From assembly GCA_004431415.1 (NCBI GenBank), contig QPMI01000209.1, forward strand, positions 1-64,000: DNA of 64,000 bases, given 5' to 3'. The notes beneath the pieces were generated by a model, which did no database searches, had not been told where the DNA came from, and worked only from the letters and a program-made list of their open reading frames with translations. Numbering within the stretch: position 1 is the stretch's first letter; every line of letters begins with the position of its first letter. Shown piece after piece: positions 1-64,000 of this stretch. The stretch comes from Cyanophora paradoxa CCMP329 (Eukaryota > Plantae > Glaucophyta). The position numbers were made by a program, and so were the translations under genes.

Positions 1-36
1 AGCCTCGCCCGCCTGAGCCGTCTGAGCGGGGGGCAG

Positions 37-8158
<8,122 letters not shown>

Positions 8159-8594
8159 GCCCCGCCTCGGGCGCGGACTCGCCACGGAGTCGGCCCGCCG
8201 GCTTTCGAATTCCGGATTTCGGCCCGAGGCCTCGGCCAACATTTTCCAGCGCCCAGTTGCAGCCGGCGCCCCTTGTTTTTCGAATTAGATATCCCTATGG
8301 CTATAGCTACGTCTACTAAGAGTCTATACGAATTGAGATTCGCTGCTGCCGATGCCGCGATCGACCCGGCGCAATTGCAATTGCAAGCGCGCGCACGCGC
8401 GCGCGCGCGCCGGCTCCGGTGCGCGCGGCCCGGGAGCATGCACGCGGCGAATTCGAAGCGCTAGCACTGGCGATTTCGATTTGAGCCGCTCGACAACCCG
8501 AACTGAATTCGAACGTCGGATCGAATGTGTGTGACTCGCGACCCCGCTCGAGCGCTGTACCCCTGCCAGGCGAGCTGCGATTCTGAACTTGCGA

Positions 8595-11260
8595 ATGCGG
8601 CCCGCGGCGGTCGCCAGAAGGGTGCCGCAACTGCCGCAGAGGCATGCGGCGTCGCTGGCGGCCGCACCCCGGTCGCCCGCGCGGGCGCTGCTTCAAGGCG
8701 CGCCGTGCGCGATCGGCGGCGGCCTCGGCGGAGCGATAGGCGCGCGCGGACTCGCTCGCGTGCCAGGCACCTGGCTCCGCCGCATCGGGACGAGCGCGGT
8801 GCGCCGGCGGCGCGTAGCTAACGCCGATCGCGGCCGACGGCGGCGGGCGGGCGCGCAGGAGGGCGCGGAGCATCGGCCGGTGCTGAGCGCGGAGCAGACG
8901 CGGCTGCTGAACCGGACGAAGGCGCTGGTGGACCGGCTGCGGGCGCGGCTGGCGGGCATCGAGGCGGAGGCCGACGACGTGGAGGTCCTGCAGCACGTCA
9001 GCGACGGCCTCCGCGACCTCTTCCTCCTCGTCGTCGTCGGCGAGGCGCGCTCCAGCCGCCGCCGCCGCCGCCGCGCCGCGCCGCGCCGCGCCGCGCGTCC
9101 CGCGCCGCCGCTGACGGCGCCGCGCAGTTCAACACGGGGAAGAGCACCTTCATGAACGCGCTGCTGGGCGGCCGCTACCTCAAGGCCCGCGCCGCGGATG
9201 GCGCCGCGCCCGCGCCGCGGCTGACGCGCGCGCTCGGCGCAGGAGGGCGTGACGCCCACCACCAACTCGCTGCAGGTGGTCCGGTACGGCCCCCTGGACG
9301 ACCAGGTACCCCTCCAGGCCCCCCCTCCCCCTTTCCGGCGCCTCCTCATGCAGGGGAGCAGGGACGGGTACGGGTGGAGGTGGTGCCGGACGGGCGGGAG
9401 GGGGACGAGGTCGAGCACGTCTTCCTCCCCGTCGAGTGGCTCCGCCAGATCTCCGTCGTCGACACGGTACCCCCCGCCCCGCCGCGCGCCTCGTACCCCC
9501 CTCCCCCGCGCCTGATGCGCCGGCGGCAGCCCGGCACGAACGCGGTCATCGCGAGGCACCAGGTGCCCCCCCCCCCCCCCCTTCCCCCCCTCTTCATTCG
9601 CCGAGGCGTGTACCCCACAGCGGCTGACGGAGCACTTCGTGCCGCGGTCGGACCTGGTGCTCTTCGTGACGTCGGTGGAGCGGCCCTTCTCCGAGAGCGA
9701 GCGCGCCTTCCTCCAGCGCATCCGCGAGTGGGGTACCCCCCGCCCCGCCCCGCCCCGCCCCCCGCCACCCGCCTGCTCCCCGGCTGCCCCCTGCCGCGCC
9801 CCCTCCCCGGGGCGGCGACTCCGCGGCCTCGCTCAGCCGCCCCCCGCCCCGGCAGGCAAGAAGGTGATCGTGGTGGTGAACAAGCTCGACACTCTCGAGG
9901 ACGAGGCCGAGCTCGACCAGGCCCGCCCCCGTACCCCCCGCCGCTCTACCCCCCCTCCGACCCGAGCCCGGGGGTACAGGTGCTGGTGTTCGTGCGGGAC
10001 CACGCGCGGGAGCTGCTGGGCCCCGACGGCGCCGAGCCGGCGCGCATCTTCCCCGTCTCCGGCCGCCAGGCCCTCAAGGTCCGCCCCGAGGGGGGGTACC
10101 CACCGGTCGGGGAGATCCGGGCGACGGGGTACCCCCCGCAGGCAAAGCTGGCGAGCTCGGAGGCGCAGCGGGCGGGCGGGTGGGCATCGCCCGAGGCCCG
10201 CGCCGAAAGCGAGCGCAAGATGCGGGCCAGCCGGTGCGCCCCCGCCCTCCCTTCCTCCCGTACCCCTCTCACGCTCCCCCCCAGGTTCGCGTCGCTGGAG
10301 GCGTTCGTGCTCGAGTCGCTCACGGCGCGTGAGCGGTTCCGCCTCAAGCTCGAGGTCGCCGCCTACCCCCCCCCCCCTTCTCCCCCCCTCCTCCCGGGCG
10401 CCGCTCAGGGGTGCGCCGCGCAGAACCCGATCAACTGCGCGCTGCGGCTGATCGAGAAGTACCTGGGGGAGCTCGAGCGGCGCCGCTCCCGCCTCGACGC
10501 CGACCGCGAGACCCTCCTCGGCCCGCCCCGCTCCGCCCCGCCTGGAGGCGCCTCTGAGGCGGGGCGGCGGGGGCAGAGGTTCGGGCGGCGGTGGAGGAGC
10601 ACGCGGAGGACCTCCGTCGCGACTTCCGCTACCACATGAGGCCCGTACCCCCCCTTCTCGTCCCCCCGTTCCCCCTCACGCTCGCCGCAGCCACGTCGAG
10701 AACGCGCTCACGGGCCTCACGGACCGCGCCGACGCCTTCTACGAGGCGCGCCGTACCCCCCTCCCCTCCCACCCCCCGCCCCTGTCCGACGTCCCTCCCG
10801 CAGGCGCACCTGCAGCTGGCGAACCTGCCGCGGCTCCTGAGGGGCGAGCGCGTGCGCGAGGCCTTCCAGCGCGAGGTGCCGTACCCCCGCCCCGCCCCGC
10901 CCCGCCCCTGCTTCTCCAAGACCCCCCCTCGCAGGTGTTCGGGGACATCGAGCAGCGGATCGAGCGGCACGTCTCCGAGCTCGCGCACTGGCTCGTCGAC
11001 AAGGCCCGCCCCGCCGCCCCGCCCCGCCCCGCCCTCTGCCCTCTGACGTCTGATCCGACCGGTCCGCCGCAGAACGTGCGGCAGTGGCACTTCGTGTCGG
11101 AGTCCGTCGAGCGGCGGGCGGGGGCGCGGCTGGGGCGGCGGGCGCGGCGGGCGCCGGGGACGCTGGTGGAGGACGCGGAGCACCGCGCGGCGGTCGTCGA
11201 GTCCGTCGTCGGCCGCGCCGCCCTCGTCATGCGCTCCCTCGACCGGTCCGCCCCTCCAGC

Positions 11261-11302
<42 letters not shown>

Positions 11303-12184
11303 CTGAGCGCCCCGGCGGCGGGGCGGCAGGGCGGCCGAGGGCCAGCGGCTCGTCGAGGGCACCCGGGACGCCCTCCTGAGGTGAGCCGCCTCCCCCCGGC
11401 CCACGGCCCTCCGCCCCCTCCCCCCGACGCGGCCCCCCAGGGCGGCGGCGATGGGCCTCTCCTCGGGCCTCGCCGCCGGCGCCGCCGTCGCCGTCGCCGA
11501 CAGGCGCGCCCCCCTCGCTCCCCCGCCCCCGCTTCTCGCCGTGCTGACGGCGCCGGCCGGGGCAGCGCGCTGCTGGACGCGGCGGGGCTGCTGACGGGCG
11601 CCGCCCTCGCCGGCGGCTCCCTCTACGTCCTCCCGCGCCGCCGCGCCGCCCTCCGGGACGAGGCCCGCCGCCGCGCCGCCGCCCTCCGCGCCCGCCTCGA
11701 TGCCGCCCTCCGCGAGACCCTCGAGGGCCCGCCCGCCCGCCCCGCCCGCCTTCCCGGCCCGCGCGCCCCTGAGCCGCCCGCAGGGGAGCTGGAGGCGTCG
11801 GCCCGGCGTGTCGAGGAGCAGGTCCGGGTGCGCTGTACCCCCGCCCGACCCCGCGGCCGGCCCCCGCCCGCCGGCCTTGCACGAACGGCCCTCTCATGCT
11901 CGCGCGCAGCCGTACGCGGAAGCGGTGGCGGCGGAGGAGGCGCGCGTGGCGGTGCGGGCTCGCCTCCCGTCCCCCCCCCTCGCCCCCCCCCCCCCCCCCG
12001 CCCCCGCCCCGGCCCCCGCCCCGCCCCGCCCGGCCCCGGCCCCGGCCCGCCCCGGCCCGGGCTCTGAGGGTGCGGGGCGGGGACCCGGGGCCGGCAGGCG
12101 CTGGCGCGGGAGCTGGAGGAGGAGCGGGAGCAGCTGCGGGCCCTCGCCGCAGAGGTCGCCCGCGAGGCCGGCGAGGCGCGCTAG
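8595..12184 (+). CDS. FZL/fuzzy-onions-like dynamin-family GTPase, ~22 introns, Arg/Ala-rich N-terminal extension
   Basis: Motifs: G1 VVVGE|FNTGKSTFMNALLG, G2 EGVTPTT, G3 VDT|PGTNAV, then HFVPRSDLVLFVTSVERPFSESE and G4 VVVNKLD. Hydrophobic segments lie near 11440-11640, followed by a C-terminal coiled coil ending in TAG at 12182-12184. Start ATG 8595 is inferred. Confidence 0.88.
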
Positions 12185-12658
12185 CCCGCCCCGCCCCCCG
12201 CCCCGGCCGGCCCGCCCCGTACCCGTAGTACGTACTTGTAGCCTAGCTCTCGCATCTGCGGAATCTAGATCTTGAATATCGAAATCACTGAATGAAATTT
12301 GAAAACTGCTGAACTTCGGAATGAAATCGACGCCCGGCCGGCAGCCTGGAGATCGCGAGCCCGAGATCTAGTCTCATCTAGACCGGCGCCACTACCGGAC
12401 CTAGTACCGGTGTCCGCCGAGTACCTGGTACTAGTCGTAGTACTCGACGTCCAGATCAAGATTTAAATCTAGATCCAGTTCTAGATCGAGTTCTAGATCG
12501 TTCGTTGGGGCTCTGAGGAGCCTTCTGGATCTGGATCCGGCCGGATGGGACTCATGGGAGGTTGCGAACTTCAGTGTTTTTATCGTGATCACGCAATCGA
12601 TCCGATCGAGTTCGAGCTCGAGTGCCAGGGGTACAGCAACTTTTATTGCTGCATCGAA

Positions 12659-12700
12659 CACTAGTGGAGGGGGGGGTCCCGGGAGATCAGCTGGAGAATA
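12659..12700 (+). repeat. Left TIR of CACTA element
   Basis: CACTAGTGGAGGGGGGGGTCCCGGGAGATCAGCTGGAGAATA, the exact reverse complement of 17502-17543. Confidence 0.95.
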
Positions 12701-14186
12701 GACTGAGACTAGCTGGAGACTAACGCATTTTTGGGGCTTCAGGAGACTAGATGGAGTATTTCCTGAGCTGTAGTCTCCAGCTAATATCCGCTTGGAGACT
12801 CTTTGGAGACTTGTATAGAGCCACTCTCCAGCAAGTCTCCGCGCCTTGGCTGGAGACTTCGCGGAGATATCGATCTAGAGTATCTGTATCGACGTTCGAA
12901 TTTATCAATATTACAGTTTTAGTTGTAGGTAGTGTGCCTTCCTGCAGCTAATTATATATATATATAACTTATAGCATCGATATGAACGAGGCCAGCTCGT
13001 CTGCAAACTGAGCACGCGGGCCGGGGGCCAAGGGCTCGAGGGGTGCGGGGCTCGTGGTTCGAACTCCGAGCGGGCTTCCAAGCATGCAGTATCTCTTAAT
13101 AGCATCTGAATGACTTATATTCGGAGTGGTGGAAGCTGCCTGCGAATGGGTGGGGCGGAATGATGCTGGGAGCAATATGGGGCCCCCGTTACTGCGAATC
13201 TTGAATACCGGTTCAGGCTTTAATTGGCTGGCCGCAGAAACACGCTCATCGTCTCCGCCACCCTCGAAAACCCCATCTACACCCTTCTGGATATTTATGG
13301 TATTTCGTAAAATGTAAAATGCGCAGGTTGAGTGCAAACCGTCGATGTCATGTCATGCAAATCATGTTCATGATCATCATGTTCATGACCGAGTCGCGGA
13401 TCGCGCCGTCTTCGCGTATCGACCTGGGATTATGCACCCAGCCTATTTTGAAGCTTCTGATTCCAAATATGCAAGTCTCAGAAGCTGTAGATGAGCCGGT
13501 GCGTTCACAGCAGGCCGCCAAATTTGAACCGGCTGCATATACTTTCCGCTGCCGAATGCATTCCCCGGACCTCCCACCCGGCGCGCAGCATGCCACGGAC
13601 ATTCTATATCGAGTAGAAATGCGTATAGAACTTCGGAAGCCGCGCAGCCCCCAGCGCCGCTCCGCGGGACGGCGCGTGCGAAAACTGCCCCGCTGTGCCG
13701 AAAGCGACCATCGCGCTGCATGTTTACTGCACATTTAGATAAAGAATCATCCTGACGACCTCCGCGCATCCTCACGCGCGGGAATAGGGAAGGTGCAGAG
13801 GAGCGCGGCGGTCCAGAGGGTTCTCCTGGGGAGATCTCGGGCCCGCGCTCCTCGCTGGCTGCGGCGCCGGGCGCGGCGCTCGGCGTATGGATGGCCCATG
13901 CCAAGACGCGCACGGGAAGCCGCGCGGAGCCGCCCGCCGCCGCCGCCGTGCCGAGAAATGAGGACCTGAAGGAAGGTCACTGCGAAATCATGTACCCCCC
14001 CGTAGGGGTACGCACCGCTTGCCCGTACCCGGCGCCGTCGGGCCGCGCAAGTCCGGCGGTCCGGCGCGCCTCCGGTGGCCCGGGACGGGTCGGGAAGTCC
14101 GCCCTAAGGGATAGTGTCAGAATAATGTCAGAATAAGGTCAGGCGGGGGGTGTTCAGAACGGGGCGATCTAGAAGCACGTCGCAGC

Positions 14187-15120
14187 GCGCATTGAAGAGA
14201 CATTTGAGATTATGCGTAGAGCTTAAGAGCGGCGCCGCGGCCTGGCGAGCGCGCACCAGAAAAGCGCGCAGCTCCACAGCCGTTTCGCGTGGGAAGCTCG
14301 CCTGCGAAATCTGAACAAGCAGAACTCGAGGTTAGATGCAGACTAGTGCGAGGGAAAAGAGAACGCGACCACAGCAGCGATTCCCGTGGCCCAGCGGCCC
14401 GGCGACGGTGCCAGGAAGTCGTCTCTAAAAGTGATCTGCCGGACCGGAGACTATGCTTTTTAAACTCGTATTGAAGCCCTCTATAAGCCTACGTGGTCGG
14501 CCGAAAGTTGATTCTCCCTCCCCTAAGGTCCCCGCGGACCTGGAGGCGGCCGCGGGCGGACGTCGGCCTCGACCTCCACGGCCTCCGCGAGGGCGCCAGA
14601 TCGATCCCCGGCAATCTGGGAGGCAAAAATATGTGAGATGCGCATTGAAGAGACATTTAAGATGATTGATGGGGCTTAAGAGCGGCGCCCTGGCCCTGGC
14701 GCTAGATCCGCAAAGGAAGCTCCTCACGGAATCGAAGGGAGTCGAAAAGCGCTTCCCCGTACTCTACTCCCTCAAATACGATATTCGTGCTAAGAAAATT
14801 TTGGGAGGAATCGCCGCCCTGGCGAGCGCGCACCCGAAACGCGCGGAGCTCCTCAGCCGTTTCGCGTGGGGAGCTCGCTTTCGAGATCTGCGAGTTCCGG
14901 GATCGAGGTTAGATGCAGATCAGTGCGCGGGGAAGGAGAGCGCGCCCGCAGCAGCGATTTCCGTGGCACAGCGGCCCGGCAGCGCTCTCAGGAAGTCGTC
15001 TCTAAAAGTGAGCTGCCGGGCCCGTCATTATGCTCTTTTAACTCGTATTGAAGCCCTTTATAAGCCTACGTGGTCGGCCGAAAGTCGGGTCTCCCCCCCC
15101 TAGGGACCCCTCGAACCTGG
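14187..15120. repeat. Diverged direct duplication inside the CACTA element (~14187-14541 vs ~14640-15120, second copy with ~115-bp insert)
   Basis: Shared blocks GCGCATTGAAGAGACATTT, CAGCCGTTTCGCGTGGG, CAGGAAGTCGTCTCTAAAAGTGA and TATAAGCCTACGTGGTCGGCCGAAAGT. Confidence 0.85.
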
Positions 15121-16246
15121 GCGAGCTCGGCGACGGGATGGTCGTACTGGCAAGGAAGCCGCCGGCTCCCGCGCGGTCGTTTCGCGAGCATCTGAGACGA
15201 GGATCACGTAAATGTGCAGCGATTGGGGCGGGAGCGCACGGGTGCGGCCGCGCGGCCACGAAACTGCGGCGGCGGTCGGCGCTCGGGCGCGGCGCGGCAG
15301 CGGGCGCGGCTCGCCTGCAACAGGATCGACCGGAGAGACGATGCAGAGCGTTGCGCGTGCGCGGTGCGTCGTGTGCTCTCGCAGGTGCAAGCAATCCGCA
15401 CGCCGCCTGCCAGCCTGCACGAAATCGCGTCAGGTCGGGCTGAAAGCACGCAAGTGGCGTTCTTACATTAGTTCAAGATCCCTTTGCTGTAGAGCGGGGA
15501 GCTGCGCCGAACCTGGGCCCGGGTGAGTAACTTCTCCCGAGGTCGGCGCAGCTGGAGAGCGCAACGGGAGCTCGCGGGGACCGATCCAGCGCACCACGCA
15601 TCTACGCTCTCGGTACGCTGCTAAGAGCAAGCGGCCTGCTGCGCTGCCGCACGAATCTGGCCACGTCACCTGCGGAGCCTGCGGGGTCTATGGTGCTCTC
15701 CACTCTTCGTAGCTAGCGCCTCCAGTGCACAGCTGCGCTCGCCGCTTGTCTTGCATACCTCTAGCTAAGATCAAGGTCGGCGGTCTTCGAGCTTGGGTAC
15801 CGATTTTGAACGGGGTACACAAGTCGCAAATATCGGAGTCCTCGCTGCCCGCTGCTGCGCCTTGCGGCGCCCGCGGGCGAGCGGAGCATGCAGCAGCGGC
15901 CTCTCTAGTGCTATGTGCATCTCGTACGCGCGCAGGTCGGCAGCGAGAGCGGGCCGCGGGCGGACTTCTCGAATCAGGTCCGTGGCCCGCCTCCCGCGAG
16001 CTGTCGACTTCTCCATACACTCTGTGATGACCAGAGAGCTTCAGGAAGCGGGCAGCTTCCGCCCGGAGCGCCGAACGGCTTTGTCCGCAGCCGGCCAGGT
16101 CCGATCCGCGGAACGCGGCTTAGCTCGTGCTCCCGGACGTGCTGCGGTCGCTCTGTGGGCTATTATTGCTAATCGTCGCACGCAGGAACTTCCGCGGTGA
16201 ACCGCGACCGCACGACTCGGACTTCACACTTCCTGCAGCTGCAGGC

Positions 16247-17086
16247 TGCAGCCCCGCGCGAGTTCGCCTCGCGATCCTCGATGAAGGTACGCGCTCCTCC
16301 CGGCCGGAAGCTCGCCGCCGCCCGATCCCCGCCGAGGCCCGCTCGCCCGTGCTGACTCGCGGCCCCAGATCTTCGCCTGCTTCGAGGCGTGCAGCCCCGC
16401 GCGAGTTCGCCTCGCGATCCTCGATGAAGGTACGCGCTCCTCCCGGCCGGAAGCTCGCCGCCGCCCGATCCCCGCCGAGGCCCACTCGCCCGTGCTGACT
16501 CGCGGCCCCAGATCTTCGCCTGCTTCGAGGCGTGCAGCCCCGCGCGAGTTCGCCTCGCGATCCTCGATGAAGGTACGCGCTCCTCCCGGCCGGACGCTCG
16601 CCGCCGCCCGATCCCCGCCGAGGCCCGCTCGCCCGTGCTGACTCGCGGCCCCAGATCTTCGCCTGCTTCGAGGCGTGCAGCCCCGCGCGAGTTCGCCTCG
16701 CGATCCTCGATGAAGGTACGCGCTCCTCCCGGCCGGAAGCTCGCCGCCGCCCGATCCCCGCCGAGGCCCACTCGCCCGTGCTGACTCGCGGCCCCAGATC
16801 TTCGCCTGCTTCGAGGCGTGCAGCCCCGCGCGAGTTCGCCTCGCGATCCTCGATGAAGGTACGCGCTCCTCCCGGCCGGACGCTCGCCGCCGCCCGATCC
16901 CCGCCGAGGCCCGCTCGCCCGTGCTGACTCGCGGCCCCAGATCTTCGCCTGCTTCGAGGCGTGCAGCCCCGCGCGACTTCGCCTCGCGATCCTCGATGAA
17001 GGTACGCGCTCCTCCCGGCCGGACGCTCGCCCGCTCGCCCTTTCTGACTCGCGGCCCCAGATCTTTGCCTGCCTCGAGCTCTGCAG
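16247..17086 (+). repeat. Tandem array of ~6 x 143-bp units, each an intron-like 82 nt plus an exon-like 61 nt
   Basis: Units start at 16247, 16390, 16533, 16676, 16819 and 16962 (the last has an internal deletion). Each contains GAAG|GTACGC...GCTGAC...CCCCAG|ATC. Confidence 0.93.
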
Positions 17087-17501
17087 CGTGGGCGCAACTC
17101 CTCGGCAAGTTCACACCTAGCTCACACGGGCCGGGGCCGATCTCGTCGCTTCCCTTCAAGAGAAGTAGCCGTAGCTAGAAAGCTGTAGCTAGATTGCTAG
17201 CTATCGCTGCAGTGCAGCTAGATAGCTATATTAGCTATATAGCTATCTGCATTTTGTTTAATCTCCAGAATCTGCCTGGGCGTACCATGAAGTCTCCGGA
17301 AAGTCTCCTGTGGTTCTGCGGGGCGGGGCAAGATCTCTCCCGAAAGTCTCTATAGCTAAGGTTTATAATCTCCGGGAATTCTGCACCGGCGTGCACATCT
17401 AGTCTCCAGTTAGTCTCGGTTTTAATCTCCAGGTAGTCTCGTGTTAATCTCCAGAAATCCTCTATAGTCCGGAAATGGAGATTAGTGGAGATTGGATTTC
17501 G

Positions 17502-17543
17502 TATTCTCCAGCTGATCTCCCGGGACCCCCCCCTCCACTAGTG
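17502..17543 (-). repeat. Right TIR of CACTA element
   Basis: Reverse complement of 12659-12700, followed by the TSD GAA. Confidence 0.95.
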
Positions 17544-17693
17544 GAACAGTCTGGAAGGCAGTGGAAGCAGGCTTCAAGCGGCTGCAGTGCAGTGGAACCG
17601 ACGGCGCCGGCGAGCCGACTGTCGCACGGAGATCGATCGCGGCGCGCTAGCATGCGCGTCTATAATGCAGCGTCTGACGGTCGAGCATGCTGA

Positions 17694-17763
17694 GCGGTAG
17701 TGGGCGTATATGCATATGGCTGCTCGACGCGGTAGTGGGCGTATATGCATATGGCTGCTCGAC
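17694..17763. repeat. Perfect 35-bp tandem duplication
   Basis: GCGGTAGTGGGCGTATATGCATATGGCTGCTCGAC twice (17694-17728, 17729-17763). Confidence 0.9.
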
Positions 17764-17854
17764 CGAGCTCGAGCACGCTCCAGGCTGGGCGCCAGCCTGG
17801 CAGCTGCGGCGTGCTAGCGTCCAGCCGCTGAGTGCTGAAGGATATATAGCTTGC

Positions 17855-18794
17855 ATGGGCCTGCGGCCGAGGGCGCGGCCGGCCGCGGCGTCGCTACGAG
17901 GGCGAATGCCGCACGCGCAGCCGCGGCCAGCCGCCAAGCAGATCTGGTGGCTCGGCGAGCAGCGTCCGCAGCCGACGAGAAGCTTACGCACATCTATACA
18001 CTTGCAACAAGCGCATGTGCTTCGCGACCGGCTTGAACAGGCCCGCATCGTTGTACATGTTCTCGTGGTGGCGTGCTTCCTCGGACCGCTTAGCTTGGAG
18101 GGTGCGCACGTTCGCGCGCGCGGCGACTATCCAGCTCGCGCTCCCTTAAGCTTTCGGTCTCAATCTCACTTCGCTATGGCTCGTGCAGCGGTGATCCTGC
18201 CAATAAGTTCGAGCGGCGTTGCACAGAATCCCTCCGCCCTCAGCCTCGCGGGGGGCTACATCGCGCCCCAGCCTGCCGCCGAGCTCGACTGGAGCAGCGC
18301 CACGATACGACTCACGGTCGAGCTCTGGTTCGCGCGCGGCCGCGGCGCTCTGTTTTCATCGCTCTTCGGCACCCGTCGGCGCTGACGGGCGCCTCTCTTG
18401 CTATCGCGCGCAGGCTCAAGCCGAGTGCGGAGTCGTCCAATGCACCTGATGCGCGGGGCATCTTCGTGCGGGGGGACCCGGGGACGTCGGATGTCGATTT
18501 CGCCCTCGTGCGCCCCGGCCGCCCCTGAATTCCTCCGTTCCTGCCCGCTAGCCCCCTGCCCAATACTTCCCTTCCCCGTCTGCCTCTGCTCTACTGTTTA
18601 GTGTTGTCCTCAATTCCCGCCACTCTTCACGACTCCCAGCCCCCCATCACCGCCCCCCCTCTTCCCCCCCCGGTCTGCTGCCCCCCCGTTCCCTTCCTCC
18701 TGTCTGCATCTGCTTCCCTCTGATCCTGCCCCTGTCATCCTGCCTCGCCTGCCTGGACCCGACCTTTCCTGTCCTGCCCCCCTCCTCCTCCCCC

Positions 18795-18825
<31 letters not shown>

Positions 18826-18916
18826 CATGCCCCCGTCCTCCTGTCTGCGCCGCTTTCCTCTGATCCTGCCCATGCTCGCCTGCCCCTCGGGTCCTGTCCC
18901 CCCCCCCCGCCCCCCC

Positions 18917-18947
<31 letters not shown>

Positions 18948-21900
18948 ACACACACACCTCCCCTTCCCCCGCGTCTGCCGCGTTTGATCCATTCTCTTAC
19001 CCTTCTCTTGTTTCATTCTCCCCACCCGGACCCCCGCCCCCTCCACTCCTCTCCTGCAGCTGGCCCCCGCCTCTCTTGCCTCTCCTACCTCGTGCACCTC
19101 AAGCCCCTTCACCCGTACGGGTACACCTGACATCACACTGCTCGCAGGTAGCAACAGGGGGCGCTCTGCGCGTGGAGCGGGCCGGAGAGGGCGTGCAGAC
19201 CGATGCCGTCCTCGTCGCCTCCAAGGTGGGCGCGGCCCCGTCCAGCACGCACCTCGATCGCCCCCTCAGCCCCGCGTCGCAGTGGACGCACGTCGCAGTG
19301 TCCCTGATAGCGGACGGAACGGAAGCCGTGGCCTCGATCTACGTTGATGGCGCTCTGCGCGGGACGGGGACCCTGCCGGCTGCGGGGGGCCCTTGGACGG
19401 GTCCGCTAGTCATCGGCGCGGCGCCCTTCGCGGGCTCGTCGGCTGCGGCACGTGCATTCACAGGTGACAGTCGACTTCTATTCTCAATTGTGTCTTATAA
19501 AGCTATCCGAAACGATGAGAAGCGCTCACGCGTGCTCAGGTCTCATTGACGAAGTCCGCGCGTGGAATCGGTCGCTCGATACAAGCGAGCTGTCGGCTAT
19601 CGTCCAAGGAAGGATCACGGCCGCCTTGCTCTCAGATCCCTCGTTGCGCCTTTTCTACAGGTTCATATTTCATTTATGTTCCTTGCGACTTTTGATCCTC
19701 TGTTCCTTGCAACTTATGCTCCTCTACAGCTTCGACCAGGACACAGAGGGCTTCACCGCGATAGACAGGAGTCCCGCGGCCGCTTTCCCGGCGACCTTCT
19801 ACGATGCCGCTGGATCGCCGCTCAGCACGGCATCGCCCCAAGTGCAGCGCACCGTGCAGAGCGCGACCCCGGACAGAACCTCTTCCGTCTCCTGCCCCCT
19901 TGCAGTCGTCCCGGGGGACTCGATACAGTGAGTCGCTATTCGAGATCGGAGTCATTACAAATTGTATAGATTGTCCTTTTTTTTAGATGCACGGTGGCCA
20001 TGCGGCGCTCCGGTCTTGCGGTAACTTCGGACGCCTCTTGGCTGCGCGTCTCTGCATCGGCGGATTCCTCCGCGAACGCCACGCTCGGGTCCTTGTCTCC
20101 CGGAGACCCTAGCGCCCAGGCGGAATCCGTAAAGTTTTCCGTCTCGTTCCCTTCCTCGAACCCAACCACCGGTGCGCACACGCTTGCTCTTATATTTTGA
20201 GCGTGTAAGCTTGCACTTATATCTGAACAGGCTTCTTTGAGTTCTTCGTCACCGTACCAGCTGGGCAGGTCCGCTGGCGTACCAAACCCATGATCAGGAA
20301 GCCTGATGAAGAGAGACTTGCGCAGCTGGGCTCTCCGATCCGTGTATTCATGGCGGCCGAGGCAATCAACACGACTGCGTTCGCCAGCTCCTACATTCAG
20401 TGGCAGACGCACTGGGGGTACTCGACGCCGCACCCGCCCACGTGGCAGGGCGAGGTCGTGTTCGGAACCTTCCACGCTCGGAGGGGCCCCAACTCGCCGT
20501 ACACGATCCCCCGGTAGGCTATGGCTTTTAAAAGGATCCATCACTTGAAGTCTTTTATGATTCTCGCGCGCGCGCGCCTCCACCCAGCTCGTCGATCGTC
20601 GTCAACCCGAGCCGGACGACGGGAAACGTGGAGCTGGAATGGTGGCCCCCGCCGACGGCCTTCTGGTACACGGAGAGCCTCCGGCCGGACTACGGCGCGT
20701 CGTTCCCGTTCATCGTCAAGTTCCAGGCGGACAGCGAGATCGACCCGACGAAGTGGGACAAGTTCTGCGTCACTAGACAGTGCGGATCACGCCACAAAGC
20801 AGACGGGGCGTTTGTCTGAGGTTCTCACATTGCATGGGCTGCAGGTTCTCGATCCGCGTCGCAATCGGCAACAGATCGCTCGACACGTCTGCGTACCCTT
20901 TCTCTGTTTGCGGTGCGCAATCAGCATCCATTCTCCCTGCAAGCGGGAGGTTTCTTTTGCGCTGAAATCTGTCGATTGCGCGGCAGCCGCGCTTCTGGAT
21001 TACGCGTGCGTGCATCGGCCTTAGTTGCTGATCGGCGCCGACTTGCTCTGCATGCTCTCTGAAGCCCATGGCCATGCATGCCTTGAATCCTCTCTCCGCC
21101 AGGTACTACCACAAGACAAACGTGAGCGTCACCAGGACGTTTCGCTATTTGAATCTATGGGAGTCCGCCCTCCTGTACTTGCCTCGGTTCGCCTCTTCCC
21201 CCAGCGGGCTGTTGCCGGTTTGTCTCACTTTCCCTTCGTTCTTAAATCGTCAGCGAAAATACCGGAAACGCGGTTCCGTCAAGTGCAGTCGTACGTGGGA
21301 CTGATGTTGCGCCCTTGGAAGACTTGTTCCACATTGACTTCGTCCATGCTTTGCGTGTCCGTCTCTCAGAGTGTCGGTGGTTCTTTTCCAGAGGGCATTG
21401 TTCGCGTTTTATGTTTTTTACCCAATATTGTTTTAATGGACATGCTGTGCTGACGTCAATCTAGACGTACTACCACATTGTCTACGTGGATCCGGACAAT
21501 CTGCAAACCTTCGTATGCACTTTTGATTTTAACCTGTATCACTTGTCTATGCCCAATCGACTCCTGACTCGCAATCATTGCAGCCTTTTACTGATCCAGG
21601 TTTTCGTCTCTTGCGTTTACAATTCTTCCATAACTTCTAACCTGCCCTAACCCCCCCCCCCCCCCCCCCCTTCCCCCCGCCCCCCCTCCAGGGTTTAAGG
21701 AGAGGACGAGCGAGGCGTACGCATTCGTTTTTGCGATTCGTGAGAATCACTTTGCTGACGCGTTGTTTTTAGGGACCCATCTTGGGGGTACATGCAGGTT
21801 CGCACGAAGTGCTGCAAAGAACTCGCGATCGAGTGTCCTACTCCTAGGACCCAGTTACCCGCCAAGAAGCCTAAGACTCGGACTCGAGAGGTTGATCTGA

Positions 21901-24900
21901 CTGCGGATCTCCAGTCTTGTGAGTGCCGCAGAGAATGGCTCTTTGGCACGGACCTTTGCAAAATCGGTTATAACAAGGTTTGCGATAACGCGGCAAGTGT
22001 GCATGCAATGCAATCTGCGGGCGCTCAACAGGACCGCAGGTAATGGTTTGCATGAGATGGGTTGGCTGCTTTACCGCCTACTACCCGATCTTGACGTGCT
22101 TGTGGTGCACACCTGCATTGGTGACGCCGCCAACGTAAGCCCCTCACTGCTCCCCCCCCCCCTTCCCCCCCCCCCCCCCCCCCCCCCGCCAGGTCTCTCC
22201 CCGTGGGCGACCACGACCGAGAAGCTGTCATGGATTTGCGTGCGCAAGCCGCGCTTTCCCTGTTCGTTTTCGCTTTTTGCGATTGTCTTCGCAGGAGATA
22301 CGCCCTTTGCATTCCAAACAAACGGGTAATCAGCACCTTCAAGCGTTTACCTTGGCTCCGTATCAATCGCGGATTGTGATTATGGCCTGCCAGCACTAAA
22401 TTTCAATCGGGGCGCAAGATTGCTCAGAGCTTCTCGCCTTCATGTAACGACATGGACTGCACAAAAGGTTGTTTCCGAATGCTTGACCTCCTCTGTGCTT
22501 TCTACTCATTGTGAAATCGCAGCTGGCTTCGCTAATTCCACGGTATTTCTCTCGCGATAAAGAGGCTGACCTCTAGCTGATTGTGGATCTCTTGGCAGTT
22601 GTATCGCAACAATCAAGCTCTCCGTAACTACGCAGAAGCCACTTTCCACCCGGACTACCCTGAAACAGCATCCGTCTGTGGTTGCAAGGCAGTCTGCTGC
22701 GGCGCAACCGCCATGCCCTCGAAGATCCAGCTCTCTCTGCTAGGTGAGTGTTGGAGATCTAGACACACACCGGTGTTCAGGTGGGGCGGCTAGCGACGAG
22801 GCGAGGAAGTCGGTCACGTGGGGCGGCGGAAGTCGGCCGCCTGCGTGCGGCCCCACGTCTCGCCCAGTCGCCCCCGCGTGGTTTAGAGGAGACTAGTGCT
22901 TGTCAATTTCCTCGCCTCTTTCTTTCCGTCAAGCTAATGCGTACTCCCTCCCATAATCTTTCTCTAGGGGACCAAAATCCAGCCAACTGGATTCCGAACG
23001 CGCTCCCCGACTTCCCCGATTCAACCAGCGTCCTCGATTGCGGCACGGATGCTGTGCCTGTGAGTGCATTTGGATCCGTTTACGTATGCACATCGGCCTG
23101 TCTTGATGTGCAATCTGCAGAGTGGCGCAACGCTGAACTGCACGTATACCGCTCTGTACGGCGCGCTGCCCGTTTTTTACCGCGTGTGGTACTCCACTCT
23201 CCCTTTGATTGTACACGCGTCTGGTATCTCAATTTGCGCCGGCAGGGACTTGTCCGTCGTGAGTTTAGAGTACAGCCGCGGCTCCGTCAGCGACGTAGTC
23301 CCCTTCGATCCGCCCTTCACCACCTACTTCATCTACACCAAAAACTGCTCGTTCTCGCTCCAACTGCACACCTCTGTCGAGGGGAGCGGGACGGGCATTT
23401 TACGGGTGCAGTTTGCAACGTGATCGAAACCCCCTCGCAGTCTCACAGCAATTTTCCAGTTCTATGGGCAGAACGGAATCAACCTCGGCTCGCTGGAGAT
23501 CTCTGTATACGGTGCATTGCGAAATCGGCACGCCTCGGTTTGTCCCCGTCCTGCTCACTGACAGCTGCTTAGTTTTCGCGGACGACACCAGCGTACTAGA
23601 CTGCGGCGCTGTCACTCTGGTGGCAACGGGGACCTCCGTCAGCTGTTTCGTGTATCCACGCTTCGAACAAGAGGGCTTGTCCATTCACTCGTCTGTCTTC
23701 GTTCCTAGCGTCTCAGCGGTCGCCGTCGACGGCTCGGCGCTCTCAGGGTCGAGTGCTGGCAATGCGACGCTTCCCGCCGACACATCGAATGCGCTCCGGA
23801 TTGTCATTACTGCCGGACACGTCTCAGGCACTATGACCGTGGCTGTCGCTCCATGCCTAGATTCCGTCTCGCTCTCCGTCACCAGTGCGTGCGATTCGGT
23901 TCGTCTTTGCAGCCGCTGCTGAGCGTGGGCGCAGCGGACCCGGACGCGATCACCTTCGCGCACGACGGCGCGGAGCCCTTCTGGATCCGCATGGGCACAG
24001 ACGTCACCCTCCGCGCCACCGTGGCCGCCACGCTGCGCTCGGCAACCGTGTACCCCAACGTGGCCGGCCTGCGGCTCGCCGTGAGCGGCAGCCTCGTCCT
24101 GGCGACTCTGAGCGACGTCGACCAGACCGCGCCGGCACTGCCGTCGGTGACGGTGACGCTGGCCACCAGCCCCGACCTCTGTATGACGTGCACGGGGCCC
24201 GGAGCCTTCACGATTTGGAACGCCGCCGGGCAGCTCCTCTACAGCTTGCCTGTTCACGTGTACAGTGCGCGGTGATCTTTGCTTCGTGTTCCGGGCGCGC
24301 GCGCTGATGTCTTCGCGCAGCTACGCCCGGGGCCGCCGTGCTTTCGTGCCCCAACACTCCGATTCCAGCGCAAGCGTTCAATTGCACCGCCACCTTCTAC
24401 GACGTCCTCGACGGCACCGAGCTGTACGCCAACTTGGATGACGTGGCGGCGACGGCGGCAGGCGGCTCGGCCAGCATTGTGCCTCCGAGCAACGGTCCTG
24501 TGCAGTCGCGGATCACGATCACCGTGCACCCTACGACGGACCCGCCCCCCGGATTCAACGGCAACGTTGCCGTGCAGGCGGTGCTGAAGAACGGCCAGCT
24601 CCTCGGGACAGCTCTCGTGCCGATCATCTACGTCGCCGACAACAGCAGCAGCGTCGCGTGCGCTAAGCCTCAGGTTGCATTGGCGGGTACCATCGAGTGC
24701 ACCCTCACGCCGCGGCGTCTCGGCGAGCTCGTGTGGACTGACGCGGCTACCATCGGATTCGAAGGCGACGGGGCCCTCGCCTCGGTAGCGGGAACACTGT
24801 CTCCGACGAGCGGACCGGCTCAATCCGTTTCGTTCCGAGTGATCGGCCAGTCCGGTCGGCTGCTGACAGGCCCTTCTCTGGCGATGGCGCTTTCGTACGG

Positions 24901-27900
24901 CGTGTCGATTGCGAATGCGACCATCATCGTCTTCGCCTCCCCCGACGCGACGAGCAGTGCCGTGCGCCGCTCCGTGTTTTTCATCGAGAGGCCCTGCAAC
25001 TGATTGATTCCACTCCTGCCCAGATGTGCCCTGGTCGTGTGTGGGCAGGCGAGTCTGCCGTCTGCACGTTCTATGCTCGCAAGGTGCTTCCCATTCCCTG
25101 CCCTGACTTTGGCCTGCAGCCGCGTGCCTGAAGCATCATTCACACTCCCGCAGAATTCGCTTGTAATCTGGGCAAACCTGGCGGACATCTCGTCGACCGG
25201 CGTCGCGAGCGTGAAGGGCGCGTCGCTCATGTCCGGCTACGCGGTGGAAGGTCAATTTGACATCTACACAACGTCTAACCCGTCATCTGATCACTCGGGC
25301 CCTGGACGCGTGGACCTTTCCTCGTCCTCGAATATCTTCCTCGGTTCGGGATCAATCACTGTTCTCGGTGCGAGTGTCCAGAACGTAAACGCTAAATTCG
25401 ACGTAGCTTATGGCCTCGCTTGCAGACGTCCCTTCCTACGACGGAAGCTCCCTCGCCTGCCCCGCAACGCCGATGGTCGCGCTCGTCCCGTTCAACTGCA
25501 CATACTACCCGAAGCGAGTCGGGTTCTCCATCTACGGCGTCCCAGAGAACGTGTCGCTCAACGCAACGAACGCGCGAGCCGCAATCGCAGAGGCCGCTGG
25601 CACGTTCGGCCCTAGCTTTATCGTGGCAGTGGTTGCAGACCGGGATCCGGTCGTCGGCGGCGAGAGCTCCGTTGAAATCTTTGCGTGGCTCTCGGGCACC
25701 GAAGAGCGGCTTGGAGAGGCAAAGGCATTGGTCTCGTACGTGGTCGATGCATCCAGCAGCCTCGAGTGCGGCGCCGAGCAGCTGGCGCTGGCCTCGACGG
25801 TTGACTGCACGCTGACGCCGCGGCGATTGGGCGAGCTGGTGTGGGCGGAGGCGTCGACGATCGGGTTCACCGGCGACGGGGCGCTGGCACCGGTTGCGGG
25901 TTCGCTGCAGCCGTCGAGCGGACCCGCGCAGAAATTCTTCTTCAGGCTGCTGGGTCAGTCGGGGCGGGTCTTGACAGGCAATTCGACGGCAATGACGCTC
26001 TCTAACGGAGAGTCGGCTTCTAACACGACCGTCCTCGTGTACGGGCCGCCGGATTCCACAAGCACAATCGTGCGCATACACGATTTCGCAAGGCAGCGCT
26101 ACTTTTCATTTGTTTTTGTCTGGCTTACCAGTGGCCATCGCAGACCTGCGACAATCCGGCGGCGATGTGGGCGGGCTCGATCTCGGACTGCATCTTTATC
26201 CCGCGAATGGTAGGCTCTTTTTGATTCCCTTTTGGCACAATTTGTCTAATCCAGATTCGGCGCGAAGCAATCAGCGGTGATCTGGTCATATTTGAACGAC
26301 GTGACATTTTCCGTCAGCGGAAGCATTAAAGGCTTCGTGCGAACTGCAATGGAGGGGTATCAGACGGAAGGAAAGTTTACTGTCGTCACAACAAACATTC
26401 CGGATGCTACGTACACTGGTCCCGGTGCCGTTGCAGCAATCGACTTTGCTACGAGCGTCACACTAGCATCCTATTCGTTTGTCGTCATCGGTATGTCTTA
26501 GTGTGCATCGCGTGATCTTCATTGCCCTGATCCCGCGCCATCTGACGCTCTGCTTCGTCAGACAATCCCGACAGCGCGCTTGCGACATCGGTGCTGGACT
26601 GCCCTTTGGGGCATCAGACGGCACTCGTCTCCTTCAACTGCACATTCTATCCGAAAACCGGCGATGTGGCGGTTTTCGGCATTGCATCGAGCGTCACTGC
26701 TTACTCCGTCAACTCGAGCACATTCGTTGCCGACCCGCCCTCGACCGTCGCAACTCAGTTCACTGTCACGGTTACTGCAGCGGCATCGCCAATCTCCGAA
26801 GGCGGAAGCAGCATCGTAATTGTGGCGTACCTTCTGTCTCTCAATGGCTCGTCGACGGGAATGGCGCTCGCTCGCAGTACAGTACCGATCGTGTACATCG
26901 CCGACGAGAGCAGCAGCCTCGCGTGCGGCGTCGCGCAGCTCATCCTGATGGCCGTCGTCGACTGCACGCTGACGCCGCGGCGACTGGGCGAGCTCGTGTG
27001 GGCGGACGCGGCGACCATCGGGTTCATCGGCGACGGGGCGCTGTCGCCGGTGGCGGGGTCGCTGCAGCCGGGGGCGGGGCCGGCGCAGTCGTTTGTCTTC
27101 CAGATGCGTGCGGAGCGGGGGCGGCTGCTGACGGGCCCGTCGGTGGCGATGGCGCTGTCCGCTGGGCTATCGGTGGCGAACGCGAGTGTGCTCGTGTACG
27201 GCGCACCCGACAACACAACGACGGCGGTGCTGCACTCGGCATTTTTTGCGTTGTAGAGCCAACTTGACCTTCTGTTCTTGCAGACTTGCGACCAGAACAT
27301 TTGGGCTGGAGTGTCAGCTGTATGCTCCTTTACTCCACGTCTGGTGCGCCAACTCTAGCCGGATGTGAATCGAAATAAATTATCATGAAGAGCATTATCA
27401 TGCCCCTAGCTGAGTGGGGCATGGGCAGGACTCCGAGGTAATCTGGGCTCTGCTGGACGAACTCGTCCCGGTTCCCTTCGCGAGCGTCAAAGCTTCGACC
27501 TTCATGACTGGTTACGCGACGGAGGGCAACATAACCTTCGATACGACCGCCGTCCCCATGTCCGACCACACCGGCCCTGGTGGCGTCGAGTTCTGGTCCT
27601 CGTCAGGGCAGCTGCTGACAGCAGGGCACACAATCGTCCAAGGTGCATGCTCTGATGCGCGACCACTAGCGCACTAGCGCGCTTCTTTGCTTACCAAAGC
27701 TGCTTGCGCTAGACGTGCCAGAGGACATGAACGACGGCTGCTCGCTGGTGTGTCCAAGCACGCAGCAGACGGCGCTGGTCCCTTTCAACTGCACGTTCGT
27801 CCCCAGGCGCGCCGGTTTCGTCATCTACGGCCTCTCCGACAACGTGACTGCCAACGCAACGAACGCCGACGCGGTCGTCTTCGAGCCCTTTGGCACCCTC

Positions 27901-30900
27901 GCGACCCAGTTCACCATCACCGTCACGGCGTGGGCGACGCCCGTGACGAACGGCAGCAGCGCGATCCGCGTGCTCGCGTGGCTCCCGGGGATGGAGACGC
28001 AGCTCGTGGAGGCCGGCAGCGCGATCGTGTACATCGCTGACGAGAGCAGCAGCCTCGCGTGCGGCGCAGAGCAGCTCATCCTGACGGCCGCCGTCGACTG
28101 CACGCTGACGCCGCGGCGACTGGGCGAGCTCGTGTGGGCGGACGCTGCGACCATCGGGTTCATCGGCGACGGGGCGCTGTCCCCGGTGGCGGGGTCGCTT
28201 CAGCCGGGGGCGGGGCCGGCGCAGTCGTTTGTCTTCCGGATGCTTGGCGAGTCGGGACGGCTGCTGACGGGTCCATCGAAGCCGATCGTGCTGTCCTCTG
28301 GGGCCCCGGTGGCGAACGCAAGTGTGCTCGTGTACGGACCGCCTGACAACTCAAGCTCTCTGGTGCGAGCAAATGCTGTGGCGCACATGTTCCCGCTGAT
28401 ACTGCTCATGCAGACATGCCCCGGTCGTGTGTGGGCTGGACAAATTTTTGAATGTCTGTTTACACCGCGCATGGTGCGCGATTGCTGCTTCGTGTATCCA
28501 GTCGCGATTCCTCAGAGCACTATATTGATGCCGACTCCCGGCTTGACGTAGAACGATTCCGTGATCTGGGCCCGGCTCGATGACACAGCCGCGGTCTTCC
28601 ACAATCTCGTCCTGGGCGCAGGTTTCTCAGCAAGCCTGACCGATTACATCCCGATGCTCGGCTATGCCACGTCCGGCCGCCTCTTCGTGAACACGACTGC
28701 CGAGCCTTCAGAGGTCTTCACTGGTCCCGGTCGCGTTCAAGTTGTGCTGCAGGCCGATCCTGTTATTGACCTCGCATCGGCTTCGATCTCCGTCATGGGT
28801 TTGCGAATCGGGGCTTCCGCTCTTAAGATTGTTGCACTGTCTGATGACGCGCTGCAGATATTCCGCGGAGCTCCGCGGACAACTCGACGCTGTCATGCCC
28901 CTCGTACCAGCTTCCGGCTCTCATCCCTTTCAACTGCACCTTCATCCCCAGGCGCGCCGGTTTCGTCATCTACGGCCTCTCCGACAACGTGACTGCCAAC
29001 GCAACGAACGCCGACGCGGTCGTCTTCGAGCCCTTTGGCACCCTCGCGACCCAGTTCACCATCACCGTCACGGCGTGGGCGACGCCCGTGACGAACGGCA
29101 GCAGCGCGATCCGCATGCTCGCGTGGCTCCCGGGGATGGAGACGCAGCTCGCGGAGGCCGGCAGCGCGATCGTGTACATCGCCGACGAGAGCAGCAGCCT
29201 CGCGTGCGGCGTCGCGCAGCTCATCCTGACGGCCGTCGTCGACTGCACGCTGACGCCGCGGCGACTGGGCGAGCTCGTGTGGGCGGACGCGGCGACCATC
29301 GGGTTCATCGGCGACGGGGCGCTGTCGCCGGTGGCGGGGTCGCTTCAGCCGGGGGCGGGGCCGGCGCAGTCGTTTGTCTTCCAGATGCTTGGCGAGTCGG
29401 GACGGCTGCTGACGGGTCCGTCGATGGCGATGGCGCTGTCGAGCAACGCGTCCATCGTCAACAGTTCGATCACCGTTTATCGCGACCCGGACGCCACCAG
29501 CTCATTGGTGCGTCTGCTCGCTTTGCGATTGACGTTTTTGGGTGCTCGCTCATCTCTGTTCTGTCTCTCCGCAGATCTGCCCTTCGGAGCCTGTGTGGGC
29601 CTCCAACCGTACAACATGCACGCTGATCCCTCGCTGGGTGCGAATGGATTGCGCCTGTCGACGTCGTCAATTGCAATTGATATGTGTGCGCTTTACTCTA
29701 ACCTCTGTGGGTTCGCCGCAGGCCTCGCAGCGGATCACGGTTCTCATGGAGGACCTCTTCGTTTCTTGGGGCGGCAGCGTCCTGCAGGTTGACGCTCCTA
29801 GCGGGGTCTCGCCCGAGCCCGTGCTCACAGTGTCAAGTTATGCATTCCCAACGTCCGGATGTGAGTCGAACCAGAATTGGCCTGATGACGATACTCTATC
29901 CCATCATTATCAAGCTGATAATGATCGTGATCCAAATGCAGACACGGGGCCCGGGGAGGTCACCGTGGCGTTCCGGTCTAATGCGTCCGATGTCGTCGCG
30001 TCGGCCTCGATCACCGTGATCGGTGCACTCAACCGCCGCAGCGGCCGCCCTCGTCGAACGGATTTGTGCATCGCTGACCACGATCATTTCGGGCGTTATG
30101 TGTGCCAGATGTGCCGCGCGACAGCTCATCGTCACTCGTGTGCTCCGCATTCAGTCTTGTCGGCGGCCAGTCTGTGAGCACTCGGCCGGCGCCCGCCCTC
30201 TAGATCTGATCACAGCTTGCCGTCGTGACAATCGTTTTCCCTCAGATCAACTGCACCTTCAGCCCGGCACAGACGGGCATCCCGCTCATGGCGTCCCTCG
30301 CGAATATGTCCGTCGTCGTCCGCGGGATGCCAGGCTCTGCCGCCTGGATGCCCGACTCGCCCGCGATCGGAGACCTCTTCCTCATTTCGCACGTGGCGCC
30401 GATGATCACGACCGGCGGCTACATGCTCGCCGTGTACTCGACGGGGTTCAACGGCACCGTCTTCGAGGACGCCGCATCCGCGGAGCTCTACGTGACGAAC
30501 TCGGTCATCGGAGAGGCGTATCCAGACGTCGGCCCCATGACGGGCGGCACGCGCGTGACCCTCACAGGGACGGCCCTGCCTCCCAACACTGGGGCGAAAC
30601 TCGAGGCGCGCGTCTGCAACTCGCCGGCTGTCGTCTGGTCGCTGTGCGTGTCTCACATACGCATTAGTACTTATTCTGATTCTGTCCGTTGCTCACTGCT
30701 TTCGCGCAGCACTGCAACGCAAGCAGTCATCGTCACACCTCCAGCATTCAGCAGCGAAGCCGTTAATGAAACAGGCACTTCAGCGAACGCCACTTCGGCT
30801 GCTGGTCAGCCGTCAAATTCCACCGCGAGTTCAAGTAACTCGTCGACGCTCGCCCCCGTCGGTCTCGCGTACTGCGACATCGACCTCTCCGTCGGGGGCG

Positions 30901-33900
30901 TGCTGGCCGGCATCTGGCCCTCCAGCTTCAGGTTCGCCTGTATAGCTTCTATCCCAATCGATCTCAAATTATGTACCGACCAACCAACAGGTACAATGCG
31001 CCACCTGTCGCGCACATTTCGCCTCTCCCCGCGCGCATAGCGCTGCCCATCGCGAGTCTGGAGTTGAGCGCATTCCTCTCATTCGGTGCGCCGCATGCTT
31101 ATTGTTGTCGCTCGATGTGTAGACGCGACCGCTCTGACCGCTGCGCAGATCCCGACATCGTGGCCCAGCGCGGCGCGCCGGCACCTTCCGAGGGCCTCTT
31201 CTTTGCTTGGAGCGTCGTCGGCCCCGGCCCCGCGCACTTCGGGAACGACTCGCTGGCGAACGTGACGGTCGCGAACCTCACCGCTCCGGGAAACTACACG
31301 TTCACCGTCGACGTGACGGACGCGGACGGGGGAGAACTCGCGAGCGCGTCAGTAACCGTTGAAATTATTCTGCTTCCCGGTGCGTGCATGACGAATGTCG
31401 CTGCAGCTTTTTTATATCCAATGCGATTATTAATGTCGGCTGCGCAGTTCTCGTCACCACTGTTAGGGCCGACATGTCCTTCGACGCTTTCCAACTGAAG
31501 TATGCGAATGCGTCCTACAAGGCCGCTCTGCGGAGCTCTCTAGCAAAAGCCTACGGGGTTGTCGAGGGGTTCGTCTCTTAGCCATGCGCGTCGCTAGAGT
31601 ATCGCGGCATCGCGAGTTACTGTCCGAGTCTGCAGGCGCATCGCGGGAATCAGCGCCAAGGCTGGATCCGTCATTTTGAGCGTCAATGTCACGGCGTCGA
31701 GTCTTGCTGAGGCGGAGATGCTACCGCAAGTAGCGCAGGCCTTCACCGTGCAGCCTGTTGCGGACCTGCTGCAGGTCCCCGCGGCCGGCGTCGCTCAGAT
31801 CAACTCCAGCATTCTCGACCGAGGGGAGAACGCGCCGCCGATGCCCATTCTGGTTGGGCCGAAGGACATTGAGGTCAACGGCTCCGCATTCTGGACCGGT
31901 GTGCCGCGGCATTTGCTACCGAAACGCAGTTCGAGCTGCGCGCTCACTCGTATCCTCAGTGCTCGACGGCCGTCAGAGCAGCGATGTAGATGGAGCGGTG
32001 CAGTCGTATGTCTGGAACCTGATTCCGGACCCAGGCTGTCCTCTCACACAGTGCGTTTTTCTGATCCAGTAAAAGCACGTCAGATCTGATGGAATGCGCT
32101 TGCAGAGCGGACCTGGACACTTCTGTTCCCGGTTTCTGCAACGTTACGACCAAGGAACAGGGATTCTGCCAGGTTGGAAGAGGATAGCTGCTGTGCTATA
32201 GTTTCGCCGAGTGCTTATGCTCTCTTTTCGCAGATCGAATTCAACGTGGAAGACTCGGACCTTACCACATCCACGGAACCGATCATCATCAACCTCGTCA
32301 TGAACCCGCGCCAGAACCTCCCGCCCGTCATCTTCGGCACGCGCAAGGTCAAGGCGCGCATTGGCGCCCGCCTGGCATCGACGTCCCTCAAGCTCGAGCC
32401 GCGCATCGCCGACCAAGACGAGGATGGTGCGGTGGCAGCGCTGGGGCATTTCCCACTGTAAACTTTTGATTTGCTGACGCGGGAGCTCCCTTGCAGGGTT
32501 TATAGCGTCCGTGAGATGGGAGCAGGTGTTTGGGCCTGGCAACGCAACCCTGAAGTCCAGCGGCCAGACTGCGGTCGAGGTGATGCCGACTTTTGTGCCG
32601 GCCTTTTCATGGAACTTTAACTTTAATTGTGTTAACTTCAATTTCACGTGCAACGGTTCCGGGATTGATATCGAGTGATTCGGGCGCACTGTCCTCAGAT
32701 CTCGGGGCTGACAGCGGGCAAGTGGCGATTCCGCGTCACCGCGACGGACAACGGCGTAATGGGAGTACTGCGCCCCTTGAGCTCCAAGGCCGACTTCGAT
32801 GTTGAGGGTGCGGGAGGTTTTGCACGGGGTTGCGTTCCTGGAGCTAAGCTCGCCCACGCTCAGTCTCTTCGACGAGCGTCGTGGACTCGGTGGACCCCGC
32901 GACGGCGAAGGCCGCCGGCGAGACGGTGCGTCTTCCAGTTCTCAAGTGACTGTCAACTGTGCGCGGCAGAGCGGCTGACTTGAGCTTGCCCGCGCCTCAG
33001 ATTGCGACCGCTGTCGCTGCCAGCGTGGCTGCGAGCGTCGCGATTGCTGTGGCGGGGAGTGTGATGGGAGCCGTGGTGGGAGCGTCTGCTGGCGCCGGAG
33101 CGGCTGCTGGGGCGGCCGGGGCAGCCGCCGGCGCTTCCGGCGCGGCTGGCGCGGCTGGGGCCGCTGGCGGTGCAGCGGGTGCGTTTGGCGCGACGGGAGC
33201 TGGTGGCGGCGGCGGCGGCGCTGGACAGGGCGACGCGCCGAATCCAAAGGTCGAAGGTGACACGAACACCGGAACTACGGTGAGCATTCGCGAATTTTCG
33301 GCGCCGTTTTCGCGTCGTCGGCATTGAATTTGACGTCGATGCGTGAATGCGCCTTCCGGCAGACCCTCATCAATCAGACGCAAAAGATTGCGGTCATTGG
33401 GGGCATTGCCGGCGAAAACGTCCCAGAGTCTTACAGAGCGATGTCTGGCGCCCTCGGCACTTTCATGCTCCAGGTTCGCATTTCAAGTTATGGCTGCTCG
33501 AATGCACGAGGTGCTGACATGGGCCACAGTTCAATGTCGTTCCTTTGGACGGCTCGGGCAATGGAACATCGGCCGCCCCCACGCCGACGTGAGCACATTT
33601 CGTCTTCCACTCGCCTCGCAGCGCGCTTATTCGTCCTGCGCAGGCCCGTGCCCCGCCCGGCTGCTCGCAAGATGCTGCAGGCCGTCGCGACAGCGGCGAC
33701 GATGAGCGCAAGCGAGATGGCGCGGAAGGCCTTCCAGAGCGCAATGCTGTACGGCTTCGGGATCCTGGCGATCGTGTCCCTTTTTCACCTGCTGCTCCAT
33801 CTCGTTGTGGTCCGCTGGCTCAAGAAGCTCCCGGGGCTCCCCGGCAAGCTCGGTGCGCACACTCTCTTTTTATGAAGCTTATGACCCTGATTAAGTCTGC

Positions 33901-36900
33901 TGATTGCTTTCCGCCGCAGCGTTCCCGTTCCCGGAGCTCTCGGTGCTCATGAGCGTGTACCAGCCGATGGCGATGGCGTCCGCGGCGTACCTCCCCCTCG
34001 CCCCCGCCGGCGTCCAGGCGGGAATCATTATATTTTTGGTGCGTGGCTCACATTTTACAAAGTGTTGCCGCAGCCTCACCAATCCGGCCGCCGAGGCAGA
34101 TTCTCGGCTGCGTGGTCGTTCCGGCCCTGTTTCTATGCGTGCTTGTGTACCGCATTCGGAACGACCGGCTTCTCATCTACGAGCCGAACGAGCCGATCTT
34201 TCAGGTCCAGCCGTTTCCACGCTGATTTTGATTTTGCTCTGACCCTTGTCATCGTTCGCGAAGACATTCACGGGCTCGCGTGCCCCGGACGTTGTCTGGG
34301 AGGAACTCCGCGAAGCGCAGCGGGGGAGGATCGCCATAGGCAGATACCGTCGCCCGGGCGAGCGTGTATATGGATTCGAGGACGCGACGGATGTCGGGAA
34401 ACCGAAAGGCCATGGGGGGAGCGACGCGACATCCGAGCGGAGCGGTGGACTGCTCGAGGAGCTCGATGAGAGCGGCTTCGAAGCGGATGGGCGCGCTCGC
34501 CCGCGGACAGTCGCCGGGCGCATGGGCGCTCGAGTTCGCCGCGCGGTCACGCGCTTCGCTATTCGCTTCGGAGACGCTATGGAGGTTTTTTTCGAGAAGG
34601 TTTGCCGTATTTCTACAGTTGTATACATCTTTATATGTACAGCGTCGCGCCTTCAGCTAAAGTCCTTTCGCGCACAGCTGGACGCTGTGATGTTCCGGGG
34701 GAACTGGGTGGTCAACCAGCACGAGTACGGAAACCGAGCGAAAGCTTTTGCAGACGGCTGGAACGTGCGTTGGCGTCGTTCGATCACTTTTCAGCGCAAC
34801 CGCGACGCGACGAAAGCTGACTGGCTTTCGTCAGATTCTCTACGGGGACTTCACCGACAAGCAAATGGCGTTTCTGACGGGTGTCCTGGCTCTCGTCCGC
34901 CAGCTGCTGAGCGTGATCATTGTCGGCGTCATGTCGGCTCAGCAGGCGCAGAGCAGCGGCAGCGGCGGCGAGGACAATGTTGTCAGCGGCGCGCTCGCGT
35001 CGGTGGGGGAGTCGTTCACCCCCATGCTCCAAGTGACGCTGCTTTTGGGGATCAACGTCTTCACGCTCGTTCTGCACATAATCGCCCGCCCGTTCATCTG
35101 CCGCTGGTTTGTGGGCTAAAGCTAGTTGTAGAATAATGCGGGCTTCTTTCATTTTCTGACGCCGATTTTCTCCGGGGATCCAGGGTCGGCATTGTGGAAG
35201 GCTTCACTCTGTTCGAGGAGTCAATCATCATGCTCGCCATCCTGCAGGTCGACCTCGGGTGGGGCTGGGACGCCGGTGAGCGCTTTCTGGCTCGTTGGCG
35301 CTTGGATCGTATCGAAGCCCTGCGCTTATCATGATCCGTTCGAAGGCGTGATCATGTTCCAAGTCGCGATGGTCATGAGCTTCATCCTGGTGGCCGACAA
35401 CATGCTCGGCAAGCTTCAGCTGCTGGGGGCGCTGATACAGAAGCGCATGGTAGTTGTGAACGCCATCCAAAAGGCGTCCAGCGCTGTGTCGGACGCGGTC
35501 ACCGGTCGGGTGAGGGCGTTGCGCGTCAACTGCGCCGAGTCGCGCATCGCTCTAGAGCTCCTCGCCAGCAAGTGAGTTGATCGCGCGATCCGTGTAGTGC
35601 GCTGGCAATTCGCCACGTTTCTGAATTTTTCTTTATGCAGGACTCGCAACGCGTGGACTATCATTGCTGACGTCGAGTGGACGCTGCGGCCGGATGCCTC
35701 TAGTCTAGGCCAGAAGGGCAGCAGCAAAGCGAAAGATGGTGATGGTTCGAAGCCGACAAGCACCTCGGTAGACATGGAATCGCTGTATCGGTGCGCTGTA
35801 CAGAAGCGCCGTTGTTGGAGACAGCTCACTGTGCCAATGGATGTCGTGCTGATCGCCCTGCAGATCGCGCTACGACTCCATCCTCCTCGGGCTCTTCTGC
35901 GCGCTCCAGAGGACCCCGGCAGCCGTCGACGGGACGACCAAGCTGCACATATCCGTGGCCGAGGAGAACGAAGAGGGGCTGCATGGCGCCTTGGAGAAGG
36001 CGCTGAGCGCTCTCAGAGAGCTCAGGCAACAGAAGCGGAGGGAGGATGCGGAGGCAGCTGCACGGATGTCTGTGATGCAGCGCATCCGCCAGCTGTTCGG
36101 CAAGAAGAAAGCCGAGGGAGCAAGGCAGGCGGAGACCGTGGGTCCTAAGCCGCGTCCTTTGAACCTCCCTGCACTCGCTCACGGCGAGGACGAAGACAAA
36201 GCCGGCAAGGGGTGCGAGTCAGGCGAGGCGGAGGCGAAGCTTCCCGCCGCGCTCAAGCGGCTGAAGAACGACGTCGCGCTCAACGAGCTCCTGGGCAAGC
36301 ACGGCCTCTTCTCGGAGGAGGAGCGCGCGGCGGAGCTCGAGCGGCGCAGCAGGGAGCTCGAGCGCCTCGCGGAGCGCGGGCGGCTGCAGGGCGACCGCGG
36401 CCGCACGTGCAGGCTCAAGTCCCAGTGGGAGGCGGCGGACAAGGCGCGGGTCCGGCAGATGCGCTACTGGCGCGGTGTCGTGCGCGAGCTGTGGCGCTTC
36501 GGCGACGTCGAAGTGTTGCCACCGGCTGCTGCTGCGAGGGACGGTGCGGGCCACAGATCGCCCGCGGAAGCGCACCGCGTCCACGGCGCGCTCCACCGCG
36601 CGCGGTCGATGTCTGCACCGGGTCTCACCGCCTGGACTCTCCCCGACTCCGCGGAGCCCAATATTGTGCTCCTCGACGAGTCTTCGCTTGGAAGCCAGTC
36701 CGGATCCGCGCAATCGGGCGCGAATCCCTCACGGCGCAACTCGCTGCCGCCCGTCGTCGCCGCGTATCCACCCGACCTCCACCTGCCGTCCACCGCCTCT
36801 GACTTAGTCGCACCTCGTTCCCACCTCTCTCCCCGGGACCAGCCCTTGAAGAACGCGGCGGCCCGCCCGGCCTCGGCCCTCGCGCTCGGCTCCGGCGCGC

Positions 36901-37223
36901 TGCAGCTCCCCGCACGCACCCTGCCGGATTTCGCGACCCGCAAACCCGCCCCCCTTCGCCCTCCACCGGGCATCGTGGCCGCAGTTTCGGACGCGCGGAC
37001 TCCGCCGCTGCTGGCGGCCACGTCGAGCGGCTCCATGGACGGCGGCGAGGCCAGCGGTGCCCAGCCGGCCGTCTTGGAGTCGGCCCGCTCCTTTGATCCG
37101 GCGTCGGCCCCGGGGCCGCCCCCTCGCTCGGTTCCGGGCCATGCCTCCGGCGACGGCCACCCGCTCGCGCTTCCTCCAGCCTCTAGCATCGATATCGTCT
37201 CCTCCCCTTCTGATTTTTACTAG
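17855..37223 (+). CDS. Giant multi-exon cell-surface membrane protein: LamG/ConA-like domain, unassigned Cys-rich region, tandem Cys-pair beta-sandwich-like repeats, IPT/TIG, PKD-like domains, multi-pass TM region (TRP/Flc-Pkd2-like), Pro/Ser-rich tail; start codon uncertain
   Basis: Hydrophobic IVVHVLVVACFLG (~18050). LamG-like WTHVAVS..IYVDG..LVIGA..FTG|LIDEVRAWNRSL (19280-19580). CTLTPRRLGELVW x5. IPT-like YPDVGPMTGGTRVTLTG (~30520). PKD-like FAWSVVGPG..PGNYTFTVDVTD, LDGRQSSDVDGAVQSYVW and GLTAGKWRFRVTATDN. TM helices from 33001 with LYGDF and ARPF motifs. The last exon ends TAG at 37223. Confidence 0.75.
18590..19147. repeat. Low-complexity C-rich intron with poly-C and (CA)n tracts and an internal duplication
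   Basis: Poly-C runs followed by (CA)n near 18790-18825 and 18897-18956. CCTCCTGTCTGC...CCTCTGATCCTGCCC occurs twice. Confidence 0.8.
24330..30020 (+). repeat. Five ~1.1-kb intragenic repeat units within the giant gene
   Basis: The core encoding CTLTPRRLGELVW recurs near 24700, 25805, 26963, 28098 and 29243. Segments 27781-28270 and 28926-29415 are near-identical (offset 1145). Confidence 0.9.
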
Positions 37224-37410
37224 TTGTGCGTTAATGTTAGTGATTCGGCTTCCATTGCCCGAACAGTTGCGCTTCCGCCAACCTCTAGTATAGCCAGCTC
37301 TAGCATCAGTGATCCAATTTCCAGATCTAGATTACATAGTTTAAGTTTCCTGCCTGAGCTTGAACTTCTGCTGGCTGGAGCCGACTTAGGGAATCGCGTT
37401 CTCCCCAGCA

Positions 37411-37436
37411 TCTCTCTCTCTCTCTCTCTCTCTCTC
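37411..37436. repeat. (TC)n microsatellite
   Basis: Pure TC run in the 3' flank of the giant gene. Confidence 0.9.
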
Positions 37437-38428
37437 TTATAATGATATATATATTATGAAATGTAAGAAACATTTGTGCCCTTTCGGCTTCTCCTTCTCC
37501 TTCTTTTTCGTAGTTCATCTTTTCGAATCTAAACATCACACTATGGCAGTAGTTTCGTATTTTCCTTCATGGTCATGCGACTTGCGATTCGTGACAGTCG
37601 TTAGCTAGTTTTCAATGAAGAGTTGTTTTAGCTTCCCATTGTGTCGGCTTCTGACTAGGTGAATGTCTGTACAGCGGCTCTCATATTGGAAATGGAAATC
37701 TTCCTTGGTGCCTAGCTTGTCTGTGGACCTCGCGCGCGATCTAATAGGTCCGAAGATCTGTGTCGGGGAAGACGACGTCGACATATTTCGTTATCTCTCC
37801 CTCGAGCTTCGGATTGTCCCTTCCCGAGTTCTTCATCTCTCTTCAGCCGGCCCCTCATGATCACCGCCGGCGCCACCGCTTCGAATTCACCATTGAAGCG
37901 CTAGCTATAGCGGCCTTGAAGCCAACTGATCATAAACGCCCCGGCCCTTGAAGTCTGCGAAATTTTATATAATTAAACATTAGAAGTGGTCCGGGGCATC
38001 GGGAGCTACTAGAGCTAGTGCGAGCAGCTCAACGGCAAGCTGGGCTACCAAGCAGAACATCATGGCATGGAAAAATTCTTCAGGCTCGGCCCTGGCCATG
38101 GGCACAGATCTATAGCTATATAGCTAGATCTAGAATTGATAATGAATGAAGACGTCCGAGCCTTCGAATTCTGAGTCTTCTGAGTACCGAAGTAGTACTA
38201 TCCGGATCCTTCAGTGGTCCTTCAGTGATGTTATATAAATTTGGTCCTTCAGAAGCTAATCATGAGCATGAGCTGCTAGCGCTTAAGTCCTCGAATTCGA
38301 ATTCTGATCATGAGTCTTCTAGAAGAGTCTGCAGCTTCACCTTCCAAGAGGCCGCCGCGGCGACCGTCACGCGCTCAAATTCAAACGCAAAATCGTTGAG
38401 CTAATGAAATGAACATGAAATCCCTACT

Positions 38429-38956
38429 CATTAACTCACTTGGCTTAATTCTCGCGCGCGATAGACTCAGAGATCTGGATCAGGATCGTATGCTGGAGAT
38501 ATCTGATTTCGAATATACTGCCGGCCGTACACTCTAGTTGAATACAATTGGATGCCTGAATAGCGATCAGGGGGCTGCAAACGAGGCTAAGGTCTACATC
38601 AAGACCGACAGCTACGAGGGTGCTGGCCTCTGGGCGCCTCAAGGGACGGTGTGGGCGGGAAAACGCGAAATGAGGCGGCTCGGACGCCGCGCTTGTTTGC
38701 GAAAACGCGTATGGGTACGCCAGTACAAGTTGACTACTTGGATCAAATTCGGAGTTTGAGACTTAACTGCAAAATTCAGGGCTCGAACAGCCGGCTCGCT
38801 AACCTCAGTAAATCTACTTTACTACCCATTAACTCACTTGGCTTAATTCTCGCGCGCGATAGACTCAGAGATCTGGATCAGGATCGTATGCTGGAGATAT
38901 CTGATTTCGAATATACTGCCGGCCGTACACTCTAGTTGAATACAATTGGATGCCTG
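38429..38956 (-). repeat. 3' split-repeat block: B2 (38429-38558), unique spacer (38559-38663), A2 (38664-38829), B1 (38827-38956)
   Basis: Direct sequence identity between copies. A2 and B1 overlap at CAT 38827-38829. Confidence 0.93.
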
Positions 38957-40309
38957 TGGCCAGATAGAGGAGCGGAGGCGGAGGATGGATTCTGGGGGAG
39001 TGCGAATATAGACCAGGAAGGCGTCGCTCTTCCAGCGACCAAGGAGCTGAATGGCGTAGGCCGGCATGCCGGCCTCCGCGGCCGCCGTCGCCGCGCCGAT
39101 TCGGAAGGAGTGGGGCTGAAGGCGCTGGGCTGCAGGAACTTTTGCAGCGACGAGCCAGGACGCGAGGGCGGCCGAGAAGGCAGAGCGATGGAGGGGCCGC
39201 CCATCGCCGTGGCAGAACAGGAAGTCGCCCGGGCGGTGGGCGAAGGCGTCGACAAGGCGGCGGAGGGCGCAGTGGGCGCACACGGGATCGTCGACGTGAG
39301 GCAGGTCGACGTCGACGCCACTCCGAGCCTGGTCGGTCTTCGAGGCCTTGAGGCGGAGGCGGGCGAAGGGCGGGGTCGCTGGGGATTCGTGAAAGGAGAG
39401 ATCGCGGCGGAGAAAGAGGCGGGTGGGGTCGGCAGGAGAGCGTGTGGCGCAGATTTCGCCTGCGCGAAGGAAGCCGAAGAAGGCCGTGGAGAAGGCGGTG
39501 GCGAGGAGGAGGGAATCGTGGGGGCCGTTTGGTTCTGTAAAAGAGTGCTGCAGGAGGCGGGAGAGGATCTCGGGAGTGATCGGGAGGCGTCGAGGGCGGT
39601 CAGAGGCCGGAGAGGCGTGCTCAATGCCCTTGAGGGCGCGCTGGAGGCGAGGGGAGGAGGACATGAAGGTGCGGAAGCCGGAGTCGACGTGCAAGGACTG
39701 CACGGCATACATGTAGGTGCGGACGGAGCTGGGAGCGACCCGCTTGCGGCAGGCGAGGTGGGCGGCAAAGAGGACGAGAGTGCACTCGTCGGCGGGGAGG
39801 AGAGAATGGGGTCTGGAGGAGGAGAAGAGGCCGAGATCGAGGCAGAATTCGACGAACTGGTTTTGCACGGAGGTATAGGACTGCTGGGTCCTCGCGGCGA
39901 GACCGGCGCTGTACAGGGCTGCGGCGGCGGCAACGAGCCCAGGGTCTCGGGCCACTGCGGGGGAGTCGGCGAGGAAGCCGCTGACGGGAGCCGCTCCCGA
40001 AAGACGCCGATCTGCAGGCGAGAGAGCGGGTCGGCGAGCGTGTTCTGGAGGCCGGGAACGTGCTCGGCGCGAAATTCGAAATGGTAAAGGGCGGAGAGGC
40101 GGTACAGGGAGCGGAGGAGGGGAGCGAGGGCCGGCCGCGAAATGCGGCCGCCGGAGAGGGCATGGAAAACGGGTTGGCAGTCGGTTTGAAAAATAATTCG
40201 CTGCTGCTGCCAGCTGGGACCCCAAGTCGCTGCAGCGATGACGAGGGCCATGAGCTCGCGCCAGGGCATGCTGCGAGGCGTGTCCTCCGGCCACGACCCG
40301 TAAGTCCAC
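38843..40309 (-). CDS. Tyrosine recombinase of the retroelement (true start uncertain; recognisable domain from ~39930)
   Basis: SAM-like LAARTQQSY..F..FC, then FFGFLRAGE (R), LKASKTDQ (K), HSFRIGAAT (H-x-x-R) and LLGRWKSDAFLVYIR (W, catalytic Y). Confidence 0.95.
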   Translation of the reverse strand: MDLRVVAGGHASQHALARAHGPRHRCSDLGSQLAAAANYFSNRLPTRFPCPLRRPHFAAGPRSPPPLPVPPLRPLPFRISRRARSRPPEHARRPALSPADRRLSGAAPVSGFLADSPAVARDPGLVAAAAALYSAGLAARTQQSYTSVQNQFVEFCLDLGLFSSSRPHSLLPADECTLVLFAAHLACRKRVAPSSVRTYMYAVQSLHVDSGFRTFMSSSPRLQRALKGIEHASPASDRPRRLPITPEILSRLLQHSFTEPNGPHDSLLLATAFSTAFFGFLRAGEICATRSPADPTRLFLRRDLSFHESPATPPFARLRLKASKTDQARSGVDVDLPHVDDPVCAHCALRRLVDAFAHRPGDFLFCHGDGRPLHRSAFSAALASWLVAAKVPAAQRLQPHSFRIGAATAAAEAGMPAYAIQLLGRWKSDAFLVYIRTPPESILRLRSSIWPQASNCIQLECTAGSIFEIRYLQHTILIQISESIAREN

Positions 40310-42588
40310 AAGCTGCCGAAAACTGCGCCGAAGCCGAGATTGCTGGCGTCGGTTTGGATTCGCAGCACCGCAGCGGATTGCCAGTCAGACGTAGGGATCA
40401 GGCGGACGCCATGCAGCCGCTGGAGGAGGTCCCGCCACCAGGCGAGGTCAGCTTGAAAACCGGCATGAAGCCGGGCGCGGTGGTGATTGGCCCGCAGGGT
40501 GGCAAGCTGCGCCATGACCCTGCGGAGGAAGAAGCGCCCCGCAGGGACGACAGGCACGGCGGAGACGAGGGAGCCGGCGAGGGAGCGGAGCTGGCTGGCC
40601 GAGGCGTGGCTGCGAGTGGCCCACTCTGCGAGCTGCGCCTCCAAATCCGCGAGCCGCTCCGGAGACAGGCGGGCCACCATCGCGAGGCTGTCAAGCTCAA
40701 TGCCGAGGAAGGTGAGGCGGGTGGCGGGTCCTTCTAGCTTATGCGGGGCCAGAGGAATACCGAGGTCCGCGCAGACCTCGAGCAGCGCGTCGATGTACCG
40801 CCGGCACTCGCCGGTGCCAGCCCGCCCGATGAGGAAAATGTCGTCGACATATCGGGTGGGATCGAGCCCACGGCGACGGAGGGCAAAATCGAGGGCCTGG
40901 CCGAGGTCCTCGAAAATGCGAGGGGAGGAGCGGGCGCCGAAGGGAAGGCAGAGATCGATGAAAAATTCGAGAATGGTGGGATTGGAGCGGGAGGGGAGGG
41001 CGAAGCCGAGAAGCCACCAGTCCTTCCGCCGCACCGCCAGCAGGCGAAAGGCAGACTCGATATCCGCCTTAGCCATCTCGGCGCCGCGGCCAAGCTGGAC
41101 TAGAAGCTCGATCGGCCTGCTGATCTTCGCATTCTGATAATGCAGCTCATCGGGGTCAATGCCGCTATTGACAGACGAGCCGCGGTGCTTGGGGTGCGAG
41201 AGATTATGAATCCGACGCCATTTAGTCGAACGCTTCTTCGGAATTGCACCGACTGGGGAGGCGACGAAAGGGGCGAGGGGAGGAGACGGGAACGGGCCGG
41301 CGACCCGCCCCATGGCGATCTCCTTCTCGACGTCCTGCCGCACTACGTCGATGTGCTCGAGGGCAGAGGGTTCGGGGCGGTAAATTGCAGAGAAACAGGG
41401 GCCGCGGTACTGCAACGGGAAGCCGTGGGCGAAGCCGTGTGCGAGACGGGCGGCGAGGGAGGGGTCCGGGTGGCCCTCCAGGGCTGCGGCGATGCGATCG
41501 GGCCGCACCGGCGTTGGAGCAAGGCCGGGCGGGACGCCTGGAAGCAGCTGATCGACATCGAAGTCGGGGACATCGATGGAGAAGGGCGGTGGGGCCTGCG
41601 GTACCCCGGCCCCAGCGAACAGGCGAGGTCCGGCGTCCGGCAGTGCTGACGGACCGGCTGGGAGAGAGGCGCCCGCCGCGAGGCCCGGGGGGCCAGCGGG
41701 GCGGGCGCGCAGGGAGGCGGCAGCAGGGCCTCCGGAAGGGCGGGCCAGGCCCGCGAAATCGGCGCGAATCGGAGCACCAGCGGCGCCCGCCGCGGGGCCC
41801 GGGGGGCCAGCGGGGCGGGCGCGCAGGGAGGCGGCAGCAGGGCCTCCGGAAGGGCGGGCCAGGCCCGCGAAATCGGCGCGCATCGGAGCGCCAGCGGCGC
41901 CCGCCGCGGGCCCGGGGGCCGGCGGGCGGGCGCGCAGGGAGGCGGCAGCAGGGCCTCCGGAAGGGCGGGCCAGGCCCGCGAAATCGGCGCGCATCGGAGC
42001 GCCAGCGGCGCCCGCCGCGGGCCCGGGGGGCCGGCGGGGCGGGCGCGCAGGGAGGCGGCAGCAGGGCCTCCGGAAGGGCGGGCCAGGCCGCGAAATCGGC
42101 GCGAATCGGAGCGCCAGCGGCGCCCGCCGCGGGGCCCTGGGGGCGGCGGGGCGGGCGCGCAGGGAGGCGGCAGCGGGGCCTCCGGAAGGGCGGGTCAAGC
42201 CCGCGAAATCGGCGCGAATCGGAGCGCCAGCGGCGCCCGCCGCGTGGCCCGGGGGGCCGGCGGGGCGGGCGGCAGGGATGGAGTGTGTGGCAGAGAGATG
42301 GGGCTGGAGAAGGACTGGGGAGGCGCGCAGCCTGCGGGGCGGGCGCCGGGAGTGGCCGCTGGGGGAGGGCGGCGGCCGCGCCCGAACGCGAGGGGGCTCA
42401 GAGGGGGCCGCGCGAGCGGCCTCCGGTGCCCCGTGAACGGCTGGTCGCGGCCCGGCACGATTGCTCCTCGCCGTCGCGGCAGCCGGCGTGCCCGCACGCG
42501 ACGCAGACGTGGCGGCGGCGGCAGCCGTCGCAGCGCCGCCCGTTGTTGTAGAGCCAGCAGACGTCCTCCCCTGGCTGGCCGGCGCCAT
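38932..42588 (-). CDS. Reverse transcriptase / RNase H (DIRS/Ngaro pol) with Ala/Pro/Gly-rich repeat N-terminus
   Basis: RT motifs GRVAGPF, SPVGAIPKK..WRRIHNLSHP, AKADIESAFR, LPFGARSSP, YVDD and FLGIELDS. RNase H motifs TDASNLGFG, TDC and HVPGLQNTLADPLSR. The recognisable protein ends ~39950 but the frame stays open across the YR ORF. Confidence 0.93.
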   Translation of the reverse strand: MAPASQGRTSAGSTTTGGAATAAAAATSASRAGTPAAATARSNRAGPRPAVHGAPEAARAAPSEPPRVRARPPPSPSGHSRRPPRRLRASPVLLQPHLSATHSIPAARPAGPPGHAAGAAGAPIRADFAGLTRPSGGPAAASLRARPAAPRAPRRAPLALRFAPISRPGPPFRRPCCRLPARPPRRPPGPAAGAAGAPMRADFAGLARPSGGPAAASLRARPPAPGPAAGAAGAPMRADFAGLARPSGGPAAASLRARPAGPPGPAAGAAGAPIRADFAGLARPSGGPAAASLRARPAGPPGLAAGASLPAGPSALPDAGPRLFAGAGVPQAPPPFSIDVPDFDVDQLLPGVPPGLAPTPVRPDRIAAALEGHPDPSLAARLAHGFAHGFPLQYRGPCFSAIYRPEPSALEHIDVVRQDVEKEIAMGRVAGPFPSPPLAPFVASPVGAIPKKRSTKWRRIHNLSHPKHRGSSVNSGIDPDELHYQNAKISRPIELLVQLGRGAEMAKADIESAFRLLAVRRKDWWLLGFALPSRSNPTILEFFIDLCLPFGARSSPRIFEDLGQALDFALRRRGLDPTRYVDDIFLIGRAGTGECRRYIDALLEVCADLGIPLAPHKLEGPATRLTFLGIELDSLAMVARLSPERLADLEAQLAEWATRSHASASQLRSLAGSLVSAVPVVPAGRFFLRRVMAQLATLRANHHRARLHAGFQADLAWWRDLLQRLHGVRLIPTSDWQSAAVLRIQTDASNLGFGAVFGSLWTYGSWPEDTPRSMPWRELMALVIAAATWGPSWQQQRIIFQTDCQPVFHALSGGRISRPALAPLLRSLYRLSALYHFEFRAEHVPGLQNTLADPLSRLQIGVFRERLPSAASSPTPPQWPETLGSLPPPQPCTAPVSPRGPSSPIPPCKTSSSNSASISASSPPPDPILSSPPTSALSSSLPPTSPAASGSLPAPSAPTCMPCSPCTSTPASAPSCPPPLASSAPSRALSTPLRPLTALDASRSLPRSSPASCSTLLQNQTAPTIPSSSPPPSPRPSSASFAQAKSAPHALLPTPPASFSAAISPFTNPQRPRPSPASASRPRRPTRLGVASTSTCLTSTIPCAPTAPSAALSTPSPTARATSCSATAMGGPSIALPSRPPSRPGSSLQKFLQPSAFSPTPSESARRRRPRRPACRPTPFSSLVAGRATPSWSIFALPQNPSSASAPLSGHRHPIVFN
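41669..42275 (-). repeat. ~5 tandem copies of a ~114-bp (38-codon) unit in the 5' part of pol
   Basis: GCGAAATCGGCGC recurs at 41753, 41867, 41978, 42090 and 42203. The unit encodes AAGAAGAP(I/M)RADFAGLARPSGGPAAASLRARPAGPPGP. Confidence 0.9.
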
Positions 42589-43726
42589 AGCGGGGGTCCT
42601 GGCGAACTGCGGCGCCCGCCGAGGGCCGCGGGGCCTCGTGGCGGGACGAGCCCGGGCGCCCGAGCGGGAGGGCCGCAGCGTGCACCGAGGGCCGAAAGGA
42701 ATCGGCGGAGAGGGGGCCGGGCTCCTCAGATGGCGGAGCGCTGTTGGTGACGGTCGTATTCAGAATCATCGAGTCCCCGTCGCCAAGATCGTGCGCCCGG
42801 GAGCGGTCAGCGCGCTCGGCGATCTGGCGCCGCATCCGGACCGAGTACTCGTAGGCCGATGCCCACGGGGCCCGGCGGGCAAGCGAGTAGATCTCCCACA
42901 TGTGCAGGAAGATCTCGATCAGCCGGCGGTGCGACTCCTCGAAGTCCGGTTTGCCGGAGGGCAAGACGGGCATGTTCTCGCGCCGGCCCGCCGCCACCCC
43001 GAGGGCGGCGAGGCAGGCTCCGAAGTCGATGGCGTTGAGGTTGCGGGAGGAGGAGGCGGATCCGGAGGCGGAGCGGAGGCCGGCCGCGGAAAGGATGGCG
43101 GAGATGGTGGGGTCGACGGAGGCGGGCTTATCGATCGGGTGGGAGGAGAAAGCGGGGCGGAAAACGTGGGGAAGGAGGTCGATGTACTCACCGCTCATGA
43201 GGCGAGCGGAGAGCTCCGTGCCCGGGGCGCCAAGGGATCTGGGGAAGGTGGAGCCGCGCTCGCGATCAATTTTCGCGGCGGGGGCGCTATCGGCTGTGGG
43301 GGCCGCGGGCGATGCGCTGAGGCGGGCTTCCAGGTTTGCAATCGCACGGGTGAGCTGATCGAGGCGCTGAGACGTCTCCGAATCGGCTGGGGCTGACCGC
43401 CGCCGCTGGCGCGAAATTTTTGAATTCGCGGGGCCGGCTGCCTGGGGCGGGCTCTCGATGCCTGCGAAGCGGACGCGTGCTGAATGCGGACGCTCGCCGA
43501 GCTCGGAGGCGCTAGTCTCGCCTCCGGAGACTACCGAAGGTGCTGCGGCTGACTCTGATTCGCTGGCGGCTGCGGCCGGAGCACGCGAGCCCCGTCGTGC
43601 ACGCGCAGAAGGTGCTGAGGGAGTGGTTTTGCGGCTACTGGAACTGCTGGCCGGCATGAACGCGGTGGCGCGAGTTGCGCGGCGAGATGCAAGACGCTTG
43701 CTGCTGTTGTCGGGGTGATCTGACAT
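42398..43726 (-). CDS. Gag-like ORF1 of the retroelement
   Basis: Likely start MSDHPDN at 43726, just inside A1. The C-terminal Cys/His knuckle CWLYNNGRRCDGCRRRHVCVACGH is typical of DIRS/Ngaro ORF1. Overlaps pol by ~190 nt. Confidence 0.85.
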   Translation of the reverse strand: MSDHPDNSSKRLASRRATRATAFMPASSSSSRKTTPSAPSARARRGSRAPAAAASESESAAAPSVVSGGETSASELGERPHSARVRFAGIESPPQAAGPANSKISRQRRRSAPADSETSQRLDQLTRAIANLEARLSASPAAPTADSAPAAKIDRERGSTFPRSLGAPGTELSARLMSGEYIDLLPHVFRPAFSSHPIDKPASVDPTISAILSAAGLRSASGSASSSRNLNAIDFGACLAALGVAAGRRENMPVLPSGKPDFEESHRRLIEIFLHMWEIYSLARRAPWASAYEYSVRMRRQIAERADRSRAHDLGDGDSMILNTTVTNSAPPSEEPGPLSADSFRPSVHAAALPLGRPGSSRHEAPRPSAGAAVRQDPRYGAGQPGEDVCWLYNNGRRCDGCRRRHVCVACGHAGCRDGEEQSCRAATSRSRGTGGRSRGPL

Positions 43727-43757
43727 GCTGTGGGATGTCGCAGTGCACGGGGCTGTG

Positions 43758-43923
43758 CGCGAAATGAGGCGGCTCGGACGCCGCGCTTGTTTGCGAAAAC
43801 GCGTATGGGTACGCCAGTACAAGTTGACTACTTGGATCAAATTCGGAGTTTGAGACTTAACTGCAAAATTCAGGGCTCGAACAGCCGGCTCGCTAACCTC
43901 AGTAAATCTACTTTACTACCCAT
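43758..43923 (-). repeat. A1 terminal repeat of the retroelement
   Basis: Identical to 38664-38829. Confidence 0.93.
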
Positions 43924-44114
43924 GAATAGCGTTACTTCAAAAAAGGCGCGCTGACGATGCAACGCGGGGCTTAAGCGATGTAGGCTGGCACAGCTGCAGC
44001 TGCAGCCCGTAGTACGAAATCTATCTGAGGTTTGAAACTACAAATTATAGATATATGCGAGTCGCAGGCCTAAGCGGCCGGCGCCTCGACGGCGGCGATG
44101 GCGGCGGGGGCGGG

Positions 44115-44246
44115 TCAGCGGGCGGCGGGGCCGGGGACGGGCTGGCCGTTGAGGGAGACCTGCGCGAGCGCCTGGTGCATGTTGTGCGTCGCCTGCGCCG
44201 GCCCCGAGGCGGGGCAGCCTTAGAAAGAGGGGAGGCCCGGGGGGAG

Positions 44247-44282
<36 letters not shown>

Positions 44283-47200
44283 GGGGGTGCCTGGGCCATG
44301 TGGAGCTGGTCGATGATCTTGCAGATGAGGCCTGTCCAGCCCGTCCTGCCGGCCCCCTGCGTCAGGGCCGGCGGCTCGGGTGCGGGCGGGGCGCACTGGT
44401 GGGAGGCCCCGAGGCCGGCCCCGTTGTCGGCGTGGAAGTACTGCCGCGGGCGGTAAGAGGCGAGGGGAAGAGGCGGCGGAGCAAGGACGGGGGCGGGGGA
44501 GCGGGCCTCGTAGAAGAGGATGTTGTCGCGCCAGAGCGGGTCGCTCTGGAACTTGTGCGCGCTCCCGAACACAGGCCGCCTGCCCCGCCGTGAGCCCGGG
44601 CCGGGCCGGGCGGGGGGGCGGGCGGGGGCACCGGTTGTTCGTGTCGAGGCGGAACATGGCGGCGAGGCGGCGCTGCACCTCCAGCGACGCCTCCCACAGG
44701 TTCACCATCTTCCCCGAGCCCTGCCCGCCCCGAGCTCAACGTCGGAGAGCCTCGGGGGGAGGGGGCGGGGGGCGCGCGCACGACGGGGCACTCGACGCGC
44801 AGCGTGTCGCAGTAGTAGAAGTCTGCCCGCGGGGCGGGGCGGGGCGGGGCGGTGGTGAGCGGCGGATACAGGCCGGCGCGGGGCGCCTCCTCCCCCCCTA
44901 ACCCGCCCCGCCCCGAGCTTCGTGCGCACCGAACTTCTGGAGGGACTCGACGAGGAGGTAGTTCAGGGGGTACCAGATCGGCCCGCGCCAGTTGCTGTTG
45001 CCTGCGGCCGCGACACCAGCAACAACGCCGTCTCAGCCCCAGAGCAGAGGAGAGCAGAGGCGAGCAGACAAGAGGGAAGGGGAGGGAGGGCACCGCCGAA
45101 CATGGAGGACTGGGACTCGGCCGGCTCGTACGCAATCTTGAACGTCGACTCGCCCACCTTCGCCCCCGCGGAGGGTGAGACGGGCGAGGGGCGAGGATGG
45201 GGCCCCGCCCCGCTCTGGGCGCACCGTGACCTCGAAGGGCTTGTGGGCGTGGAACTTGGAGAGCGAGCGGATGCCTGGCATGGGTCCCGGGTCAAGGGAC
45301 GGGCAGGCAGAGGAGGAGGCGGGGGGCGGGGGCGGGGCGGGACGGCGCACCATAGGCGGAGAGGAACTCGTTCTCGTCGAGCATGCGCCGCAGCAGCCGC
45401 ACCAGCCGCGCCTGCCCAGCCCCTCAGCTCTCGCACCCCGCTCCGCTCTGCTGGGGCGGGGGGGCGGGCCTTGGGGACGAGGGAGAGGAGGACGCGCTGG
45501 CCGCGCCCCTGCGCGTACGTGAAGTCGATGTTCCCCACCAGGTCCTGAGGGGGTCCTCGCGCTCAGCCGGGACGGGTGAAAGGGGGGGCAGCCGGCGCTG
45601 GCGGGCCTTGCGGCGGGTGATGAACCACTCCATGCGGCGCCGGAACTTGGGGAACTTCTCGAGCACGTCTGCGGGGGCGGCGTCGGGGGCGGGAGGGAGG
45701 CGGGAGGCGCGGGGGGGCGGCGCACCGGGCTCGATGGTCGTGACCGCCAGCATCGGCATGAGGCCCACCAGCGACCGCACCTGCGGGGGGAGCTCAGACC
45801 GAGGGGCGGATCCCGAGGCGGGGGCGGGGGCGGGGGCGGGCGGGGGCGGGCCTTGAGGTGCTGGGAGTGGCCGTGCTCGTGGCGGATCGAGTCGTAGTAG
45901 AAGCCGTCGGCCTCGTCCCACAGCCGCGGCCGCCCGTTCGCGTCCGTCTGAGGGAGAGAGAAAGAGTGAGAAGGGGCGGAAAGAATGAGAAGCGGGGCGC
46001 GCCTTGTTCATGGCCTCGGAGATGTACATGAAGTGCTCGAAGAACTTGGAGGCGGCGTCCTCGTACGCGGGGTCGTGCAGGGCGAGCTCCAGCGCGATCG
46101 AGAGCATGTTCAGGCAGTACATCGCCATCCACGACGTCGCGTCCGACTGGGGGGGGGAGTTCGTGTTGGGGGGGGGGGGGGGGTGGGGGGTAGAGGGGCG
46201 GCGCGCCTGCTCGAGGCGCATGCCGTTGGGGAGCTGCATGTTCCGGTCGAAGACGCCTGCTCCGTAAGCAAGTGAGAGGGCAGCGCGGGGGCGGCGGGGC
46301 GGGGCGGGGCGTGGCGGGCCGATGTTGTCGAGGCCGAGGAAGCCGCCCTCGAAGACGTTCGTGTTCTCCGCGTCCTTCCGGTTCGCCCACCTGCCGCCCC
46401 GCGGTTCAGCCCCGCCGCCCCGCGCCCGGCCGGGCCCGGGCTGGCGCGCCAGGTGAAGTTGAGGAGGAGCTTGTGGAAGACAGAGGCGAGGAAGCGCCGG
46501 TCCGCCCGCCCCGTCCGCTGCCGCAGCGTCAGCGGGGCCGAGGGGCGGGAAGGAAGGGGGGCGGGGAGGGGCACCTTCTGCTCGATCTTGTAGACGCGGT
46601 AGGTGGCCCACGCGTGCACCGGCGGGTTCACGTCCTCGAAGTTCCACTCGTACTGCGTCCGCGTTGGGAGGGATGAGGGCGGGGAGGCGGGAGGAGGGCG
46701 GGGGCGGGGGAAAGCGCACGGCGGCGAGCTGGCCGTTGGGGTGCATGTACCACTCGCGGACGAGGGTGACGAGCTGGTCCTTGGCGAAGTGCGGGTCGAT
46801 GAGCGCGATCGGCACCGTGTGGAACGCGCTGTCCCACGCCGCGAACCTGCCCGGAGAGAGGCTCGTTCACAAGGGGGAGGAGGGTGCCGCGTGGGAGGGG
46901 GGGGGGGGAACGCGCCAGGGGTACTCCCACTTGTCGGGCATGGAGAGGACCTCGGAGGCGTGGAAGTGCTGCCAGTTCATGTTCCGGCCCTTCAGGCGCG
47001 ACGCCGGCGGCTTCGGCATCCCTGCCCGCCCCGCGCGTCGCCTCGCCGCCGCCTCGAACGCGGGCGGGGATTCGCAATTGCGTACCCGGGTCGCCGAGGA
47101 GCCAGTCGCGGACGGAGTAGTAGAAGAACTGCTTGCTCCACATCATGCCAGCGAACGCCTGCGGGGTACACGGAGGGCGGTCAGGCAGGCCCATCTTAGA

Positions 47201-49713
47201 GAGGAGGGGGGAGGTACGGCACCTGGCGCTGGATGCGGGCGTCGTCCTCCGGGAGACCGGGGGTAACCTGTTCTCGGCGGTCCGCACATTCGAATTCGAA
47301 ACGAGGGCTGTTCGGGAGTGGGAGGGGAGGTACCGCGGCGTAGAAATCGTCGGCCTCTTGGCGGCGCGTGTTGAAGACCTGCACGCCGCGTACCCCGTCA
47401 GCCCCCCGCGGCCATTCCTCTACCCCCGACGGGCGGGGGGTACGCGCCTCGTCGAAGGCGGCGCCGAATGCGCGCTCGGGGGAGAGGTCCTTGTAGGGGT
47501 TCAGGCGCAGCCGGACCGTCTTCGACTCCCCGGGGCCCGCGTCCAGCCGGAACACCTGGGGGGGGGAGGGGGGGGGGGTAAGGGAAAGGTGCGGGGGGGA
47601 TAAAAGAGGGGTACGGGTGCGGGTCACCTTGGCGACCTTGGTGCCCTGGTTGTGGTCGACCGCCCCCTTGTTGCCCCGCACGATGTACTGCGGGGGGTAC
47701 CCCGTCACGAGCCAAACGGGGGAGGGGGTACGGCGGGCGCGCCTCGTGGAATCCGTCCTTGACGTGACCGTGGTGGTTGCGGCTCTTGTAGAGGCGCTGG
47801 TTGTTCGTCTGCGGCGGCGCGGGGCGATCCCGCTCAGACAAAAGGGGCCGCCGGGAGGCGGATCGGCGGGGGGGTACGGGGCGGGACCTCGTTCTCGGTG
47901 AAGACGTACTCGTCGCCGCCCTCGTAGTAGAGCCAGCGGGCCCCGTAGCGCTCCACACCTGCGGCGAGGTGAGGGGGCGGGAAGGGATGTGGGGGCGGGG
48001 GAGCGAGCTCGCCCTCGAGGGCGACGCAGTGGTCGGCGGCGCGGTGCGCGCGCGGGCGCCCCTTCTCCTTCTCGTACGCCCACGTGTTCCGGAACCACGT
48101 CTGGAGGGGGGAGATGAGTGGGGGGGAGAGGCGGGGGAGGGGGGCGTAGGCGTGCCTGGGGCAGGAGGGTGAGGCGGGCGGCCTGAGGCCCGCGGTTGGT
48201 CTGCGGAGGGCGCGCGGGTCAGGAGGCGGCGCCGGCTCCGGGCCGGCCCCGGGGACGCAGGGAGCGCACGGCGGTGATCTGGATGAGGATGTCCTCGGGG
48301 TCCGCCTTCGCGTACTCCACAACCACGTCCCAGTACCTGCGCCGCAGGGGAGCGGGGGGGGCGGGTGAGGGGCGCGGGGCGCGGGGGGCGCGGCAGGCAC
48401 CGGTTCTCGTTGAAGAGGCCGGTGTCGAGGAGCTCGAACTCGGGGTCCCGGAACGAGCGCTTCTTGTTCTCCGCCGCCAGCCGCTCGTACGGGAACTCCG
48501 CCTGCGGGTACCTGCGAGGCGTCGCGGGGGGTACGGCGGCGCGGGTGCGGGGGGGTACGCGATCCGCCGCACTTGTAGAGGAACTTCATGTACGAGTGCG
48601 TCGGGGTCGAGTCCAGGTACCTGGGGGGTACGGCGTTCAGGGACGGGGCGCGGGGTAGGGAAAAAGGCGGGCCGGGGGTACCAGTAGTACTCCTTGACGT
48701 CCTCGCCGTGGTTGCCCTCAGGGTTCGTCAGGCCGAAGAGGCGCTCCTGCGGGGTATGGGGTCTTTTTAAGAAGAAACGGGAGCGCAGGCGTGGCGGGGC
48801 GGGCCTTGAGGATGGGGTCCTTGCCGTTCCAGAGGGCGAGGGAGAAGCATATGAGCGCGTGCCGGTCGCAGATGCCGCCTGCGGTCGCGGGGGGCCCCGT
48901 GAGGGAGGCCCCGGTTCGACTCCGGCGGGGGCCGCACCGAGCCCGTCCTCGCCCCAGCGGTACGCCTTCGAGCGGCTCATGTCGTGCGTCTGCCGCGTAC
49001 CCCTCATGATCTGCTTTCTTGGGGAGGGGCGATGAGGAGGGGGGTACCACGAAGTTCCAGGCGTCGCCCTCGGCGGAGTAGTCCTCGCGGACGGTGCCCC
49101 ACTGGCGCTCACTGAGGTACGGGCCCCACCTGCGCCGCGCCGGATCCTAAGAAGGGGGGGGGAAGACCCAGGGGGGTAAGGGGGCACCGGTGCCAGATGG
49201 AGTTGCCCTCGGAGTTCTCGGCGAGGCGCTGGAACTCGCCGGTCTCCTCGTAGCCGGCGTTGGAGCCCCACTCGTCCTGGAAGTCCGCCAGCGCCCGGTC
49301 GCTCTGCGCGGCAGCGGCGGCGCCGGGGCGCGCGCGTGAGCCGGCCGCCCCGGGCTCGAGGCGGGGCGGGGCGGGCGCCGGGGGGGGGGGACCTCGACGT
49401 TGAGGAACTCCTCCTCGCACTGGCGCGAGTCGAGGCTGCGCATGGACATCGTGCGCCGCATCCCGTTCGCCAGCTGGATGTTCACCATGGAGCCCTGCCG
49501 CGAGCCGAGCCCCGGCGGCGGCGGCGGCGCCAGCGAGAGGCTCGCCAGCGTGGGCGCCCCCGCGCCCATCGAGAAGCTGTACGCGTTGTCGTTCCAGCTG
49601 AACGACGGGATCCGCGACACCGACGGCGAGGTCTTCTCCGAGCCCGAGGGGCCCGGCGCCCCGCCGTTGAGCGCGCCCTTCGGGCCCGGCGTCCCGGCGG
49701 CCGCGCTCTCCAT
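44115..49713 (-). CDS. GH63-like / MGH1-like glycoside hydrolase (YMR196W-type glucosidase), many introns; alternative start at 49755
   Basis: [46 protein letters not shown]|[56 protein letters not shown] and [15 protein letters not shown]|TGWTG. The last exon ends ...VPGPAAR*, with the stop at 44115-44117. Confidence 0.92.
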
Positions 49714-50496
49714 GCGCTGGTGGTCGCTGTAGACCCGCGGAATGGACGGCTTCATTGCGCGTGCTCCCGGCGCGGCTGATCGGCTGTGCTGCTGGATGGA
49801 GGGCGCGATCGCTCCCGGCCAACCCCGGTGTGGAAGGGGCGCGACGCTGAAGCCGAGCCTCGCGAGTCTAGAGCCGATCGGACCGGCTCCGAGCAGCAGC
49901 GTCTGCGGGAGTGCGCGCGACTTTAGCCGCGTGCGCCTCTTTGCGCGAGGCGGCTCTCGGTGGCTGGGCAGTATTCGCGCTTACCGGAGCTTTCAGTAGT
50001 CGCGTTGCGCAGCTTAGAGCCGTGCGCGATCGCCGCGCCCGTTTGTATCTGCCGCTCTGGGGTACACCGGTTCGTTTCGTGCGAGGGTCGAACCTCTCTC
50101 GTCTCATCGCGGGCGGGGCTCCGAGCCGTCAACGTCCCGTGTTCCTCGTGCTGGCGGAGCCTTCTGGATCGCGTATAGTTCAAACTCCGAATCAGCCATC
50201 AGCAGCTCGACTATCCGCAGCCCCGCCGACGCGGTACGCGCCGGGACGGCCTCAAGCCCGCAACATAACCAGGCGGTGCCAATTCCGGGACCGCGCGCGT
50301 GGCTGGATGGAGCGCGTGTTCGTGGCCTCAACGGCCGCTTAGCGTGAGCAGCTGGTGCCGCCTGCGAAGCAGACGTAGCGCGCTGCGGCGTGCTCTCGCT
50401 AGTTCAGCACCCGCCGCGACGGCGAAACCTCCGCTGCGGCCCCGAGGCGGAGCGCAGCAGCCAGCGTGACGCAGCAGAGCAGCAGGGCGGGCCGCG

Positions 50497-53400
50497 ATGG
50501 TGCAGCAGGAGAGCCCTGTACAGTGGTTCGACCGGGTCACGCAGGCCCGCATCGCGGGCGTCATCGGCCCGGGGCCGGGCCACGAGGAGGTCAAGATCTA
50601 TGAGAAGCACCAGCTGACCCGCCGGCGCACCGGCATCGCCTCTCCGAAGAAGTTCGACCTCGGCATCCCGCCGCACCGCGCGCTCTTCCTCCTCCGCCCC
50701 ACGCACCCCATCCGCGTCGTCTGCGCCGAGATCCTCCGCTCCCCGTGCGCCCCGCCCCGCCCTTCCCGGGCCCGCGCGGCGCGGGCCGAGGCGGAGCGGG
50801 CGGGCGGGCAGGCTGTACGGCTTCCTGAACCTGGTGGTGGTGATCATCGTGTGCGCCTCCATCGCCTCGCGCGGGACGGGCCCCGTCTGGAATGGCCTCG
50901 ACCTCGCCGTCGTGCGCCCCGCTCCGCCCGCCCGCCGCGCCGGACGCCCGCTCACGCCTTCACTCCCGTCCGCCAGACGATCTACTTCACCATCGAGGCG
51001 CGCCCCACCTCGCTCGCCCCCGCGCGCCCGCCCCGCCCCCCCCGCCGAGCCGGGGCCGCGCAGGTGGTCCTGAAGGTCCTCAAGCGGGGCCTGGTGCTGC
51101 ACCAGGGCTCCTACCTCCGGACGGCGTGGCACCTCCTCGACGTCGTCGTCACCGTCCTCGGATGGCTCTCCTACTTCACCGGCGTCCGTCCCGCCCCCCC
51201 CTCCCCCCTTCTCCCCCCCGGCCCCGGCGAGCGATCCCGTACCCCCCTCCCCTCCCCGCAGGTGAACAACTTCACGTCGTTGCGGGCTCTCCGCGTCCTC
51301 CGGACCCTCAAGTCCCTTGTCCTCCTCCGCAGTCCGCCCCCGCCCCGTACCCCCCGCCCCGTCCCCTTCCCCCCCTCACTTTCGGCGCAGCGGTGCGGAT
51401 CTTCGCGGAGGCGGTCCTCTCCTCCATCCCCATGCTCCTCCAGGTGCCGTACCCCCTCGCCTCCCCTCGTCCGCCGGAGCGGGGCCCTGAGGCGCCGCCT
51501 CCTCTCCCCGCAGTGCATCGTCCAGCTCGCGTTCTTCTTCATCATGTGGGCCCCTGCCGGTCCCCTGCCCGCCTCCGGGCCCCGTCTAACTCTTCTCCGC
51601 CCCCGCAGCTTCGGGATCGTGGGGACGGCGGTCTTCCCCGCATCCCTCCGCTTCCGCGCCGTGGACGGCCTCACCGGTGCCCCCTCCTCTTTCCTCCTCC
51701 TTCCGCCCGCCCGCTCGCTCACGCGTGCGCTCGCGCTCGCCGCAGGGCAAGTGCCGGCGGGGTGGGACCCCGAGTTCCCGCAGTTCATCTGCGGGGAGGC
51801 GTTCCCCCCCGCGCGCACCCCCGAGCCCGGCCTCGTCTGCGTGCACGCCGCGAACCCGACCTGGGGGTACACCAACTTCGACAACACGCTCTGGGTCTGG
51901 CTGCTCCTCTGGCAGTGCCTCTCGATGAGCCGGTGGACGACCTTCATGTACTGGACGTGGGACAGCCTGGGGGCGGGGGCCATCCTCTTCTTCTGGGCCG
52001 TCGTCATCTTCGGCTCGCTCCTTGTCGTCAACCTCACCCTCGCCGTCGTCCGCCCCGCACCTCCCCCCTCTTCCTTTCGTTCATCCGAGCAGCGCCTGAC
52101 CGGCCGGCGCAGCTGAACAACACGTACGCGTCGCTGGTGCAGCGGGACGCGGGGCTGGCGGCGCGGGCGCGCCAGGCCGGCGGCTCCTCCACCGGCCCTA
52201 AGAGCGCCGACGTCTCGGGGGCGACAACGCGCATCGGCCAAGCCCTCTTCCGCCTCCACACCTGGCTCTACAAGCGCTACGACCGCGCCGCCGACTGGAT
52301 CTACGACCGGCGCGCCCGCCCCGCCCGGCCCCTCCCCTCCCGAGCGACCGCCGAGACTGAGGCTGACGGGGGCGCGGGCAGGGCGCACTCTGACCTGGAG
52401 GCACTCCCCGCGTACCGCTACCGCGTGGAGAAGATCCTCGAGGGGAAGACCTACCGGCGCGCCCGCCCCGCCCCCTCATCTGCACCGGCCTCCCTCCCCG
52501 CCTGAAGCGCCGCCCGGCCGGCAGGTTCATGGTGGACACATTCACGTGGTTCGGCTGCATCCTCATCTGCTGCTACTACCCCGACATGCCCGACGGCGCC
52601 CGCACCGCCGTCGAGGTCCCGCCGCCCTCGCCCTCCCTCCCTCCGCGCCCCGCGCCTCCTCTCACGGCCCGCGCGGCAGGCGATGAACGTGGTGGCGGTG
52701 GGGGTGTATGCGGCGGACGCGGCGCTGCGGGTGTACGCGCGGGGCCCGCTCCGCTGCATGGTCCACTCCATGTCCGACTGCATCGACGTCACCGTCGCCG
52801 TCATGGGCCTCGTCCAGGTGCCCCCCCGCCTGTGCCCCGCTCCACGCGAGCCGCCTGACGCCGCCGGCCAGATCGGGATCAACCCGCCGGACCGGGCGGC
52901 CGGCGTGCGGGGCGGCTCGCCGCGGCTCTTCCTGTACCCCTTCCGGTTCTTCCGGCTGGTGCGGGTGGCGCGCTACTGCCGGTTCAGCAGCATGCGGGCG
53001 ATCACGATGGACACCGTCCGCTCCCTCCGCACCGTCGCCGGCTTCGTGCCGACCCTCCTCGTCTACATCCTCGTCTGCGCCCTCTTCGGCATGCAGCTCT
53101 TCGGCGACACGTACCCCCTCGACGAGCGCCCCCACTTCGCCTCCTTCTGGGACGGCGCCATCCTCTCCGTCTTCCGCATCCTCACCGCCGACCGCTGGAA
53201 CGAGGCGCGCCTACCCCCCTTCCCTATCATCCCCCCTCTTGACCCCCGCCGCCGCCTCGCAGACGATGTGGGCGGCGATGCGGTACAGCGGGAGCCCGTG
53301 GGCGGCCCTCTATTTCGTCCTCCTCCAGGCCATCGGCAACTGTGCGCGCGCGCCCCCGGCCCTCCCCTCCCCTCGCCCCGCAGCTCTCGTCTTTCGTCGT

Positions 53401-56400
53401 TCGACTCGACCCGCCCCGCCCCGCCCGGGCGCGCGTGCAGTCATCGTGCTGAACGGGCTGGTGGCGGTGCTCATCTCGTCGCTCTCCTCCTCGGAGAGCC
53501 GCAAGAAGGCCGAGGGGGAGCTCCTCGCCCTCAAGACCCGCGAGGCGCTGCTCCAGGGCGCCTTCCAGCCGCCCCCGCTCCGCTCCGGCATCCGCACCTT
53601 CGCCTCCCTCCCGGGCACCGAGGCCGGGGCCGGCGGGGTTGGCGCGGGGGGCGCCCCGCGGGCCCCGCCGACCCAGCGGGTGCCGCGCTCCGCGACGGGG
53701 CCGGCGCCGCCGCGGCGCGCCGTCGGCTTCGCGTCCCCCTCGGAGCCGGCGCTGGGCGCCCCCGTGCGCATGCGGGCCGGCCCGGGCCCCGGCGCGCCCC
53801 TCAACGCCGGCGGCGGCCCCGCCCCGCCCTACCTCGTCGACGTCCTCCTCTCCGACTCGCCTCAGGCGGCGCCCCCGGGGCCCTCCTCGCCCATCCCAGG
53901 GCCCCTGCCGACGCCCCCGGCCTCCCCTCCCTCCGTCTCCGCCCCGGCCCCGGCGTGGGCGCCGGCGCTGGGGCCGGAGCCCCTCACCCTCTTCCCCGTC
54001 CTCAAGCTCAAGCAGCCGGTGCCGCCGCGGACGGTCTCGTTCTCCTTCGCGGGGACCAACGGGGCGGCGGCCGCCGTGCCGGGGCCGCTGCCCCCGCGGG
54101 GCGGCGTGGAGGGGGCGCTGGCGGCCGGGCGCGCCCTCGCCGGGGCCCCAGCGGCGCTGGACCTGCACGAGATCAAGCTCTCGGGGGCGCCCCCGGGCCA
54201 GGAGGAGCCCGCCCGCCCCGAGCGCCCCGCCGAGCGCGCCGCCTTCGGGCCCTCCGCCTCCGAGTCCCGCCGCACCCGCCCCTCGGGCCCCGTCACCGCC
54301 GCCGGCCGGCCCGTCCCCGCGGCGGGGGCGGGGACGGGGGCGCAGAAGGGGGCGGCGCAGGGGCGGCCGACGCCGGCGTACCGCCGCGGCTCGATGATCC
54401 GGGACGCCTGGGGCGTGCCCCGCGTCACCGCCGGCTTCCACCTCCCCCTCTTCGTGCGCGGGGGCCCCCCGCCGGCCCGCCGGGCCCGCTTCGCCACTGG
54501 CCTGACGCCGCTCCGCCGCGCACGCAGGAGGCGACGCGGGGCCGGCGGACGTCGCTGCCGAAGCAGCCGTCGCTGCTGCGGAAGGCGCCGACGCAGGACT
54601 TCACGCGGGCCTCCTCGTTCGTGCCGTGGCGCGCCGGCTACTCGCTCTTCGTGTGGAGCCCCGAGAGCCCCGCCCGCAAGGCCCTCCGCCGCCTCATCTA
54701 CTCCTGGCCCTTCCACGCCGCCGTCCTCCTCGTCATCCTCGGCTCCTGCCTCACCCTCATCCTCGACTACCCCTCCAACCCCCGCCTCACCGTGCCCGCC
54801 TCGCATCCCCCCCCCCCTCTTTTTGTTCGGCGGCGCATGTACCCCCCTGCCCCGCAGGGCGTGCGCGTGGCGGACGCCGTGTTCACGTGCCTCTTCCTCG
54901 CGGAGGCTGCCCTCAAGATCCTCGTCCGTACCCCCCTCGCCTTTCGTACCCCCGGCCCCCCCGTTGCGAACCGGCGCGCCAGGCGCTGGGCTTCGTGCTC
55001 GACGACGGGGCGTACATACGGAGCCCGTGGCACTGCCTCGGTCCGTGCTCCTGCCCCCCGGAAGCGTGTCGGCTGCGCCCGCCCGCCCGCCGGGCGGCGG
55101 CTGAGGGCGGGGGCAGACCTGGCGGTGGCGATCGCGTCAGCGACGTCGCTGGGGAGCGTGGAGGGGGGCCCCGGGCAGCGCGCCGCCCGCGTCCTCCGCG
55201 TCTTCCGCGTCCTCCGGCCCCTCCGCCTCATCCGCCAGATCAAGGGCATCAAGGCCCGCCCCGGACCCGCCCCGCGGCCTTCGCCCCCCCTCTGACCCGA
55301 GGCGGTGCAGTTCGTGACGCTCTCGCTGCTGCGGTCAGTGCCCGGGATCGTGCGCGTCACGCTCCTCCTCTTCATCGTCTGGGGCTTCTTCGCCACCCTC
55401 GGCATGCAGGCCCGCCCCCGCCCCCGCCCTTGCCCCCCCACCCCTGCTCCCGCCCCCCTCTCACCCCGCCGGCAGCTCTTCATGGGCCGCCTCTCGTACT
55501 GCACGGACCGGACGGTGGCGACGCAGGCGGAGTGCGTGGGCACGTACCTCTCGGAGAGGGGCGGGCGGCCCCTCCAGCGCGCCTGGCGCCCCGCCGACTC
55601 CAAGTGCGCTCCGCCCGCCCGCCGGCAGCGCAGCGCAGCGCGGGCTGAGCCGCGGGGCGGCGCGCAGCTTCGAGAATCTGTCGACGGCGATGCTGACGCT
55701 CTTCGAAATGTCGACGCTCTCGAACTGGGTCGTCTTCATGTACAGGTGCGGGGGCGCGGGCCCGGGCGGGTGCGCTGAGGGTGAGCTCACCGCTGCGACG
55801 GGCGGCGCAGCGCGATGGACAGCACGGGGATCGGGACGGGCCCGCGCGTGAACGCCGACGTCGCCGCCTCCGTCTACTTCCTCGCCTTCCTCGTCTTCGG
55901 CGTTTTCGTCCGCCCCGCCCCTTCTCTCTTTTTGCTGCTGCTCTCCCTCTGAGCGGCGCGGCGCGCAGGCCGTGCTCAACTGGTACAGCGCCGTCATCGT
56001 CATGTCCTTCATCAAGACCCAGGTTCGAGCCCGGCCGGCGCGGATCGACTCCGCACGCCAGCTCGCCTCACTCGGGCCGGGTCGCAGGAGGAGCGTCGGA
56101 CGCGGCGGGAGCAGGAGCAGCGCGTGTGGGAGCCCGACTGGACGGAGGACGGGGGAAACCCGCGCCCGCCGCTCCCGCAGATGACGACGGACCAGAAGCA
56201 GTGGGCGCAGGTTAGACAACCTGCTGACACGCCTGCGCGGGCGCCGCGGGGCTGACACGGTGGGCGGCGGCAGGTGCTGCACGAGTCGCTGGCGCGGCCA
56301 CTGAAGCCGCGGATGAAGCGGGCGGGGCAGCACTGGCGCCGCGCCATCGGCGGCTTCCTCCGCCGCAAGTGGTCCGCCCCGCGCACCGCCGCGCGCCCCG

Positions 56401-58819
56401 CCCCGCGCACCGCCCCGGGGCGGCGCTTGAAGGGCGGCGGCGCGGCAGGTTCGAGCCGGTGATCGTGACGCTGATCGCGGCGGACGCGGCCATCCTGCTC
56501 GCCAACTCGGCCGACCAGACCAAGGCCGTCGACGAGGGCCTCATGGTCCGCCCGCCCCCGCCCGCCCCCCGCCCCCCCGCCCCCCCCCCCCCTTCTCGAG
56601 CCGGGCGGCAGTGGACGAGCTTCGCGCTGAGCGTCGTATTCATCGTGGAGATCGCGCTGCGCATCCTCGCCCTCGGCCCCCGCCAGTTCCTCCGCGACCG
56701 CTGGCGCTGCCTCGACCTCCTCATCGTCGGCTTCACCGCCGCCAGTGCGCCCCGCCTCGACCGTCCGTGCCGGCCCCGGGCGAGGCGGCTCTGACGCCGG
56801 CCGCGCGGCAGGCTCGGCGGCGGACGTGGCGATCTTCTACTCGCGGCCCGGGGAGAGCAACCGGGTGACGGCGGCGCGGGGCCTCCGCGTCCTCCGCATC
56901 GCCCGCGTCTTCCGCCTCTTCACCCGCACCAAGGTCCGCCAGGCGGAGGGCGGTGGGGGCTGGGTTACACCCTAGTCACACCGTAGTGATCGCAAGAGAC
57001 GCTCGCCACGCCTCCGCTCGCCGGGGCCGCTCGCCGGGGCCGCTGACCGGGGCGGGGCGCGGGGCGGGCAGTCGCTGTCGCTGCTGTTCGACACGTTCGC
57101 GGACTGCCTGCCGGGGCTCGCCGAGCTCTCCGTCTTCTTCCTCCTCCTCGGCTTCGTCTGGGCCGTCATCGGCGTCCAGGCCTTCGGCACCCAGCGCCGC
57201 GCCGTCCGCCCCCGCCGCCCCCTCCCCCGCCGCCCCCGCCGCCCCTCCTTCCTCCCCCCGACGCGCCCCGTGCCCCGCCCCCTGCGCAGGGGAACGTGGA
57301 CGTGCACGCCAACTTCGAGCACGTGGGGTACGCGGCGCTCAGCCTCTTCGGCTTCGCCACCGCCGACCGCTGGAACGACGTCATGTGGTCCATCGCCGTG
57401 CGCCCCCGCCACCCCCGCCCGCCCGCCCGCCCGCACGCCACGCCGGCCGCGCCCGCCCGCCCTCACCGCCTCCCTCTCTCTCCCCCGCCAGAAACCGGCG
57501 CCGGAGGACTGCCCTGAGGGCCCCGGGGCGTGCGACGCGCCGGCCGCCCCCCTCTACTTCACCACCTGGATCTGGCTCTCCCGCGTCCGCCCTCCGCCCC
57601 ACCCCGTCCGGCCCCGCCCCGCCTCACGCAGCCCCGCCCCCTCAGCTCGTCTTCATGAACCTCATCGCCGCCGTCTGCGTGCGCCGCCCCCGCGGACGGG
57701 CCCCCGCCCCCGCCCCGCCCGCCCCGCCCCGCCCCGCCCGGCCCCGCCCGACCGCCCCGCGCGCGCAGATCGACGCGTTCCAAGTGAACGCGCGGGAGCG
57801 GCTGCACCTGGTGCGGCGGCGCGACGTGGAGCGCTACCTCCGCTGCTGGCAGAAGTACGACCCGACCGCCTCCGGCTGCATCCGCGCCCACGTCCGCCCC
57901 GCCACGCCCCGCCCCCCACCTCGGTCCTCCCGCCACCCGAGCGGGCCGGCGCAGGCGCACCTGGTGCCGCTGCTGACGGACATCGGGCCGCCCCTCGGCC
58001 TCCGCCACGACGCCACCCGCTCCGACATCCTCCGGTGCCCCCTCGCGGCTCCTCCCCCGCCCGCCTCTGCGCCTCGCGCTCAGGCGGGGGCAGGTTCGTG
58101 CGGTCGCTGCGGATCCCGCTGGTGTACGGGGTCCACCTGCAGTACCGCGTCCTCCTCCACGCCCTCATCGACCGCACCTACATGCTCGCGTGCGCCCCAG
58201 CAGGCCCAGCCCGCCCGAGCCGCGCCCGAGCCGGGGCGGGCCGGGCCCCCAGGCTGGTGCCCATGGTGCCCGAGATCGACCGCGAGGCGCGCTTGGGGTA
58301 CATGCGCGAGTGCCCCGTGCTGCGGCCCTACAGCGGGCCCGAGCGCGACACGCTCCACACGTCGCCCACGGTCCGCCCGCCGCCGCCCGCCCTGCTCGCC
58401 CTGCTCGGCCGCCTCGTGACGCGAGGGGGGTACAGGTGGCGGAGATCTTCGCGGCGCTGGCGGTGCAGCAGCAGTGGCGGCGCATTCTGCGGGCGCGGGC
58501 GAGCTCGCGGTTCATCGTACCCCCCGTGCACGACGTCTTCAGCGCGATCACGCGGCCGGACAAGCCGGCGGAGGGGGACGAGGGGTACGAGAGCGACGAG
58601 GCGGAGACGGAGCACGTGGTGGTGACGGGCATCCGGGCGCGGGCGGAGGCGGCGCGGGCGCTCAACGCCCCGACCATCGCCGAGCTCGTGGCCCCCGCGC
58701 CGCTGAGCCCCGAGGAGGAGGAGGAGGAGAGGAAGAGGAAAGAGCGCAAGAAGAAGGGGAGCAAGGAGGGGAGCCGGCGCGGCGGCGGCCTCGAGGAGAA
58801 CGACAGCTCGTCGGTCTAG
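50497..58819 (+). CDS. Four-domain (4x6TM) voltage-gated cation-channel-family alpha subunit (Cav/Nav/NALCN superfamily) with atypical filter
   Basis: Four S4 helices: LRALRVLRTLK, FRFFRLVRVAR, RVLRVFRVLRPLRLIR and RGLRVLRIARVFR. Four P-loops. III-IV linker MTTDQKQW. C-terminal EF-hand-like WQKYDPTASG..IGPPLG and IQ-like AALAVQQQWRRILR. Stop at 58817-58819. Confidence 0.93.
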
Positions 58820-59353
58820 CGCCCGCCCAGAGCGTTCTCGAAAGATCGTCAAATAATATGCGCGGGAGCACCGGTTGTCGAAAAGTACTTTCTGTAACTA
58901 GCAGCGCGCCGCGGCGCCGGATATTGATTGCGTGATATTAATCGCTGTCTGAATGCATGCTCACTTATTCTGCAACTAGACCGTGACCTGCAGTGAAGTC
59001 TTCTGCGATTGCCACCCCTTCAAATTCAAGCTCAAACCGCCTACTTATACTATACCGACAATACAAATTGCAATTGGAGCGAAACAAGCGAATTCAAAGT
59101 ACAGGCGAAGGGAAAAGGAACTGCATACATTTACAGGCGCGCAAGCCCTAGCGCGAGCCTCGAGAGATCTAGCATAGAAGACACAGGGCAGCTGCGCCGG
59201 AAGGGCGCCCTGCCACAACTGAAAGATGCCCAAACGAGGGACGCTGCACCGCTAAGCTCTGCGGGTGATTCGGATGCTGGCGCGAAAGGGATAGAAAAGG
59301 AGGAGGAGAAAGCCGCCGACGCGAATCTGCGACTGGCGCTACTGGAGCGGGCC

Positions 59354-61377
59354 TCAGTAGGCCCCGTAGGAGGCGCCCCAGCCGCCGCGCAGGCGGGGCG
59401 AGCGCGCCCCGCTCTTCATGCTCGAGCGGTGGATGCCGCCCTCGGGGCCCGCACCGGGGCGCCCCGGGCCGTACGCCAGCGAGGAGCTGCCGGTCCCCGT
59501 CGAGCTGCTGGCGGCGCCGGGGTAGAGGGCGCTGCTGGCGGCCGACTGCGAGGGGGCCCCGTACGTGCTCGAGCTGTCGTCCTCCCGCTCCCGGTCGTCC
59601 CGCCCCGGGGCCCCGGGGCCCGGGCCCAGCCCGGGGGGCACGCCCACCGAGCCGAGGTCCGGCGCGTAGCCCCCGCGGGACATGGCGCGCCGCTGGGCCT
59701 CCATGCGCGCCTCGTTGCCCTTCTCGCCCCTGTAGCGTATCTTGACGGGCCCGCTCGTCTTGAAGAACTTCTTCACGTTGTACGACATCGCGTGGCGCTC
59801 CTTCTCCCCCGGGTGCGAGTAGCGGAGCTCCCAGCTGCCCGTGCGGCCCGTCACCTCCAGCTTGATCAGCGCGCAGTAGCCCGTCATCGTGTCGGCGCCG
59901 TGGCGCGCCCCGCAGAGCCCCTCGACCATGTGCGCCGCCGTCTGCCGGTCTGCGCGGGGCGTCGGAGGGGGAGGGCCCCCGGCGCCCTCGTCTCTGGGGC
60001 GCACGGGTGACGACGAGGACGTTTAGTCCCTTCTTGACGCAGTACTCCCCCGAGATGAACGCCGCCGCCCGCCGCGCCCGCTCGCTCAGCCCGTGCACCG
60101 TCTCCGGGAACTTCGGGATCGTCACCGGGCCCTGCCGCCGCGCACCGTCAGTCCCCGCCGCCGCTTCGGGCGCACCCCAGCGAGTGGGGGCCCGCTCGCC
60201 TGGCACTTGAGGCCCGGGAAGTTGAACTCGAGCATCTTCGCCGGCAGCGAGTTGTACCTGCGCGGGCGGGCGGGGCGCCGCGCCGCGTGAGCCGCGCGGG
60301 CGGCCGGCAACGGCGCGCGCGCTCCGACCCCACCCCCGCGCACTCGAGCTCGGGCGTCTCGAAGAACTCGCTGTTCTTCTTCGTGATGTGCGCCGCGAGC
60401 TCCTCCATGACCTGCCCCGCGCCCCGCCGCTAAGCCCCCGGCGCGGGCGCGGTCGAGGGCGGCGGGCGCCGGCCGCACGTAGATGGGCGCCTTGATCCAC
60501 CGGTTCGCGACTGCCGCCGTCTGGAGCCTGCCCGCGGAGCGCTCAGCGGGCCGTGGCGTGGCGGGGGCCCGGGCGGCCGGAGCCGGGGCAGGACGCACGC
60601 TCTCCAAAACGGACTGACGAAGATGATGTCAATGCGTCCGCTCGGGCCGGCCTCGTTCACTGCGGCCGATGGAGTGAGCGCTCCGGTGGGCCGCGACCGG
60701 CCGGCGCGGGCGCGCCGCGGCCGATCGCTCGCTCCGGCGGCCGCAGCTAAGCTAAGCGCACCTCTCCTCGCCATCCGCCGCCCGAGCTCTTGCGCGTGTC
60801 TCATGCCGTCATGGCTCAGAGGCGGGTCTGGGGCGCGACACGCGGTCAGATTGGCTTTAGATGGAACGGAGAGAAAGAATTCTGCGCGGACGAACCGTAC
60901 GCTGCAAGGGCCGGGCATCGCGCAGGGGCAGAGTGACGTGCCGTTAGCAATGCCAGCGGGACGCGGCAGCGGGACGGGGCCAAACGCACGAAAATCAGCA
61001 TCTAAAGGTTGATAGAGACAGGACGACGTGGCGTTAGCAAAGCCAGCGGGACGCGGCAACGCGCCGCCCCCCCAAACGAAGGCGGCGGCAGCCCGCGGCA
61101 CGGCTCTTTCGCGGACCTTGTTGCCAGACTGAATTGACCTGTAAACTCATAATCAGAGCGGCAGCAGTGAGGCGGAGCCGTGAGGCGGCGGGAGACGCAG
61201 GACGAGGTTTCCAGGGCTACTAGGTCCGCTAGCGACGACTCTAGTGGCAGGAAAGGCCGCGCACCCAGTCTTCTCGCTCTCCGTGCCTGCAGATGTATAA
61301 AGCTGCGACAGAACGGAGAGTGAGCTCAGGGCAGGGGCAGAAGGGTCGAGGCCGCGAAGGCTCGCGAACTTACCCAT
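59354..61377 (-). CDS. Histidine phosphatase (phosphoglycerate-mutase superfamily)
   Basis: Spliced reading: MA|LYICRHGEREDW|VNSVWQQ|DADF|PY|DPPLSHDG..., then IFVSPFW..LQTA and NVLVVT|HRQTA (second His), YCALIKL, and a Ser/Gly-rich tail ending TGA at 59354. Confidence 0.9.
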
Positions 61378-61578
61378 CTCTGTGGGCTGCGCTGACTAGG
61401 AGATTGTTTGGTTGCTCTATGCCTCGTGTTGGACCAGCCCTAAAGTCGCCTCTTGCTCCGGTGATCGATCGTAAACGGCTCCAGCGCAGTCACTGCAATC
61501 ACCGTACCCCCCGGAGGTGAGGCGGCACTGAGGCCCCATCGCTCTCCGCCCGCCCCGGCGCCGGCCGAGAGCTCCAAA

Positions 61579-63583
61579 ATGACCAGCCCGGAGCATTATA
61601 CAACGCACACCTGCTTCGCGGCAGTGGCGCCAGCTCCGCACGCCGCTGTCCGGCCTTGCACGCGACCCCCCAATTCGCATGCAGCGGCGGCGCCGGCGGC
61701 CGGCCCAGCGCGTACGTTCTTCGGCGAACGCATCACGCGAGCGCGCCGCCCTGTCGCGCAAGCGCGCCGGGATCGGCCAGCTGCAGGGTTGGCAGGCGGA
61801 TCGGGGCCCGTACGCGTGCTGGCGAGCGCCGCGGCGCCGGTGCAGCTTGATGGCCCTGCGGCCTGGTACGCGGCCGACTTCGCGGGCGACGTCGACCAGA
61901 GCCGCTGGATCCTCGAGCTGGACGGCCGGCAGCGGGCCGAGCTGGACGAGGCGGTCGAGCGCGTCAAGCGGGAGAAGGGGACGGAGGCGCAGCGCGCGGG
62001 CTGGCAGCACGTGATCCCCCGCCTGACGCGGTCGGACTTCGCGCTCCCGACGCTGGCGCCGCTGCTGCGGGAGATCCAGGAGGGCCTTGTCCACGGCAAG
62101 GGCTTCCACCTCGTGCGTTCCCCGCCCGCCCGCCGGCCGCCCCTCTCCTCCCCAGCAGAGCGTTCGCACGCCAGATCCGCGGGCTCCCCGCGCCGCCGGC
62201 GACGACGCTGGACTCGGCGCTGGCGTTCTGGGCCATCGGCGCCCACGTCGGCGACGCCGTCCCTCAGAACGCCCAGGGCGCGCCGCCCCGGCCCGGCCGC
62301 CTCTCCTCCCGCGCGGCTTCCTGATCATGACCGCTGGGCCTGGCAGGGCACGTGCTGGGGCACGTGAGGGACCTGGGGGCCGACCCCTCGCTCCCCACGA
62401 CGCGCATCTACACCACGCGCGAGGCCCAGCGGTGCGGGCCGGGGGCGCCCCCGCCCGCTCCCTCCCGCCTGCACTTGAGTTCGCGACGGGGCGCGCAGGT
62501 TCCACACGGACAGCTGCGACATCGTCGGCCTCATGTGCCTCGCCAAGGCGCCGGCCCCTGCTGGTCCAACCCCGCCCGCCGGACCCGAACCCGAACCCGC
62601 GCCCCGCAGGCGAAGGAGGGCGGCCTCTCCTCCTGGTGCTCCTCCGTCACGGCGCGCCCGCCCCCTCCCCGCCCCCAGCGCCGGCGCCCGGTCCGACGGT
62701 CCTGGGGGAACAGGTGTACAACGAGATGGCGAGGCGCCACCCCGAGCTGGTCGCGGAGCTGACGAGCGAGGCGCTCGTGTGGGACCGCAAGGGCGAGATC
62801 CCCGCAGGCAAGGCGCGCCCCGGCGGCCGCACCCCCCTCGCCATCGCAGCCCTCGCCCCCCCCGCTGAACGCGCCCGCGCCCCCGCCGGCGCCCGCGCAG
62901 CTGGCGTACTACAGCGGGGCGGTGATGAACTGGACGGGGGAGGGGCAGCTGAGCACCATCTACGACCGCTCCTTCTTCTTCGCCGCCCAGGCGCGCTTGG
63001 CGGCTCCGCCCCCGACGGCGAGCCCGCCCCCGCCCCCGCGCTCACGCCGCCCCGCAGCGCTTCCCGGAGGTCCCCCGCCTCACCGAGCGCCAGGTGCCGG
63101 CCGCCCCGGCAGCGGCGCTGTACCCCCCCCCCGGGGGGGGGGGGCGCGTCTGAGGTGGCGCAGGTGGCGGCGTTCGAGGCGCTGGAGGCGACGTGCGCGC
63201 GGGAGGACGTGAGCCTCCGCTTCGCCCTCGAGCCCGGCGACGTCCAGGCCCGCCCGCCCGCCCCGCCCGCCCCGGCGCCCGCCCCCGCGCCCGCGCCACG
63301 CCCCCGCCCCCTCCTCGCGCCGGCGCCGAGGCCTTTTCGGGCGCAGCTGCTCCACAACCACACGACGCTGCACGCGCGCTCCGCCTTCACCGACCACGCG
63401 CCCCCGCGCGGCAAGCGCCACCTCCTGCGCCTCTGGCTCAGCGCCCCCAACGGGCGGCCCCTCTCGGGCACCGCCTTCTCCGAGCGCTACGGCGGCGACC
63501 TCTCCTCCCCGGGGGCCCTCCGCGGCGGCATCCGCACCCCCGGGCAGGAGCCATACGCCCCGCTCGACGTCGACGCGGGGTAG
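61579..63583 (+). CDS. TauD/TfdA-family Fe(II)/2-oxoglutarate dioxygenase with probable organellar transit peptide
   Basis: LGHVRDLG, R|FHTDSCDIVGLMC (HxD), EGGLSSWCSS, LLHNHTTLHARSAF (distal His) and RHLLRLWL. Ala/Pro/Arg-rich N-terminus containing RTFFG. Stop TAG at 63581-63583. Confidence 0.9.
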
Positions 63584-63809
63584 CTTCCGATGTTCGAAAT
63601 TCGAATTTGTAAAGTATAATAAAAGCAGCAAAATACAAGACGACAAATCTGCACGCGACTGGTGATGCAATTGAAAGGGATCCCGAGGACGCGCTCGAGC
63701 TCGCCACTATACGCCGAGCGTCTAGCTTATAGCCAGAAGTGATCATGAAACGAGAGTATACGTACAGCGAAAAGAGAAAACGGATGTGAAGGGGCGGCGA
63801 GGGGCGGGG

Positions 63810-63989
63810 CTACCGCTTGGGGGCGGGGGGCGGGTTGTGCGGGGCCCGCGAGCAGATGGCGCCGCAGACGGCGTCCTGCAGGGACATGTTGTTGCGCAGG
63901 CGGAGGCCCGAGAAGACCGCCTCCAGCTGCCGCTTCCGGTTCCTCAGCGGCACCTTGATGTCGTACGGCACCTCCTCCTCCCGGATCGC
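63810..63989 (-). CDS. Last exon of an unidentified gene extending beyond the window
   Basis: CAG acceptor, then 60 GC3-biased codons AIREEEVPYDIKVPLRNRKRQLEAVFSGLRLRNNMSLQDAVCGAICSRAPHNPPPAPKR*, then an AT-rich 3' flank. Confidence 0.7.
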   Translation of the reverse strand, partial: AIREEEVPYDIKVPLRNRKRQLEAVFSGLRLRNNMSLQDAVCGAICSRAPHNPPPAPKR

Positions 63990-64000
63990 CTGCCGCCCCG

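Follow-up and report, generated by a model that had tools for sequence, protein, structure and literature searches.

Cav, Nav and NALCN channels owe their ion selectivity to the selectivity (HFS) ring together with the neighbouring 'beacon' position, HFS+1. A fully acidic ring (EEEE, EDEE or EEDD) is a criterion of functional Cav channels, with EEEE in Cav1 and Cav2 and EEDD in Cav3, and removal of EEEE carboxylates abolishes both Ca2+ block and selectivity. Nav mutants of the DEAA type are non-selective, while the Asp-only rings of CatSper and TRPV5/6 select Ca2+. To our knowledge the HFS and beacon residues of all characterised channels are acidic, small and neutral or, rarely, Lys. At the beacon position Ca2+-selective channels have Asp (or Gly); in animal Cav the DII beacon is Asp, and a Cav3 channel becomes a Na+ channel when this DII residue is neutralised with Lys (PMC10120453).

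Odd filters are on record in protist channels of the same superfamily, including T/E/N/D in Chlamydomonas, N/D/D/N in Paramecium and filters with Arg or His in the prasinophytes Micromonas and Ostreococcus, all of uncharacterised selectivity, in a survey that had no glaucophytes (PMC5824947). Here we describe a channel gene from the glaucophyte Cyanophora paradoxa in which both the ring and the beacon positions depart from the Cav pattern.

Gene structure and transcription

The gene is at 50497..58819 of the window (the whole 64,000-nucleotide stretch of DNA that was analysed), and it and all features given below are on the + strand. The model has 39 exons, and its 1,886 codons plus the stop give a coding sequence of 5,661 nt with no internal stops and an in-frame GC3 of 0.979. 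The 38 introns (31 GT-AG and 7 GC-AG) are of 54-138 nt, and thus leave no space for alternative pore exons. Exon joints were taken from RNA contigs and then refined to splice sites. The segment 52113-52871 was modelled by a search constrained with transcript length, and the 5' and 3' parts by a dynamic-programming model of splicing and codons that also recovered known joints. The basis for the exons in 50497-51676 and for those 3' of 57072 is this model plus depth, and not listed RNA joints.

Intron-less contigs are present in three RNA-like runs from two studies, with GT/GC..AG joints flanking the DI, DII and DIII pore exons, while a DNA run matches the window colinearly, introns included. 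The RNA-like contigs have no base differences from the window. The channel gene is intact, spliced and transcribed.

The four pore loops

The DI pore exon (51746..52047) encodes the turret, P-loop and S6 and has an Ion_trans match (E 3.8e-10) as well as a PDB match; 51745-52047 is covered by RNA contigs of runs X1, X3 and X6 with no differences. In its pore loop (...WQCLSMSRWTT) MSRW is at 51925-51936, with the HFS Ser codon at 51928-51930 and the HFS+1 Arg codon at 51931-51933. In HMMER comparison with PDB chains this exon aligns ungapped on Cav2.2 DI 'fqcitmegwtd' (E 2e-11).

The DII exon (52872..53204; Ion_trans E 6e-11; RNA contigs with no differences) carries the S3-S4 loop, S4, S5 and P-loop, and is followed directly by a GC-AG intron at 53205-53262. 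The loop (...FRILTADRWNE) has TADRW at 53184-53198, with HFS Asp at 53190-53192 and HFS+1 Arg at 53193-53195, and is ungapped on Cav1.3 DII 'vfqiltgedwn' (E 4.6e-13).

In the case of DIII the pore-loop exon (55668..55745) is bounded by joints 55603>55668 and 55745>55811, present in all three RNA-like runs. The loop (...FEMSTLSNWVV) has TLSNW at 55714-55728, with HFS Ser at 55720-55722 and Asn, not Arg, at HFS+1 (55723-55725), and the PDB alignment is ungapped on Cav3 DIII 'lfvlsskdgwvnimy' (E 1e-5).

The DIV pore-loop exon (57290..57397) comes from the dynamic-programming model, with a PDB match and RNA cover; runs X1, X3 and X6 all cover its bin, its own joints not being among the 15 joints listed. 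The loop (...FGFATADRWND) has ADRW at 57362-57373, with HFS Asp at 57365-57367 and HFS+1 Arg at 57368-57370, and is ungapped on Cav3.1 DIV 'lfrvstgdnwng' (E 4e-11).

The four ungapped alignments place S/D/S/D on the E/E/E(D)/E(D) selectivity ring and R/R/N/R on the beacon positions. The preliminary description had given these P-loop coordinates, a gap-free Cav register and an SDSD filter with R/R/N/R next to it; all four peptides are in place, and the HMMER alignments bear out its reading of the filter. The fully acidic ring of functional Cav channels is thus absent, as is the Asp or Gly of Ca2+-selective channels at HFS+1.

That description also pointed to the TADRWN common to DII and DIV. 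The match is real, and indeed the codons are identical, but with the codon bias of this gene P is about 0.10, so that the shared codons are no evidence of gene conversion. The description had further set two Asp against three Arg to give a near-neutral or positive pore mouth. Those residues are there, but the count left out the acidic HFS+4 residues, Glu in DII (DRWNE) and Asp in DIV (DRWND). These could pair with the Arg residues, so that the predicted charge over the three rings would be about -1 and the mouth would not be positive.

Voltage sensors, scaffold and C-terminal tail

Matches to PF00520 (Ion_trans) are found in exons of DI, DII, DIII and DIV, at successive profile positions and in order on one spliced frame. 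The S4 segments have charges at every third residue: R-R-R-K in DI (exon 51262..51331, modelled, with no listed RNA joint), five Arg in DII (at about 52926-52985, inside the DII exon), seven Arg and two Lys in DIII (S3-S4 exon 55117..55253; Ion_trans E 1.8e-5; RNA joints) and five Arg followed by R/K in DIV (exon 56812..56933; RNA joints, dynamic-programming model and profile match). The exon translations thus agree with the earlier claim that four S4 sensors are retained, all of them fully charged. The T/S-x-X-x-W register of the P-loop is kept in all four domains with its Trp, a column conserved in 90-100 of 102 relatives (described below), and each of the four S6 exons encodes the S6 Asn.

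A long exon with continuous RNA contig cover (53441..54453) encodes the end of DII S6 and, in translation, a II-III linker that is about 320 residues long and rich in Pro, Ala and Gly. The III-IV linker exon (56088..56210; RNA joints) has in its translation PQMT in place of IFMT, which we take to be a degenerate Nav-type inactivation motif.

The EF/IQ-like tail of the preliminary description is borne out only in part. The proximal C-terminal EF-hand-like exon (57769..57891) has weak EF-hand and Nav C-terminal matches and a weak GPHH match (E 0.0024, under the Pfam cut-off), and aligns to the C-terminal domain of a Mesostigma channel (E 2e-5). The IQ-like basic helix at about 58445..58498 was read by eye in the last exon (58436-58819, stop codon 58817-58819) and has no relevant PDB match and no Pfam match. 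The four repeats, their S4 segments and the P-loops identify the protein as a member of the Cav/Nav superfamily, with the four-domain, voltage-gated type of channel.

Comparison with known channels

For every pore exon the best PDB matches are animal Cav chains. The Cyanophora protein has in common with them the four Ion_trans repeats, the fully charged S4, the T-x-X-x-W register and perhaps, judging from weak matches, the EF-hand-like proximal C-terminus, and its DIV Asp matches that of Cav3. However identity is only about 30-40%, the ring has two carboxylates against four in animal Cav, and Arg replaces the DII beacon Asp and is also found at HFS+1 of DI and DIV.

Nav1 and Nav2 (DEKA, DKEA or DEEA) were considered and rejected, as there is no Lys in the Cyanophora ring, the Nav DII beacon site is one residue short while the Cyanophora DII loop is full-length and ungapped on Cav DII, and the DII and DIV exons both score lower with Nav chains than with Cav chains.

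NALCN and Cch1 share the four-domain architecture and likewise carry positive charge around the filter, and one phylogeny puts glaucophyte channels in a wider NALCN/Cch1 'clade A' (PMC12412391). However the positive residue of NALCN is a Lys within the ring, and in the Cyanophora channel it is Arg adjoining the ring. The S4 segments of NALCN are charge-poor, whereas those of the Cyanophora channel are fully charged. An identity as NALCN or Cch1 was rejected, since ring and beacon differ from EEKE, EKEE or EEEE with a DIV beacon Asp, and since the DIV exon matches NALCN at E 4e-4 against 4e-11 for Cav3, seven orders of magnitude weaker. The DII exon has no NALCN match among PDB chains at E <= 1e-3.

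Relatives and origin

The panel of relatives comprises 102 near-full-length channels, the best matches from 1.84 billion representatives. Among these best matches neither an S/D/S/D ring nor, in any domain, an Arg at HFS+1 is found (0/102 in each case). The closest patterns are D/D/S/D (P0098) and A/D/S/D (P0106), which share D-S-D in DII-DIV with the Cyanophora channel; they are not close kin, since P0098 ranks 58th and P0106 14th by the tree of the DII exon, and 59th and 48th respectively by that of the DI exon. Further odd filters are R/S/D/D (P0003) and R/D/D/D (P0089). Sequence searches found no orthologue. There is a Cyanophora paralogue, P0001 (EukProt tig00000254_g22449.t1), with 62% identity over the DII exon and Asp at DII HFS; compared over that exon, it differs in having Gln, not Arg, at HFS+1 and another exon boundary.

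The nearest full-length relatives found are from Mesostigma viride (EP00899_P019947, here P0142) and Rhodelphis marinus (P0047). P0142 is the closest relative by DI pore exon, with 47% identity there; for the pore exons of DIII and DIV the figure is 44-48%. It also shares a Cys-containing DIII turret motif. Both relatives differ in having an E/E/E/E ring and Q/N/G/G at HFS+1, with no Arg. Given the EEEE ring in P0142 and in 53 of the 102 relatives, and the 44-48% pore identity, the scaffold has been kept while ring residues changed, and the sequence comparison indicates that the channel descends from EEEE-type, Cav-like archaeplastid channels.

The earlier statement that no SDSD+Arg pore has been characterised agrees with our literature search, which found nothing combining 'SDSD' with 'selectivity filter'; a 2023 review on HFS+1 occupancy never mentions arginine. 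The SDSD pore with Arg beacons was found in no other channel sampled. However, as odd protist filters have already been reported (PMC5824947), it is a fresh case within a known phenomenon and not clearly a new class.

Possible functions

Ca2+ selectivity has probably been lost. We suggest as the likeliest reading, at a little under an even chance, that this is a voltage-gated, depolarisation-activated channel of low selectivity that passes mainly monovalent cations, and that Ca2+ neither permeates nor blocks it to any great extent. The S4 sensors would still open the gate upon depolarisation. In the pore the two carboxylates left would be diagonally placed, with guanidinium groups at the entry, a position for which Ca2+ selectivity requires Gly or Asp, so that a high-affinity Ca2+ site could not form. 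The predicted outcome is a low-selectivity conductance, mainly for monovalent cations and probably small, as the Arg residues would partly neutralise the Asp residues. The Arg may instead pair with the HFS+4 Glu and Asp in DII and DIV, leaving the ring Asp free, or may occlude the pore entirely, and three Arg in one ring could keep out cations of any kind.

If the filter is plugged or neutralised by the ring of Arg, the protein could be a voltage sensor that conducts nothing or nearly nothing, signalling by conformational coupling or gating-pore currents. This we consider unlikely, though likelier than the other alternatives. In its favour, all four S4 are fully charged, the narrowest part of the pore has three guanidiniums against only two carboxylates, and the lack of Arg at HFS+1 in all 102 relatives suggests that it is normally incompatible with conduction. 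Teleost skeletal-muscle Cav1.1, which is without Ca2+ conduction, is a precedent. However the pore helices, Trp and S6 are as conserved as in conducting relatives, unexpected if permeation is irrelevant, and no coupling partner is known. A switch of charge selectivity, to anions or to protons via Asp-Arg pairs, has by analogy a slim chance. HFS and HFS+1 together have two Asp and three Arg, net +1, with an adjacent D-R pair in both DII and DIV, and in Hv1 an Asp-Arg pair reportedly gives H+ selectivity, with anion permeability on removal of the Asp. Against this, the HFS+4 acids would return the outer mouth to about -1, the backbone carbonyls at HFS-1 and HFS-2 would still favour cations, and we know of no natural anion- or proton-selective P-loop channel in the four-domain superfamily.

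An ordinary Ca2+-permeable channel, in which two Asp and the outer acidic residues suffice and the Arg side chains face away from the pore, seems very improbable. The Asp-only rings of CatSper and TRPV5/6 are in its favour, as are the frequency of Asp at HFS (16-23 of the 102 relatives per domain) and the acidic HFS+4 in DII and DIV, but here the ring has acidic residues at no more than two of its four positions, and the DII beacon is Arg where Ca2+-selective channels have Asp (or Gly). Decay is unlikely, as the preliminary description had argued, and a decaying duplicate or an artefact of assembly or annotation is the reading to which we give hardly any weight. The paralogue could make one copy redundant, and the absence of an orthologue from our searches would fit. 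However the frame is open over 39 exons with GC3 of 0.98, correctly spliced, genome-identical transcripts are present in three runs, and the S4 charges are complete. The pore exons are also among the best-conserved parts of the protein, at 44-48% identity to the EEEE channel of a streptophyte alga, which argues for changed function over decay.

Significance

The Cyanophora channel is a natural, expressed protein with two ring carboxylates and three beacon Arg in an otherwise conserved scaffold, a combination that mutagenesis studies have barely explored. The channel would be a test case for the current selectivity rules, with an in-genome paralogue and an EEEE outgroup as comparison partners. 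There is a small chance that it is the first natural four-domain P-loop channel of the Cav/Nav family without cation selectivity (anion-permeable, or proton-selective as is Hv1), or that in this unicellular alga it acts purely as a voltage sensor; conduction of anions, of protons or of nothing would, if true, be a first for the superfamily. We know of no characterised channel from glaucophytes, and this one may bear on electrical signalling in the group.

The pore loops and their register

The four pore peptides of the preliminary description were reproduced by direct translation: QCLSM-S-R-W in DI (MSRW at 51925-51936), RILTA-D-R-W-N-E in DII (TADRW at 53184-53198), EMSTL-S-N-W in DIII (TLSNW at 55714-55728) and GFATA-D-R-W-N-D in DIV (ADRW at 57362-57373). 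When each pore exon was run with HMMER against all PDB chains, Cav channels were the top matches in every case, with alignments ungapped near the filter: DI paired with Cav2.2 DI 'fqcitmegwtd' (E 2e-11), DII with Cav1.3 DII 'vfqiltgedwn' (E 4.6e-13), DIII with Cav3 DIII 'sskdgwvnimy' (E 1e-5) and DIV with Cav3.1 DIV 'stgdnwng' (E 4e-11). The gap-free Cav register claimed earlier is thus upheld for all four loops, and because the alignments are ungapped around the filter we take as correct a selectivity ring (high field strength, HFS) of S/D/S/D and a following position (HFS+1, the "beacon") of R/R/N/R. Pfam Ion_trans was detected in exons of all four repeats, and we reject membership of the NALCN/Cch1 group by similarity and by the filter.

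TADRWN is, as had been claimed, common to DII and DIV, and the codons are identical. Gene conversion between the two pore loops is nonetheless unsupported, as such identity has a probability of about 0.10 under the gene's own codon bias.

Gene model and transcripts

The channel gene (50497-58819, + strand) lies in DNA of 70-78% G+C. Of the words sampled from the stretch, seven runs of the same organism contain about 0.5-0.56 and one older run 0.80. Contigs of four runs (X1, X3, X6 and X12) were compared with the window over 51700-57450, and no base differences, insertions or deletions were reported in them. The contigs of X1, X3 and X6, which come from two studies, cover exons only and skip the introns, while those of X12 follow the genome colinearly through the introns; this marks X1, X3 and X6 as cDNA-derived, the 'RNA' label itself being an automatic guess. 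These spliced contigs bear out the gene at cDNA level and strengthen the original observation. All listed joints in the RNA contigs are GT..AG or GC..AG, once ambiguous bases are allowed for.

The model has 39 exons and 5,661 nt in 1,886 codons, from an ATG at 50497 to a stop at 58817-58819, and there is no internal stop in the 39-exon frame. The stretch 52113-52871 was modelled by a search constrained to the length of the transcript contig, and the 5' and 3' parts by a dynamic-programming model of splice sites and codons, which recovered independently known joints; exons before 51745 and after 57072 are based on the model and on depth, without listed joints. Frame, length and codon statistics were taken from the concatenated exon coordinates, and similarity searches were made exon by exon. 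In-frame GC3 is 0.979, against 0.72 for exons overall.

The introns are of 54-138 nt, so there is no space for alternative pore exons of the Cav3 12a/12b type, which are ruled out. RNA editing of the filter codons was not seen, the RNA-like contigs being identical to the genome. GC-AG introns are unusually frequent in the gene (7 of the 38 modelled), with donor consensus G[T/C][G/C]CGCCC and acceptor GCAG. They lie on the + strand at 52310-52381, 52457-52524, 53205-53262, 55254-55310 and 55410-55475, with two more, modelled, at 50998-51063 and 51459-51513; three have direct support from RNA-contig joints, among 17 joints resolved to splice sites. One literature search gave nothing specific on this frequency.

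Other parts of the channel protein

The exon translations confirm that all four S4 sensors are retained, with Arg or Lys at every third position in each repeat (four in DI, five in DII, nine in DIII, five or more in DIV), and the conserved Asn is present in each S6. The III-IV linker carries a degenerate Nav-type motif, PQMT, where Nav has IFMT. An EF/IQ-like tail had also been proposed. Its EF-hand-like part is weakly supported: the proximal C-terminus gives a GPHH match at E 0.0024, below the Pfam cut-off, and aligns to the channel of Mesostigma viride. The 'IQ-like' helix was recognised by eye alone. One exon of about 1 kb (53443-54453, + strand) makes up the II-III linker and codes for about 320 residues in which Pro, Ala and Gly abound; it is transcribed without break, and no relative was detectable for it.

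Relatives of the channel gene

The DII exon was searched exhaustively with HMMER against 1.84 billion cluster representatives, giving 523 proteins at E up to 1e-3. The sole close match is P0001, a 150-residue fragment from the EukProt C. paradoxa gene model tig00000254_g22449.t1, which is 62% identical; those that follow are about 35% identical. This Cyanophora paralogue shares the Asp at the DII ring position but has Gln at HFS+1 where the channel gene has Arg, and its exon ends elsewhere.

Neither the protein libraries nor two scans of JGI metagenome contigs, made with the DII and the DI exon respectively, yielded an orthologue, and the two scans gave no relative either. Summed per-exon BLAST scores likewise gave no orthologue-like match, all having 36-41% identity across some 500 aligned residues. 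Word-index protein searches returned nothing for the DI pore exon, for the 870-aa ORF region with the DII exon and for P0001, their length window making these blanks weak, and exact-sequence contig look-ups of P0001 and of the 870-aa stop-free ORF gave no match.

Single-exon trees locate the gene roughly, and their support is weak except in the DI pore exon tree, where it pairs with the Mesostigma channel (P0142) with support 0.99; we give no weight to deeper placement. By pore exon, identity between P0142 and the channel gene is 47% for DI, 45-48% for DIII (turret exon included) and 44% for DIV. This places the pore scaffold among the most conserved parts of the protein, yet the ring residues are altered, P0142 having E/E/E/E where the channel gene has S/D/S/D.

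Comparison with other four-domain channels

We aligned 102 near-full-length matches, with exon fragments added singly. Depending on the domain, 90-100 of the 102 sequences keep the Trp two residues past the ring, which validates the filter columns. Of the 102, 53 have an EEEE ring and nearly all others have E or D at the ring positions, with Ser in one to three sequences per domain. None of the 102 has an S/D/S/D ring, and none has Arg at HFS+1 in any domain; Lys occurs there twice in DII and twice in DIV.

The patterns nearest to S/D/S/D include those of P0098 (D/D/S/D) and P0106 (A/D/S/D), both from uncultured eukaryotes, and of P0148 (S/D/D/G). P0003 (R/S/D/D) and P0089 (R/D/D/D) have Arg within the ring, unlike the channel gene, where it is beside the ring. 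None of these five is closely related to the channel gene. P0003/P0152 and P0089 are uncultured-eukaryote four-domain channels with the Arg in the DI position, and in P0003 Arg also occupies HFS-1 of DIII and DIV (TRDGW, TRDEW). These proteins make up a further Arg-rich pore type, uncharacterised and possibly the prasinophyte clade of an earlier survey (PMC5824947).

That survey of 277 eukaryotic four-domain channels, with no glaucophyte sampled, found many odd filters of unknown selectivity, including Arg/His-containing filters in Micromonas and Ostreococcus (PMC5824947). A 2025 phylogeny takes in glaucophyte channels, and no description of filters was found in it (PMC12412391). Arginine goes unmentioned in the review where the beacon position is defined and its occupants are sorted (PMC10120453). 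A literature search for 'SDSD' together with 'selectivity filter' found no paper, which, with the 102 relatives, agrees with the initial claim that no such pore with Arg has been characterised. Judged from sequence, the S/D/S/D pore with Arg is unprecedented among the sequences sampled and the literature searched, while odd filters in protist four-domain channels are already known as an uncharacterised phenomenon.

Neighbouring sequence in the window

A 1,217-aa ORF (38932-42588, - strand) that precedes the channel gene by about 8 kb has a reverse-transcriptase domain (RVT_1, E 1.4e-10) and is probably a retroelement. It lies where a lower-GC block (about 12-40 kb, 56-65% G+C) gives way to the gene-rich part of high GC. 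In the lower-GC block an ORF at 18827-19549 (+ strand) has a concanavalin-A-like lectin/glucanase domain (Laminin_G_3, E 3e-9), and the remaining long ORFs tested in the block gave no Pfam match.

Possible conduction properties

Mutagenesis of Cav and Nav channels has shown that when ring carboxylates are removed high-affinity Ca2+ binding is lost and non-selective monovalent permeation remains. The pore of the channel gene holds two diagonal Asp, two Ser and three beacon Arg, and because of this a Ca2+-selective site is very unlikely. The beacon is at the pore entry, just above the ring, and a Cav3 channel becomes a Na+ channel when a nearby Lys neutralises its DII beacon Asp (PMC10120453). 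The pore mouth had been described as near-neutral or positive, from two Asp against three Arg; that count omitted HFS+4, which is Glu in DII (DRWNE) and Asp in DIV (DRWND), one helical turn from the Arg residues. These two could pair with the beacon Arg, and when they are added the mouth would carry about -1 over the three rings and not a positive charge.

The reading we put first, tentatively and from residue content, is that the channel may be a voltage-gated, weakly selective conductance, mainly for monovalent cations. That it is instead a non-conducting voltage sensor comes second and seems unlikely. Permeation by anions or protons, for which the analogy would be the Asp-Arg filter of Hv1, is third and more doubtful still, and an ordinary Ca2+ channel is improbable. 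Decay or artefact comes last, with very little in its favour: the earlier argument against decay holds, as the scaffold is kept with the ring residues changed and the S4 charges are complete. A change of function in this glaucophyte channel would predict a conserved scaffold with a changed ring; its decay would not.
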